DNA of 63,098 nt, filler included, from an uncultured bacterium (lineage in GTDB: Bacteria; Hinthialibacterota; Hinthialibacteria; Hinthialibacterales; Hinthialibacteraceae): NCBI GenBank assembly GCA_964449065.1. It is 3 parts of 3 records of this genome, joined end to end, with 100 filler letters (N's around TTAATTAATTAA, not from the genome) between each part and the next. Parts side by side here need not be neighbours in the genome. Positions count along the whole stretch, not along the records: positions 42,560 to 63,098 come from CAYVAZ010000051.1; 2 more parts are not named here. One strand, given 5' to 3'. Every line of letters begins with the position of its first letter. Positions within the stretch are counted from its first letter, which is position 1. Shown here piece after piece: positions 1 to 63,098 of this stretch. Below the pieces are notes generated by a model. It made no database searches. It was not told where the DNA came from and worked only from the letters and a program-made list of their open reading frames with translations. The position numbers were made by a program, and so were the translations under genes.

Positions 1-104
1 GGTGATAAGCAAGGTGTGTTCACTGAACACCCCTTGCTTTCTTCTGACAAAAATGAGTATTGATATTATTGTTTGAAATGGATTATCAGAAAGGTTTAAA
101 GATT

Positions 105-2162
105 ATGTATACAATTTCAAAATTAAAATATATTTTGGTGATGGTTTTATGTTTCTTTTGTATTAAGAACACCACTGCACAAGACTTGCCGATCATCAGA
201 ACCGGAGATGAAGTGGTTTTGGGTGTGGGCAAAATCCGTGCATCCGATCTCTCGCAAGACGGCAGCCTGCTGGCAATCGGTACCAATGAAGATGTGTTTC
301 TTTATGATTTGCAAACGGAAGAATTCCTGCCCTTTCAAAATGAATTTTCTGATCAGTCAATTACATCGCTTGCTATTTCACCAAATAATGAATTTCTTTT
401 TACAGGTTTTGAAAAAATACATTTTAACAATCCGTTGGCAGTATATCTAAATATTAGAAGTCGAGAAACGATCAATGTTACAGAAGGACATTCGCCATGT
501 GAAGGAAGAGTCCCCGCGTTAAAACCGGCATTTCTCAATGATGGACAGCGTTTAGTTGTACCAACTAATACAACATGCTTTGATTTATTATGGGAACCGT
601 TCAAAGAGAACACGCGATTTTCACCGAATGTTCGTGGAATCGGATTGTTTTTTGTTAAAGCCGTTTCATCACCGGACAGCAAATATGTAGCCATGATTCC
701 ATTTGCAAATTTCCTCTCTATTGTAGATGTTGATAACATCCAAAATAGCAAAAGTATCCGCGAAGTAACTCAGGCAAATTCAGCTGCCTTTTCCCCTGAT
801 AGTTCTTTGTTAGCGGAGGGCGAAAAGGACGGAGATATTTTATTTATAGAAGTCGAAACGAGTGAAATCAAAGAGAAGTTATCATTTGAGGGGGTAGTCA
901 CTGCATTGGCGTTTACTCCAGATTGGCAAACCCTGGTAGCAGGCAACGATAAAGGGCAGCTTGCCGCTTGGGATATGAACACATTGCAGCGCCAAGACTT
1001 AATGGACCTTAAATTACCCATCCAGCAAATTCGTGCCACTGAGAAAGGAGTGTTTGCCGTTGCGCAAAACAGCGCAAAGCTGGAAGTATGGAATGTATTT
1101 GAAAACCAACAGGTGTTTGCGTTTCCAATTGTGCCCAATATCACCCATTTTGAATATATGCCCGACGGCAAAAGCGCCATCATCCAACAGGGCGGCCAAA
1201 CCGAATTGTGGGATACGGAAAAATGGATACGCCTTCGCACCTTGCCGGATTCGTTTCAACGCATTGCGCAAACCTTCGCGGATGGTGATCAAGCCTGGGG
1301 CGTGACGGGGATATCCAACCGTCAAATGGATGTGCTGGATTTGGAAACGGGCGAGATAATCAACCAACTGGATTTCAACCCTATCGTAGAATCGGGTGAT
1401 GGTTTCGGGTTCGATCTGTCCGGCAATGGCAAACGTATCGTGACGGTGGTACGTAAAGCCGAAGATGAAAATGAAGTAAAAGAGGATGGATTTGAATTTG
1501 AGATTCAAATCCGCCGGTGGGATATATTCACCGGTGAAGAATTAAACTCAATAACAAGACTTGTAAATCGAGTCGATTTTGAATTATCCTTCGATGGGAG
1601 CACACTTTTGTTTCGGGATGATGAACAACAACCTTTTCTAGCGGGTATATTCACTTTCAAACTTTTAGACTTAGAAACAGAGGAACTTCTGCAACAATTT
1701 ATCATTGATGATCCGCGTCGTGTTATATTTCCTTCCATATCCGACTTATTATTTTCACCGAACGGTCAATATGCATTAACGGGAGTAAGTGCGAGTAAAG
1801 AGGACCCGGCTAAGTTTTTTCTCACCGATACCTCCACAGGCGAATTGGTGCACACGCTTTACCTCAACAGTTTTCGATTGGAGTCCCCAAGATTTTCGCC
1901 GGATTCAAAGTATCTGATCAGCCGGGGGCAGAGACTGTTTCAATTGGGGCATAATACCTTTACGTCATTTCCCCCTGAAATTATACTTTGGGATCTTGCA
2001 TCTGGAGAAGTGATTGGTAAATTTCGTGATGACGGCACGCCGGAGTTTTCCCCGGATGGCAGCAAGATTGTCACCCGCAGTGATGTGATCCGCATCAAAG
2101 ACCTCGCAACGTTCATCGATCAAAACACTTCGCATGTTCCGGGTTATTTACATTACAAATAA
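105..2162 (+). CDS. Secreted WD40/beta-propeller repeat protein
   Basis: Repeated (A/L)FSPDG/FTPDW...WD motifs; signal-peptide-like N-terminus. ORF opens at 60, but ATG 105 is the more plausible start. Confidence 0.8.
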   Translation: MYTISKLKYILVMVLCFFCIKNTTAQDLPIIRTGDEVVLGVGKIRASDLSQDGSLLAIGTNEDVFLYDLQTEEFLPFQNEFSDQSITSLAISPNNEFLFTGFEKIHFNNPLAVYLNIRSRETINVTEGHSPCEGRVPALKPAFLNDGQRLVVPTNTTCFDLLWEPFKENTRFSPNVRGIGLFFVKAVSSPDSKYVAMIPFANFLSIVDVDNIQNSKSIREVTQANSAAFSPDSSLLAEGEKDGDILFIEVETSEIKEKLSFEGVVTALAFTPDWQTLVAGNDKGQLAAWDMNTLQRQDLMDLKLPIQQIRATEKGVFAVAQNSAKLEVWNVFENQQVFAFPIVPNITHFEYMPDGKSAIIQQGGQTELWDTEKWIRLRTLPDSFQRIAQTFADGDQAWGVTGISNRQMDVLDLETGEIINQLDFNPIVESGDGFGFDLSGNGKRIVTVVRKAEDENEVKEDGFEFEIQIRRWDIFTGEELNSITRLVNRVDFELSFDGSTLLFRDDEQQPFLAGIFTFKLLDLETEELLQQFIIDDPRRVIFPSISDLLFSPNGQYALTGVSASKEDPAKFFLTDTSTGELVHTLYLNSFRLESPRFSPDSKYLISRGQRLFQLGHNTFTSFPPEIILWDLASGEVIGKFRDDGTPEFSPDGSKIVTRSDVIRIKDLATFIDQNTSHVPGYLHYK

Positions 2163-2850
2163 CTCATACCGCTTCGCGAATCTCGGCTACGGCACTGGCA
2201 GTCAATTCCAGCCGGTGGATTTAGGCGAGCCGGACTTCAGCAATGCAACGGTGAGCGGTGACACCATCCGCTGGCAAAATGTTTTTGCTGACGTAGATAT
2301 CAGTGTGCGCTATATTCATGATATCATGAAAGTGGATGTCATCTTGAAGAGAGAGTTCATGCGCGACCTGCGTTCCGTCGTGCAGGACGATAGCCTGAGT
2401 CGGGAGACCTTCCTGACCGCGCGCTTCGATATCGACCTGGTCGAACTCAACAGCGAAGCACGCCAAGGCGGGCAGCCCCGCGACTTGTTCGCACCCTCGC
2501 TTGCGTTAGACACCCCGCTGGAGTTCGTGCAAGACAGCAAAGTCGTACACAAACTGCGCCCGGTGGAAGTCTACGCGCTGGATGAATCCGGTGAGCGCGT
2601 CATCGAGCCTGACCATCCCGCCATCCGCACCAACCAAGTCTGGCAGCTAAACCGCAACACCCCCGGCATGGCAGAGATGTCCGCGCACGTCGGCGACCTC
2701 GCTAACCTACCCGATGGCGATGTGGTAATCGATCCGAGTATGACATTTAAATCTCAAAATACATTGATGAAAGATGCAGTGCTTGTTGAGAGTTCCGGTG
2801 CCGGCTGGGTGGAATTGGATGTAACAAACGCCTTTCTTGCGCTGTTTTAA
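2161..2850 (+). pseudogene. Internal fragment of a large extracellular (RHS/DNRLRE-associated type) protein
   Basis: No credible start or RBS, GC shift right after the WD40 stop, and VVIDPS and GWVELDVT motifs typical of such proteins. Confidence 0.4.
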
Positions 2851-3033
2851 GGAAGTGAGTGGAAGATGGATCATTATTGCTATTCGATTGTAAACTATGA
2901 TGTGAAAGACGCGGCGGGCAAATTGCGCAAGCAGAAAATCGAGCCGAGAATCACATCGAATCGCATCTACTTTCCCGACCCGGATGGATTGGAAGTTCAA
3001 CTGGCGGAAACGGAGCACAACCCGAATTCATAA
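2833..3033 (+). pseudogene. C-terminal remnant of a VOC/glyoxalase-family protein
   Basis: Frame reads FLALF*GSEWKMDHYCYSI...RIYFPDPDGLEVQLAE*; YFxDPDGxxxQL is the VOC signature. In-frame TAA at 2848-2850. Confidence 0.6.
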
Positions 3034-3270
3034 ACCCCGATTCTCAATTGAAGTGGGGCAATGATGCGGCATCTCATTTATACATGAATCATCCATTGGA
3101 GCGGATACTGTGTAGTGATTTTGGGGGCACGAAACCATACAGATTGGTGAGCCGATGGACAAGATATACGATGTAGATACGATGAATGAATCTGATCCTA
3201 CACAGGATACCAAACAACGATTCAGGCAATGCGCGGCAAGCCCGGTCCGCGAACGTCCATTTCCGAATCC

Positions 3271-4185
3271 CTAATACACTTCTGGGACTGTGGTGGGTTC
3301 GTATTTGGGGATGGGATTTTCGTAGCTGGGTTTTTTGCGTTTGGGCAGCGGTTTCACTTCCGGCGTGATATCTTGATAGGGAATCAAATTTAACAGGCTG
3401 CTAATGCAGTTGAGTCGTGCCTTCTTTTTGTTGTCGGCTTTCACGACATACCACGGCGCTTCTTGAATATCGGTATGGGCGAACATATTGATTTTTGCCA
3501 TGGTATATTCATCCCACATTTGGCGTGATTTTAAATCCATCGGGCTGAGTTTCCAGCGTTTGACGGGGTCTTCCAAACGCGCTTGAAAGCGTTTTTCCTG
3601 CTCTGTTGCTGTGATGGAAAACCAGTACTTGATCAAGATGATGCCGGAGCGGATTAACATGCGTTCGAATTCAGGGCAGGAGCGCAGGAATTCTTGGTAT
3701 TCGCTCTTGGTGCAGAAACCCATGACATGTTCGACACCCGCGCGGTTGTACCAACTGCGGTCAAACAGCACCATTTCGCCCGCGGCGGGAAGGTGGGACA
3801 CATAGCGTTGAAAGTACCATTGGGTTTTCTCTTTTTCGGTTGGGACGGAGAGCGCGACGACGCGGCAGATACGGGGATTGAGGCGCTGGGTGATGCGTTT
3901 GATGACACCCCCTTTTCCGGCGGCATCGCGGCCTTCGAAGAGGACGACGACTTTCATGCCGTTGAATTTGATGTATTCCTGCAATTTCACCAATTCAATC
4001 TGCAAGCGTTTGAGTTCGTTCATATAGTAGCGGTTGGTGAATCGTTCCGGTTTGTCGGGTGGAACAAAGTCTGTTGCGTATTCAATGCTGCGTTTGTGGA
4101 GTTCGATAATTTCGGTGGATTTATCGATGGCGAGGCTGCCTTGTTCCGGGTCTTTTGGGATTGTTTGGTTGTTGTCTTCGCTCAT
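3271..4185 (-). CDS. ppk2: Polyphosphate kinase 2
   Basis: FEGRDAAGKGG Walker A, WYFQRY, FDRSWYNRAGVE, WKLSPMD motifs. ORF opens at 4224. Confidence 0.95.
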   Translation of the reverse strand: MSEDNNQTIPKDPEQGSLAIDKSTEIIELHKRSIEYATDFVPPDKPERFTNRYYMNELKRLQIELVKLQEYIKFNGMKVVVLFEGRDAAGKGGVIKRITQRLNPRICRVVALSVPTEKEKTQWYFQRYVSHLPAAGEMVLFDRSWYNRAGVEHVMGFCTKSEYQEFLRSCPEFERMLIRSGIILIKYWFSITATEQEKRFQARLEDPVKRWKLSPMDLKSRQMWDEYTMAKINMFAHTDIQEAPWYVVKADNKKKARLNCISSLLNLIPYQDITPEVKPLPKRKKPSYENPIPKYEPTTVPEVY

Positions 4186-4418
4186 GTAATTTCTCATTTC
4201 ATGGCACGTCTTGCCTGATACCAATACTATTTGGAATTGGGAAGAACGAAAACCGCTACGTCTTACTTTCGCGGAGGGTTATCGCCGTGCTTACTCTACA
4301 ATCCATGATAAAAACGGTATTATTTCAGTCCGAAAGAGAATTTGCAATTTACCGGATAATACGTTATCTTAAACGTAATCGGGTTTGAACGTTTATCAAT
4401 ACACAACAGGAGTTTCAA

Positions 4419-5588
4419 ATGAAATTACGAACACGAGTCGCTGTTTATTTTTTTTCTTTCTTTTGGATTGGAATCACCGCATCGATGCCCGCTTATTCCA
4501 GTCCGTCCGTCGATTCGATCTTGGATGAAGTACGCGGCCATGAGTTTCATCCACTCAGCAAAGATCATTCGTTTACGATGGACCGCCATTTGGGTAAGCA
4601 TGGCATTGCCAATCTCGATAATACCGATTGGAAGGTACGCCTAATGGCGATATCCCGGTTAACCCAAGCGGAAGACAAGATCGGTGAAATCGTCAACGGT
4701 CTTCAAGATGAGAATCAACATGTCCGGCAGATTTGCGCGGCGGCGTTGGGGATCCGTAAAGCAAAGCAGGCCGCCAAGCCGTTGGAAGAATTGCTTAAAA
4801 ACGATGCCAGCGTACTGGTGCGTTCGCAAGCGGCGATGTCTTTGGGGCAGATCGAATCACAAGACTCTCTGCCGCTGCTTCGCGAACGGCTTGAAGACGA
4901 CCCGCACCGCGACGTAAAACACCAATGCGAATTGGCTATCGATCAGATCGAAAAGAACATGGGGGCGACACAAAAGCAGCTGCGGGCGTTTCAATCTTTA
5001 GATCCGAAGCAATTTGAAAGCGCAAAAGAAGGCGCACCAGCGCTTGATTTTTCTTTAGACGATACTGAAGGAAAATCGTGGACGCTCAGTGATTTTAAAG
5101 GGGAAAAATGGGTGGTGTTGATTTGGATTTTCGCGGATTGGTGCCCGGTTTGTCATAGTGAATTTCGCGATCTGATAGCAATGAAAGATGAATTCGCGCA
5201 AGAGAACATTCAGGTCTTCACTGTTGAAGCTCATGACAAATACCGCAGCAGGCTAATGGTTGGGAAAGAAGGAGCGCCGGACTATTGGTTTTCCGATCAG
5301 CCGTTTGATGAAGTGTATACGGAAAAAATCTGGTGGCCGCATCTGATGGACTTGGCGGGGAAAACCGGCGCCGCGTATGGGGTTGATCCCATGTCGTTTG
5401 CCGTTCACGCGGAATACATTAACCGACCGGCAACCGTTATCATTGACCCGGAGGGAATGATCCGCTTTTTGTATGCCGGTACCTATTGGGGAGACCGGCC
5501 TACGATTCATGAAACGCTGGAGATGATTCGCAACCAAGATTTCGAATTTGAACATCCAAAACGATTGCAATTCACCGAGGATCAGTAG
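4419..5588 (+). CDS. Exported HEAT-repeat + redoxin (AhpC/TSA, WCPVC) protein
   Basis: Signal peptide; HEAT repeats (VRQICAAALG, VRSQAAMSLG); C-terminal thioredoxin fold with CxxC. Confidence 0.8.
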   Translation: MKLRTRVAVYFFSFFWIGITASMPAYSSPSVDSILDEVRGHEFHPLSKDHSFTMDRHLGKHGIANLDNTDWKVRLMAISRLTQAEDKIGEIVNGLQDENQHVRQICAAALGIRKAKQAAKPLEELLKNDASVLVRSQAAMSLGQIESQDSLPLLRERLEDDPHRDVKHQCELAIDQIEKNMGATQKQLRAFQSLDPKQFESAKEGAPALDFSLDDTEGKSWTLSDFKGEKWVVLIWIFADWCPVCHSEFRDLIAMKDEFAQENIQVFTVEAHDKYRSRLMVGKEGAPDYWFSDQPFDEVYTEKIWWPHLMDLAGKTGAAYGVDPMSFAVHAEYINRPATVIIDPEGMIRFLYAGTYWGDRPTIHETLEMIRNQDFEFEHPKRLQFTEDQ

Positions 5589-6333
5589 ATATATGAGAGC
5601 CGGTGCAGGTAGTATTGGCTTGCGAAAATCTGCCGCGGAATGCCAATATGCGGATGCAAATCCATACGTGGATGAATTGAATCCACTCAGAAATCATTTC
5701 GCGGGATGCCTGTTTTCCCCATTTTTCATACTTTTGCGCATGGCCGATTTCCGGGGAGTAGGACATGCAGGTTCCGTTGCCGTGTTTGCGGCAGTACCAA
5801 TTTAAGAACATCACAATGCCGTAGCCTTTCATTAGATGCATGCAGCCGGATTGTTTGCAGATTTGAATGGCGTCCGCAAAGAGTTTTTTGGGGATCATGC
5901 GCTCCCCGCTGATACTGCCGAACATGAATATCAGCCATTCGCGAATTCCGTAAATGTCCCGTAGAATAGGAATCGGGATTCGTTTGACGTTAATGCTTTG
6001 TGAGACCTGTTTTTGGAAGAAGTTGGCGATCGTGGATTCGATGTGTTCGACCGATAGATTGTTTAAATCTGCGTCGCACCAAAAGATAAAATCATCGTCT
6101 TGCAATGTGGTAAGATGATGCATGATGGCTTCACCGACGGGAACACGCTGGGGCAAGGAAATGAGTTGCACCGGATACCGCTTGGCGATCTCGGCGGTGG
6201 AATCGGTGGAGCCGTCATCAACCACTTGGACGATGGAGATGGATGGGCATTGAGTTAAGACTGTCAGCACACCGGCGATGGAGGCTTGTTCGTTGTATGC
6301 GGTGACGGCTGCTACGATGCGCGGTTTGCTCAT
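5572..6333 (-). CDS. Glycosyltransferase family 2
   Basis: AYNE, VVDDGSTD and DAD motifs. Confidence 0.85.
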   Translation of the reverse strand: MSKPRIVAAVTAYNEQASIAGVLTVLTQCPSISIVQVVDDGSTDSTAEIAKRYPVQLISLPQRVPVGEAIMHHLTTLQDDDFIFWCDADLNNLSVEHIESTIANFFQKQVSQSINVKRIPIPILRDIYGIREWLIFMFGSISGERMIPKKLFADAIQICKQSGCMHLMKGYGIVMFLNWYCRKHGNGTCMSYSPEIGHAQKYEKWGKQASREMISEWIQFIHVWICIRILAFRGRFSQANTTCTGSHISTDPR

Positions 6334-6461
6334 GGACTTTTACCCAACACTGTCCGCGAAAAGCGGATGAGTTGCCAGATGTTTATTCGATGAAAAAGGT
6401 GATAAAATTACACAACAAAACGATGTTTGCCCGATTAAGAATTTGTAAGAATTGTGTCAAA

Positions 6462-6494
6462 AACAAATCTATAACAAATCTACAACAAATTTAT
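6462..6494. promoter_or_regulatory. Three 11-bp direct repeats (AACAAATYTAY) in the divergent GT2/rarA promoter region
   Basis: aacaaatctat-aacaaatctac-aacaaatttat; 11-bp period is typical of OmpR/PhoB-family sites. Confidence 0.45.
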
Positions 6495-6520
6495 CTCAAA
6501 AGCATTGAAACCAGTTGTCC

Positions 6521-7876
6521 ATGAAAAATAGTGCGCGTCAACAAAAGTTTTCGGTTCCCAACGGGAAGGACTCTTCTCCGGTTTTGGATGCCCCCTTAGC
6601 CGAACGTTGCCGGCCCCGGACGTTGGATGAAATCTTTGGGCAGGAGGAATTGCTGGCCCCCGGCAAGCCCCTGCGCCGCGCGATTGAGAACGATCAAATC
6701 CCTTCGATGATTTTGTGGGGTCCGCCGGGAAGCGGCAAAACCACGCTGGCGAAGGTGTTGGCGGGTGTGTCCGAATCCCGGTTTGTGCAACTCTCCGCGA
6801 CGGATAGCGGGATCCGCGATTTGCGCAAAGTGATAGAAGGCGCGCAAAAGTCTCTGAATGAAACGCAACAAAAGACGCTGCTTTTTATTGATGAGATTCA
6901 CCGCTGGAACAAAAGCCAGCAGGACGCGCTGCTGCCGTATGTGGAATCGGGGTTAATTAAGCTGGTGGGGGCAACGACGGAAAACCCTTCGTTTGAGATT
7001 AACGGGGCGTTGTTGTCGCGCACAACGGTGTTTACGCTTTCGCAATTGCAGCCGCACAGCGTGATACGCATCTTGCGGCAGGGGATGGAAACGCTTCAAC
7101 ACGAAGGCATACATGTTGCGGCGGATGATGGCGCGCTGGAAGCGGTTGCATCGGTTTCGCATGGCGACGCGCGGGTGGCGTTGGGCGCGCTAGAGCAATG
7201 TGTTCATTATTCGCGCGGCGATGACGGATGTGTTTCTTTGACGGCTGAGTCGGTGAAAGAGACGCTGCAAGACAAACGGCTGCTTTATGACAAAGCGGGA
7301 GAAGAGCATTACAACACGATATCCGCGCTGCATAAATCGATGCGGGGGAGCGACCCGCAGGCGGCGATTTATTGGATCGCGCGGATGCTGGAAGCGGGGG
7401 AAGACCCGATGTATATCGCGCGGCGTGTGATTCGCTTCGCGGTGGAAGATGTTGGACTCGCCGACCCGAACGCGCTGCTGATTGCCACGGCCGCCCGCGA
7501 TACCTATCACTTGTTGGGATCACCGGAAGGTGAGTTGGCGATTGTTGAGGCGGCGGTGTATATGGCGGCCGCACCCAAAAGCAACGCGTTATACAAAGCC
7601 TTTGCCGATGCCAAAGCCGCGGTGAAGCAGTTGGGCTATTTGCCGGTTCCGAAACACATTCGCAACGCGCCGACGGAATTGATGAAGAACTTGGATTATG
7701 GCAAAGGGTATGAGTATTCGCATGATTATGATCACGCGTATTCGGGGCAATCCTATTTGCCGGATCAATTGCAAAACACGCAGTTCTATACACCGACCGA
7801 CCGCGGGTTTGAGAAGAAAATTCAAGACCGCATGAAGTTTTGGGAAGAGTTGAAAGCGGGGCGGAAGGAGACGTAG
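6521..7876 (+). CDS. rarA: Replication-associated recombination protein A (MgsA/RarA)
   Basis: PLAERCRP, WGPPGSGKTT, IDEIHR, GATTENP, SALHKSMRGSD motifs. Confidence 0.95.
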   Translation: MKNSARQQKFSVPNGKDSSPVLDAPLAERCRPRTLDEIFGQEELLAPGKPLRRAIENDQIPSMILWGPPGSGKTTLAKVLAGVSESRFVQLSATDSGIRDLRKVIEGAQKSLNETQQKTLLFIDEIHRWNKSQQDALLPYVESGLIKLVGATTENPSFEINGALLSRTTVFTLSQLQPHSVIRILRQGMETLQHEGIHVAADDGALEAVASVSHGDARVALGALEQCVHYSRGDDGCVSLTAESVKETLQDKRLLYDKAGEEHYNTISALHKSMRGSDPQAAIYWIARMLEAGEDPMYIARRVIRFAVEDVGLADPNALLIATAARDTYHLLGSPEGELAIVEAAVYMAAAPKSNALYKAFADAKAAVKQLGYLPVPKHIRNAPTELMKNLDYGKGYEYSHDYDHAYSGQSYLPDQLQNTQFYTPTDRGFEKKIQDRMKFWEELKAGRKET

Positions 7877-7881
7877 ATTTT

Positions 7882-8787
7882 TTAGGAGGACCGGAAGTAG
7901 CGGCGCATGGTGCGGTAAAGGGCTTTGTTGCCCCGGATGAGGAAGTAGATCAAGCAAAGTTTCATAAGAAGAATCCATAACCATTCAATTTCAAGTGGAC
8001 TTTTATATATCGAACTGTCTTCTCCCGTAATGATTACCAATGGGTTCAACCACTCTAATGGTGAATCCCCCTTATTGAACATAAAAGAATACCAGTTCCA
8101 ACCGGCATGAAGGGCAATAGGGAACCAAATGGTTTTGGCAGCGAGAAAAGCCGTTCCATAAAACAGACCGGATGAGGTATATACGAGAAACATAATAATC
8201 ACATCCGATAGAGGCCATTGATCATTTGCGAAATGAGCTAATGCAAAAAGAAAGGATGATATAAACAACGCAGGAAGCACACCGACCAGATAACGAAACA
8301 GCAATAGCAAAAATCCCCGAAACAGAAATTCTTCTGCCGCGGCAGCTAAAATAACGGTCCCGAATCCTTGGAGGCAGTTGGTGATATCCCAGTGTGGATT
8401 CCATTGCGGATTTACATCCCAAAAGAGCACTCGGTTGGCAAGAAAAACGCTGTGCATACAAACGCCCAGTATCAGCCCGAAAACGATCAACCAAATGTGT
8501 TTGAACGATGGGATTGGATCCAGAGTGTATGCTTTGGGTTCGTATAACCGGTACCAATGAAAACAGTATATAAAGCAGCCGTAGATAATGATGAACTTTA
8601 ACAAATCCCGCTCAAAAGGCCAAGCATGAAACGAGACACGATAAAACAATTTAGCGACGAAAAAAGCAATCAAATGAAAGACAATAAAGAAGGCTATGAA
8701 CTTTGCTGTAAATGTAAGCCATTTCTTTGATTGGTACTTATCCCAAATTTGTTGAAAATAGGTTGGCAAATAGCATGTCGCATTCAT
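7882..8787 (-). CDS. CPBP (CAAX/Abi) family intramembrane metalloprotease
   Basis: EEFLFRG, FALAH and HAGWN motifs; multi-TM. The upstream ORF extension to 8922 is translated REP sequence. Confidence 0.85.
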   Translation of the reverse strand: MNATCYLPTYFQQIWDKYQSKKWLTFTAKFIAFFIVFHLIAFFVAKLFYRVSFHAWPFERDLLKFIIIYGCFIYCFHWYRLYEPKAYTLDPIPSFKHIWLIVFGLILGVCMHSVFLANRVLFWDVNPQWNPHWDITNCLQGFGTVILAAAAEEFLFRGFLLLLFRYLVGVLPALFISSFLFALAHFANDQWPLSDVIIMFLVYTSSGLFYGTAFLAAKTIWFPIALHAGWNWYSFMFNKGDSPLEWLNPLVIITGEDSSIYKSPLEIEWLWILLMKLCLIYFLIRGNKALYRTMRRYFRSS

Positions 8788-8860
8788 TTTTTTAAGCCAT
8801 ATATTGATTGCTGACAATACGCCCCAAAAGGGCGCTCCAAAAGGGGTGAACTGATCTTCC

Positions 8861-8885
8861 GGCTCGGCGGGAGCCTCGCCCTCCC
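8861..8885 (+). repeat. REP-like palindrome GGCTCGGCGGGAGCCTCGCCCTCCC (copy 1 of 5)
   Basis: Identical 25-mer at 20924, 47512 and 61040; inverted variant at 16055. Confidence 0.85.
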
Positions 8886-8932
8886 ATAAAGGAGCTGCCT
8901 TTTGACAAATGCTTTTAATCACTTGCTTTTAC

Positions 8933-10330
8933 TCACTCTTCGCGGGTGATTTTGGCTCCGAGGGCGGTGAGGCGTTCGTCGAGTTTTTCGCGCAATCCCG
9001 CGTCGAGCATGACGTCTCCGCTATCGCTGTCTCGCCGGCCGCGGGCGCGCCCCTAACACAACGCCAGCCCGCGAGGCGGGGCTGGCGGCGTGCGGTGCGT
9101 CGCGCGGGAACGGCTCATTCCCNNNNNNNNNNGGATGACGCTGGTGCCTTCGGCGCAGAGCGCGGCGATCAGCAGGGCCATGCCGGCGCGGATATCGGGG
9201 CTGCTCATCACCTGTGCGCTCAGGGGTGTGGAGCCGATGACGACGGCGCGGTGCGGGTCGCAGAGGATGATGTTGGCGCCCATGGTCATCAAGCGGTCAA
9301 CAAAGAAGAGACGGCTTTCAAACATCTTTTCAAAGATCATAACGGTGCCTTGCGTTTGCGTGGCCATCACGGTGGCGACACTCATCATATCCGCGGGGAA
9401 CATCGGCCAGGGGCCGTCATCGATTTTGAGTTGAGATGTGCCCATATCGGGGATGGTTTTTTTGGGTTGATCTTTGGGGATGAACATATCGCTGCCGCGC
9501 ACTTCGATGTTCATGCCGAGGTGCTCGAATTTGGTGAGGGTCATGCGCATGTGTTCGGGGGCGGCGTCTTTGATCAGCAGTTCGCCGCCGGTGGCGACGG
9601 CGCAGCCGATGAAACTGCCGACTTCGAGATAATCAGAGCCGATGCGGTGTTCGCCTCCACGGAGTTCTTCGACCCCTTCGATGGTGAGGACGTTGGAGCC
9701 GATGCCGCTGATCTTCGCGCCGAGCTGATTGAGAAAATGGCAGAGTTGCTGCACGTGGGGTTCTGATGCGGCGTTGTGCAAAACGGTTTTTCCTTCGGCG
9801 AGGGCGGCGGCCATCACCAGGTTTTCCGTCGCGGTGACACTGGCTTCATCCATGAGGATATCGGCGCCTTTTAAGCGGTGCGGACTCCATACATGATAGA
9901 AGCCGTCTTCCAGTTCGATATGCGCTCCCAGGGCTTTCAGCCCAAGCAAGTGGGTATCGACCCGGCGGCGGCCGATGCGGTCTCCACCGGGGAAGGGAAG
10001 GCGGACGCGCCCGCAGCGGGAAAGGATGGGGGCAAGGAATAGAATCGACGCGCGGATTTTGCCGCTGATTTCCGGGGGGAACTCGGTGCGCGCGATGGTT
10101 TGCGCGTGGATTTCAAGGGTATGTGTTTCCGGTCTGACGACTTCGGCGCCGCAGTATTGCAGCAGTTGAATCATGCTGCCGACATCGCCGATGCCGGGCA
10201 CGTTGGTCACGCGGATGGGTTCGCGGCATAAGAGGGTTGCGGCCAATACGGGGAGCGCTTCGTTTTTGTTTCCGGAGGGCGTGATAGTGCCGTGAATGGG
10301 ATAGCCGCCTTCAACAACAAATTGAGCCAT
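8933..10330 (-). CDS. murA: UDP-N-acetylglucosamine 1-carboxyvinyltransferase (interrupted near the 3' end by an assembly gap and foreign ~130 bp)
   Basis: [32 protein letters not shown] motifs; true C-terminus [18 protein letters not shown] found at 8933-8989 beyond the N gap. Confidence 0.9.
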
Positions 10331-10351
10331 GAGTCTTCTCCTAAATCGTCG

Positions 10352-12370
10352 TTACGGTCCAATGACGGAACGGGTATATGGTTCGATAACGGTTTTGAAA
10401 CCGCTGGATGTATCGTTGGGCTGCAAGTGCACGGAATAGACCGGCCACTGTGGATACGCTTGCATGAGCGTTTGATTTTTGCGTTCGCCGAGGTCATGGG
10501 CAACGATCCAGCCGCGGTCCAGGCGCGGGTCCATCATACTAAAAAACGCGGCGAAGTCTTCATCCATTTCGGTGAAGAACAAGGCTTCGTCTTCGGGCAC
10601 AATTTGTTCTGCCAAGTCGAGGGTATCGTCTTGCGTGCTCCAATAGTCATCGCTCATGTTGATGATGCGTTCGGCCCATACCACGGAGAACGAATAGACG
10701 ATGCATAAGATAACGAATATTGTCATGCCCCTCACCGCTTTTTCTTTGTTGATGTTCATGTGTTCTTGCAGCCAATCCACAAACGAAAATAACCCGCGAG
10801 CCGATAGCATACACAAAAACGGCACGCTCTCATATACGAAACGGGGACCGTAGCAATAATCCTGAAAAAAATAGAAAAAGTACAACGCGGATATACCGGT
10901 CAAAGGAAACAGACAGAGCCAGTCGGTTTTGGTTCGTTTTGTTCCAGGAAGAAATAGTAGAAACGCGAACAACAAGGAAGGGACGGGGAAGCCGAATAGA
11001 TAATAATTGAGGCCGTTGATGTTGCAGATGGTATTGGCGAAACCGCGCCAGGGGGTGTGCAATACTTCATTGGGGATTTTAGGGCCGAGGGGTTCGGCGC
11101 CCCAGGGCTGTTTGCCGAAGCCTAAGGGATTGCCGCCGAAGTAATCGACATAGCCGGTTAAAAAAAGATGGCCGGTGGTGTTGGCGTTGTAGAGCAGATA
11201 AAAGACCGCGAATGGAAGCGTGCCAAGCGCGAAGCACACCAGCGTGGACATTAAGCGAAGGAAGATTTGTTTTTGATGCAGGGCCATCCAAAGTATGCCG
11301 AAGAACAAAAAGGCAATCGCGGTAATGGGACGGGTAAGAAACATCATGCCGTGCGCGGCGCCTGCTCCAACTATCCATAAATAATATTGCATTCCGCTTG
11401 CGTTACCGCATTGGATCAAGCAATACCAAAACAGCATGGCAAAGAATAAAGCGGTGGGGTGGTTCATCCAACCGGAGGCCATGAAGATGAAGAAGGGGGA
11501 AATGAGCAAGAACAAAATAGTGAGTCGGGCGGTGGCAGTATCATAAATCTTCTTCGCAATAATAAACGTAAGCAGAACAATGCAGCCGCTTAGAAGCGGA
11601 TTGACCCATTGCGCCGTATGCAGCCATACGCCAATCGATAGCACCATCGCGTAACCGGGCGGATAGATGGAATACCAGCGGCCGTCTTTCATGACGGTAT
11701 AGATACGTTCAAAAAATTCGGAGTGATTTGGAATGGATAGCGACCATTTTCCCAACGCGAATATCTTGGCTTGAAAGAGCTGCGCGATGCTGTCTTGTAC
11801 ATGCGGAATGCCGCCTAGCACGAATTCTCCTAAAAAAAGTGAAACGAAGACCACCCAAAAAAACGCGCTTCCTACAAACAATAGGTTTCTTTGGCTGACT
11901 TTTTTTTCGTTCCATTTCCAAAAATATTTCGAAGAGTTATTGACGTGTGATTGATTGATTTCGGCCGCGTTCATCAACCCAAACGAGATTGAAAGAAGTG
12001 TGATCATCGAGAAATGAAACCAAATCGCGCACAGCCACATCCAATGTTCGAAAAAAAATAGGTTGTGTTTGATCCAGTTTCCCAACGGCAAAATGGAGAG
12101 GAAGAGCAGGCCGCTCCATGCGGTCAGTTTGAAACGGTATCTTCGGAACACACTGCTATTATTGGCGAAAGTAGCGATAGACCAAAACGTTAACCCGAAG
12201 CTTGCCAGCATCATGAGAGGAACGAGAAGAGGAGAATGATACACCCACGGGATAAATACTGTAAAAAAGTTTTCATCCAAATTCAAGATATTTTTGGAGA
12301 GAACGAAAAATAGAATCGTCACAAGTTGAAACAAAATGATAAAGGCTAGTGAGAGATAAACTTGCTTCAT
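10352..12370 (-). CDS. GT-C (PMT/ArnT-like, family 39) membrane glycosyltransferase
   Basis: Polytopic protein with PHVQDS..QLFQAK, YPPG and YGPRF motifs. ORF opens at 12382. Confidence 0.7.
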   Translation of the reverse strand: MKQVYLSLAFIILFQLVTILFFVLSKNILNLDENFFTVFIPWVYHSPLLVPLMMLASFGLTFWSIATFANNSSVFRRYRFKLTAWSGLLFLSILPLGNWIKHNLFFFEHWMWLCAIWFHFSMITLLSISFGLMNAAEINQSHVNNSSKYFWKWNEKKVSQRNLLFVGSAFFWVVFVSLFLGEFVLGGIPHVQDSIAQLFQAKIFALGKWSLSIPNHSEFFERIYTVMKDGRWYSIYPPGYAMVLSIGVWLHTAQWVNPLLSGCIVLLTFIIAKKIYDTATARLTILFLLISPFFIFMASGWMNHPTALFFAMLFWYCLIQCGNASGMQYYLWIVGAGAAHGMMFLTRPITAIAFLFFGILWMALHQKQIFLRLMSTLVCFALGTLPFAVFYLLYNANTTGHLFLTGYVDYFGGNPLGFGKQPWGAEPLGPKIPNEVLHTPWRGFANTICNINGLNYYLFGFPVPSLLFAFLLFLPGTKRTKTDWLCLFPLTGISALYFFYFFQDYCYGPRFVYESVPFLCMLSARGLFSFVDWLQEHMNINKEKAVRGMTIFVILCIVYSFSVVWAERIINMSDDYWSTQDDTLDLAEQIVPEDEALFFTEMDEDFAAFFSMMDPRLDRGWIVAHDLGERKNQTLMQAYPQWPVYSVHLQPNDTSSGFKTVIEPYTRSVIGP

Positions 12371-12591
12371 GATGGTAATCAATCGAAACTTTTTATTCCA
12401 TTTTTATGATTTTTTTATTGCAATATTGAATGAATCCGCTATGATTGCAAATAATTTTTTTTTGATCGGACAAATTTTTTACTTGCAAAATTACATTAAT
12501 TGTAATTTAATATGCTGTAAACAGTTGGGAACGCAAACAAAATGGATTGCGAAATCCATTACAAAAGAAATAATCAGGAGGAGTGAAGTCC

Positions 12592-12915
12592 ATGGCTACA
12601 GCAAAGAAAACCACAGCAAAGAAGTCTACCCCAAAGAAAGCGGCAGCGAAAAAGTCAACCGCGAAAAAAGCGGCCGTAAAGAAAGCGACGGCGAAAAAGG
12701 CAACGGCGAATAAAGCGACAGCGAAGAAGACGACCGCGAAAAAAGCGACGGCGAAAAAGGCCACCACGAAGAAAGCGACGGCGAAAAAAGCAACGGCGAA
12801 AAAGTCGACCGCTAAGAAGTCGGCGGCGAAGCAGTCCGGAGCGAAAAAATCGACGGCGAAAAAATCCGCAGCCAAAAAGTCAACTGCAAAAAAGAAAACC
12901 ACCCGCAAAAAGTAG
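12592..12915 (+). CDS. Histone H1-like, Lys/Ala-rich nucleoid protein (KKxTA pentapeptide repeats)
   Basis: Almost entirely AKKATAKK repeats; AGGAGG RBS upstream. Confidence 0.85.
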
Positions 12916-13168
12916 TGAGGGTATGAGACGTCAGAAAGTCTTACTCTAGGAATCGTTTGCCGGGAGATGGCACTTTCGCGGCCGGTTGGAAGATTGTGTT
13001 CTTACGTTGGTTGGCGCGACATTTGTTAAGATTTGTTAATAATGCAAAAACGTGAGATTGACTCTTTCCTTTCGGCTGAAAGTGCGGTAGTATAGTTACA
13101 TTGCATGTAATGTTTTTTTTGGATGGGTTGAAAAGGGATCATAACCCTGTGAGACGTGCGAGGATACC

Positions 13169-13648
13169 ATGAAAGATTCCAGAGTAAGGCCGATAAAGTC
13201 CGCGTTCCAATCGGGTGAAGTCATTGATATCATCAAGCGGTTGGACGGCATCAAGATTGATCCGGTGCGGCTACATTATTATGAGAAAACCGGGTTGATT
13301 CGGGCCAGTGTTCGTTCTGCGCAAGGGTGTGGAAGGCATAAGCTATACTCGTTCAGCGATTTGGTGATGCTTCGCTGGTTTTTGCAGTTGCGGAAACAGG
13401 GGTTAAGTGTGCAAAAGGTGCGCAAAGGCATCCAATATTTGCGAAAGAATATGCCGAAATACATCGAACGTCCCTTGGAACATGAATTGTATTTTGTTTC
13501 GGATGGTCAAGATATGTTCGCCTTGGTAAATGGGGAAGAAGCGATTTCGCTGGTACGGACACCGGGGCAAAAGTATTTTGGCGTCATAGTATATGATTTC
13601 AAGAAAATGATTGATGACACCCGGGAAGCCATTGCGCAAGCCGCGTAA
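13169..13648 (+). CDS. MerR-family transcriptional regulator
   Basis: LHYYEKTGLI...YSFSDL...LRKQGLS MerR HTH. Confidence 0.85.
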   Translation: MKDSRVRPIKSAFQSGEVIDIIKRLDGIKIDPVRLHYYEKTGLIRASVRSAQGCGRHKLYSFSDLVMLRWFLQLRKQGLSVQKVRKGIQYLRKNMPKYIERPLEHELYFVSDGQDMFALVNGEEAISLVRTPGQKYFGVIVYDFKKMIDDTREAIAQAA

Positions 13649-13675
13649 AGAAGCAAAGCGTGTCAACAAATTTAT

Positions 13676-13705
13676 AACGCCCTCAAATTGAGGGTGTTTT
13701 TTTTT
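13676..13705 (+). terminator. Intrinsic terminator between converging genes
   Basis: aacgccctca-aat-tgagggtgtt followed by a T run. Confidence 0.75.
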
Positions 13706-14975
13706 AGCGGTAAAAAGCCGCGCTGGCAAAGGTGACGACCGAATCGTTTTCGCCTTCTACCGCTTGATCGTAATAGAGCAGGCTGCCCTCAACCGGCTGG
13801 ACGATATCGAGAGCCGTATACACCGGGGTTAAACCGCAGACATTGTTTTTGTCATTCATGTCAGCCACACTGCGGTAAAAGGCTTCTGCCTTTCCGCTTT
13901 TTAGTGCTTCCAGCACTTGATGATCTTCTTGTTTCACGCGTTGCAAAACGGATTGCGGAGCGCCTTCCGCGTGGCCGAAGCGTTTGCCCACATGGCTCAT
14001 ATCCACACCGGCGATGACCGTGACCTTGCCGTCATATTCTTGAATCATATTTCGTAGTACATCCAAGGCATCCGCTAAGGATTGATCGTCACGGGGAGAG
14101 GTGCCTTCATCCACAAACTTATGAAGCGAGCCGCACAGGATGGGGACGATTTTCCCCTGCCATGCTTCCCCCAGCACGTGTTGGAGAAACAGTACTTGAA
14201 ACTCGATGCTGTGTTCGTCGCGGTGGATGAATTCTTCCTCGAACACATCCAACGAAACGCGGCTGCGGAATTCATCTATGAAGTTCGTATCGGTTTGCGT
14301 AATGCCCAGCGGGGTTTGAAACGGCTTTGTTGTGCAGGTGATATAGCTGTGCAGGCTTTGATGGCCGGTTCCTAAAATGACGTAAAGATCGGAAGGCTCC
14401 CGTTCGCGTACTTCGCGGTAGGCGTGGGCAAAACCGGGGCCGCCGCGGTGCAGATCAATGTGGGGAGAGACCAATAGACTGAGGTCTTTCTCTTTGTTCA
14501 AATCAGCAACCGAATTGCCATTGAGATTTTCAAACAGTTGATTCAGAGAGGAGGTTAAACCTTCTTTTTTCGCTTCATAGGCACCGCCTGCATGGGCTGC
14601 CATGCGAACGGGTACGTTGCGGAATTCATCGATAATCGCTTGATAGGTGGTTTTAAAGTGAGGGGAATCCAAATACAGTTCTTGATCCAAGCGCTGAATC
14701 ATCTCTTCTAGCATGTTCAGCGGAACGGCCTGGCCGGTTTGTTGGGAAAAGGCGGTTTGGATCTCAAACAAAGTACGGGTGCCATCCATTAAGCTGGCGA
14801 GTAGAAACGCGGGGGGCGGCAGCACCAGCGGGTTTGCCGCGATTTTTTGCGGATCGCGTATGCAGTAGGCTGTGCCTTCCTCTGTTTTGACCGGAAAGGC
14901 TTCGACCATGCGGATGGCCGGGCGTTGTGGGATTGCAGACGCGTTGGGATTGCTTTTATTGATTGCATTCATCAT
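13704..14975 (-). CDS. amrB: AmmeMemoRadiSam system protein B (MEMO1 family)
   Basis: PHID, GTGH, EHSIEFQ, DMSHVG, NVCG motifs. Confidence 0.85.
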   Translation of the reverse strand: MMNAINKSNPNASAIPQRPAIRMVEAFPVKTEEGTAYCIRDPQKIAANPLVLPPPAFLLASLMDGTRTLFEIQTAFSQQTGQAVPLNMLEEMIQRLDQELYLDSPHFKTTYQAIIDEFRNVPVRMAAHAGGAYEAKKEGLTSSLNQLFENLNGNSVADLNKEKDLSLLVSPHIDLHRGGPGFAHAYREVREREPSDLYVILGTGHQSLHSYITCTTKPFQTPLGITQTDTNFIDEFRSRVSLDVFEEEFIHRDEHSIEFQVLFLQHVLGEAWQGKIVPILCGSLHKFVDEGTSPRDDQSLADALDVLRNMIQEYDGKVTVIAGVDMSHVGKRFGHAEGAPQSVLQRVKQEDHQVLEALKSGKAEAFYRSVADMNDKNNVCGLTPVYTALDIVQPVEGSLLYYDQAVEGENDSVVTFASAAFYR

Positions 14976-15170
14976 TGCACCCTATTGGTTTTAGAGCGAT
15001 TTAAGTTTGGATAGAGGTTTCACGTGCATCTATTCACCGGCTAGAAACCGGTGCTCCCCGCTTATTCAGATCAAAAACGCTCTCTTAGTTTGATAGGCAT
15101 GTAGATAGAAGCAATCCTATCATAAGGTATAAAATGATAACAGGATCACGAAAATCGCAAACGGATTTAT
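14946..15170 (+). repeat. Direct repeat copy A of the purK-amrB intergenic region and amrB start
   Basis: Aligns along its length with 15923-16252. Confidence 0.9.
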
Positions 15171-15182
15171 CGGGTATTTTGT

Positions 15183-15560
15183 TTAGGTACTGGGTGTTTT
15201 ATTGAATATCGCAAGGTAGAAATTGATGATATTTAGAATGGTAAATCCAATCCAAAATAAACAAGGAAAGATTACATAAAATCTATTGATTTCCAAATTA
15301 TCCAATTTTGTTGTAACTCCATAAAAATAGGATCGATAAATAGTCTGGGTAGCCATACCGATAGACCATCCCCAAAACAGCAATATCCCTCCATGAAAGA
15401 GGTTATCCTTTGAGATTTCCGTTATGTAAAACCCTTTTCCTGATTGAAAGTGGAGATAAATTTGAATGCCCCAATATGCTATGGCAAGAATAAGTCCAAG
15501 AACGATTGAATAAAATATCCACTCATCTTTTACTTGGGCTTGATTCGTATCCGTATCCAT
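15183..15560 (-). CDS. Hypothetical membrane protein (about 3 TM)
   Basis: 125-aa AT-rich ORF with hydrophobic segments, coupled to the upstream ORF. Confidence 0.55.
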   Translation of the reverse strand: MDTDTNQAQVKDEWIFYSIVLGLILAIAYWGIQIYLHFQSGKGFYITEISKDNLFHGGILLFWGWSIGMATQTIYRSYFYGVTTKLDNLEINRFYVIFPCLFWIGFTILNIINFYLAIFNKTPST

Positions 15561-15566
15561 GAGTTA

Positions 15567-15791
15567 TCAATTGTGTGATTCGGTTTTTGCGGTAACCGTT
15601 AGGAACCAAGCGGCCGTTCCGGTTGCTGCTGCCGCAACATTACCAATTAAAGCCGTACCATACATCGAATTAATAGCAAAAGCCAAAGGAAGACTCATGA
15701 TTAAGGCAACGACTAAAAGTCCGAGTTTCCACGTTTTTATGAATGTTTTCATTTCACTAACCATATCACTTATCTCCTTTCTCCCTTCCAT
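15567..15791 (-). CDS. Small hydrophobic hypothetical protein
   Basis: 74 aa, two Ala/Gly-rich hydrophobic helices; AAGGAG precedes an internal ATG. Confidence 0.5.
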   Translation of the reverse strand: MEGRKEISDMVSEMKTFIKTWKLGLLVVALIMSLPLAFAINSMYGTALIGNVAAAATGTAAWFLTVTAKTESHN

Positions 15792-15922
15792 TATATCACA
15801 ACTTGTAAGGAATAAAATTCCATTTTGTGATTGGGTTGCATGTCTTTTCTCACGGTGGTCATGCGGCGGGACGGATTCCTGGGTGAGTTTGCGAAGCAGC
15901 GCATCTTTGAATTCGTACTTTC

Positions 15923-16252
15923 GGGATTGCTTTTATTGATTGCATTCATCATTGCACTGTAGTGGTTTTAGAGCGATTCAAGTTTGGGTAGAGGTTCCTC
16001 GTGCATCTATTTACCAGCTGGTATTCTGACAGTGTCCTAGTGTCGGGTGGAATTGGGAGGGCGGGGCTCCCGCCGAGCCACAGGGTTTTCACCTTAGCCG
16101 ACACTTTTTTCCTGTCACTGTACCAGAAGCCGGTGCTCCCCGCTTATTCAGCTCCAAAACGCTCTCTTCGTTTGATAGGTATGTAGATAGAATCAATCCT
16201 ATCATAAGGACTTGGATGTTAACAGGATCACACAAATGGCAAACGGATTTAT
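15923..16252 (+). repeat. Direct repeat copy B, carrying a palindromic insertion
   Basis: Aligns with 14946-15170 apart from the insert at 16018-16126. Confidence 0.9.
16018..16126. mobile_element. Palindromic MITE-like insertion with a REP in its loop
   Basis: Nested inverted segments CTGGTA/TACCAG, TGACAG/CTGTCA, AGTGTCGG/CCGACACT; absent from repeat copy A. Confidence 0.6.
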
Positions 16253-17391
16253 TCTGTTTTGGTGATGCTGTTATAGAGGTGCAGGGCTTTGGTTTTGGCT
16301 GCTTCCGCCGAATTGTTTAAAACCGTGACGTGTCCCATCTTCCGTCCGGGTTTAGGCTGGGTTTTTCCGTAGAGATGCAGGAAAGCATCCGGGTCTTTCA
16401 ATACCGGAATCCAATCGGGGGAATGGTCCAGCCATAAGCCACCCAAAAGATTGACCATGGCAGCGGGCTGCAGTTGCCGGCCGCATCCCAAGGGCAAGCC
16501 GCAGATGCTGCGAATGTGTTGTTCGAACTGACTGGTGCGGTGTGCTTCGATGGTGAGGTGTCCGGAATTATGCGGACGCGGCGCCATTTCGTTGAAATAC
16601 AAATTACCGTCTTTGCTCAAGAAAAATTCTATACACAACACGCCGATGTAATTCATCGATTCGGCCACCGCGGTGATCATTTCTTTGGCACGACGAACAA
16701 TCGTTTCATCCAATGGATAGGGACACACGGACAGATGCAGGATGTGGTTTATGTGTTGATTGAAGATAGGGCCGTATAATTCAGCGCAGCCGTCTGTTCC
16801 TCTTGCGATGATGACCGAAAATTCGGATGCGAGTTCAATCCAACGTTCGACCACGACATCCTTTTCGCCCAGTTCTTCCCAAATGGTTTGCAGGGGTGAA
16901 TCGGTTTCAATACGAACTTGCCCTTTACCGTCGTACCCGCCATGCACCGTTTTGGCAACGCAGGGATAGCCGATTTGTTTGACCGCGTTGTGAAATTCAT
17001 CAAGCGATTGGGCGTGAGCAAGGGGGACGGTTTCTACTCCGATGTTATTCACGTACGATTTTTCACTCCACCGGTTTTGGATGATATCCAATGCAGAGGC
17101 ATTGGGGTGAACCGGCACATGCTTTTCCGCTAGATGAATGGCTTGCAGAGGGATGCTTTCCCATTCAAAGGTTGCTACATCCGCGGATTGCGCGAAGGCG
17201 GTTACCGCGTCCATATCCATGAAACTGCGGTTCCATTTTGCGTGAGCGATTTGGCAGGCCGGGGCATCGGGGTCGGGATCGAATACATGCACGCGGTATC
17301 CCATCCGTTTGGCGGCCATGGCGGACATACGTCCTAACTGCCCGCCGCCGAAGATCGCGATGGTGGAACCGGGGAAGATAGGATTCTTCAT
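16249..17391 (-). CDS. purK: N5-carboxyaminoimidazole ribonucleotide synthase
   Basis: [37 protein letters not shown] overlap with purE. Confidence 0.95.
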
Positions 17392-17882
17392 AACAATGTA
17401 TCGCTTAATACTTTGGATTCCATATCTTGAACGTAAGCATGGAGTTTTTGGCGCAGTGCGGGATTGTGGTTGGCCAAGATGCGCACCGCAAGCAGCCCGG
17501 CGTTTTTGGCGCCGGATGTGCCGATTGCCAGAGTGCCGACGGGAACGCCCCCCGGCATTTGCGCGATGGATAGCAGCGAATCCATTCCGTTGAGCGCTTT
17601 GCTTTGCACCGGAACACCAAGAACCGGCAGGACGGTCTGCGCGGCCACCATGCCGGGCAGATGCGCGGCACCGCCCGCCCCCGCGATGATGACTTCCAGC
17701 CCCTTTGCTTCCGCTTCGGCGGCGAATTGGTTCATCCATTTGGGGGTACGGTGAGCGGATACCACGCGGCACTCATGCGGGACGCCGAATTCGGCTAACA
17801 CACCGGCGGCGTGTTTCATGGTATCCCAATCGGATTTGCTGCCCATGATGACGGCTGCTAAGGGGGATTTTGAATCGGTCAT
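17388..17882 (-). CDS. purE: N5-CAIR mutase
   Basis: [32 protein letters not shown]. Confidence 0.97.
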
Positions 17883-18004
17883 TCGTGCTGTCTTTCTAAA
17901 TGAATTCGTAAGGGTGGGATTTTACCAATCCCTCTTCATAATATAGTTTCTTTTTATGGGAATTCTATGAGTTCGTAAGCAAACCATATTAAACAAAACG
18001 CAAC

Positions 18005-19858
18005 ATGAGCAATTTTCTATTCGGCGTATGGCAGTTTTTTGTAGTGTGGCAACTGGGATTTTTTCTCGTACGCCGCCTGCATCTTGATCTCCCATTGGGA
18101 TACCGCGCCGCACTGGCGTTTGGGTTGGGTGAGGTTGTGTTTTCGTATACCTATTTCGCGCTGGGGATGGTGGGTGGTTTGCGGTTTTGGGTGTTGGTGC
18201 CGCTGCATGGAATTGTTTTTGTTGCGCTCTTGCCTTTGACGGTGGGGATTTTTTACAATCATGCTTCCATTGTTTATCCCATACTCAAACGCAATCCGTT
18301 GACCTCGCTTGTGATTGCGTTTGTGCTGTTGATTTATACGCTGGGGGCTTGTGTGCCAGAGCGGGAGGTGGATTCGCTGTGGTATCATCTTGCCGTGCCG
18401 CTGCATTACCTTACGCATGGCGGCTTTATTCAACTCGTGCCCTTCAATATGCCATCGCATTACCCGATGAATGTGCATTTGCATTTTTGTTTGTCATTGC
18501 TGATCGGCAATGATACAACCGTGAAGGTGTTTATCCTTTGCCATTTCATTCCGGTTTTGATTTTGCTTTGGTCGGTGGTGAACCGCTATGCCGCGGCGAG
18601 GTGGGGGCTGTTTGCGGTTGCGGTGTATTTGTGCTGTCTGCACTTTCGGCTGCCGGTGATGGCAAACGTGCAGCGGGCGGTGTATTTTTATGTGTTTCTT
18701 TCCTACGCGTTGTTGTGGATGTTTTTTGAAACCCGCAACCGAAACGTTTTCTGGATTGCGGCTATTTTTTGCGGGATGGCGATGGGGACGAAGTTTAACG
18801 GCATCTTGTTTGGGTATGTGGGACAGTGGCTGCTTATCCTGGTTTGGATCATCTTTTTCTGCCATATCAAACGCACTCATGCCTTTATGCTTTGGTGCGG
18901 CCATACATTGATTGCGTGGTTGATGATGAGCCCGTGGTTGATGAAATCATTTGTATATACCGGCAATCCGCTTTATCCGATGCTGGGGGGGCTGGTTCCC
19001 ACTCAAGAGCATTTTGTGCCGGCGATGCAGTCGAACGCCAACAATCATGGGCTCAATATTTTGAAGTCGGATACGATGGGTGAATTCTTCGGGCAGATAG
19101 CGGTCAATATCAACTGGCTGCTTTACAACGCGGATTTAATTTTCTTTTTGGGGTTCGTTTCGCTGGTATTGGTAACGCTGATCCCCCATCCCAATAAGCG
19201 GTATCCGGTCTTGAGCGGCTGGATCGCGTATGTGCTGTTCACGCTGTTGTGGGGATCGGATATCGCGCGGTTGTTTGCGGTGAACTATGGCGTGATTGTT
19301 TTGCTGACCGCGATGAATGTGAAATGGATCCATGAGTATCCCCATGTGAAACCGTACATGAAAACCATCCTGTATTGGCTGATTGTGGGGGGACTGCTGA
19401 TTACGTTTGTTCGGGAGAAATATACCTATCTGAGCAGTCCGAATATCCGCTGGTTTGGAGGCGTATATCTGAGTGAAGAAGCGCGTTATGAGTGGCTGAC
19501 TGAGCGGGAGATATTCACGCCGGAGTTGTTTCGGATGAAAAAGTGGATCGCCAAAAATCTTGATCCAGAAGAAGAATTGTACGGTTACCGCACGGGGTAT
19601 TTGTTTTATCTGGACCGGAAATACATCGTAAGTGGGGCGCACTTTAAGCCTCAAGTCGATAAATGGCTGGAGCAAGGTTTGGAATATACCCGCCGGCAAT
19701 TTGAAGAATTGGGGATCAACTATCTGCTGTATGCACCGACCGGGAAAGGTGTTTCGACTAATCCACATCCGCGCGTCAATGAATTTCTAAACGGATATTG
19801 CAAGCTCATTCACCGGGAAGATGATTTGCAACTGTACCGGATATTGCCGAATCCGTGA
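18005..19858 (+). CDS. GT-C-type polytopic membrane protein (putative glycosyltransferase)
   Basis: DSLWYHL and TGNPLYP motifs; many TM helices. Confidence 0.65.
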   Translation: MSNFLFGVWQFFVVWQLGFFLVRRLHLDLPLGYRAALAFGLGEVVFSYTYFALGMVGGLRFWVLVPLHGIVFVALLPLTVGIFYNHASIVYPILKRNPLTSLVIAFVLLIYTLGACVPEREVDSLWYHLAVPLHYLTHGGFIQLVPFNMPSHYPMNVHLHFCLSLLIGNDTTVKVFILCHFIPVLILLWSVVNRYAAARWGLFAVAVYLCCLHFRLPVMANVQRAVYFYVFLSYALLWMFFETRNRNVFWIAAIFCGMAMGTKFNGILFGYVGQWLLILVWIIFFCHIKRTHAFMLWCGHTLIAWLMMSPWLMKSFVYTGNPLYPMLGGLVPTQEHFVPAMQSNANNHGLNILKSDTMGEFFGQIAVNINWLLYNADLIFFLGFVSLVLVTLIPHPNKRYPVLSGWIAYVLFTLLWGSDIARLFAVNYGVIVLLTAMNVKWIHEYPHVKPYMKTILYWLIVGGLLITFVREKYTYLSSPNIRWFGGVYLSEEARYEWLTEREIFTPELFRMKKWIAKNLDPEEELYGYRTGYLFYLDRKYIVSGAHFKPQVDKWLEQGLEYTRRQFEELGINYLLYAPTGKGVSTNPHPRVNEFLNGYCKLIHREDDLQLYRILPNP

Positions 19859-19969
19859 GATGCGTGTAGGAATGGTGCAATGGTGAAAAGAAGAACGATT
19901 AGGATATTGTTAGGAGCACGGGTATGATATAATAGAAGAATCTATCATTTTCTTGGGGAAGGAAAAAAA

Positions 19970-20590
19970 ATGAAACAAGCGGGATTTACATTGATTGAGT
20001 TGTTAATCGTTGTAGCCATTATAGGAATTCTGGCGGCGATTGCCGTGCCGAACTTTTTAAACGCGCAATTGCGCGCGCGGGTTGCCCGTGTGGTATCGGA
20101 TATGAAGGCGCTTTCGATAGCGCAAGAGCAGTACCGTATTGACAATAATCAATATACCTACGATGGCGATTGCGGGGTGGGGCAGGCAGAGCATTTGTCT
20201 TATGTGCCGCTTACGACTCCGGTTTCATACATTGCCAGTATTCCCGAAGACACGTTTGCGGGAATTGATCCGGAGTTTGAGAACCGGCAGACCGTGAGGA
20301 CGGGATTAAGGCCTGTGTTTGAGTATACATCCCGGGTATCGTTTGGTCCGGACGGGACACCCAACTGCAAGGATACCGATGCGACCTTTAACACGCTGGG
20401 GCGAATTGGCGTGGAGTATTTGATGACGTCGCTGGGACCGGATGGGGATCAGGATTTTCCGTGGAGTGTGCAGGCCTATCAGGATGTAGCGGCCAAGCAC
20501 GGCGAGTGGGTGTATGAGACCACGAACGGATTGACGTCGAGCGGGAATATTTACGTGCTCAACAGCCAGATTGTCGGGGCGGGAAATTAG
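19970..20590 (+). CDS. Prepilin-type N-terminal cleavage/methylation domain protein
   Basis: MKQAG^FTLIELLIVVAIIGILAAIAVP class III signal. Confidence 0.9.
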   Translation: MKQAGFTLIELLIVVAIIGILAAIAVPNFLNAQLRARVARVVSDMKALSIAQEQYRIDNNQYTYDGDCGVGQAEHLSYVPLTTPVSYIASIPEDTFAGIDPEFENRQTVRTGLRPVFEYTSRVSFGPDGTPNCKDTDATFNTLGRIGVEYLMTSLGPDGDQDFPWSVQAYQDVAAKHGEWVYETTNGLTSSGNIYVLNSQIVGAGN

Positions 20591-20923
20591 TGGAAGAGTT
20601 TAACTTTAAAATGGATCCAGGAAGAAGATGTTGTTGTTCTCTCGTTTAATAAGGGGGAGTGACACCGTAGGTACCGGGGGATTGTTGTGTGTTATTGCTC
20701 TGATTGATCGATCTCCCGGGGCGACAACGGCGAATATGATCTATCCAATCTTGAAAGGCTCTAAGCATACAACCGGATTGAGATGAACGGATTGACGCAC
20801 CAACTGAAAGCCGATGCTCTCCGGTTGTGTACGCGGAGTAACCCAAATAGAAAAGACCATAGAGCTAGTGTTTGACGTATAGTGATTGCCAAAAAGGTGT
20901 TCTGATTTAATCGAGGTACTTCT

Positions 20924-20948
20924 GGCTCGGCGGGAGCCTCGCCCTCCC
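20924..20948 (+). repeat. REP-like palindrome (copy of 8861-8885)
   Basis: Exact 25-mer match. Confidence 0.85.
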
Positions 20949-21191
20949 CAAGCGAAAACACTTTATGAGATCTGCTAAAAAAGATTTGGCCGATAACTAA
21001 AACCATTTTTCAAGCAGTAATTAACCATTATACCATTAGCAAATAGAAACGTTCTCTAAGAATGAAGGAACGGAAAATGTTTTACGGAAAATGCTTTTTA
21101 GTAATAGGTCAGCCACTTGAAGAGAAATTCCCCCTTCCAAAGGTGGGAGGGGTTAGGGGAGGGTTTGAAGCATTGAGCGTTTAACCCCCAC

Positions 21192-21291
21192 NNNNNNNNN
21201 NNNNNNNNNNNNNNNNNNNNNNNNNNNNNNNNNNNTTAATTAATTAANNNNNNNNNNNNNNNNNNNNNNNNNNNNNNNNNNNNNNNNNNNN
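21192..21291. other. Scaffold gap with artificial TTAATTAATTAA linker
   Basis: N run with an all-frame stop linker. Confidence 0.95.
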
Positions 21292-21395
21292 AGGGAGAAG
21301 ACGATAGACATTGCGTTTGACTTAGAATAGTTGGCTCACAACAAAACCCATTTTTCAAGCAATCGTCAATCATTGATTGCGTAACATCAGTTAAA

Positions 21396-22778
21396 CTAAA
21401 ACAACTCTACACATCCATAGCGCATGGTCAGATCATGCTGGCCAAAAACATCCAAACGGTTTGACGGCTCATTCCCCGCCCGCACGGTAGCGGTAAAGAA
21501 GTTGGTAAACGGCACCTCAAACGGCACCGGTTTTCTTTTCCCAACAGCCCCATCAAAATGCATTTCTTGAATGAAGTTCCCTGCAACCGGTTCATCATCA
21601 ACCGTCCCGCTGGCGTAATAAAACACAAACAAGCGGTTACCTTCCGATATATGAAAGCGCGCTGCGCTGGGCACCAAACCGCTCTGCCCTTCGTTTCGTT
21701 CCGCAATCGTTGTACGTTCGATTACCATCCCATCGTTGACGATTGCCATTTCCAGCGAATGCCGCTGTTTAGCATTCGGGAAGAATTTATCCCGCAGCCG
21801 TTCATCAATGGCGCGTTCCGTCCACAGCACAAACACGCGGCCGTCATCGTGCACATACATATCCCACGGTGTAATCCACCCCGCGGTTTTGTCGCGGCTG
21901 GCAATTTCCACCCACTCATGAAACTCCCCGGTGGTGATGTCATCGCTCCAGGTAAAGAACAATCGCCGGAAGTCATAATCCCACTTTTGCCCCGTTAATT
22001 CATGCTTAAACCCGCGCCATTCATCGTACGGCTCAATGATATCACTCACCCCGGCAAAAAAGACATTCCGGTCTTGCAGTGCAACCGCCGGATAGCACAA
22101 CCGCACCGGCTGCGGTTTGTCATACTCTTCTTCAAACGGCCATTTTAATTGCCCGCTGGCAGACCATTCCCCGTTCTCATCCCGGAACGACCACTCCGCG
22201 TGGCCATAGCCGATGTTCTGCATCAACAGCAACTCGCCGCGCTTGCCGTCGGCGACGAAGGTGCGGTACGAATGCTCGGTAAATTCCGGCTCGCCATCCC
22301 ATTTCGGCAAAAGCGTATCCGGCTTTTGGTTGATCTGTTCCGCATCAAACTGCAATACCTTTGGTTCCGCCGGCCCGTTGTAGGCGTCCGGCTCCGTCAA
22401 TGTCGGGTTGATGGAATAAAAAATGTTCCCTTCCCGGTCTCTTGCAACCGGGCCGGGTTCGCGGGTACGCCCCTTCCCCCGAAACACTTGTTCCCACCCG
22501 CCCGGCGTTCTCGCAAACAGCAACGGCAGGCAATTGTTCAAGGGTTTCCACTCGGTCACGGTTTCCAATCCGCTGGCAAACACTTCATCCCCAATCCGCA
22601 CAATGCAGGTATTGCCCCGGCACCACATCGGCCCCGAACCGTTATCCGGCGGCTCAAACGAATACACCACCTCTTCCGCGATTACGGCAGGGTTCAACGG
22701 CTGTGTGTATCCAACGTGTACGGCAAATAATATAGCCGCGCCAAGCACTTGAATCTGCATGATTCTTGAACGGGTCAT
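21396..22778 (-). CDS. Secreted hypothetical protein (beta-propeller/BNR-like)
   Basis: 460-aa ORF with a signal peptide; Trp/Gly-rich. Confidence 0.7.
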   Translation of the reverse strand: MTRSRIMQIQVLGAAILFAVHVGYTQPLNPAVIAEEVVYSFEPPDNGSGPMWCRGNTCIVRIGDEVFASGLETVTEWKPLNNCLPLLFARTPGGWEQVFRGKGRTREPGPVARDREGNIFYSINPTLTEPDAYNGPAEPKVLQFDAEQINQKPDTLLPKWDGEPEFTEHSYRTFVADGKRGELLLMQNIGYGHAEWSFRDENGEWSASGQLKWPFEEEYDKPQPVRLCYPAVALQDRNVFFAGVSDIIEPYDEWRGFKHELTGQKWDYDFRRLFFTWSDDITTGEFHEWVEIASRDKTAGWITPWDMYVHDDGRVFVLWTERAIDERLRDKFFPNAKQRHSLEMAIVNDGMVIERTTIAERNEGQSGLVPSAARFHISEGNRLFVFYYASGTVDDEPVAGNFIQEMHFDGAVGKRKPVPFEVPFTNFFTATVRAGNEPSNRLDVFGQHDLTMRYGCVELF

Positions 22779-22870
22779 CGAACAATTCCTTCCTCATCCC
22801 ATACAACATACCGGATTCTTTTGATATTATATTTGCATAATTGCCGATTTGAGGAAAGTACGAAAACCGT

Positions 22871-25800
22871 ATGAAGTGGATTGTTCATTTATTCAAATTA
22901 CCGATTCATAGTATCCGCATACCAAGAAGAATATACGCCTGGATTGCGGTATATGGTATTGTATTTGTATGCCCGCTATCATCATCTGCGATTGAATCCC
23001 CCAGCGAACTTTTCGAAAAGAAAGTCTTCCCTCTCTTAAAAACCAACTGCTTTGAATGCCACGGCCAGGAGGTCCAGCACGGCGAGCTGCGCTTGGATGC
23101 AAAAAGCGTCGTCCTTAAAGGCGGCAAACACGGCCCCGCCGTCGTCGCGGGCAAACCGGATCAAAGTGTTCTTTTGCAACGCCTCACTTCAGGCAATGAA
23201 CAACTGCGAATGCCCTTAGGCAAAGAACCGCTTAAACCGGAAGAGATCGAATGGATTCGCTCCTGGATCAATCAGGGAGCGCCTTGGCCCGACAATATTG
23301 GTGAATCCGTCAAGTCAATCGAAAAGCATTGGGCCTTTATACCGCCTGCTAAACCCGAACCACCAAAAACGCAAAACAATGACTGGATCAAAAATCCCAT
23401 CGATGCCTTTGTTTTGGATAAGATGCGGCAAGAAGGGTTTTCCCCTTCTCCAAAAGCAGAGCGTAAGAAGTTAATCCGCCGCATGTATTTGGATACCATC
23501 GGCCTGCCGCCGAATTTGGAGGAGTTAGACAAATACACAAACGATCGCCGGCCGGATTGGGACCGGCATCTTATCAACGATTTACTCGCGTCTCCCCACT
23601 ACGGCGAAAAGTGGGCGCGCCATTGGCTGGATGCGGTACGCTATGCCGACACCAACGGCTACGAAAAAGACCGCCCCCGCGAAATTTGGGCCTACCGCGA
23701 TTATGTGATTGATTCCTTGAACCAAGACAAACCCTTCGACCAATTCACCATCGAACAAATCGCCGGAGACCTGCTGCCCAACGCCGGGTTGGATCAACTG
23801 GTCGCCACCGGATACCACCGCAACACCATGCACAATGAAGAAGGCGGCGTGGATGTCGAAGAGTTCCGCTTTGAATCCATCGTTGACCGCGTCAGCACCA
23901 CGTCAACCGTCTTTTTGGGATTAACCGTTGCCTGCGCCCAATGCCACACCCACAAATACGACCCCATCACCCAAAAAGAATACTATCAATTCTTCGCCTA
24001 CTTTAACAATTGTGATGAAGTTAAAGTCAAAATCCCCGATGACGAAGTGGACAAAGAACGCCGCAAAGTCAAACAAAGCATTCAATCGTATCTGGCTAAA
24101 TTGGATGACCGGTTCCCACCATTTAATTTTGATGATCAGTGGATATCAGATGAAGATCATCCACCAAAATCAAACAACCTCAGACTGCAATCGCACTTTT
24201 ATGAATGGCTGCACCAAAAGCGCAAACACGCGGTCGAGTGGCTTTCGTTGCAACCACAAACAATGGATGCGGAAAATCATACCCTGCTCAAAACACTGCC
24301 GGATCAATCCATCCTGGCGTATGGCGATATGCCCAATAGCGATGTCTACACCGTCACCTTTGATTCTCCCATTCAAACAATTTCGGCATTCAAACTCTCC
24401 ATGCTGCGGCATCCCGATTTGCCCGGCGACGGCCCCGGACGCGGCACCGTTCTGCAAGACGGCAACTTCATGCTCAGCGAAATCAAAGCCGAAATCGTAT
24501 CCGGTGGCGAAGTGATACGAAACGCAACATTCGCATCCGCCAAAGCCACCACCCACGCCAAAAACGCCACCGCCGGCAACGCCATCGATAACAACCGCAA
24601 CACCGGCTGGTCGATCCAAAAACACCCACTCAAGTTATATCAAGCCCTATTCAATTTAGAAGAACCCATTCATCTAAATTCCAATGAGCATCTCCGCGTA
24701 ACGTTTGATCAAAACTACATCCACACCTATACGATGGGGCGATTCCGCCTCAGCGTTTCCAATCAATCAACCACGCAGCCCACCGGCTTGCCGGATGCGT
24801 TAGAATCAATCCTTCACGCAAAGCGTAAATTAAACGAAAGCGAAATATCCCTGCTGCGCTTTCACTTTCTATTGGATACACCGGAGTTGGATGAGCAGCA
24901 TAAAGAACTCGCGTCTCTTATCGATTCCATGCCTTCCTACCCAACTTCCCTTATCGTTAAGCAGCGTGATGTTCCGCGCGCCACCAAACTCCATCACCGG
25001 GGTGAATATTTGCAGCCGCGGGATCCGGTCAAGCCGGGTGTGGTTTCCGTACTGCATCCGATCGAAGAAATACCCGAATCCGAACCGCCCCGCCTGCGGT
25101 TGGCAAAATGGATCGTCAGCAAAGACAACCCCCTCACCGCGCGCGTCACCGTCAACCGCGTCTGGATGCGCTATTTCGGGCGTGGATTGGTGGAAACCGT
25201 CGATGACTTCGGCACGCGCGGCAGCAAACCGTCTCATCCCGAACTGCTCGATTGGCTTGCCGTCGAGTTCATGAACAACGGCTGGAGCATGAAACACATC
25301 CACCGTTTAATTCTTACATCGTCTACTTATCAGCAATCATCAAAAGTCAATCCGCAATTGTTGGAGAACGATCCAAACAACGAATGGTATGCCCGGGGAC
25401 CCCGCTTCCGTTTGGATGGCGAACTCATTCGCGATGTTGCCCTCTCCGTGAGCGGATTGCTGCACGGGAAAATCGGCGGCCCCAGCGTCTTCCCTCCCCT
25501 GCCGGACGGCTTGGGCGCGCTCTCATACGGCGGTCTCAAATGGTACACCGACACGGATGAAAACCGCTACCGGCGCGGCCTTTACACCTACTGGAAGCGC
25601 ACCAATCCCTACCCCATGCTCACCACATTTGACGCCCCGCCCGCCGATACCGCGTGTGTAAGACGCAACCGGTCCAACACACCCTTACAGGCACTTACTC
25701 TTTTGAATGACACCGTGTTCTTAGAAGCGTCTCAAGCGCTCGCGTACCGCGTACTCACAGAAGCCGAGGGGACATTATCCGACAAACTGCGCTACGCGTT

Positions 25801-26020
25801 TGAACTCTGCACAGCCCGCCAACCCACCAGAGACGAAGCCGGATCACTGCTGCGCTATTACGGCAAACAGTACCTGCGCATCCATCGGGGAGAAATCCAA
25901 CCGGCCGCGGACCCCATCCAAGCAATTGATCTGGAAGATATAGACCCAACCCAATGGCGCGCCTGGACGATGCTCGCGCGCGTTTTGTTAAACCTGGACG
26001 AAACCATTACGAAAGAGTAA
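22871..26020 (+). CDS. Planctomycete cytochrome c + DUF1549/DUF1553 (PSD1) protein
   Basis: CFECH, HWAF, WLDAVRYADT, CAQCH, PSHPELLDWLA, NTPLQAL motifs. Confidence 0.9.
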   Translation: MKWIVHLFKLPIHSIRIPRRIYAWIAVYGIVFVCPLSSSAIESPSELFEKKVFPLLKTNCFECHGQEVQHGELRLDAKSVVLKGGKHGPAVVAGKPDQSVLLQRLTSGNEQLRMPLGKEPLKPEEIEWIRSWINQGAPWPDNIGESVKSIEKHWAFIPPAKPEPPKTQNNDWIKNPIDAFVLDKMRQEGFSPSPKAERKKLIRRMYLDTIGLPPNLEELDKYTNDRRPDWDRHLINDLLASPHYGEKWARHWLDAVRYADTNGYEKDRPREIWAYRDYVIDSLNQDKPFDQFTIEQIAGDLLPNAGLDQLVATGYHRNTMHNEEGGVDVEEFRFESIVDRVSTTSTVFLGLTVACAQCHTHKYDPITQKEYYQFFAYFNNCDEVKVKIPDDEVDKERRKVKQSIQSYLAKLDDRFPPFNFDDQWISDEDHPPKSNNLRLQSHFYEWLHQKRKHAVEWLSLQPQTMDAENHTLLKTLPDQSILAYGDMPNSDVYTVTFDSPIQTISAFKLSMLRHPDLPGDGPGRGTVLQDGNFMLSEIKAEIVSGGEVIRNATFASAKATTHAKNATAGNAIDNNRNTGWSIQKHPLKLYQALFNLEEPIHLNSNEHLRVTFDQNYIHTYTMGRFRLSVSNQSTTQPTGLPDALESILHAKRKLNESEISLLRFHFLLDTPELDEQHKELASLIDSMPSYPTSLIVKQRDVPRATKLHHRGEYLQPRDPVKPGVVSVLHPIEEIPESEPPRLRLAKWIVSKDNPLTARVTVNRVWMRYFGRGLVETVDDFGTRGSKPSHPELLDWLAVEFMNNGWSMKHIHRLILTSSTYQQSSKVNPQLLENDPNNEWYARGPRFRLDGELIRDVALSVSGLLHGKIGGPSVFPPLPDGLGALSYGGLKWYTDTDENRYRRGLYTYWKRTNPYPMLTTFDAPPADTACVRRNRSNTPLQALTLLNDTVFLEASQALAYRVLTEAEGTLSDKLRYAFELCTARQPTRDEAGSLLRYYGKQYLRIHRGEIQPAADPIQAIDLEDIDPTQWRAWTMLARVLLNLDETITKE

Positions 26021-26023
26021 ACC

Positions 26024-27478
26024 ATGAATCCACTGCTGGAAGAACTACGCTGCCAAAACGAAACCCACGCCCTGACCCGCCGCCACTTTTTTGAAGACTG
26101 CGGGGTGGGCATCGGCAAAATCGCGCTGGCCTCCATGCTGACCAATGCTATGACACGCTCTGCAACCGCGGAAATTGACAACCCGATGGCGGTCAAACCG
26201 CCGCATTATGAGGCGAAGATCGATCACGTTATCTTTCTTTTTATGGCCGGCGCGCCCAGCCAGTTGGATTTATTCACCCCCAAACCCGCGCTCAATAAAC
26301 ACGACGGCAAACCCATCCCGCAAGAAATCGTCAAAGACCAACGCTATGCCTTCATCAACCGTGATGCCTCGCTTATGTCCTCCCGCTTCTCATTCAAAAA
26401 GTGCGGGCAAAGCGGGGTGGAGCTTTCCGAAGTGATCCCCCATTTGCATGAAGTCGCCGACGAACTGGTCTTTATCCATTCGATGACCACCCATCAGTTC
26501 AACCACGCCCCCGCGCAAATCTTTATGAGCACCGGCGCGCCACAATTGGGACGCCCCAGCATGGGCTCGTGGGTCACCTACGGACTTGGCAGCGAAGCCG
26601 ATGACCTGCCGGGGTATGTGGTGTTAAGTTCCGGCAGCGGCACCAGCGGCGGGGCCGCCAACTGGGGCTGCGGCTTTTTGCCGACCATCTACCAAGGCGT
26701 CCCGTTCCGATCCAAAGGCGATCCCATCCTCAATATCTCCAATCCCGATGGAGTCGATGATACCGCCCAGCGTGACACGCTGGATGTCATCAACAGCCTC
26801 AATCAAAAACACTACCAACGCACCGGCGACCCCGAAATCGCCGGCCGCATCAGCAACTACGAACTCGCCTACCGCATGCAGGCGCGCGCTCCCGAACTGA
26901 TCGACCTCTCACAAGAAAGCGAACAAACCCTGGCGATGTACGGCGCGGAACCCGGCAAAGCGTCCTTCGCCAACAACTGCCTACTGGCCCGGCGTTTGGT
27001 CGAACGCGGCGTCCGCTTTATCAGTTGTTTTCATGAAGGGTGGGATCACCACAGCAATGTCTTTGGCGGCTTAAAACAGCAATGCGGCCAAACCGATCAA
27101 CCCTCCGCCGCGTTAATTAAAGATTTGAAACATAGAGGATTACTGGATCGAACTCTTGTTATTTGGGGGGGCGAGTTTGGACGCACGCCCATGGTTGAAA
27201 GCAACGCGGCACTCGGCCGCAGCATGGGGCGTGACCATCATCCGCAAGCGTTCACCATGTGGATGGCGGGCGGCGGTCTAAAAAAAGGCGTCCAACTCGG
27301 CAAAACAGATGAACTCGGTTTTCACATTACCGAAAACACTGTTCACGTCCATGATTTGCAAGCGACCATTCTGCACTTGCTTGGCCTCAATCATCTCGAA
27401 CTGACCTACCGCTTCAAAGGCCGTGATTTCCGCCTGACCGATGTCGGGGGCAATCTGATCCAGCCCATTTTGGCGTAA
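26024..27478 (+). CDS. DUF1501 domain protein (Tat-exported)
   Basis: TRRHFF twin-arginine; GAPSQLD, GWDHH, GEFGRTP, GRDH. Confidence 0.9.
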
Positions 27479-27484
27479 TACCAA

Positions 27485-28363
27485 TCACCCAAAGCGGCCG
27501 GCTATATAATCTTCCGTCTCGGTTAAATAAGGCGCCGAAAATATCGTCTCGGTGCTTCCATATTCAATCAAATGCCCCAAATACATAAACGCGGTGTAGT
27601 CGCTTACCCGTGAGGCCTGCTGCATGTTGTGCGTCACAATCAATATGGTATATTCCCCGCGCAGCTCATTGATCAGATTTTCAATCTTGCTGGTCGCGAT
27701 CGGGTCCAGCGCCGAACAGGGTTCATCCATTAGTAGCACTTCCGGCTCGGACGCAATCGCGCGAGCGATACACAGCCGTTGCTGCTGCCCGCCCGAAAGC
27801 CCCAACGCGCTTTGATGCAAGCGGTCATGGGTTTCTTCCCATATCGCCGCACCGCGCAGGCTCTGTTCGCAAATTTCCTTTAACACCGTTTTGTTGCGTT
27901 CCCCCGCAATGCGCAGCGGGTACACCACGTTCTCAAAAATGCTCTTCGGAAACGGGTTCGATTTTTGAAACACCATCCCCATCCGTTTGCGCAGTTCAAT
28001 CACATCCACACCCGGCCCGTATATCGAATCCCCGTTCAACAAAACTTCCCCTTCAATCCGAACCGAGTCGATCAGATCGTTCATCCGGTTCACCGAACGC
28101 AGCAACGTCGATTTTCCACACCCGGAGGGACCGATCAACGCCGTAACCTTCCCCTTCGGAATCGGCATGGAAATATCAAACAAGGCTTGGTCATCGCCAT
28201 ACCATAAATTAAAGTCGCGGATATGAATGGTTGAATCTTCCGCCTTCAATTCATCATGAATCAGCGCGCTAACCGGCTCACCGGCTTCAATTTTCTTAAA
28301 TACCGCGTTATTTTCTTTGGAGGATACGGGATTCGCACCCTCACCAAACCGGTTAATTACCAC
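27485..28363 (-). CDS. pstB: Phosphate ABC transporter ATPase
   Basis: [34 protein letters not shown] start with GGAG RBS. Confidence 0.95.
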
Positions 28364-28376
28364 GCTTCTACTCCTA

Positions 28377-30101
28377 TTAAAATTGGCTTGCCACAAACCG
28401 TCTGTGCAGCAGTTTTCGCAGCCAAATCGCCAATAGATTTAAAGTGAAAATGATTAAGATCAACAGCAGCGTCGTCGTAAACACCATCGGAATCGCCGCT
28501 TCGCTGTTTTGGCTTTGAAATCCCAAATCGTAGATATGAAAGCCAAGATGCATAAAACTGCGTTCCGGATGAATGTATGGAAACACGCCATCCACCGGCA
28601 ATTCGGGAGCCAGTTTCACCGCGCCCACCAACATCAGCGGAGCCACCTCGCCCGCGCCGCGCGCCATCGCCAAAATCATTCCCGTCATAATTCCGGGCAG
28701 CGCGCGCGGCAACACAATGCGCTGAATGGTCTGCCATTTGCTCGCACCACAGGCATACGATCCATCCCGCATCGAATTCGGAACCGCAGCCAAGGCTTCT
28801 TCGGTTGCCACAATGACAACCGGCAAGGTGAGCAGAGCCAGAGTCAAAGACGACCACAACAACCCGCCTGTACCATACGTCGGGCTGGGAAGTTTGGCTT
28901 GAAAAAACAACTCATCGATCCCCACGCCAATAAAATAGCAGAAAAATCCCAAACCAAATACACCGTATACGATGCTGGGGACCCCGGCCAAATTGTTGAT
29001 CGCGATGCGTATCATGCTGATCATCGGGCCGGTTTTGGCGTATTCCCGTAAATACAATGCCGCCAACACCCCAAACGGAGCCACGGCAAACACCATAATC
29101 AACGTCATGGCCACCGTACCGAAGATGGCGGGATAGACGCCGCCTTCGCTGTTGGCTTCGCGCGGTTCGGCGGTTAAAAACTCCAACCAGCGCGAGCCGT
29201 ACACACTCCCCTGATCCATAAACGACAATTGATTGGCAGGATAGGCCCGCACGACATTTGCCAACGGAATTGTATGGCGTTCTCCGCTTCCCGTTAGAAA
29301 CGCCATAACATACTTGCGGTTTTCTTCATCCAGTTCATGAATCTTCGCCCGCAAACGCGAAAACTCTTGATTCCCCCATTCCTGAATGGCTGTATATTCC
29401 TGCTCCGCTTGTTGATATTCCGGAGAAGTCGGCCCATAGTCCAATTCCATTTGTTTGGCGTGCAACCGGGCGTGTTCGATTGTGGCGTTTACTTTGCCCA
29501 ATTGATTCCGTTCCAAGTCGCGAATTTCCGCCCGGCGCTCGCGCACACCGGGTTGATAGGTTTGATACGCCTCCCACACCCCTTGCGGAGTATTGGCTGT
29601 CTGTTCTCCTTCTATAAGAAACGATTGCGGAAATCCATAAAACCGCCCCCAGGACAACCGCTCCACCAACATAACCCATTCTGGATACGTTTCTTCTTCA
29701 ATCTCAAAGTCACTCACCCAATTATAATGTTCGCCGGTTAGATCATAATTCCCCGTCCGCACCAACCTCCGGTCACTCCATCCGCCGGACGCCTCCAACC
29801 GTTCTTGCAGGGATGGCAATCGCCCGTCCGGTATCTCTACGCTCTCAAGATTGGGCTTATATTTTTGATGCCGCGTGACTTCCCCTACATGCGTTTCCCC
29901 GCCATGCGTTTTGATTTGGACAACAGGGGCAGGCCAAAACGTGCTGAATCCTTCCCAAAATATCAACGCGAACAGTCCGGTAATCATTACAAGCGACACA
30001 ACCAAGGCCCCGCCGGTCAACCAAATCATCGGCTCTCCGTTGGAACTGATGGCCCGCCGCCGTGCCGGCCTTGAAGAAGATTGTACGGATTCTGTATTCA
30101 T
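28377..30101 (-). CDS. pstA: Phosphate ABC transporter permease (long form)
   Basis: [25 protein letters not shown]. Confidence 0.92.
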
Positions 30102-30115
30102 GCTCACCGTTTCAT

Positions 30116-32722
30116 TTACAATTGATGCGCCTGCTTGCGGTATCGCTGGCGGATGATTTCCGCCGCCGTATTAATCACAAAGGTGACGAAAAACAAACAC
30201 AGCGCCGCCAAAAATAAAGTCCGGTAATGCGTGCTGTCCCGCACCGCTTCCGGCAGTTCCACCGCGATGTTCGCGGAAAGCGTACGGAATCCGTTGAAGA
30301 TATTCCAATCCATCACCGGTGTGTTCCCCGCCGCCATCAGCACGATCATGGTTTCTCCGATCGCCCGTCCAAGGCCGATCATCACGGCAGAAAAAATGCC
30401 GCTCATCGCGGTGGGCAGCACAACAAGGACCGCGGTTTGCCACGGGGTTGCTCCGCAGGCCAGCGAACCGGCGCGTAAATGTTCCGGCACACTGGAGAGC
30501 GCGTCTTCTGCTATCGTGTAGATGATCGGAATCACCGCGAATCCCATAATAAAGCCGACCACCAACGCGTTGCGCTGTTCATACGTATCCAAAACTGTAC
30601 CGCGAAGATCCCAGCTGTAATGCGAAAATAAAACCGACAAACCCCAACTGAGCGCGAATGCCGCCACGCTAGCGCAAGCAAACTTGATAAAATCCACCAG
30701 CGCGTGCTTCTCCCGGCTCCAATGGGCGGAAATCGAAAGCAAGAACGGATTGATAAACGCGGCAATAACCCAAACGCACAAGAGCGCGCTCAATGGCAAA
30801 AGCACAAACATCCAGCCGCCGGCCGCCGTGCCGGTCTGTCCATCCAGCCAGGATTTGATATCGCCGCCAAAAAAGAAATATTCGCCCACCCATCCTACGT
30901 GATAGGAAAGATAAACCGATAGAGGAATAAGAACCGCCATCAACATAAGTTTATACATCCGCAACACTGCCACGATTCGAACGGGCAAGAGTTGCCAACT
31001 ATAGGCCCCCAAAATAAACAAAAAAGGCAGAATTACAAACATCGTCACAACCGTGGTAATAAACGTTTCCACCACCGGCGCGATGATCAACGCGGCCAAA
31101 AACCCCAGCACCACACTGGGCAAACTCGCCATCAACTCGATGGTGGGTTTCACAACCGATTTGGTGCGGGGATTCATAAACTCACTGGTATAAATCGCCG
31201 CCAATAGCGCGAGCGGCAGCGCAAACAACATGGTATAAACGGTGGCTTTTAAGGTGCCGAAAACCAGCGGGTACAGCCCGTATTTCGGTTCAAATGAATC
31301 CCCACCGCTGGAACTTTGCCACACATGCGCGGGCTCTGTGTACCCTTCATACCACACGGGAAGAAAGATCGACGAAAACGTCACCTCCGGATACCGGATA
31401 TCGACCGTATAATGCGAGATGGTATTATCCGAATACAGCAGCAATCCGTTTTCTTTTTGCGCGAAAAACGCTTGTTTCACCGGCTGGTTTTGGGGAGAGG
31501 AAATGGTGTTTAAATTTTGATTGGTGGTCACATGAAACAGCGAGAGCGTTCCATCCTCAAACCCCGCGGCTACAACACGGCTGCGCTGTGAGGGCGAAAA
31601 CGTGCGGAGTGCGGACGCGCTGACTTCCGGCATTTCATGGGCCTTGACCATCCGCTTTCCATCCGGCGAATCCGTATCGGGCGCGCGCACCGGAAACCAG
31701 GCTTCCACCATGCCGTCCGACTTTCCAATCATAAGAGTCGATTGTCCGATCAGCGCTTCAACCGCTGTAATGGTATTGGCGTTGTTTGGGGTTAAATCCA
31801 CGTCTTCGGCAAACACGGGTTGATCCACTTTTCGGGTATCAAACCGAAGCAAGCGGCCGTCGTTCCAAATCAATGCCACATGAGTGCCGAGCCCCGATAC
31901 ATGAAGAAAGCTCGGCGGTGTATCACCCGCGTAACGGGAAAACGGAATCTCTCCGCTGGAAACAAAGTATTTCATTTTACCGGTCAATAAATTTTTTTGT
32001 TCGCGCACCGACTCGATCCGCAATTCATTGTTGTCAAACAGTGCGGCGAACATCACGCCGTTAGACCGGTTGATATGATGCAGCAATACGACGGCATTGT
32101 TTTCCGAAACCGAAATCGGTTCACTGAAATCGATTGCAAACCGGTGCCAACGCAACTGTCCATTGGGAATTTGAATCAACATACCGTTTTGATAAACAAC
32201 CGGTTCGCTTTGGGCTTGGCGTACGAGCTCTTGATCCAAATTATCCGGAAATAAAAACTCTGTTGTGACTCCCACCCTCCCCAATTGTACCGTACCATCG
32301 GCAAATCCCAGAAGAATTGACCGCTCATCCTGCGCGTAATCGATTGCTGTAATTTCTTTCCCGCCACCGATATCGAACCGCTCGATTTCTTCACCGGTAT
32401 CGACGCGAAAGACCAAACCGGCGCCGTCTTCAAACAAGGCCCAACCGATCACCTGAAACTCATCCATCGTCAGCAAAACGGGTTCAGCCGCGCGGTCATC
32501 CCATGGTACGGAGTAAGCCGTGATTTGCTTGATGCTTGGAGACAAAAAGAGCGGCATTACCACCCAGCATAAAAAGAAAAATACCAGTGACACCACGATA
32601 ATCGTACCGATCCCCCCGATGGAAATCAGAACATGCGCGATCCGGTCACCCCACAGTATCGTCCAGCTGGTTTTTTTAGAAATTCGCCGGCGTGTTTTGG
32701 GAATTTGAATTTGATTGTCCAT
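30116..32722 (-). CDS. pstC: Phosphate ABC transporter permease with a large periplasmic insert
   Basis: ELMASLPSVV, GRAIGETMIVLM, ELPEA. Confidence 0.9.
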   Translation of the reverse strand: MDNQIQIPKTRRRISKKTSWTILWGDRIAHVLISIGGIGTIIVVSLVFFFLCWVVMPLFLSPSIKQITAYSVPWDDRAAEPVLLTMDEFQVIGWALFEDGAGLVFRVDTGEEIERFDIGGGKEITAIDYAQDERSILLGFADGTVQLGRVGVTTEFLFPDNLDQELVRQAQSEPVVYQNGMLIQIPNGQLRWHRFAIDFSEPISVSENNAVVLLHHINRSNGVMFAALFDNNELRIESVREQKNLLTGKMKYFVSSGEIPFSRYAGDTPPSFLHVSGLGTHVALIWNDGRLLRFDTRKVDQPVFAEDVDLTPNNANTITAVEALIGQSTLMIGKSDGMVEAWFPVRAPDTDSPDGKRMVKAHEMPEVSASALRTFSPSQRSRVVAAGFEDGTLSLFHVTTNQNLNTISSPQNQPVKQAFFAQKENGLLLYSDNTISHYTVDIRYPEVTFSSIFLPVWYEGYTEPAHVWQSSSGGDSFEPKYGLYPLVFGTLKATVYTMLFALPLALLAAIYTSEFMNPRTKSVVKPTIELMASLPSVVLGFLAALIIAPVVETFITTVVTMFVILPFLFILGAYSWQLLPVRIVAVLRMYKLMLMAVLIPLSVYLSYHVGWVGEYFFFGGDIKSWLDGQTGTAAGGWMFVLLPLSALLCVWVIAAFINPFLLSISAHWSREKHALVDFIKFACASVAAFALSWGLSVLFSHYSWDLRGTVLDTYEQRNALVVGFIMGFAVIPIIYTIAEDALSSVPEHLRAGSLACGATPWQTAVLVVLPTAMSGIFSAVMIGLGRAIGETMIVLMAAGNTPVMDWNIFNGFRTLSANIAVELPEAVRDSTHYRTLFLAALCLFFVTFVINTAAEIIRQRYRKQAHQL

Positions 32723-32797
32723 TGTCAATACAAAAACGAGTTGGATTTTATGCAACCAGCCAACTCTTGTGTCCCCTATTTTGTTTTCGGGTACCGG

Positions 32798-33784
32798 TTA
32801 GTGTATCCCAACCATGCGCAATATGTCTTTCGCCAGTTCCGCGCTGAGCGGATAATAGCCGTCTTTGATTACATTCTGTTGGCCATCTTTGCTTACGATA
32901 TACTTTACAAACTCCCGGCGTAACGGGTCCAATTGGCTGCCCGGCTTGTAATTCACATACAACCACAAAAAGCGGGAAAGCGGATACTCACCGCTGTAGG
33001 CATTGGCAGCGACCGCTTCTTGATACTCGCCAGATTCATCAAAGGACAATGGCACTGCGCGTACATCCGCCGTGATGTACCCGATTCCGCTGTATCCAAT
33101 TCCGCCTTTGTCGCTGGCAACCCCCTGCACGACAGCGGAACTGCCCGGCTGTTCTTTCACCGAATCTTTGAAATCGCCCTTGAATAAAGCGTGATCTTTA
33201 AAAAAACCATAGGTTCCCGAAGCGGAATTTCTGCCATAAACACTGATCGGTAGATTTTCCCATACTCCTGTCAAGCCCAACTGTCCCCATTTGGTGATGT
33301 TGGTAGGATATCCACCCAATCGGTTCTTGGAAAAGATGGCGTCCACCTGCGGAAGCGATAGCCCTTTAAGGGGATTATCCTTATTCACATAAACGGCGAG
33401 CATATCCAAACTGACGGGCAGCTGAACCGGCTCGTACCCGAATTTTTTTTCAAATTCGTCGATTTCCGCCGATTTCATCGCGCGGCTCATAGGACCAAAG
33501 TTTGCGGTCCCCGCTATTAACGCCGGCGGGGCGGTGGAAGACCCTTTGCCTTCAATTTCAACCGTTACGTTAGGGTAATACGATTGAAATCCTTCCGACC
33601 ACAAGGCCATCAGATTGTTCATAGTATCGGAACCAACACTTTTGATGCTGCCGGAAACCCCTTGAACCACTTGGTATTCCGGCAAATTCGGATCCATTTC
33701 AATTTGTGAATAAGCCGATGGTATCGATACGATACACGCGATGTACATTGCGATCGTTTTGCTGAATCCATTCATTTTTTTCAT
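32798..33784 (-). CDS. pstS: Phosphate-binding protein
   Basis: GSDTM, GKGSSTA, RNSASGT, YPLSR. Confidence 0.93.
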   Translation of the reverse strand: MKKMNGFSKTIAMYIACIVSIPSAYSQIEMDPNLPEYQVVQGVSGSIKSVGSDTMNNLMALWSEGFQSYYPNVTVEIEGKGSSTAPPALIAGTANFGPMSRAMKSAEIDEFEKKFGYEPVQLPVSLDMLAVYVNKDNPLKGLSLPQVDAIFSKNRLGGYPTNITKWGQLGLTGVWENLPISVYGRNSASGTYGFFKDHALFKGDFKDSVKEQPGSSAVVQGVASDKGGIGYSGIGYITADVRAVPLSFDESGEYQEAVAANAYSGEYPLSRFLWLYVNYKPGSQLDPLRREFVKYIVSKDGQQNVIKDGYYPLSAELAKDILRMVGIH

Positions 33785-33871
33785 CTCCGATATGAACCTG
33801 TTGGGTTCGTTTTGGTTATCATTTGAAATCTACCGAAACGCTAAGCGCAATCCGTTTGTTGAATTGCCACT

Positions 33872-33919
33872 TTGACACGTCGTCAATTTATCACGTCGTC
33901 AGTTTATCACGGTGTCTGT
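33872..33919. promoter_or_regulatory. Three tandem 16-bp repeats upstream of pstS
   Basis: ttgacacgtcgtcaat / ttatcacgtcgtcagt / ttatcacggtgtctgt. Confidence 0.45.
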
Positions 33920-34015
33920 TGTGTAGGAGGCAAGTCTAGCCTTGAAGTAAATAAAACATAGTGTAGAAAACTTTACAGGCAAACGGTTAAGATTTGATTA
34001 GGAACAAAACTTTTT

Positions 34016-34678
34016 TTAGCGGGCAATCACGGGATGCAAATGATCGGCCGAATTAATAAACATGACTTCTTCTGCTACATTTGTCGCCATATCACCCAAT
34101 CGTTCCAAATGACGGACTAAATCCAGCAATTCAAAAAATGCCGCCGATTTCCACGGTTCCTTGTAGGTCGACTCAATAATAATTTCCTTAAAATATCTGC
34201 GCATCGAATTAATTTTATAGTCATCATTGCAAATCTTTTCGGCTTCTTCTTCATCCAGTTCCACCAAAACTTTGAAACTGCGTTCCACCAACGAATGCAC
34301 TTTTTCTGCCATTTCTATCAAATTTACTTGTATTTGCGGCGAGTAAGTGCTGATTAAACCAGCCCGTTTGGCGATGTTACAGATGTATTTAGCCATTCGC
34401 TCTAAATGCTGGTTGACTTTGAACATCATGATGATGTAGCGCAGGTCGGTCGCAACGGGTTGGTGCAGCAATAGGATGCGCAGGCATTGGTTTTCAATAG
34501 TTTGTGAGAGATGCAAAATACTTTCTTCACGCTTTTTGACTTCTTCTTCCTTAACCGTGTTGTGTTCTTTGCATAAAGAAATCGACTTCCGCAATGAATT
34601 TTCCAAGGAAAGGGTTTGTTCGACAACCAAGTCTTTTAGCGATTGTATTTCATCTTGTAACAGCATAATAATCACCAT
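34016..34678 (-). CDS. phoU: Phosphate signalling protein PhoU
   Basis: QPVATDLR, LERMA and LERLGD..TNVAE repeats; adjacent to the pst operon. Confidence 0.9.
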   Translation of the reverse strand: MVIIMLLQDEIQSLKDLVVEQTLSLENSLRKSISLCKEHNTVKEEEVKKREESILHLSQTIENQCLRILLLHQPVATDLRYIIMMFKVNQHLERMAKYICNIAKRAGLISTYSPQIQVNLIEMAEKVHSLVERSFKVLVELDEEEAEKICNDDYKINSMRRYFKEIIIESTYKEPWKSAAFFELLDLVRHLERLGDMATNVAEEVMFINSADHLHPVIAR

Positions 34679-35197
34679 TTATATCGAAAGCGATTGCTTC
34701 ACCCAGAAGCAAAGCGCATTGTTTTTGTAAAAACCGTTACCCAAACTATTTATGCCAACTCTATGTAGGATTTTGAAGAGAGAAAACCGCTACGTTATTT
34801 TTTTGCCGGGGCTTATCGCCGCGCGAATACTCCCCCCCATATGGAAACGGTAAACGTTATATATATGAATATTATAGCATAAACGTTCAAAGATACTATT
34901 GTTTTTTTGTTAAATCCAACCGTGAACAACTCAGTTGATAAACGAACTGTAATGAAATCAATATGTCTCATAATAAACTTTTCTTGTTCATTATTTGATA
35001 TTTAAAGCGTATATACCGTCTTTTATCAAGATGTTGGGCCGCCCACTTTCTGAACCATTTTCCAAACAGAAGCAGGATCCACATCTTTTTTTCTTCTATA
35101 TATAAGTATATACAAATAAGCAGACTCCAGTACTCAAGGGAATATGTTGAGGGGGGGACAACGGATAGCCAGCCGTCATTTTTTGATTGACAAAGTA

Positions 35198-35731
35198 CTA
35201 GACACCAAACACCTGAAAAATCCCCCGGCAAAACGCCGGCAAATCATCGGGTTTTCGGCTGGAAACAAAGTGACGGTCTACCACCACCGGCGCGTCTTCC
35301 CATACCGCCCCAGCGTTCATCAAGTCATCTTTGATGCCGGGCGACCCGGTCACCTTAACCCCTTTATACACATTGGCTGAGATCGGTATCCAGCCGCCGT
35401 GGCAAATGGCCGCAACCAATTTTTCTGCCTCGGCAAACTCTTTCACCAGGAATAACACCTTCGGGTCGCGGCGCAATTTGTCCGGCATAAAACCGCCGGG
35501 GCATAACACGCCGTCAAAATCCGCCGCGTTCATATCCGCTATGGCCGTGTCGGATTTACAGGGATACCCGTTCTTTCCGGCGTATACGGCATTCGCTTCC
35601 GGCCCGGCAACCACCACATCGGCGCCGGCTTCAATCAGACGCAGTTTGGGATACCAGAGTTCCAAATCTTCATAGATATCCCCCACAAAACATAATATCT
35701 TTTTGCCGATTAATTCTCTCGGTTGAGACAT
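35198..35731 (-). CDS. PfpI/DJ-1 family protein
   Basis: YEDLE, PGG..PD, AAICHG, SRKPDDLP. Confidence 0.9.
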   Translation of the reverse strand: MSQPRELIGKKILCFVGDIYEDLELWYPKLRLIEAGADVVVAGPEANAVYAGKNGYPCKSDTAIADMNAADFDGVLCPGGFMPDKLRRDPKVLFLVKEFAEAEKLVAAICHGGWIPISANVYKGVKVTGSPGIKDDLMNAGAVWEDAPVVVDRHFVSSRKPDDLPAFCRGIFQVFGV

Positions 35732-35795
35732 GATTTTTCTCCTGTTTTATGAATAGATATCTCTATTATGAACGGGCAATCCGATCGGGGAATGG

Positions 35796-36950
35796 TTAGT
35801 AATTTTTGGGATTGAAATTCACCGTTTGCGATACTACCTCCGACCAAACCCCGGCTTTATTGCATGACATCACTTTAAAATGATAATCCACATAGCGGTT
35901 GGGTTTTTTGAATGGAAAAACGGCTTTTGGTTCTGTTACCATTACGGTATTTCCCGGCCGGTCACCGCTTTTTAAACTCCAAGAATAGGCATACCCCCTG
36001 ATCCCGGATTCATTGTCTGATGATGCCGCCCACGTCCACACCATTTCGTGCCCCTTTATTTGATGAGACAGTTCCGCCGGCGCTTTGGGCGGGGTAGCAT
36101 CAACCGTGGTTTCTTCAAACGATACATCCTTCCACAACCGCATCGCGTCAAAGCGCACGGTATATTCATTCCCTTTTTTCAACCCTTCCAGGGGATGAGA
36201 AAAGGCGCACATTTGAATCGTGCTTCGTTCGTCTGTCGTCTCAAACACTTCATTCAAATCCACCCGAATAAAATGCCAATTCCCCACGCCTTCCTGTTCC
36301 AAAGCATAATCCAAAAGAGGGGCTTCGTATGATTCACCCTCCCCCTTCAGCAGCAGCGAAAAGGGGTGGGGAAAATCGCTCCAAAAATAGAGTTCCAAAT
36401 ACCGGTAACCGCTCCAATCCAATGTGGGGACACGGTCCATCAATTTAAAGCCCAATAAATCGTCTTCATTGATATCAATTTCTTCATTTTGCCGAACCTT
36501 CAGGGTCAAACAAGTATTGCCTTGCGCCTTGTTTTCGCGGTCAATAAAGTAGTCACAGCGGTAGACTTGTTTGGTGGATTCAAACCACAGCACCAATTGA
36601 TCCCCGGTTCCTTCAAAATCACTCAACCGCACCATATCCGCATCCGTTCCCGATTTCACCACCGGACGGATTTGATAACGGTACTCATGCGAAGCGGGAA
36701 AAATCATTAGTGAAGCCGACCGCCGGTTATCCGGATGCACCGGTTCCCAAGCGCTATACTTATTGCCTGTAACCTTGCGGATAAAGAAATTCGCGGTGGC
36801 TTCATCCGGCAAATGTTCCATTTCCAATGCAAACGGGGATGGGGAATATTCCCCCAGCGGCTTCATCTTTGGAACCATATTTTGTTCCGATGAATTCGCC
36901 AACGCTGAGACAAAAACCAAAACCAATACATAAAATACGCTGCCTGTCAT
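35796..36950 (-). CDS. Secreted hypothetical protein with a CBM-like middle and C-terminal FN3-like domain
   Basis: Signal peptide; DWSGY; DATPP...W.ASSDNESGI.GY. Confidence 0.65.
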   Translation of the reverse strand: MTGSVFYVLVLVFVSALANSSEQNMVPKMKPLGEYSPSPFALEMEHLPDEATANFFIRKVTGNKYSAWEPVHPDNRRSASLMIFPASHEYRYQIRPVVKSGTDADMVRLSDFEGTGDQLVLWFESTKQVYRCDYFIDRENKAQGNTCLTLKVRQNEEIDINEDDLLGFKLMDRVPTLDWSGYRYLELYFWSDFPHPFSLLLKGEGESYEAPLLDYALEQEGVGNWHFIRVDLNEVFETTDERSTIQMCAFSHPLEGLKKGNEYTVRFDAMRLWKDVSFEETTVDATPPKAPAELSHQIKGHEMVWTWAASSDNESGIRGYAYSWSLKSGDRPGNTVMVTEPKAVFPFKKPNRYVDYHFKVMSCNKAGVWSEVVSQTVNFNPKNY

Positions 36951-36971
36951 ACGATTGTTTTCCTTATTGGA

Positions 36972-38081
36972 TTAGTATTCCGTTTCCGTGCCCGGATAAA
37001 TACCAATCGATTCGGTGCCGGTAAACATGCCCTTTGCGTTGAGTTTAAATTCTTCCGGGTTGCTGGAATGGCGCAAGCCCTCTTCAAATGAAATCATGTC
37101 TTTTTGGAACAGCTTCAGCATCGATTGATTAAACGTTTGCATTCCGAATTCGTCACCCTTTTGCATAATTTCTTTTAAACGCCACAATTCACCGTCTTGT
37201 AACGCTTTTCTTACGTTGGAGGTGGCACGCAATATTTCCAGCGACGGCACCCGTCCATCGCCTGCTTTGCTGCGCAAGAGCCGCATACAAATAATTCCCT
37301 CCAGCGATTGCGCCAACTCTTGCTGTACCTGCGGCTTGAGGTGGTCGGGAAAGTAGTTGATGATGCGGTCTAGGGTATGCGCCACATCCGAAGTATGCAG
37401 CGTGGTTAATACCAAATGCCCGGTTTCGGCCGCGGAAATGGCCGTCATCATGGTGTCCATATCCCGCATCTCGCCGATCAGAATCACATCAGGGCTTTGC
37501 CGCACCACATGGCGCAGCGCGTCCGTGAAACTGTTGGTGTCAAACCCTACTTCCCGCTGATTGATCAGCGATTTTTTATCGGTATGAATAAACTCGATGG
37601 GATCTTCAATCGTCATGATATGGCGTTGAAAGTGCTCGTTGATGTAGGAAATCATCGCGGCCAGCGTCGTTGATTTTCCGCTACCGGTCGCTCCGGTTAG
37701 TATGACCAAGCCGCGCGGCAGTTCTGCCAGTTCCCGCACGACATCGGGCAAATGCAAGGTTTGAAAACGCAAATCCTCATCCCGAATGAAGCGGGCTACC
37801 ATCCCAACATGCCCCTGCTGGCGAAAGAGGTTGATCCGGTAGCGTTTGCCGGGTTCCAGTGTATACGCAAAATCCAGATCGGGGCGTTCGGAGAAAATTT
37901 TCTGCTGATGATCGTTCATCACTTCTTGGCAGCATTTGCTCATCTGATCATCCGTGATCGGCTCTTCTTCCAGGCGAAACACTTCGCTGTGAACCCGCAT
38001 GGAGGGGGCTAACCCAACTTTTAAATACAGATCGGATGATTGCATTTCTGGCATCCGCCGCAATAGGTCTTTGATATTCAT
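36972..38081 (-). CDS. pilT: PilT/PilU type IV pilus retraction ATPase
   Basis: GATGSGKSTT, TIEDPIE, GEMRD, AETGHLV.TTLH. Confidence 0.9.
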   Translation of the reverse strand: MNIKDLLRRMPEMQSSDLYLKVGLAPSMRVHSEVFRLEEEPITDDQMSKCCQEVMNDHQQKIFSERPDLDFAYTLEPGKRYRINLFRQQGHVGMVARFIRDEDLRFQTLHLPDVVRELAELPRGLVILTGATGSGKSTTLAAMISYINEHFQRHIMTIEDPIEFIHTDKKSLINQREVGFDTNSFTDALRHVVRQSPDVILIGEMRDMDTMMTAISAAETGHLVLTTLHTSDVAHTLDRIINYFPDHLKPQVQQELAQSLEGIICMRLLRSKAGDGRVPSLEILRATSNVRKALQDGELWRLKEIMQKGDEFGMQTFNQSMLKLFQKDMISFEEGLRHSSNPEEFKLNAKGMFTGTESIGIYPGTETEY

Positions 38082-38322
38082 CCCGTACTCTCCTGTTGGC
38101 ATCTTAGGTCAAACCATAGTATGCTATTCCTTCGTTCTATAGAAGGAATAGCATTTCCAATTTGGATAGGTAATTTAGCGCGGCGATAAGCCTCAGCGAA
38201 AGAAGGACTTAGCGTCTTTCTTACCTGACAATCCTACAGAACACCGGTATAAAACGAAATCAGGCAAATAACAACTTTCATGATATAGTACCTAAATATT
38301 TGCAAATAAAGAGAGGTTATAG

Positions 38323-39075
38323 ATGGTATACAAAAGACGTTTGGTGTTGTTGGCAGCATTATTGGTTTGTATGACGTTCGGGGGGTGCGTTTATCTGCGG
38401 TTGTTGGAAGTCAAAAATCAGTTGGCCAAGTTTGACCGCTACTTCTCGGTTGAGGTCAAGGAATCGTTTACCCTGCGGATGAAAGACCCTTTGTTGTATG
38501 ACTCGGATATCCTTTATGTATCGGCGTTGGACCCCAGTTATATTGAGCACAAAGAGACGGATTTCTCGTTTGTCTATCAATTTGTCAAAGTAGAGAACTC
38601 TCCCACTCCAGGAAACCAAGATTTGATCTTCACGTTGAATTTTAACAAAAACAAACGGCTCAATGCGATTGTCTTTTCTCCCGTCATATTAGAAATTGTG
38701 CCGGCGGATTTTTTGGAACTTTCCATCCGGGCCGTTGGCCACGGTAAAATCGATAAGGCCAAACGGCAGCTAAAGGGAGATGTGGAACGGGTATCTCAAG
38801 ACGGTTTGGTCATCCCCACCTATGATAATATGAGAGCGGTGTTGGGCAAACCGTATGAAGAAGCGGAAAGACACGACGGCCTTCATATGATCTACCGCTA
38901 CGAATTAATTACCGACACCACCGGCAAAAAAGCCGAAGACCGCAAGAAGGCTATCATCGATATGCACTTTGATCCCGAAAGCAAAAAGTTAATCCAAGTA
39001 GCGGGGAACTTTGCCGGCATGAAAATCTCCATAAACTATAGCCGGTTGGCCAAATCTTCGAACTCACAAACGTAA
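38323..39075 (+). CDS. Putative lipoprotein
   Basis: Lipobox-like FGGC after a hydrophobic leader; GAGG RBS. Confidence 0.7.
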   Translation: MVYKRRLVLLAALLVCMTFGGCVYLRLLEVKNQLAKFDRYFSVEVKESFTLRMKDPLLYDSDILYVSALDPSYIEHKETDFSFVYQFVKVENSPTPGNQDLIFTLNFNKNKRLNAIVFSPVILEIVPADFLELSIRAVGHGKIDKAKRQLKGDVERVSQDGLVIPTYDNMRAVLGKPYEEAERHDGLHMIYRYELITDTTGKKAEDRKKAIIDMHFDPESKKLIQVAGNFAGMKISINYSRLAKSSNSQT

Positions 39076-39089
39076 TCGAACGATCGCTG

Positions 39090-41021
39090 ATGAGAATCCA
39101 TTCTTATATCATTTTGCTTATCACGCTGCTGGTTTATGGGTGGACCATGTATCCTGGCATCGGCGGGGCGCTGGATTCGGCGGAATTCCAAATATCCGGC
39201 AAGGTGTTGGGGATATCTCATCCCACGGGTTATCCGCTTTATCATCTCATCACCCATCTGATATCTTATATTCCGGTCAGCACATTGGCTTTGCGCGTTA
39301 CATTTTTTTCCGTGCTTAGCTGCGCGCTTGCCGCGGCGCTGATTATGGAAATCCTGCTGCTATTTGAGTTTCGTAAAACCTTTGCGTATCTGGTGATGGG
39401 ATTGTTCGTCTTTTCCCTGCCGTTTTGGCAGAATGGTACGGTAACGGAGGTTTATGCTTTTCAATTTTTGATCCACGCGATTGTGCTGCTCTGCTTTTTT
39501 CGGTGGATGAATAACCCGCAATCGGGCTGGCTCATCGCTGGAGGTTTCGGTGTCGGCTTCGGCCTGGCCCATCATTTGATGACGGCCATTCTTTTGCTTG
39601 GGCTGGCGGTTTCGGTGTGGATTTCACCTCCAAAACAAAAACCGCCGGTTCAAAATCAAATAGGGGCCGCCATTGCTTTTTTGATTCCTCTATTGACGTT
39701 TTTGTATTTTCCCATTCGGGCATTGATGGGAGCGCATTCGTTTGATTACTACACCTTCACGTCATTTTCTGAATTCGTTCATTACATGTTAGGCGGCAGC
39801 AACACCAATCTGCTGCAAGGCAGCTGGTATTGGATCATCAACAACAGCATTGGATCTGGAGTTGACCATTTTATTGGTTATTGGGGTGTGGTGCCATCGA
39901 TCTTCGCCGCCATTGGCATGTACGAATGGATTAATCAAAAAAAGCCGGAATCCTTAATTTTATTTTGGCTCCTCATCGTGCATGTATTTTTAACCGGCAT
40001 TTGGACGGAAGCAGACCGCGAAGCGGTATTGGTGCCTGCCTTAATGGCCGGATGTATTTTCACAGCGGTTGGCGCCCTATCTTTTACCACCGCGTTGCGC
40101 CAATGGATGCGGCGGAAATGGGCGGCCAGTTCCCTTGCGGTATTGTTTTTGATTGCCGTTTTCATTCTGCAAGCGAACAACACGTTTCATACGATATCCG
40201 AAAGGAACAGTGCCCAACGGAAATATGATTATGATGCTCTTTATGAAGCCTTACCGGAAAAGGCGGTAGTCCTGTCATCGTATTGGGAAGAAACCAACGC
40301 CATGAAATACCTCGCGTGGTCGGGAGAGTATCCTGATAAAGACCTGCGCGTCTACCGCTGGAATCATGACAAAACCCGCGCCGGGGTTGACTTGGTTATA
40401 TCTTATCTGCAAGGGAAATCGGCACTGGGATATCCGCCGGTTTCTCCAAACGATCGGCGTCCGGTTATTTATTTGCAGCCGTTGGGCGAAGACAATCAAT
40501 CGCCGTATTTGACCCTGCAACCGGTTCCGGTCAGCGATGAGCGCTTTATCTTTCGGGCCGAATTATCCTCCGCCATCAGCAAAGAAGAAAAGGGCTACAT
40601 CCCGCTTTCACAGTTGCCGTGGGAGGTGTTGGAATGGCATTGGATGGAGCCGAGACAAAACCTAACCTTAAACGGAAACCCATTGACCATTGGAGATGCC
40701 GTGTATCAAGAGGGGTATGGAATTCACGCGGGCACCCGCCTACGAATACCGGTGCCGGAGGGAGCTGAACGGTTTTCATGCGTCATCGGCGTTTCGGGCG
40801 ATTTGCCTCAAGATGCTCCATCATCGATTGTGGCGCTGTTGAGTTCGGAGAATACGTTATTGAAACGCAGCCCGATTCTTGGTGTCAAAACCGATGGATG
40901 GCATTTGAATTATCCGCTTGATGGAGAACATCATCTGCTGTTAGAGATCTGGGGCACGGAGGATGGCTTGAATGCCGATCATGCGGTGTTGGCGCAGCCC
41001 CGGTTTTATTTTTATGAGTAG
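39090..41021 (+). CDS. DUF2723 (TMEM260-like protein O-mannosyltransferase) fused to an NPCBM/NEW2 domain
   Basis: DSAEF, HPTGYPLY and EVY motifs; C-terminal L.IG...Y..GYGIHA...DHAV NPCBM signature. Confidence 0.75.
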   Translation: MRIHSYIILLITLLVYGWTMYPGIGGALDSAEFQISGKVLGISHPTGYPLYHLITHLISYIPVSTLALRVTFFSVLSCALAAALIMEILLLFEFRKTFAYLVMGLFVFSLPFWQNGTVTEVYAFQFLIHAIVLLCFFRWMNNPQSGWLIAGGFGVGFGLAHHLMTAILLLGLAVSVWISPPKQKPPVQNQIGAAIAFLIPLLTFLYFPIRALMGAHSFDYYTFTSFSEFVHYMLGGSNTNLLQGSWYWIINNSIGSGVDHFIGYWGVVPSIFAAIGMYEWINQKKPESLILFWLLIVHVFLTGIWTEADREAVLVPALMAGCIFTAVGALSFTTALRQWMRRKWAASSLAVLFLIAVFILQANNTFHTISERNSAQRKYDYDALYEALPEKAVVLSSYWEETNAMKYLAWSGEYPDKDLRVYRWNHDKTRAGVDLVISYLQGKSALGYPPVSPNDRRPVIYLQPLGEDNQSPYLTLQPVPVSDERFIFRAELSSAISKEEKGYIPLSQLPWEVLEWHWMEPRQNLTLNGNPLTIGDAVYQEGYGIHAGTRLRIPVPEGAERFSCVIGVSGDLPQDAPSSIVALLSSENTLLKRSPILGVKTDGWHLNYPLDGEHHLLLEIWGTEDGLNADHAVLAQPRFYFYE

Positions 41022-41395
41022 CACAAAACAATTTGGTCTACTCAAAAAATAATACGCGCTGTTTAATAACGTTGTTACTTAGAATGATCAGGAAGAAAAG
41101 CGTCCGGCCTTTCTTTTCCTTCCCCATCCCGCTCGAAAGAAACTACGCTTCAACCAGCGCATTTCCAGCACACCATTCCAGCAAGATATACACATCCAAT
41201 ACCAAACTGCATATAAAAAGTGAGTTATCTTTCACGAAACCATACAGGATAATGAAACTGTAAGATGAGTTCAAAGCGAAGCATAGCCAACCATGACCAT
41301 CGCTGCTCAATCGATTTTAACCAACATTCTTGTTGCAACTTGGTATATGAACAAATTCAAACCCTTATCAATAGAACATTTGTATATTTAAACAC

Positions 41396-41433
41396 AAACA
41401 CCCCAGCCTCATTGCTGAGACTGGGGTGTTTTT
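41396..41433. terminator. Strong hairpin terminator downstream of 5S rRNA
   Basis: aaacaccccag...ctggggtgttt stem with T runs on both strands. Confidence 0.8.
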
Positions 41434-41443
41434 GAATAAAAAG

Positions 41444-41530
41444 ACTGGCGATGTCCTACTCTCCCACAGGGTGTCCCCTGCATGTACCATCGGCGCTGTG
41501 GGGACTGCCTTCCGTGTTCGGGATGGGAAC
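41444..41530 (-). rRNA. rrf: 5S rRNA, partial/degenerate (3' portion recognisable)
   Basis: Reverse complement of 5S: ctggcgatgtcctactctccc...taccatcggcgct...ttccgtgttcgggatgggaac; the 5' end is not recognisable. Confidence 0.75.
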
Positions 41531-41771
41531 CGGCGGGCCGCCGGGGACGTTTTTGTTCGATGTATTTGGTGGGTGTGACCAAGTCATAGCATCCTATGCG
41601 CTTGCTGACGGCGCTTTCATTGTTGGGCGATTCAATGAGATGGTTGATTGGCAGAGTTAAGGATGTGAGATTATTAACAAGGGGGAAATAAAGTTTTCCC
41701 TTGCCTTCACCTCTGTCGGGTTGTAGGATAAAAATCAAAAAATTACATTGTAATTACAGGATTGTTCCATT

Positions 41772-42020
41772 ATGAGAACTCGTCTTGTTCGTATTGGAAA
41801 TTCAATGGGAGTGCGGTTGCCTAAACCTATCATCGCTCAGGCTGGCTTTTCGGATGATGTTGAATTACATGTTGCCAAGGGTAAAATTACCATCTCCAAC
41901 CCAAAACAGCCGCGCCAAGGCTGGGCGGAAGCGGCAGCAGAGGCATCTTCGCGGGGTAATGATGATCTCCTTGATGAACCCACCTCCAACCAATTTGACG
42001 AAGAAGAATGGACATGGTAG
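41772..42020 (+). CDS. mazE: AbrB/MazE-family antitoxin
   Basis: RIGNSMGVRLPK...PRQGWAEA...FDEEEWTW; palindrome AATTACATTGTAATT upstream at 41741-41755. Confidence 0.9.
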   Translation: MRTRLVRIGNSMGVRLPKPIIAQAGFSDDVELHVAKGKITISNPKQPRQGWAEAAAEASSRGNDDLLDEPTSNQFDEEEWTW

Positions 42021-42349
42021 AGAAACCGGGGATTCATCGCGGTGAAGTGTATTTGGTCAACCTCGACCCAACCCGTGGAGCGGAAATACGCAAAACCCGG
42101 CCATGTGTAATTGTTTCCCCCGATGAATTGAACGCCCATTTCAAGAGTTATATTGTTGCCCCCCTTACATCCGGTAAACATGATTATCCCTTTCGCGTAT
42201 CCTGCCGCTTTAAGTGAAAACAGGGATATGTAGTCCTGGACCAAATTCGAACAGTTGACCGGGGCAGGCTGGTACGCCGGTTGGGTAAACTTTCAAACGC
42301 GACTGTTGCGAAGTCGCTGTTCGTTCTTCAGGAAATGTTTGCCCCCTGA
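42008..42349 (+). pseudogene. mazF: PemK/MazF toxin with an in-frame TGA at 42215-42217
   Basis: LDPTRGAEIRKTRPCVIVS; after the stop the same frame continues KQGYVVLDQIRTVD...LQEMFAP*. Confidence 0.85.
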
Positions 42350-42404
42350 GATTCTTTTCTACATTCTCAAACCAAAGGCAGATGGGACTTGCCCTTGGCA
42401 TCCG

Positions 42405-42459
<55 letters not shown>

Positions 42460-42559
42460 NNNNNNNNNNNNNNNNNNNNNNNNNNNNNNNNNNNNNNNNN
42501 NNNTTAATTAATTAANNNNNNNNNNNNNNNNNNNNNNNNNNNNNNNNNNNNNNNNNNNN
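42460..42559. other. Scaffold gap with linker
   Basis: N run with TTAATTAATTAA. Confidence 0.95.
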
Positions 42560-42650
42560 TACTATTTTCCGTTCCGTTATTCATAGTGAACTTTTCTATT
42601 TGAAAATGGTATTATTTTGGATATCCTGGATCAGACAAAAAGGAAAATGT

Positions 42651-43826
42651 ATGAATCCAACCATCAACGCAATTGGCAGAAAACTGCGCATCGGTATGAT
42701 CGGGGGCGGACCCGGCTCCTTCATTGGAGAGGTACACCGCATCGCCGCGCGTATGGATGACCGCATTGAACTGGCGGCAACCGTGCTCTCATCCAAACCA
42801 GATAAATCCAAAGAATCGGGCATCGCGCTGGGGATCGATAAAGACCGCGCGTATGGCTCAGCGGACGAGTTATTCGATAAAGAAAGCAATCGCGAAGACG
42901 GCATCGATGTCCTCGCCATCATGACGCCCAATGACAGCCACTACGGTCTCTGCTGCAAGGCATTGGAGAAGAAATGGGATATCATCTGCGACAAACCGCT
43001 GACGACCAAACTGGAAGATTCCATTGATTTGGTTCGGCGCGTGAATGATACCGGAACCATCTTTTGCCAGACCTTTAACTACACGGGTTACCCGCTGGTG
43101 CGGCAGGCCAAAGCGATGGTGCAGAACGGCGATTTGGGCGAGATCCGCATGGTGAAGGTGGAGTATATTCAAGGACACAACGCCACTTTTCATGAGAAGG
43201 ACGCGAAGGAACCGGGCTGGAAAATGTTTCCGGAAAAGGTGGGGCCTTCGGTTGTGTTGGGCGACATCGGCACACACGCGCATCACCTTACACGCTTTAT
43301 TACTTGTGAAGAGATCGTTAAAGTTTGCGCGGATGTTGGCGCGGTTGTTCCCGGCCGCGAGTTTGATGATTACGCGGGGGTGCTCATCCAGATGGAGAAA
43401 GGGGCACGCGGCAGCATGTTCATCACCCAGGCAGGTGCAGGCGCGGAGCATGGATTGAATATCCGCGTATTCGGATCGAAAGCCGCGATTGAATGGCATC
43501 AAGAACGCCCCGACCAGATGATCTACACGCCCATCGGCGCTCCCATGCAGATCATAAAGCGCGACGGGCCGGGGATGTATCCGGCGGCCAAGCGGGCGAT
43601 CCGGGTAGCGTTCGGCCATCCCGAAGCGTTTTTTGAAGCCTTTGCCAATTTGTATAAAGAAACCGCCGATGCCGTGGTTGCCAAGATGCAGGGCAAACCA
43701 ATCCCGGCGAGTGAAATCGAGTTCCCCACTGTGGAAGACGGCGCGAAAGCGGTGAAGTTTGTGGAGGCGTGTAAGGAATCAACGCAGAAAGGTTGTGTGT
43801 GGACGGAGAGTATTTTAGCATTTTAA
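42651..43826 (+). CDS. Gfo/Idh/MocA-family oxidoreductase
   Basis: GMIGGGPGSFIG, CDKP, GDIGTHA, GHPE.F.EAFAN. Confidence 0.9.
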   Translation: MNPTINAIGRKLRIGMIGGGPGSFIGEVHRIAARMDDRIELAATVLSSKPDKSKESGIALGIDKDRAYGSADELFDKESNREDGIDVLAIMTPNDSHYGLCCKALEKKWDIICDKPLTTKLEDSIDLVRRVNDTGTIFCQTFNYTGYPLVRQAKAMVQNGDLGEIRMVKVEYIQGHNATFHEKDAKEPGWKMFPEKVGPSVVLGDIGTHAHHLTRFITCEEIVKVCADVGAVVPGREFDDYAGVLIQMEKGARGSMFITQAGAGAEHGLNIRVFGSKAAIEWHQERPDQMIYTPIGAPMQIIKRDGPGMYPAAKRAIRVAFGHPEAFFEAFANLYKETADAVVAKMQGKPIPASEIEFPTVEDGAKAVKFVEACKESTQKGCVWTESILAF

Positions 43827-43849
43827 TCTAAATAATATTTGAGAGTTCA

Positions 43850-44098
43850 ATGCCTGAAATAACCCGTTTCTATGGGATTGTGATTAAACTATTTTTTGGT
43901 GATCATCCACCGCCGCATTTTCATGCTGTATATGGTGAATATGTCGGTGTGTTTAGTATAGAATCGCTCGAAATGATTGAAGGCGATTTACCAAATAGAG
44001 CCAAACGGTTGGTTAAAGAATGGGCAGCACAACATCAGCATGAATTACAACAGATCTGGGATACGCAAGAATTCCGTAAATTGCCTCCATTGGAGTAA
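43850..44098 (+). CDS. DUF4160 family protein (putative toxin)
   Basis: MPEITRFYGIVI...DHPPPHFHA. Confidence 0.9.
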   Translation: MPEITRFYGIVIKLFFGDHPPPHFHAVYGEYVGVFSIESLEMIEGDLPNRAKRLVKEWAAQHQHELQQIWDTQEFRKLPPLE

Positions 44099-44101
44099 GA
44101 T

Positions 44102-44359
44102 ATGAATGTTCCAAAAGTGCAAACAGCTCAGGCATTAGATGACCGGACTTTGTTGATTGAATTCGACAATCAGCAAAAAAAGAAATATGATATTACTCCA
44201 CTGCTTGAAAACGATATGTTTTCTCCATTAAAAAACCCCGCTTTTTTCAAAGCCGTGAGAGTTGAGCAAGGTGGTTATGCAGTTGTATGGAACGAAAACA
44301 TCGATATCAGTGAATTTGAATTGTGGGAGAATGGGGAAGAATTGCAATGCATAAAGTAG
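44102..44359 (+). CDS. DUF2442 family protein (putative antitoxin)
   Basis: L.IEFDN...F.PL....FF..V....GYAVVW...DI; adjacent to DUF4160. Confidence 0.88.
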   Translation: MNVPKVQTAQALDDRTLLIEFDNQQKKKYDITPLLENDMFSPLKNPAFFKAVRVEQGGYAVVWNENIDISEFELWENGEELQCIK

Positions 44360-44521
44360 ATGCAGCAAAAGAATACATTTCTTCAACATACGTGTCAAAA
44401 GGTCTTTTTGACTTATCAATTCGTGATTGCTTGATATTTTTTTCATCTGAAAATGGAATTAATTTATTTGGACTTACGGTAGGTATTAGTAGTTCATTCA
44501 TTCAGTATATCCATTTACTAT

Positions 44522-44728
44522 TTAGTCATCTTTCTTTGCGGAAACCAATCCTACTTCATTCTTAAATTCCCAATAATCATCCACCGCTTCTTGAAATGAT
44601 TGCTCTAATGCTTCACGGGTATCCGCTTCATAGGTAACCAAACCATCCACATTCAGCAATTGACCATGAAACACCGCGTCTTCTTGACTATATTCAATTG
44701 AGCCTTGAAATCCCTTATATTTCATCAT
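44522..44728 (-). CDS. hicB: HicB-family antitoxin (short)
   Basis: MKYKGFQGSIEYS.ED..FHG...FQEAVDDY. Confidence 0.85.
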   Translation of the reverse strand: MMKYKGFQGSIEYSQEDAVFHGQLLNVDGLVTYEADTREALEQSFQEAVDDYWEFKNEVGLVSAKKDD

Positions 44729-44979
44729 GGTTGAATCCCTTTCTCTTGCAAAAATTCTTGAACTTTTTTAACCATATATTTTTTCAGCCATTTGCCAGGA
44801 TGCGGTCTATGCAAAAACAACGGTGATTCGTCATAAAGAATCTTTATTCTTGATCCACTACCTTGGAGGATTTCCGCGCCTAATGACTCAAATAATTTCA
44901 CGACATCGTCCCACTTTATATCAGACCGGATTGGCACTTCATACAGTTTTGATAAAACCTCTTTATGTTTATGTTTCAT
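44725..44979 (-). CDS. hicA: HicA-family toxin
   Basis: IKWDDV..L...LGA...GSGSR...HRPHP. Confidence 0.88.
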   Translation of the reverse strand: MKHKHKEVLSKLYEVPIRSDIKWDDVVKLFESLGAEILQGSGSRIKILYDESPLFLHRPHPGKWLKKYMVKKVQEFLQEKGIQP

Positions 44980-45037
44980 CCATTTTAGCCTAATTCGGAT
45001 CTTTTGCTATTCTGAAATCTATTTTGTGTTGATCGTA

Positions 45038-45283
45038 TCAAGATGCATTTTTATAGTTTTCATAAACAAATTCTGGATCAAGATCGATTCCGCCATCCCA
45101 TTCGATGGTATCAAATAATACACGTACAGTATTGAATATGTTTGGATCCTTGAGTTTCTGAAACACTCCAAAATCTAAATACGGTTTCATATCCAGTTGT
45201 CCGCTTTCGCCATTATCAAATTCAACAAAAATAACAAAACCGTCTTCCGGAATGACTTTTGTTATGGCTGGATACATCTTCAT
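45038..45283 (-). CDS. Orphan DUF2442 family protein
   Basis: FDNGE.G.LDMKPYLDFGVF..LKD...TIEW...DLDPE. Confidence 0.85.
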   Translation of the reverse strand: MKMYPAITKVIPEDGFVIFVEFDNGESGQLDMKPYLDFGVFQKLKDPNIFNTVRVLFDTIEWDGGIDLDPEFVYENYKNAS

Positions 45284-45373
45284 ACCCTATTCAAAGGATT
45301 GCCAATACAGGACAGCGGGTTTATGCTTTTTATGGTATCAACATTCTTGTTATCTTATAAAGGGGAGACAGCA

Positions 45374-46258
45374 ATGGGGCTTGTGAGTATGAAACCGATG
45401 CTGCGTGTGGCTAGGGATGAAGGCTATGGCGTGGCGGCGTTTAATATCATCGATTTTCTTTCGACCAAGGCCATTATCGAAGCCGCCGAAGAAATCGATA
45501 GTCCGGTAATAGTACAGACTTCGGTGAAGACGATTCAGTTTTGGGGGCATTCGGCGGTGTCATCATGGGTGCATGAAATCGCGAAAGACAAAAAAGTTCC
45601 CATCGCGTTTCATCTCGACCATTGCAAAGAGGTCGATATCATCCGGCAGTGCATTGATCACAACTGGACTTCCGTGATGATTGACGCATCCGATAAACCC
45701 TTTGAAGAGAACCTGGCGCTGACCAAGCAAGTGGTTGACATGGCCGAGAAAGCCGGTGTGGGCTGTGAGGCCGAATTGGGGCAGATCGTGGGTGTGGAAG
45801 ACGATATGTTTGTGCATGAAAACGACGCGCAAATCCCCCCGCCTGAAGCCGCGATTGCGTTTTGCAAAGGGCTGCCGCTTTCCGTGTTTGCCCCCGCTAT
45901 TGGTACCGCACACGGGTATTACCAAGGCGAGCCTGATATTCAGTATGAAAACATTGAAATCATCGCGCGTGAAACCGGCATTCCCATCGCGCTGCACGGC
46001 GGCACCGGTTTGGAAGATGAAGTCTTTAAACGGTGTATCTCATTGGGGTGCGCCAAGGTGAATATCTCTACTCATTTAAAAGAAATTTTCATTGATTCAT
46101 TCGTGAACTTCCATCTTGAGAACAAAAAGTATGAGCCGCTTGCCCCGCTGAAAGCGCAGGAAGAAGTCATCTTCAAAGAGACACAGCGGTATATGACGCT
46201 CTTTGGCGGTGAAGGCCGCGGGGCATCCGATTGCAAAAACTACGATACCGCGGCGTAG
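45374..46258 (+). CDS. Class II fructose/tagatose-bisphosphate aldolase
   Basis: HLDH, SVMIDAS, EAELG, IGTAHG, LHGGTG, KVNIST. Confidence 0.92.
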   Translation: MGLVSMKPMLRVARDEGYGVAAFNIIDFLSTKAIIEAAEEIDSPVIVQTSVKTIQFWGHSAVSSWVHEIAKDKKVPIAFHLDHCKEVDIIRQCIDHNWTSVMIDASDKPFEENLALTKQVVDMAEKAGVGCEAELGQIVGVEDDMFVHENDAQIPPPEAAIAFCKGLPLSVFAPAIGTAHGYYQGEPDIQYENIEIIARETGIPIALHGGTGLEDEVFKRCISLGCAKVNISTHLKEIFIDSFVNFHLENKKYEPLAPLKAQEEVIFKETQRYMTLFGGEGRGASDCKNYDTAA

Positions 46259-46269
46259 AGTGTGGCCTG

Positions 46270-47232
46270 ATGATTCAAGCCGTTATCCACTTTTACACCA
46301 AGACCTTCGCCGTATGGGTCATCCTGTTTGGGGTTCTTGCCTATTTTGTACCCGCACCGTTTTTGGTTATGAAAGGGGGCATGAAAGAGTTCTTTGCCCT
46401 CACGATGTTCGGGATTGGGGTGGCCATCAAGCCGGAAGATTTTAAACGCATTTTGCTGCATCCCACCGTTATACTCATCGGCAGCATCGCGCAGTTTACC
46501 ATCATGCCGCTGGGGGCGTTTGCCATATCGTATGCATTCATCCTGCCGGAAGAAATCATGATCGGCCTCATTCTCACCGGTTCGGCTCCAGGAGCGATGG
46601 CGAGCAATGTGATGAGTTACATTGCCAAGGCGGACGCGGCGTATTCGGTCTCACTTACGACTGTGTCCACGCTTGCCTGCCCTCTGCTGACTCCGGGATT
46701 GACTTATCTACTGGCAGGGGCGGAAATGCATGTTCCCTTCTTTGCCATGATGATGGATATTATGTATATGGTGGTGATTCCATTGTTGATTGGATTCGCG
46801 GTACGGTATTACGCTAAAACATACGCTAAAACAGCAGTCGAAAAAATCTTGTTTGTGTTCCCGGCGATATCAAGCACGTTTATTATTTTCATCTGCGCGG
46901 TGGTCATTGCCTCCAACCGTAACTATCTGCCGCAAATTACGGGAATCGTTTTAATCACCGTGTTTATCCTCAACCTTTACGGTATGGCTGCGGGATATGG
47001 GGTGGGGAAACTGTTCCGCATGGAAACCAAACGCAGACGCGCGTTGGCGATAGAGATCGGGATGCAGAACGCAGGGCTGGGGACCGTCCTTGCGTTGGAG
47101 CATTTTGGAGAACGTGCTGCCGCGCCTGCGGCGTTGTTTGTGTTTGTGTGTATTATCACGGCAAGCGTGCTGGCGGAGTGGTGGCAGAGTAAAGACGGCA
47201 CGGCAGAAGCCCCTCGCTCCGAAACGGCTTAA
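46270..47232 (+). CDS. Bile acid:sodium symporter family transporter
   Basis: QFTIMP, PGAMASNV, EIGMQNAGL. Confidence 0.9.
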   Translation: MIQAVIHFYTKTFAVWVILFGVLAYFVPAPFLVMKGGMKEFFALTMFGIGVAIKPEDFKRILLHPTVILIGSIAQFTIMPLGAFAISYAFILPEEIMIGLILTGSAPGAMASNVMSYIAKADAAYSVSLTTVSTLACPLLTPGLTYLLAGAEMHVPFFAMMMDIMYMVVIPLLIGFAVRYYAKTYAKTAVEKILFVFPAISSTFIIFICAVVIASNRNYLPQITGIVLITVFILNLYGMAAGYGVGKLFRMETKRRRALAIEIGMQNAGLGTVLALEHFGERAAAPAALFVFVCIITASVLAEWWQSKDGTAEAPRSETA

Positions 47233-47334
47233 CAGATTGCTTCGATTGAACGCCCAGGAAAATACTTCTTAAAAATAGGTTGAATCTTTATGGTTTATGG
47301 TTCTCTTCGCATCCCTCTCTGTCCTCCTTGCGTC

Positions 47335-47823
47335 GGACATCTCCCCCAAATGCTTTGGGGGAGACAAAGGCTTTCGTAGGCTGAAAGCCTGCACCACATT
47401 TTTTTACCGTGAACACACACCAATTCATGCAAATAACAGCGGAGGTATACCCAGTTCTTAGAGTTTCATACCGGTTTTATTTCAGATTACCGAAAAAAAA
47501 AGCGTGCGTCTGGCTCGGCGGGAGCCTCGCCCTCCCAGGGCCATGGTTGTTAAAGTACGCATCCATTTACCGGCTGGAAGCCGGTGCTACCCGGTATAAT
47601 AGAAGTAAGGCCGTAAGGCAGCAGGTAGAATGGATTGAGGCTTTTTACGATCCCCAACTATTACGCTGCCCTTGGCTATCCTCTTTTGTCCCATTGGGGT
47701 GTATTCGTCCAAGATTTGTGGGTAAAGATCAGCAAACTTGGGGAAAAAAATATCGTGTTTTCAAGTTTGATTGCTTAACTCAATGACATTGACCTAACCT
47801 CCTCCATTGCATTGGGGGAGGAA
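47335..47823. repeat. Intergenic cluster of several REP-like palindrome families
   Basis: tcccccaaa...tttggggga; aggctgaaagcct; 25-mer REP at 47512-47536; accggctggaagccggtgctacc at 47569-47591. Confidence 0.65.
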
Positions 47824-47834
47824 AAACTATATGT

Positions 47835-49871
<2,037 letters not shown>

Positions 49872-50342
49872 TTAATGAAATCAGGATAATGGGAACCGGG
49901 TAAAAAAAAAGGTTGAAGAATATAACCGAGGTTAAAGAAACTATCCATTTTCGGTGGTTCGCAGTAAAAATGGTGATTTTCCCCATTGAAATACTTATAC
50001 CACACCTCTTTGCTAATTGATTAAGATAGTAAGATTTATTTCGGTTTAAATTGGTTTGCCATGAATTGGGGATATCCGCAAGATTTTGAACGATTCAAAA
50101 ATCTTTTATGTCAAAATGTATAACTTTAAAAAAAGTAATAAAAACGCTTGATTGAACTTACGCTTGGATATATTATATTGTCAGAAATACGATATTAACA
50201 TGTATTAAATGCTGATGTTATTTAGGTTGAGTTCCTCTATATATGCAATAGAGAAACATGCAGGTTTGGCGTAAACAGGTTACACACAGTTTGTCAACAG
50301 GTAGTGAATGAATGCCAAATCTCCTTCGTTGGAGGAACGAAT

Positions 50343-50780
50343 ATGGTTGAACTGAAACAGAATCCGGCAGCTCAGTTACCGCGAATCAATGTTGCTATCC
50401 CTGCTTTTATCTATGTAAATGGTAGACAAATACCACCGATAGAAAGCGAGGGTACGATTATTCGCTTTGGCTGCAACAGCCTTCACATCTGTTGTAACCA
50501 GCCTGTACCCATTCCATCTAAAGGGCAATTACGTTTTGCCTTTGAGAGTGGTAACGGCGGGGAATTTGAATTGGATGTCGAATTCAAAAGTTGTTTTCAA
50601 CGGAATGGTGGTTTTTGGTCTTGGGGCAAAAAATCCGAATACGAAATGCAGATTTCCATTACAGACGCCTCAATGGAAACCACCAAGCGTTATCAGCATT
50701 ATTTAAACCAAATGATTTTCGGAAACAAGCCGGCAAATGTTAAAATGCATGATGAACATGATACCCGATATTCAGACTAG
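50343..50780 (+). CDS. Hypothetical protein, possibly a degenerate PilZ-like domain
   Basis: GGAGG RBS; PRINV..P followed by a beta-rich body. Confidence 0.55.
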   Translation: MVELKQNPAAQLPRINVAIPAFIYVNGRQIPPIESEGTIIRFGCNSLHICCNQPVPIPSKGQLRFAFESGNGGEFELDVEFKSCFQRNGGFWSWGKKSEYEMQISITDASMETTKRYQHYLNQMIFGNKPANVKMHDEHDTRYSD

Positions 50781-51035
50781 TAGTCTTTCAATAATGAAGT
50801 GGTGGTAAGTAAATTTATTCTCCCATTGTTAAGGAGTCTTTCGTTGTTCCCCCCCCTAGATTAAGGGGGAATCGAAGCGCGCTTTCAACAATGCAATATC
50901 CCGCGGAAAATTCGGCTCCACCCCCTTATGCAAGGGGGTATAACACTGCGCTAACGCTTGCGAATGAATGAAACCACTCATTTCATGTGGATGGGTAAGC
51001 ATTCACCCATCATGTCAGCCTTGATGAACCACTGG

Positions 51036-51857
51036 TTACATCAGTGGTTGGCAGTTGGGACAAAAGTGAGTCCCCCGTCCTGCGAGAACAATTTTTTCGA
51101 TTTTGGTTTTGCAGGTTTTGCATGCTTTCCCCTCTTGATGATAAACCCGCAGCCAATGTTGAAAGGCGCCAAAGGTTCCATCCAGATGACGGTAATCGTT
51201 CGTTGAAGTCCCCCCTTGTTCTATCGCCTCTTTTAAAACCCGTTTCACAATACGGACATACCGCTGGGCTTCCATGGGCGTAATGGAATCCGCCAATCGT
51301 AGGGGATGAATTTTACAACGGTGCAAGGATTCATCCACATAAATATTTCCTAAGCCCGCTACTTTTTTTTGATCCAACAGCAACGATTTGATGGGACGCC
51401 TGCTGGAATGGACGATGGCATAAAACCGTTTCGGTTGCAACTCAAAGGGATCGGGGCCGAGCGTAATCCAAGACGTAAAGCGTTCCAATTCACCAGGCAA
51501 AAATAAGGCAAAGAAACCAAAACGGCGTGGGTCGCGCTGCCGGATTTCCCACGTGCCGTCATCCACAGAAATCCGCACATGGTTATGGTGATCGGCAGGA
51601 CTCGTTGAAGGCTCTAAAAGCAATCGGCCGCTCATACCAAGATGAATCATCAATGCCATTCCGCTTGCAAGATGCAAACACAAAAATTTTCCTTTGCGTT
51701 CCACGCGTTCCAAAATGGCGGGTTGAAACGCGCGCAAATTCCGCTCGCCAAACCGAATATAATCACGACGGATATGGAGAATACAGGTCAGTGTCTTTCC
51801 CACTACATTCCGGTACAGCGCCAATCGGACGGTTTCCACTTCAGGCAGTTCCGGCAT
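51036..51857 (-). CDS. mutM: Formamidopyrimidine-DNA glycosylase
   Basis: MPELPEVE, HLGMSG, GLGNIY.DE, C-terminal zinc finger. Confidence 0.97.
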   Translation of the reverse strand: MPELPEVETVRLALYRNVVGKTLTCILHIRRDYIRFGERNLRAFQPAILERVERKGKFLCLHLASGMALMIHLGMSGRLLLEPSTSPADHHNHVRISVDDGTWEIRQRDPRRFGFFALFLPGELERFTSWITLGPDPFELQPKRFYAIVHSSRRPIKSLLLDQKKVAGLGNIYVDESLHRCKIHPLRLADSITPMEAQRYVRIVKRVLKEAIEQGGTSTNDYRHLDGTFGAFQHWLRVYHQEGKACKTCKTKIEKIVLAGRGTHFCPNCQPLM

Positions 51858-51861
51858 ATTC

Positions 51862-53094
51862 TTAGGTGACTCTGGTCGGTATGAACTCAAGAACATGATG
51901 TTCTTGCACAAAATCAATATCGGCAGGGATCACCATAAAGCCATCGGCCGCCACCATCGAACTCAGCATTCCGGATCCCTGCTTACCCGTGTGGATCGCA
52001 ATAGGCAGCCCCGTCGGCGAGTGATGCAGAGAACAACGGATAAAATTCGTCCGCCCTCCCGGATTTTTCCACTCCGCCCCCGCCCGGCAAAACCACGAGG
52101 GATTTTTCCAATCCGTCCGGCCGCACAATAAACGCAATGCCGGTTTCACAAACAGATGATAGGCTGCCATGGTGGAGACGACATTTCCCGGCAAACCAAA
52201 AACATATGTTCCAGCTTTTTCGGCGAACAATAGCGGTTTTCCCGGTTTTACAGCCACTTTATGAAACAGGATATTCATTTCCATTTCTTGCAGCAGCGCG
52301 GGTAAATAATCTTTCTCACCCACTGAGACCCCGCCTGAAGTTAACAACACATCCGCTTCAAGCAGTCCCTTCTGAATCAATTCACGCAACTGCTCTTTAT
52401 CATCTTTCCCAATTCCCAAGAATACCGTTCCGTAGCCAAACGCGTTCAACTCGGCTTCGAGCGTATACGCATTTACGTTGCGAATTTGAGCGCTTTCGGT
52501 TTTCTCTTCCGGCTCGACCAACTCATTGCCGGTCGGCAAAACGGCAACGGTTGGATTGGTTCGCACCGGTACGTTTACGATGCCCTGTGAGGCAAGCAGC
52601 CCCTTTTCCGCGCTGCCGATCCGCATTCCTTTTGGCAGGATGATTGTATTTCGCCGTATTTCTTCCGCTTCTATACGGATATTTTCCCCTTTGCTTACCG
52701 GTTGAAATAGTTCCACACTTTGACCGTCTGAACGGGTTTTTTCAACCATCACTACAGCATCCGCCCCCTTGGGTACCGGAGCGCCAGTCATAATTTTTGC
52801 CGCGCACCCTGCCTCCACCCTTAACTGAGGATAAAATTTATCGGCGAAAATCTCCTCTACCACTTTCAAACGCACTGGATTTTCTTCATTTGCGGACTCT
52901 GTATCTTTCGCTTGAACCGCAAACCCATCCATCGCGGAATTATCGTAAGCAGGAACATTTTCAACCGCGCGAATATCTTCCGCTAGCGTACATCCCAATG
53001 CCTCCCGCCACGATATTTCCAGTGATGGCAGTGGTTTTACAGTGTTTTCAATTACACGCAACGATTCTTGATAGGTCAATAAAGGTATTCCCAT
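51862..53094 (-). CDS. moeA: Molybdopterin molybdenumtransferase
   Basis: SAMDGFAV, IMTGAP, TGNEL, SGGVSVG, KPGKP, GLPGN. Confidence 0.95.
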   Translation of the reverse strand: MGIPLLTYQESLRVIENTVKPLPSLEISWREALGCTLAEDIRAVENVPAYDNSAMDGFAVQAKDTESANEENPVRLKVVEEIFADKFYPQLRVEAGCAAKIMTGAPVPKGADAVVMVEKTRSDGQSVELFQPVSKGENIRIEAEEIRRNTIILPKGMRIGSAEKGLLASQGIVNVPVRTNPTVAVLPTGNELVEPEEKTESAQIRNVNAYTLEAELNAFGYGTVFLGIGKDDKEQLRELIQKGLLEADVLLTSGGVSVGEKDYLPALLQEMEMNILFHKVAVKPGKPLLFAEKAGTYVFGLPGNVVSTMAAYHLFVKPALRLLCGRTDWKNPSWFCRAGAEWKNPGGRTNFIRCSLHHSPTGLPIAIHTGKQGSGMLSSMVAADGFMVIPADIDFVQEHHVLEFIPTRVT

Positions 53095-53338
53095 TCCAAT
53101 TCCTTCACTCCATCGTTATGAAAAAGATTTTGGCGGGATAAATTGGTTCGGCAAGGGTACCCATCTTGTCTTGACACTATTACTTCAGAATAGAGAATAG
53201 AATGAAACGTGTTGCAAAATGAAGGAAAGCGGATGAAACCATCTGAGTCAATTGCCGGATGGCCTCTCTGCATATAGAATGCTTGCGTTTTGCATCAATT
53301 AATTTGCATCAATTAAATAGATGGGCCGAAGGGTTTTT

Positions 53339-54424
53339 ATGACAACCGCATCCGCAGAGACCAAAGAAAAAATTGCAACTGGAACTATTTCATTGGAACG
53401 TTTATTTCTCCCCATTGTTCATGAACTTCGTGATACTCAATCCTTATATCAAGAGACCATTTTGGCAACGGCGGAACGCAATTACATTGAAGAATTAATG
53501 CAGGGAGACAGTTCCTATCTCCCGAAAGAATTCCGGGTAGAAGTGGCCGATCAAATTGCCCGCCATCTTCTGCAAACCGAAGGCAAATGGATACGGGCCG
53601 CGTTAACTCTCTTTTGCGCCGGGGCATGCGGCAAAAAGGGGACACCGGTTCATCAAGTCGCCGTCGCGGTCGAACTGGTTCATCTCGCCACCTTGATTCA
53701 CGACGATGTCATTGACCAGGCACCCATGCGCCGGGGAATCCAATCCATTGCCGGCGGTTGGGGCAATTCGGTTTCGGTACTGCTGGGTGACTTTTTATTC
53801 TCAAAAGCATTCAAACTGTTGCTGGCCAGCGAATCCATTCCCGCTCAAAAATTATTAACCCAAGCGACCGGTCAGATGTGTTTGGGCGAAATCAAACAAC
53901 TGCGGTTCTCAACCGAAGCGAATTTCAGTGAATCCGGTTATTTGGAAATGATTGAAAATAAAACCGCTTCGTTAATGGGAGCGGCATGCGCGGCCGGCGC
54001 GGAATTCAGCGAATTGGATAAGCCGGAAATCCAGCGATTTCATGAGTTCGGCCACGCGTTGGGGATGGCATTTCAAATCACCGATGATGTGCTGGATTAT
54101 ACCGCCGCGACCGATACATTAGGAAAAGAAAAATGCGGAGACTTGCGCAACGGCAAAGTCACCTTACCCCTTATTCATTTGTATGAACACAACAAAGAGG
54201 CAAAGACGATCGTATCGAACAGCGATTCCGTCGAGGAAAAGAGCCAATGGCTGCTGCAAGCGATGAAAGAAAACGGTTCGATTGAATACGCGCATGCCGC
54301 CGGCGAACGGTACGGCAATAAAGCCCGGGCCTGTTTGGATCACTTAAAAGACTATACCGGTGAATCGGACTGTTTGGACTCGTTGTATCAGATCATCGAT
54401 TTCATCCTCAAGAGAGAACACTAA
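53339..54424 (+). CDS. Polyprenyl diphosphate synthase
   Basis: LIHDDVID and FQITDDVLD Asp-rich motifs; KTASL. Confidence 0.93.
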   Translation: MTTASAETKEKIATGTISLERLFLPIVHELRDTQSLYQETILATAERNYIEELMQGDSSYLPKEFRVEVADQIARHLLQTEGKWIRAALTLFCAGACGKKGTPVHQVAVAVELVHLATLIHDDVIDQAPMRRGIQSIAGGWGNSVSVLLGDFLFSKAFKLLLASESIPAQKLLTQATGQMCLGEIKQLRFSTEANFSESGYLEMIENKTASLMGAACAAGAEFSELDKPEIQRFHEFGHALGMAFQITDDVLDYTAATDTLGKEKCGDLRNGKVTLPLIHLYEHNKEAKTIVSNSDSVEEKSQWLLQAMKENGSIEYAHAAGERYGNKARACLDHLKDYTGESDCLDSLYQIIDFILKREH

Positions 54425-54512
54425 TATACGTCAATCTTTTTTCCTGCATTTCTCTTCAGAACACCCCCTTCATGTTATGCTAATCAAAAACGGTACATCT
54501 CGTCACAGAAAA

Positions 54513-55922
54513 ATGAAACTCAATCCTTTTTCATTCCAGTTTGTCGATGCCGTAAGGCGCTATCTTACATCCCAGAATCTATCCTTGCGCAACAAACAAA
54601 TCTTGGCAGCCGTGTCGGGCGGAGTGGATTCCAGCGTTCTTTTGGATGTTCTTTATCATCTAAGTGAGATGGAAGAGTTTTCGCTTTACGCCTGCCACGT
54701 CAATCATGGTTTGCGGGGAGAGGAATCGCAGCAGGATGAAACGTTCGTAATTCAACGCACACGCGATTATAACATCCCCCTTACCGTCCGCCGATTTGAA
54801 CAGGATGACATCCAAGCCGTTCAATCCGGCAATGTGGAAGAAGAAGCCCGCATACTGCGCTACAAACTCTTGACAAACACAGCGGAAGAATTGAATTTTG
54901 ATGCCATTGCCACCGGGCACACCAAAAGCGATCAAGCCGAAACGGTGCTGCACCGCCTGATGCGTTCCAGCGGACTGTCAGGCCTGGCTGGAATCTGGCC
55001 GGTTTGTACGATGGATGGTCAGACCGTCATGCGTCCGTTCTTGTGCCATCCGCGCGCCGCGGTCTTGGCGTACGCGGAACAAAACAAGATTCCATTCCGC
55101 CAAGACTCGATGAATGAAGACGAGCAGTTCACCCGCGTTTCCATCCGGAAACACCTGATTCCGTATCTTCAATCCAATTACAATCCTAACGTGGAAGACT
55201 CGTTGTTTCATTTGGCATCGATCTGCAAAGATGAAGAAGACTATTGGGATGTTCATCTCAATCATCTGACAAAAAGAATCGGTGATGGAACCCAAGAAGC
55301 GCCGGCAAATAGACTCCATTTCCAATCGCTGACCAAAGCGGAACAAAGAAGGTATTTACGCCGTTGGCTGCAATCGTTTCAAGTCGATCCCTCGTATGCC
55401 GTGATTGAAAGAATGGTGGATATGCTCAACAGGGAAAAACCGCAGGAAGAGTTCCCCATCAATGAAACCTTCTATTTGTTCCGCCGGTATGATCAATTTT
55501 ATATAAGCCCAAAGGAACCGAGCAAATCCATTGACGGTATCGTTGAAATTCGTATTCCAGGAAAAACGGTATCCCCGGAATTTCATGTCGCGGTAGAAAC
55601 CGAAATCCTTCCCGGCAATGTCATCCCGTTGGAAAATGACAACCGCTTCCGCATTCGCATTGATTATGAGAAAGTCAAACACGGTTTGTATATCCGAAGT
55701 CGCAGAGAGGGCGACGCCATTCAGCCTTTGGGAATGAGCGGGTCGAAAAAGTTAAAGAAGATTCTGCAAGAGCGCAAAGCCACGAAGGAAGAACGGGAAA
55801 CCATGCCGCTGTTGTGCCACGGCAATGAAATCGTATGGGTGCCGGGATATTGTGAATCGGACAGACACAAAATAACAGAGAAAACCAGACAAATCTTACA
55901 AATCATCTTAAAACCGTTTTAG
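54513..55922 (+). CDS. tilS: tRNA(Ile)-lysidine synthetase
   Basis: AVSGGVDS PP-loop, H..SDQAET, C-terminal KKLKK..QE. Confidence 0.95.
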   Translation: MKLNPFSFQFVDAVRRYLTSQNLSLRNKQILAAVSGGVDSSVLLDVLYHLSEMEEFSLYACHVNHGLRGEESQQDETFVIQRTRDYNIPLTVRRFEQDDIQAVQSGNVEEEARILRYKLLTNTAEELNFDAIATGHTKSDQAETVLHRLMRSSGLSGLAGIWPVCTMDGQTVMRPFLCHPRAAVLAYAEQNKIPFRQDSMNEDEQFTRVSIRKHLIPYLQSNYNPNVEDSLFHLASICKDEEDYWDVHLNHLTKRIGDGTQEAPANRLHFQSLTKAEQRRYLRRWLQSFQVDPSYAVIERMVDMLNREKPQEEFPINETFYLFRRYDQFYISPKEPSKSIDGIVEIRIPGKTVSPEFHVAVETEILPGNVIPLENDNRFRIRIDYEKVKHGLYIRSRREGDAIQPLGMSGSKKLKKILQERKATKEERETMPLLCHGNEIVWVPGYCESDRHKITEKTRQILQIILKPF

Positions 55923-56269
55923 GTTCATACGGGCTTATTTTCCGGCAAACTGTACACTGTTTTACAAACCGACTGCTTCTACTGGAAGCCGCTCTTTCAC
56001 ATCATGTTCGGCAAGGATATTCTGATCAATTTTATCAAGAGGGTTGCATCAAGAAGTTGAAGTCTACCCCAATCCTTCCTTTTATCCCCACCAAGCCACC
56101 CCTTCTTTTGCAGGAAGGGCAAAGCCGTGTCTTGCCCAACGGGATTGCGTGAACAGTGTTCGTTGATAGGGAGTCGGGAATGGGGAGTTGGAAAATAAGG
56201 ACATCCTGAGTATTCCGGTTCAGGCAAGATAGAATATTCCACATAAACTTGCTGGTGGGATGTTTGGAC

Positions 56270-56434
56270 GGGTGGCAAAGAACGGGATGGGCAAAGGCAA
56301 GCGAAGCCTGCCTTTGCGTTAGCAGCATAAACTTTCATGCAGGGAGTTGATACTGATTGATAAAATTGAAATGGCATCAATAAATGATTGAGTTTTACAA
56401 CAAGGGTAGACGAACGGCCTTCCCCTTGCCACCC
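56270..56434 (+). repeat. Array repeat copy 1 (inverted REP doublet; left end duplicated)
   Basis: GGGTGGCAA...CAAAGGCAAGCGAAGCCTGCCTTTG...CAAGGGTAG...TTGCCACCC. Confidence 0.9.
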
Positions 56435-56506
56435 GACTGGTCAGCCCCTGTCAAAATAGGCTTGGTTTTTTGCACGATTGAAGGTACCCTTGATCTGGAG
56501 GATGCG

Positions 56507-56773
56507 ATGATTAAACACATGTCTATTTCAGAAACCCAAGAGAAGTTGACTTCATTGGAAGACGAATTTTCGAATGAAGATACCATTTCAGTAACGGATC
56601 AGGGGAAAAATAGGTTTGCAATTCTTCGCTGGGATACCTATGAAGCCATTACGGAAACGTTAGAAATCCTTTCAGATGAAGCCGCTTACTCAGATGTAAA
56701 GAAGGGTTTACGTCAGTTGCAGAATGATGAAGTAGTGGATTTGGAGGCTCTCAAAAAAGAATTCCATGTATAG
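56507..56773 (+). CDS. Phd/YefM-family antitoxin
   Basis: MSISE...YEAITETLEILSD; GGAGG RBS; overlaps the toxin start. Confidence 0.85.
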   Translation: MIKHMSISETQEKLTSLEDEFSNEDTISVTDQGKNRFAILRWDTYEAITETLEILSDEAAYSDVKKGLRQLQNDEVVDLEALKKEFHV

Positions 56774-57080
56774 GATCGTTATCACGAAACATGCGGCAGA
56801 AAACTTGAAACGGTTGGACAGAAAAACGCAAGCCAAAATACTTCAGCGGATTGACAAACTCAAGCAGAATCCTTCCCAAATCGGCAAACAACTCACAGGA
56901 CCATTGAGAGAATTGCGGTCTCTTCGGGCTGTGGGACAGCGGTACCGAATCATCTACAAAATTATTGAAGACCGGGTCGTGGTGGTGGTGGTTGCCCTGG
57001 GTTTGAGAAAAGAAGGCGATAAAAAAGATATCTATGAGATGATGAAAAAATATATCCAAAATAAACTGCGTAATGAATAG
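56766..57080 (+). CDS. RelE/ParE-family toxin (RelE-like)
   Basis: Y.I..T..A...L..LD...GK.L.G.L..LRS.R..QRYRIIY. Confidence 0.9.
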   Translation: MYRIVITKHAAENLKRLDRKTQAKILQRIDKLKQNPSQIGKQLTGPLRELRSLRAVGQRYRIIYKIIEDRVVVVVVALGLRKEGDKKDIYEMMKKYIQNKLRNE

Positions 57081-57120
57081 TGCGCAGGGTGACACAAAAC
57101 GACCGCACCCATCTACGATA

Positions 57121-57250
57121 CTCTTCGATTACAGATGAGTGGCAGGGGTAAGATTGTGAAACTTCTTGTGTGAATCAGGAGGGTCAGAATGTGCCGGATA
57201 TTCAGGATAACGGCGCAGCGCTGCATCCCACTCACCCCTTCATCCTGGAC
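57121..57250 (+). repeat. Companion 130-bp repeat (CAGGAT-rich), copy A
   Basis: Aligns with 58871-59000 and, more loosely, 59904-60018. Confidence 0.85.
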
Positions 57251-57394
57251 GGGTGGCAAAGGCAAGCGAAGTCTGCCTTTGCGTTCGCAGCATAAAACTT
57301 TCATGCAGTGAGTTGATACTGATTGATAAAATGGAAATGGAACATTTTTGAGCTTTACAACAAGGGTAGACGAACGGCCTTCCACTTGCCACCC
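57251..57394 (+). repeat. Array repeat copy 2
   Basis: 144 bp with GGGTGGCAA/TTGCCACCC ends. Confidence 0.92.
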
Positions 57395-57447
57395 GACCAA
57401 AAATAAAACTAAACTATGTGGAAAACATGAGATTACTCGACAGCACA

Positions 57448-57501
57448 GCTTCTATCCATGCATCTTTTGCGATCAGCGTTTCATGCAGCGCTTCTTCCGG
57501 T
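57448..57501 (-). pseudogene. 54-bp remnant of a hicB-like gene
   Basis: 49/54 identical to 60687-60740, inside the intact hicB-like gene. Confidence 0.75.
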
Positions 57502-57513
57502 AAATACGGTAAT

Positions 57514-57729
57514 TCATGAATGGCTCCAAGCCACATTCTCAAGCACCACCTGTTTCAGCACATTCTGATCCTTAAAATGCTTCATGGCATCCAATATTTC
57601 GATTCCGGCTAATTTTCCGTTTTGATCATAATCAGCAGCGATGCCTTCGGTTAAATGTTTGGTGGTGACTGTGGTTTCATGAAAACGGATATAGAGAGCA
57701 TCCACTTCTTCATCATAAGTGATAATCAT
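57514..57729 (-). CDS. DUF2283 domain protein (putative antitoxin)
   Basis: ITYDEEVDALYIRF...DYD..G.L.GIEILDA. Confidence 0.9.
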   Translation of the reverse strand: MIITYDEEVDALYIRFHETTVTTKHLTEGIAADYDQNGKLAGIEILDAMKHFKDQNVLKQVVLENVAWSHS

Positions 57730-57747
57730 GCGATTTTCCTTTCACCA

Positions 57748-58014
57748 TTAAAAATAGTACGTATAAACCGTGACCACTGTAATCTTTTTTTCATCGTCAA
57801 CAAAAATAGGACGTATTTGCTGAGTTGAATAAACTGTACCGTTCCATTCTTTATTATAAGGAATATTCATGCGGCATTCTAAACGATCTTGTTCTGCCTG
57901 CTTCCATTCAGACGATCGGATTGCATTGATTACATCCACCTCATTCGTACCACGGTATTGTGCTTGTTGCAATGCATGACCAGACATCCGAATTGGCTTA
58001 TCAATGCGTTCCAC
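57748..58014 (-). CDS. DUF4258-like protein (putative RelE-fold toxin)
   Basis: SGHA..Q...RG....V...I...VVTVY; paired with DUF2283. Confidence 0.75.
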   Translation of the reverse strand: MERIDKPIRMSGHALQQAQYRGTNEVDVINAIRSSEWKQAEQDRLECRMNIPYNKEWNGTVYSTQQIRPIFVDDEKKITVVTVYTYYF

Positions 58015-58122
58015 AATTTCCCTTCCTATAAACGAATTATACTATATTTACTTGCAAAATTCAAAAAGGGAGAAGAGAGCCATAAAATACGTTTCGCCCT
58101 CATCGCTTATTTTCTCCTGGAG

Positions 58123-58272
58123 GTGTGGCAAAGGCAAGCGAAGTCTGCCTTTGCGTTCGCAGCATGATACTTTTAAGTAGGGATTTGATTCTGATTGATA
58201 AAATTGCAATGGCATCAATAAATGATTGAGTTTTACAGCAAGGGTAGACGAACAGCCTTCCCCTTGCCACCC
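58123..58272 (+). repeat. Array repeat copy 3
   Basis: Aligns with copies 1, 2, 4, 5 and 6. Confidence 0.92.
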
Positions 58273-58382
58273 GACCCTATTCAATCATCCAGAGTATCCC
58301 GATTCAGACAAAACAGAGTCTTCTACAGAAACCAAAGATGGGATGTTTGGGAATGGAGCGTTTTCTGTTATAATTTAGAATT

Positions 58383-58604
58383 ATGAACAAAATTGAAACC
58401 CTGGATATTTCTCACATCCGTTTCACTTCAATGGCACAACCCACCGATGAAGATGTAGCCCTATGGGACAGCCTGACCGATGATGAAAAGAATGCCGTGC
58501 TTGATCGTGAGATTGATGAGGCAATGGCAAGCGGGATAGCCCCAAAACAGACGATGGCTGAAATCATAGAAGAAGCCAAAGCCGAAATGAAAAATGAAGT
58601 ATAG
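58383..58604 (+). CDS. Putative antitoxin (ParD-like C-terminus)
   Basis: Acidic 73 aa, EIDEAMASG...MAEIIEEAK; overlaps the ParE-like gene. Confidence 0.7.
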   Translation: MNKIETLDISHIRFTSMAQPTDEDVALWDSLTDDEKNAVLDREIDEAMASGIAPKQTMAEIIEEAKAEMKNEV

Positions 58605-58863
58605 TCTTTCAGACCGTGCTCAAGCTGACCTTATCGGGATATATACTTACACCGTAATCAATTTCGGAGAGACACAGGCAGAACGTTACTTGGGTGGTCT
58701 ATATGATTCATTTGAGCGCTTACTGGATAATCCCAAGTTGGGCAAACCAGCAAGGAAGAACACACGATGCTATATCTACAAGAGTCATTATGTGATCTAT
58801 CATATTGATGGTGATACAATCAAAATTCTGCGTGTTATACATACAAGAATGGAATTGCCTTAG
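58594..58863 (+). CDS. parE: ParE-family toxin
   Basis: Y.LS.RAQADL..IY.YT...FG..QAERY...H.IY...ILRVIH.RM. Confidence 0.88.
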   Translation: MKYSLSDRAQADLIGIYTYTVINFGETQAERYLGGLYDSFERLLDNPKLGKPARKNTRCYIYKSHYVIYHIDGDTIKILRVIHTRMELP

Positions 58864-58870
58864 ATTATCT

Positions 58871-59000
58871 CTCTTCGATTACAGATGAGTGGCAAGGGTA
58901 AGATTGAGGCGCTTCTTGTCTGTATCAGGATGTTCAGGATGTGCCGGATATTCAGGATGACGGCGCAGCGCTGCATCCCGCTCATCCCTTCATTCTGAAC
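58871..59000 (+). repeat. Companion repeat, copy B
   Basis: Aligns with 57121-57250. Confidence 0.85.
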
Positions 59001-59144
59001 GGGTGGCAAAGGCAAGCGAAGTCTGCCTTTGAGTTCGCAGCATGAAACTTTCATGCAGTGAGTTGATTCTGATTGATAAAATTGAAATGGAACATATTTG
59101 AGTTTTACAGCAAGGGTAGATGAACAGCCTTACCCTTGCCACCC
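59001..59144 (+). repeat. Array repeat copy 4
   Basis: 144 bp with perfect 8-bp end stems CAAAGGCA/TGCCTTTG and CAAGGGTA/TACCCTTG. Confidence 0.92.
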
Positions 59145-59252
59145 GGCCTGTTATATAAATATTTTGAAAAAGAAGCGTATATTGCTATAATTGACCATTA
59201 TGAGCGAGATGAAAACCAACATGTAAGATAAAAGAAAAAGGAGATATCAGAG

Positions 59253-59483
59253 ATGCCAACGTTTGAGCATGTTACACTTTCGGAATTACAAAACCGTTTG
59301 CAATCATTGAAGTTGCCTTCTGACACACGCATGACCGTCCAAATTGATGATTCTCAATTGGAACAGGCAGAATTGAGACGGAAAAAAGCTCTCGAAGCAA
59401 TGGAAAAACTGGAAGGGTCAGGCACTGGTGATCTTCTTGAAGCGCTGTTAGAGGAAAGAAAAAAAGATTTAGAATTATGGTAG
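59253..59483 (+). CDS. Putative antitoxin of the PIN toxin
   Basis: 76 aa, C-terminal LLEALLEERKKD; overlaps the PIN gene; AAGGAG RBS. Confidence 0.7.
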   Translation: MPTFEHVTLSELQNRLQSLKLPSDTRMTVQIDDSQLEQAELRRKKALEAMEKLEGSGTGDLLEALLEERKKDLELW

Positions 59484-59887
59484 CATACGTTTTAGATACG
59501 TCAGCTTTGATTGCTCTCATCGATAAAGAAGAAGGTGTTGAAACGGTTAAAGACCTTTTACGAAAATCATTAAAAAATGAAATCAACATCTATATTTCAA
59601 TCGTCAGCACCATAGAAATATTTTATGTTACATGGCAAAACCAAGGGGAAAAACGTGCTTTAGAACGTCTAAAAATGTTGAACGATTTGGCAGTCGTACA
59701 AGAACCACTGGATTCAAATTTAACGACATTAATTGGAGAATTAAAAGCAACGAATAGAATGTCATTTGCCGACTGTTGTATCGCAGCACTTGCAAAATGG
59801 AAGAAGGCAACACTTGTCCACAAAGATCCCGAATTTGAACAAATTGAAGAAGATCATATTAAACAACTCCAATTGCCTTACAAATAG
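59477..59887 (+). CDS. vapC: PIN-domain (VapC) toxin
   Basis: YVLDTSAL...E...SFADC...LVHKDPEF. Confidence 0.9.
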   Translation: MVAYVLDTSALIALIDKEEGVETVKDLLRKSLKNEINIYISIVSTIEIFYVTWQNQGEKRALERLKMLNDLAVVQEPLDSNLTTLIGELKATNRMSFADCCIAALAKWKKATLVHKDPEFEQIEEDHIKQLQLPYK

Positions 59888-59903
59888 AAAAAGAGAGTTG
59901 GGA

Positions 59904-60018
59904 ATGGGTGGCATAGTGGGGATTAAGGCGCTCCTTGTCCAAAGCAGGATGGTCAGGATTGGCAGGATATTCAGGATAATGGCGCGGTGCTGCATCCCGC
60001 TTATCCTTTCATTTTGGG
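59904..60018 (+). repeat. Companion repeat, copy C (diverged)
   Basis: caggat..tcaggat...ggatattcaggataa.ggcgc.g.gctgcatcccgct matches copies A and B. Confidence 0.75.
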
Positions 60019-60188
60019 TATCCCGGTTTAGACAAAAAAGAGTATTTCACGGGAATCGCTGGCGGGATGTTTTTAGTTTAATTGAAGGATAGGCAAAACC
60101 GTATCTTGCCCACTGGGATTACATTAAACAGCGTTCCTTAAGCCTTGGGCACAAAAAGACCGTGAGGCTATGATGATAAGAGGTTGAA

Positions 60189-60377
60189 ATGGATAATTTG
60201 ACCATGATTTATTGGAAAGAAGAGAAATTTTGGCTTGGGAAAATTAAAGAGCACCCTGAAATTATGACGCAGGGTGAAACGCTGGAAGAGTTGGAAGAGA
60301 ACATCAAAGACGCGTATCAATTGATGGTGCTTGATGATGTTCCGGAAGATTATCAAACCAAAGTTATTGCGTTATGA
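60189..60377 (+). CDS. hicB: HicB-family antitoxin (short)
   Basis: TQGETLEELEENIKDA motif; GAGG RBS. Confidence 0.88.
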   Translation: MDNLTMIYWKEEKFWLGKIKEHPEIMTQGETLEELEENIKDAYQLMVLDDVPEDYQTKVIAL

Positions 60378-60553
60378 AGCGCGGGCAGTTCATCAAAGAG
60401 TTGAAGAAAGCCGGATGTGTATTTGTCCGTCACGGTTCCAATCATGATATCTATATGAATCCCCAAACCGGGCAAAAGCAGCCTGTACCCCGCCACCGGG
60501 AAATCGAAGAAAAATTGGCTAAACATATTAAAAAGTATTTGGGATTAACATGA
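60374..60553 (+). CDS. hicA: HicA-family toxin (59 aa, not in the ORF track)
   Basis: MKRGQFIKELKKAGCVFVRHGSNHDIYMNP...PVPRHREI; ATGA overlap with hicB. Confidence 0.9.
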   Translation: MKRGQFIKELKKAGCVFVRHGSNHDIYMNPQTGQKQPVPRHREIEEKLAKHIKKYLGLT

Positions 60554-60571
60554 AGGCGGGCAAAGGCAGGC

Positions 60572-60602
60572 GGGTGGCAAGAGTAAGTTGTATCTTCCCT
60601 TG
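60572..60602 (-). repeat. Isolated, inverted right-end half of the array repeat
   Basis: gggtggcaagagtaagttgtatcttcccttg resembles the reverse complement of caagggtagatgaacagccttacccttgccaccc. Confidence 0.6.
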
Positions 60603-60619
60603 AAGCTTGGTTATTCATT

Positions 60620-60838
60620 TCACACCGCTTGATAGATGACCGGGCGAAATTGGGGCGGTGGGACGGGTTTTCCATTCGCTTGTGCGGCTTCTATCCATGC
60701 TTCTTTTGCGATCAGCACTTCATGCAATGCTTCTTCCGGTGTTTCTCCAAAAGCAGAGCAATATTTTAAGTCAGGGATATCAGCGATGTATCCTTCATCT
60801 TCTTCGCTGTAAAATACGTTGATATGATAGTCTTTCAT
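60620..60838 (-). CDS. hicB: HicB-family antitoxin (toxin partner truncated)
   Basis: YSEEDEGYIADIPDL..CSAFGETPEEAL.E...A..AW. Confidence 0.88.
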   Translation of the reverse strand: MKDYHINVFYSEEDEGYIADIPDLKYCSAFGETPEEALHEVLIAKEAWIEAAQANGKPVPPPQFRPVIYQAV

Positions 60839-60873
60839 TCTTCATCCTTTATGTGAAGATTGTAGCGTTCAAT
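60835..60873 (-). pseudogene. 3' remnant of a HicA-like toxin gene
   Basis: Frame IERYNLHIKDEE* ends in an ATGA overlap with hicB; the upstream part is missing. Confidence 0.5.
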
Positions 60874-60941
60874 CGTTGTGTTTGGTATATCTATACCGAT
60901 TTCCAAAAAAAATGCTCTGATTCATGCCATTTCATTCACGC

Positions 60942-61152
60942 ACCGGCTGGAAGCCGATGCTCCTCAAAACGAGCATACTTTTGAACGCGATTCTATTACG
61001 ATATTTAAAATAAGAGCGGATTGTTGCTGCGTTATTCGTGGCTCGGCGGGAGCCTCGCCCTCCCAAGTTATCGCTTGCGTGAGCGGTGGGTCAGAATGGC
61101 GCGACCCACCCTACGGTTTGCATTATTCGCGTGTATTGGCGTGCATTCGTGG
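60942..61152. repeat. Cluster of four REP-like families inside the array
   Basis: accggctggaagccg (60942), 25-mer REP (61040-61064), ggtgggtc...gacccacc (~61086), attcgcgtgtattggcgtgcattcgtgg (~61125). Confidence 0.65.
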
Positions 61153-61172
61153 TTGCAACCCTATGGACGGAC

Positions 61173-61316
61173 GGATGGCAATGGCAAGCGAAGTTTGCCT
61201 TTGCGTTCGTAGCATGATACTTTTAAGTAGAGAGTTGATTCTGATTAATAAAATTGAAATGGAAAGTACTTGAGTTTTACAGCAAGGGTAGAGGAACGGC
61301 CTTACCCTTGCCACTC
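61173..61316 (+). repeat. Array repeat copy 5
   Basis: Aligns with the other copies; ends slightly decayed. Confidence 0.9.
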
Positions 61317-61334
61317 GACCGTCCAATTGGGACT

Positions 61335-61724
61335 TCAATACGCGGCATGAACACTTTCATTCCTGCCTGAGAGGGCCAAATTAATCTCTATACGCGAATA
61401 AGGCACACGGGGAACTACACTGCCTCCCGGTCCTCTTTTCATAGAAACAAGACCATAATGTTCCATGGTCTTCAGCGTGCGGGAAAGATTGGATTTTTCC
61501 CTGCCCGAAAGCCTTGCAAGCTCGGTCAATGACTGCGGCTGGTGCTCATGTATCAGCGTCAACAAAGCCCTATTCTTCTCCGATAAAACCTTTGCAAAAC
61601 TCTCAATCGACGTAAACCAAACTTTAGGTTCACCGCGCTTTACTTTGCGTTGACCTCGCGCAATCTGCAATGTACGTTCTTTCATGTCCTCATAACTTGC
61701 AATTCCAATCAAAAGTGTCTTCAT
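61335..61724 (-). CDS. HTH antitoxin/regulator (HVO_A0114-like)
   Basis: KVWFTSIESFAKVLS...ELA.LSGR.KSNLSRTLK; overlaps the DUF6516 stop. Confidence 0.85.
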   Translation of the reverse strand: MKTLLIGIASYEDMKERTLQIARGQRKVKRGEPKVWFTSIESFAKVLSEKNRALLTLIHEHQPQSLTELARLSGREKSNLSRTLKTMEHYGLVSMKRGPGGSVVPRVPYSRIEINLALSGRNESVHAAY

Positions 61725-62089
61725 GTTTTTACCCCTCTTTCTTTGAGAACGGCATCGACTTCGTCCCAAAAATCCACCAAAAGCGTTTCCGCATCCTTGT
61801 AGTCATAGGGTCTGACCGTACGAAGTCTGTGCTTATGATCTTGTTTCTTTCTTTTCTTCCCGCTCGGTCCCTTCGTGGGCTTTACAGGATGAGCGTTGTC
61901 AAATCCAACCAGCCGTTCTCCATGTTCACCATGCAATGTCAACGAATAGTTTAGACCGTGGGGCTTTTCCGGTGTCGGCTTGATCTCCCGCACGACAAAC
62001 CGGACATAATGTTTATGATCGATGAACAACGTCTGCCCATTCAACTCTAAAAGGTGGTCCAGACTATGGTCCCGCTTTCCTTTGCTCAT
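61721..62089 (-). CDS. DUF6516-family protein (TumE-like putative toxin)
   Basis: PHGLNYSLTLH...RLVGFDNAH...DHKH motif. Confidence 0.8.
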   Translation of the reverse strand: MSKGKRDHSLDHLLELNGQTLFIDHKHYVRFVVREIKPTPEKPHGLNYSLTLHGEHGERLVGFDNAHPVKPTKGPSGKKRKKQDHKHRLRTVRPYDYKDAETLLVDFWDEVDAVLKERGVKT

Positions 62090-62092
62090 AAC

Positions 62093-62123
62093 GAACAGGT
62101 TATCATTTAATGATAACCTGTTC
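62093..62123. promoter_or_regulatory. Perfect 31-bp palindrome, probable operator
   Basis: GAACAGGTTATCATT-T-AATGATAACCTGTTC immediately upstream of the DUF6516 ATG. Confidence 0.7.
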
Positions 62124-62201
62124 AAGTGACGATATGATCAAGCGTGCAGCGGCCCGCTTCAACATTGTGTTCCACGTAAACCGCTGGCGGGATGTTTAGA
62201 C

Positions 62202-62361
62202 GGGTGGCAAAGGACAGGTGACGGGTGGCAAAGGCAAGCGAAGTCTGCCTTTGAGTTCGCAGCATAAAACTTTCATGCAGGGAGTTGAAACCGATTGATA
62301 AAATGGAAATGGAACGTATTTGAGTTTTACAGCAAGGGTAGAGGAACAGCCTGATACTTGC
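62202..62361 (+). repeat. Array repeat copy 6 (left end duplicated, right end decayed)
   Basis: GGGTGGCAAAGG at both 62202 and 62223; core aligns with the other copies. Confidence 0.9.
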
Positions 62362-62373
62362 TGAACAAATATA

Positions 62374-63098
62374 TTAATCTCCAAAAGCGTGTAAATCTTT
62401 CATCCCATTTATATCCAACACTTCTCTAAGAAAGCGATCACGTGTGAAGGGTGAGACAGGATCATAAATTGCAGGCCACACTTCTTCAACTTTTACATCT
62501 TCTAATGACAACTCCATATTAGAAGCGGATGAACAGTTCGATAATTGGGCATACTTTTCAGGTTCAATGAAAACAACAAGAATCCCAACTCTATATTTTT
62601 CACCATATTCGCGGAGTTCAGAAAAATCATCTATTTGTGATACAACAGTTTCATCGGAAGGATAACTAAAGGCAAAATATGCCCGATCAGCAAATCTTTT
62701 ATGTGATACAGCTTCAAAAAAAAATTTTCGCCAGTCTTTTTTTGAAATTTTAGCTTCGATAGTAATTAATTCAAAATATGAGATACCGCTAATACTATCT
62801 TCCACTCTAATACCAACTGCATCTGGATTGCCCCAAATACCTCCCTTTTTTGCTTGGGAAGTTTCTTTCGCATAATAATCTTTAGCACGAAGCCATTCAA
62901 CAAGTAAGTTATATAATTTTTGTTCGCGTTGAACTCGTGTAGATTCGTCTTGTGACAATGTTACAGATAAATCATTATCTGAATCAGTAATATCAGTTAT
63001 ATCAGTTTCTGGTTCATGTTCATGTTCAAGTGTAGTTGATCGGAGTTTATAACCGTATTTTCCTGGTTCACGTATGACACGAGATTCTGTATCTTCAG
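62374..63098 (-). CDS. PD-(D/E)XK nuclease-fold protein, 5' end beyond the window
   Basis: EQKLY...WGNPDAVG...IEAK...FFEAVS; the frame stays open from 62958 to the window edge. Confidence 0.7.
   Translation of the reverse strand, partial: EDTESRVIREPGKYGYKLRSTTLEHEHEPETDITDITDSDNDLSVTLSQDESTRVQREQKLYNLLVEWLRAKDYYAKETSQAKKGGIWGNPDAVGIRVEDSISGISYFELITIEAKISKKDWRKFFFEAVSHKRFADRAYFAFSYPSDETVVSQIDDFSELREYGEKYRVGILVVFIEPEKYAQLSNCSSASNMELSLEDVKVEEVWPAIYDPVSPFTRDRFLREVLDINGMKDLHAFGD

Follow-up and report, generated by a model that had tools for sequence, protein, structure and literature searches.

The DNA downstream of tilS in this genome raises the question of how unrelated toxin–antitoxin (TA) modules came to stand in a row, separated by copies of one repeat. 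A sequence-only reading had proposed an integron-like array of TA and defence cassettes, delimited by a ~145-bp repeat that is not a canonical attC site and assembled by a cassette-capture platform with a trans-acting recombinase. The window (the whole stretch of 63,098 nucleotides analysed) consists of three contigs joined by N, and the array lies entirely on one of these, contig C51, where it is read up to the contig end at 63098.

Layout and setting of the array

Upstream of the array, 13.5 kb of housekeeping genes end with tilS (54510–55922, plus strand; Pfam ATP_bind_3, TilS, and TilS_C). Downstream, six full copies of a repeat designated the A element, together with one single hairpin, separate unrelated TA modules. 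The sequence-only reading had placed these copies correctly; they lie at 56280–56438 (nhmmer E 2e-46), 57247–57400 (2e-51), 58119–58276 (1e-48), 58997–59150 (1e-51), 61169–61322 (1e-48), and 62219–62372 (7e-47), all on the plus strand, with start-to-start spacings of 965, 872, 878, 2172, and 1050 nt. Their pairwise identity of 82%–92% (BLAST E-values 1e-31 to 1e-54) is far beyond chance. Copies 1 and 2 are also backed by predicted folds, copy 2 by a terminal inverted repeat (I2), and copy 5 by an inverted repeat (I1). The right arm of copy 6 is decayed; the doubled start of this copy (62202/62223) is real and reflects a partial duplication of the left head at 62197–62218, and a further partial duplicate of the left head precedes copy 1 at 56266–56286. 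What had been taken for a half copy near 60572 is a single REP hairpin of the same family as the A-element arms (60570–60603, plus strand). No recombinase or transposase is found on contig C51, in line with the earlier remark that no integrase or transposase is visible. In eight relatives, the DNA after tilS holds genes of ordinary size and no array.

The junctions between modules are mosaics of the A element, of three further repeat modules (B, C, and D), and of other REP families. Module B, a decayed REP half joined to a GC-rich hairpin (families D2 and D4, with a predicted fold), occurs at 57121–57247 (plus strand), 58871–58997, and 59904–60016, directly after three unrelated plus-strand toxin genes at a distance of 8–41 nt; family D2 comprises 291 nt of B plus A, 89% alike. 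Module C (families D7 and D9) lies at 56194–56264 (plus strand), 58278–58348, 60002–60072, and 62161–62197, and both B and C are confined to this array. The small, hairpin-bearing module D (family D12, 78% alike) is present at 56108–56153 (plus strand) and 60082–60127, with a few more partial copies on contigs C84, C264, and C215. The stretch at 60934–61125, which has no assigned strand and a very high summed contig depth, carries further REP families of this genome: a 243-site family (61041–61065) and the hairpin type that flanks the RAYT gene of contig C152 (61085–61110). Such mosaics of several repeat types, as in BIMEs, do not amount to one site per cassette.

The A element and its hairpin family

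The A element is ~150 nt long and has at either end a hairpin with a conserved GGGT head, an 8–9 bp stem, and a loop of 6–13 nt. The two hairpins are inverted relative to each other, enclose a linker of ~70 nt, and represent different variants. In an alignment of 46 arms (42 distinct), 91.2% of cells pair, with compensatory changes in four of the nine stem pairs (27 cells). None of 500 shuffles reached the observed percentage paired or the covariation score, and slid controls paired at 37%–50%. Judged by this alignment, the A-element ends form one hairpin family. Both strands of the element are predicted to fold (−17 to −27 kcal/mol), either with their termini paired or into two hairpins; as single-stranded DNA it could adopt either two small hairpins or one long one.

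With a loose hairpin pattern, this genome yields 65 raw matches spread over 30 contigs, where a shuffled genome yields 2, and the exact pattern is matched 66, 22, and 20 times in the relatives G013, G016, and G003, respectively, with none for a reversed-pattern control. The 150-nt doublet is present in seven copies, six of them in the array and the seventh divided between contigs C164 and C444. A second form of ~175–190 nt has the same arms around an unrelated linker, with six full copies on contigs C24, C157, and C215, which suggests that doublets behave as units. Inverted arms, compensatory stem changes, and predicted folds agree with the earlier description of the repeat as a REP doublet, and the A element is one of the selfish REPIN/BIME type, not an integron site.

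The family is tied to RAYT transposases in sister genera. In G003, a Y1-transposase gene sits between inverted copies of the hairpin, and orthologues of 56%–66% identity occur in G016, G011, G001, G009 (three copies), and G002. A GGGT- or GGGC-headed hairpin lies close to the RAYT gene in all seven loci inspected, and on both sides, inverted, in six; the G001 locus is cut by its contig end. The two Y1-transposase proteins that were scanned score 83.4 and 92.7 bits against the NCBIfam cut-off of 80 for REP-associated tyrosine transposases. RAYT/HUH was thus rightly named as the enzyme family to look for, with the reservation that a cognate RAYT was not found in this genome, the MAG assembly of which is 86.7% complete.

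In REPIN–RAYT systems, as outlined by Bertels and Rainey (2011, PMC3116915), PMC3337134, and Nunvar (2010, PMC2817692), REP doublets are maintained by a single-copy RAYT. The likeness to the accounts given there extends to the pair of inverted hairpins enclosing a fixed linker, the presence of several nearly identical doublets in a genome, compensatory changes that keep the stem, and, in relatives, inverted hairpin copies flanking the RAYT gene. The present family differs in its GGGT head, where the two superfamilies described in PMC3733652 carry GTAG or CGTC tags, in its two arm variants, its copy number of only tens, the failure to find a cognate RAYT in this genome, and its co-oriented rows beside TA modules instead of a spread among core genes. 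The BIMEs and REPtrons of Escherichia coli, as treated by Ton-Hoang (2012, PMC3333891), likewise include mosaic intergenic clusters, inverted REP variants, long or short linkers, extra motifs, and RAYT genes between REPs or BIMEs, and a TA pair (hicAB) replacing a REPtron is already noted there. BIMEs are not, however, known as boundaries of rows of unrelated gene modules, whereas here the rows are kilobase-spaced and the linkers are 70–110 nt.

A bias towards toxin–antitoxin genes

The first module (plus strand) comprises a Phd-like antitoxin gene (56510–56773; PhdYeFM, 28 bits, below the cut-off of 29.8) and a ParE/RelE-like toxin gene (56766–57080; ParE-like_toxin, 37.9 bits, above cut-off). 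On the minus strand follow a HicB-like gene remnant (57448–57501; 91% alike to 60687–60740, family D10) and a DUF2283 gene (57514–57729; 62.6 bits, above cut-off) paired with a DUF4258-like gene (57748–58014; 19.8 bits, below the cut-off of 25; promoter-like site at 58064–58036). Two plus-strand modules each open with a small ORF previously read as an antitoxin: that at 58383–58604 (promoter-like site at 58347–58374) precedes a ParE toxin gene (58594–58863; ParE_toxin, 69.4 bits, above cut-off), this module having a 67%-alike paralogue on contig C444, and that at 59253–59483 (promoter-like site at 59164–59191, 11 of 12 matches) precedes a PIN/VapC toxin gene (59477–59887; PIN, 70.8 bits, above cut-off). 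A HicB-like gene (60189–60377, plus strand; UPF0150, a weak 18.1 bits, below cut-off) and a HicA toxin gene (60374–60553, plus strand; HicA_toxin, 46.6 bits, above cut-off) are followed by a solitary HicB-like gene on the minus strand (60620–60838; UPF0150 at 26.6 bits and HicB_lk_antitox at 24.1 bits, each narrowly short of its cut-off). The minus-strand genes for an HVO_A0114/MarR-type HTH protein (61335–61769) and TumE/DUF6516 (61721–62125), both above Pfam cut-offs, form a module with an operator-like perfect 15-nt palindrome (I4, 62093–62123); at the DNA level, it weakly matches DUF6516/MarR pairs carried by three plasmids.

The TA content first read from the sequence therefore stands for the ParE/RelE-like, DUF2283, ParE, PIN, HicA, HVO_A0114/MarR, and TumE assignments, falls below cut-off for the Phd-like, DUF4258, and both HicB-like ones, and does not extend to the ORFs at 58383 and 59253, neither of which has a Pfam family; modules in either orientation and with their own promoter-like sites are indeed seen. 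A defence role beyond TA is unsupported, since the 14 array proteins gave no match to PADLOC defence models other than weak HTH matches of the MarR-like protein. Nor is the final ORF (62374–63096, minus strand), which runs off the contig end, upheld as a PD-(D/E)XK nuclease: Pfam, NCBIfam, PADLOC, and PDB returned nothing for it, and the sole lead is a set of weak Atlas matches (0.79–0.80) to PD-(D/E)XK-type clusters. Between oppositely oriented array modules there is always repeat DNA; on contigs C444 and C354, TA modules also adjoin each other with no intervening repeat.

Outside the array, 18 of 27 elements of the hairpin family have a TA-type Pfam gene no more than 1 kb away (9 of 17 loci; Fisher p 1e-4 by locus against random sites). 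The corresponding figures are 2/40 for random sites and 0–1/20 for the 243-site REP family of this genome. A scatter regardless of gene type, which the sequence-only reading had held to speak against a cassette platform, is what this hairpin family shows in three sister genera (G013, 1/20; G003, 1/10; G016, 0–1/10; 2–3/40 in total), whereas in this genome the hairpins are strongly TA-linked. It is unusual for one genome to show so marked a TA preference. The elements also form five clusters (7, 5, 3, 2, and 3 elements), each of them uniformly oriented, for which the chance is ~3e-5.

How the array may have formed

The array is probably a lineage-specific type II TA island inserted after tilS, the modules being separated by REP doublets of the REPIN/BIME type and by decayed pieces, and the whole being reshaped by ordinary recombination. 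It is very improbable that it is instead a degenerate integron cassette array (CALIN) with the A element or another repeat module as attC. Like sedentary chromosomal integrons and CALINs, it has co-oriented repeats ~0.9–1 kb apart and small unrelated modules, many of them TA modules with their own promoters, with no adjacent integrase. Against this stand the best IntI score in this genome, 69 bits for a cut-off of 265 (≤94.5 in five relatives), and the lack of an RYYYAAC/GTTRRRY (R″/R′) box on either strand of all six A copies, so that the repeat is, as previously held, not a canonical attC. Box pairs at 45–160 nt number 0 in 7.1 kb, where shuffles give 1.9; the conserved end motifs are, judged by eye, opposite in polarity to attC; and the remaining local inverted repeats are A termini, the operator-like palindrome, and weak pairs. 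Also unlike integrons, the repeats are 82%–92% alike with long conserved linkers, junctions hold several repeat types, the genes point either way, and the arms come from a RAYT-linked REP family. The pdif modules of Acinetobacter plasmids are small and often TA, with short inverted recombination sites on either side, on which a housekeeping enzyme acts in trans; the sites here differ in being RAYT-tied hairpins with 6–13-nt loops, apparently not Xer-type, and chromosomal. Neisseria intergenic mosaic elements and 'minimal mobile elements' are repeat mosaics and modules swapped by homologous recombination via conserved flanks, with no mobility gene of their own; the present case concerns another repeat family and other organisms.

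An unlikely but more serious alternative is that the modules are mobile: a trans-acting RAYT, or some other enzyme, would cut the hairpins of two co-oriented doublets and move doublet, module, and doublet as single-stranded DNA, making the array a non-integron TA cassette store. The strong, family-specific TA bias, the single orientation per cluster, the promoter-like sites within modules, and a doublet layout (REP, insert, inverted REP) shared with relatives' RAYT loci are in keeping with this, as are lone TA pairs bracketed by hairpin arms among ordinary genes (HigBA on C157, between 7191–7233 and 8114–8178; BrnTA and PIN on C24). The model published in PMC3333891 has BIMEs possibly leaving as single-stranded circles by TnpA-REP, and the same source describes hicAB replacing RAYT with its BIMEs in 24 E. 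coli strains. However, no module recurs elsewhere in identical or near-identical form, and the one paralogue, 67% alike, has no flanks in common; TA modules adjoin without a repeat on C444 and C354; and hairpins lie beside ordinary genes in three sister genera, two of them with RAYT. One possible deletion joint is known. A contig of run X1, identical to the window on both sides, joins 56369 to 58208 and skips two modules, the skipped part having a depth of 1.65–2.9 (4.6 in the last bin) against 5.4–5.9 alongside. The joint falls in the linker, within a 30-nt stretch common to copies 1 and 3, rather than at the foot of a hairpin. This is the position expected from homologous recombination or from faulty assembly, and the junction reflects either a deletion driven by homology or an artefact of the assembly graph. 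With this joint in the spacer's shared sequence, no cognate RAYT found here, and junctions that are repeat mosaics, the proposed capture platform with a trans-acting recombinase is left unsupported, as is any excision or shuffling of modules by a site-specific enzyme. Less credible still is that the hairpins are kept beside TA operons for function, for example, transcription termination, insulation, or mRNA 3′-end stabilisation, the bias then reflecting selection and not mobility. Such REP roles have been proposed (PMC3733652; bioRxiv 10.64898/2026.03.23.713779), module B plus an A element directly follows three toxin genes, and oppositely oriented modules are always parted by repeat DNA. Yet one of six A copies scores as intrinsic-terminator-like (four such sites in the region against 6.2 expected), A copies occur upstream as well as downstream of operons in one orientation whatever that of the genes, the family has no TA preference in sister genera, and other TA modules are without the hairpins.

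The preferred reading, a TA island with selfish doublets, has points against it as well. In a published description (PMC3390384), REPs mark old and stable parts of genomes, and accessory regions are 'REP deserts', a picture opposite to REPs beside TA genes, and a bias limited to one REP family in one genome is not predicted by a passive account of selfish DNA in permissive spots. Uniform cluster orientation would also be given by a cassette array, module B placed so closely after three unrelated toxin genes resembles a cassette-associated site, and, with no cognate RAYT found in the incomplete assembly, the proposed spread is not tied to an enzyme here. On the TA-island reading, the doublets would be selfish, non-autonomous elements that multiplied on one strand or through local duplication, either of which would give co-orientation. 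The array would then grow and shrink by ordinary recombination among its co-oriented, closely similar copies, with no dedicated cassette recombinase, and the TA modules may persist beside the doublets because both are addictive or selfish and are tolerated in the same gene-poor spots.

A toxin-antitoxin array downstream of tilS

The metagenome-assembled genome (MAG) G000, to which the window belongs, comprises 515 contigs (5.22 Mb) and is 86.7% complete. The array lies on contig C51 (window 42560-63098), whose end is also the end of the window. Upstream of the array, C51 holds only housekeeping genes—for an oxidoreductase, a class II aldolase, an SBF transporter, LigA, Fpg, MoeA, polyprenyl synthase, and TilS—and most of this part has a G+C content of 0.45-0.52, versus 0.40-0.47 in the array. 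The N spacers occupy 21192-21291 and 42460-42559, and features are not to be read across the joins between C48, C49, and C51; a 1,373-nt stretch of C48 (879-2251) recurs inverted on contig C481 at 97.8% identity.

The repeat described in the sequence-only reading is real and lies where that reading placed it. Six copies of this A element, all on the + strand and 82%-92% identical (E 1e-31 to 1e-54), are found at 56280-56438, 57247-57400, 58119-58276, 58997-59150, 61169-61322, and 62219-62372, with successive spacings of 965, 872, 878, 2172, and 1050 nt, and a single REP hairpin is present at 60570-60603. The gene modules that the copies separate are likewise as described: ParE/RelE-like, DUF2283, ParE, PIN, HicA, HVO_A0114/MarR, and TumE (DUF6516) proteins exceed the Pfam cut-off; the Phd-like, DUF4258-like, and two HicB-like proteins give weak Pfam matches only; and the small open reading frames (ORFs) at 58383 and 59253 have no Pfam family. 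The last ORF is left unnamed by Pfam, NCBIfam, PADLOC, and a PDB sequence search, and its earlier assignment as a PD-(D/E)XK nuclease is not borne out, as Atlas leads to clusters of that type score just 0.79-0.80. A defence function for the cassettes, also proposed, finds no support from PADLOC. A perfect 15-nt inverted repeat with a 1-base gap (62093-62123) overlaps the start of the TumE gene and may be the operator for the TumE/HTH pair. Plasmid collections return weak matches (66%-69% identity) to DUF6516/MarR pairs on three plasmids; the phage collections searched with the array return no match, nor does an Rfam search of the region at E <= 1.

Besides A, the junctions between genes carry further repeat modules. 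Module B (113-127 nt) joins a decayed hairpin half to a GC-rich hairpin and lies 8-41 nt after three unrelated toxin genes on the + strand; module C (approximately 70 nt) occurs four times in the array and module D twice, and the junction at 59904-60127 contains B, C, and D without any A. Modules B and C are found nowhere else in G000. The stretch 60934-61125 carries other REP families, including one (61041-61065) of the 243 sites of a GC-rich REP-like family (25-nt core, three mismatches at most), which is scattered beside ordinary genes on 155 contigs of G000; summed contig depth over 60834-61087 reaches 230-370 in two metagenome runs. Between the second A copy and the DUF2283 gene lies a 54-nt HicB-like remnant (57448-57501), 91% alike to part of an intact gene (60687-60740), which attests to gene turnover within the array.

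A hairpin family linked to REP-associated tyrosine transposases

The two ends of each A copy are inverted versions of one hairpin, with each arm being a different variant: a GGGT head is followed by a stem of 8-9 pairs (GGCAARGGNA.../...TNCCYTTG) and a loop of 6-13 nt. The linker between the arms, approximately 70 nt long and AT-rich, is conserved across all six copies. As single-stranded DNA, either strand is predicted to fold at -17 to -27 kcal/mol, into either one long hairpin with paired termini or two local hairpins. In an alignment of 46 arms, 38 from G000 and eight from transposase loci of related genomes, 91.2% of cells are paired and four of the nine stem pairs show compensatory changes (27 cells); none of 500 shuffles matches the observed pairing or covariation score, and sliding the partner reduces pairing to 37%-50%. 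In these respects the A element is a REP doublet, with a stem maintained across many copies and inverted pairs of hairpins forming the repeated units. Described REP superfamilies carry a GTAG or CGTC tag at the 5' hairpin foot (PMC3733652); the head here has the consensus GGGT, with conservation of 90% or more in two of its G columns, and matches neither tag.

In the related genome G003, inverted copies of the hairpin flank a Y1-transposase gene that is divided between two overlapping ORFs. Orthologues with 56%-66% identity occur in G016, G011, G001, G002, and, in three copies, G009, and the G003 and G016 proteins exceed the cut-off of 80 bits for NCBIfam NF047646, "REP-associated tyrosine transposase" (RAYT), at 83.4 and 92.7 bits, respectively. 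Across seven RAYT loci in six relatives, a GGGT- or GGGC-headed hairpin lies close to the gene in all seven and inverted hairpins flank it on both sides in six (the G001 locus is cut by a contig end), with stems that co-vary by genus. A RAYT gene between inverted hairpins is the classical REPtron layout, as set out in PMC3333891. The modules of Xer-dependent pdif systems are bracketed by 28-bp XerC-spacer-XerD sites; the arms of the A element are explained by the RAYT-linked hairpin family. Contig C8 of G009 carries three paralogues of the clade (56%-61% identity to the G003 protein), and the two loci inspected there have hairpin variants of their own; RAYTs are usually single-copy.

No orthologue of this sister-genus clade was found in the 86.7% of G000 estimated to be assembled. 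The sole G000 RAYT above the NCBIfam cut-off lies at a contig end (C152:11290-11943, locus L005/L105; 185.8 bits) and was considered as the enzyme for the A-element family, a role rejected as unsupported; it is 28% identical to the cognate clade and lies between copies of a different hairpin (GGTGGGTC...GACCCACC stem), which recurs at approximately 19 sites, one of them in the array (61085-61110). At C273:230-950 (locus L006) of G000, a Y1-transposase-like frame is apparently broken around a GTAG-tagged palindrome, with a further palindrome copy upstream; a third REP family may thus have left a degraded REPtron at this locus.

Distribution and neighbours of the family

The array accounts for six of the seven 150-nt doublets in G000; the seventh straddles two contigs, the end of C164 and the start of C444, which share a 55-nt identical overlap. 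A second doublet form of approximately 175-190 nt combines the same two arms with an unrelated linker, and six full copies of it lie on C24, C157, and C215. Arms alone are commoner, a loose pattern giving 65 raw matches on 30 contigs compared with two in a shuffled genome. When merged, these form 48 elements, of which 34 on 18 contigs are confident by conserved head or nhmmer support (the C164/C444 copy being counted once), a modest number compared with classical REPs; 13 loose pattern-only matches were excluded before their neighbours were viewed. The hairpin is a trait of the taxonomic family: among 41 genomes, a 154-nt query matches eight, G000 included and all from that family, and the exact hairpin pattern has 66 sites in G013, 22 in G016, 20 in G003, and one each in G011 and G008, with none for the reversed pattern. 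Unrelated to the array, many contigs of G016 carry at least 13 identical-scoring copies of a tyrosine-recombinase frame of approximately 238 residues, which looks like a multi-copy mobile element. Metagenome scans recover no locus with the A-linker pattern and, with the left-arm pattern, one contig of 2.6 kb, on which a lone hairpin lies next to ordinary genes; neither scan yields a second array. A hairpin scan of genome contigs gives 22 loci, 18 of them in one MAG and the other four spread singly over four MAGs from unrelated taxa.

Neighbours were surveyed around all confident elements outside C51 (27 elements at 17 loci) by Pfam scanning of crudely called, longest non-overlapping ORFs of at least 55 residues within 1 kb on each side, in a sampled test. 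A gene of toxin-antitoxin (TA) type lies within 1 kb of 18 of the 27 elements (nine of the 17 loci), one borderline distance of 981 nt being counted and one of 1,007 nt left out; the types represented are Fic, BrnT, PIN, HicB/RHH, HigBA, Gp49, YafQ, ParE, RelE, DUF4258, and DUF433/PIN_10. Random sites in G000 give 2/40, one being a hairpin site itself (on C484) and the other a DUF2442 gene, and the 243-site REP-like family gives 0-1/20, the doubtful case being a sub-threshold RHH and two of the sites overlapping. For the same hairpin family in other genomes the counts are 1/20 in G013 (HepT; matched controls 15-20 kb away, 0/20), 1/10 in G003 (DUF2442), and 0-1/10 in G016 (a sub-threshold RHH). 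Fisher tests by locus give p = 1e-4 for the comparison with random sites and 4e-4 for that with sister genera. The genes surrounding the loci are ordinary and differ from one locus to the next (FliS, type IV pilin-like, nitrate reductase delta, and others), so the loci are not fragments of a single island. Elements belonging to one cluster share one orientation in all five clusters (seven, five, three, two, and three elements), with a chance probability of approximately 3e-5.

PMC3390384 depicts REPs as marking old core regions, with accessory DNA forming REP deserts; the TA bias of the A-hairpin family in G000 is the opposite of this published picture. In the literature searched, no description of REP-delimited TA rows was found; it holds isolated notes of REPs near TA genes, namely at the ccdO157 region (PMC3184786) and where hicAB replaces the Escherichia coli REPtron (PMC3333891).

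Dynamics and readings of the array

Three metagenome runs, all from one microbial-mat study that may well be the source of G000, are served as contigs, in which circular one-repeat products cannot be seen. Two of them contain the stretch (73% and 52% of sampled words); parts uncovered in the second run (60326-60833 and beyond 62358) and a drop at the contig end in the first are given no weight. In the first run, an 851-nt contig identical to the window over 431 + 420 nt joins 56369 to 58208, omitting the Phd/RelE and DUF2283/DUF4258 modules. The joint falls in the linker, within a 30-nt stretch common to the first and third A copies, which are the most similar pair. Cutting by a RAYT or another site-specific enzyme would be expected to leave a joint at a hairpin foot, and this one lies elsewhere. 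It fits a subpopulation that has lost two modules via recombination between repeat copies. If the Logan graph uses k=31, the 30-nt overlap equals k-1 and the joint could be a graph cross-over; the joint is for this reason rejected as proof of excision. The lower depth of the skipped part (1.65-2.9, with a last bin of 4.6, versus 5.4-5.9 on both sides) argues for a real variant without settling the matter, and in the second run the skipped part is at full depth with no joint. Loose contig ends at 57246 and 58273 show that the sample holds additional A copies whose flanks differ. A contig of the second run over the TumE gene (61726-62091) differs at 26 of 366 nt (approximately 93% alike) and is a second allele or paralogue in the population.

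Elsewhere in G000 the array modules have no counterpart, except for a ParDE-like pair on C444 that is 67% alike and has no flanking sequence in common with the array. TilS proteins of the nearest genomes compared are 39%-46% identical, and in eight relatives the genes after tilS are of ordinary size and vary from genome to genome, with no small-gene row, which indicates that the island is lineage-specific. These downstream genes map to scattered contigs of G000; G011 has one loose hairpin-pattern match 6.5 kb downstream of tilS.

The reading that we favour, and hold to be fairly probable, is a TA island punctuated by selfish elements: the A doublets, members of a RAYT-linked REP family, would have settled between TA modules, and recombination between co-oriented copies would then reshape the array. 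An array of integron attC sites or a CALIN is very improbable. The repeat is not a canonical attC, as the sequence-only reading had also concluded, with no RYYYAAC/GTTRRRY box on either strand of the six A copies; over 7.1 kb there are no box pairs at attC distance (shuffles give 1.9), and apart from the A termini and the TumE palindrome the local inverted repeats are weak pairs. C51 has no intI; the best IntI score in G000 (TIGR02249, cut-off 265) is 69.2 bits, and none of five hairpin-bearing relatives exceeds 94.5. Integron cassettes have one site each and are mostly promoterless and co-oriented; here, junctions hold one to four different repeat modules, genes lie on both strands, and the modules contain promoter-like sites. 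That the modules have such sites of their own is a point on which the earlier reading stands; they lie outside the repeat, with strong ones at 59164-59191, 58347-58374, and 58064-58036. Regulation of the adjacent TA genes by the repeats is, for its part, improbable. A MITE of a DDE-type insertion sequence would have both terminal inverted repeats and target-site duplications, a description that the A elements do not fit: they have terminal inverted repeats of 17-25 nt, and inspection by eye finds no shared direct duplication in the bases beside the six copies.

The doublet-bounded TA modules may instead be mobile cassettes, excised and re-inserted by a RAYT acting in trans or exchanged via the doublets as portable homology. 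The specificity of the TA bias to the A-hairpin family, the bracketing of single TA pairs by hairpins, and the uniform orientation of elements all speak for such mobility, which we nonetheless regard as unlikely. At C24:2543-4830 (locus L031), two hairpin elements bracket two non-TA genes, for a Pyr_redox_3 flavoprotein and an SBF-family transporter, so bracketing is not confined to TA modules.

A repeat-delimited row does not by itself point to a capture system. The usual view of REPs and REPINs is of selfish DNA, inert or of slight use, in the stable core genome, and integrons are, to our knowledge, the only well-understood chromosomal cassette stores. If the modules were mobile cassettes, such rows would be gene-cassette arrays of a second kind, independent of integrons and dedicated to addiction modules. 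A functional REP family lying almost solely beside TA modules, in co-oriented rows, would tie the repeats of HUH transposases to addiction- and defence-gene turnover and offer a simple way to shuffle genes with no integrase involved. On the favoured, ordinary reading of a punctuated island, too, REP doublets can build "integron-like" rows in uncultured phyla, which integron finders will miss.
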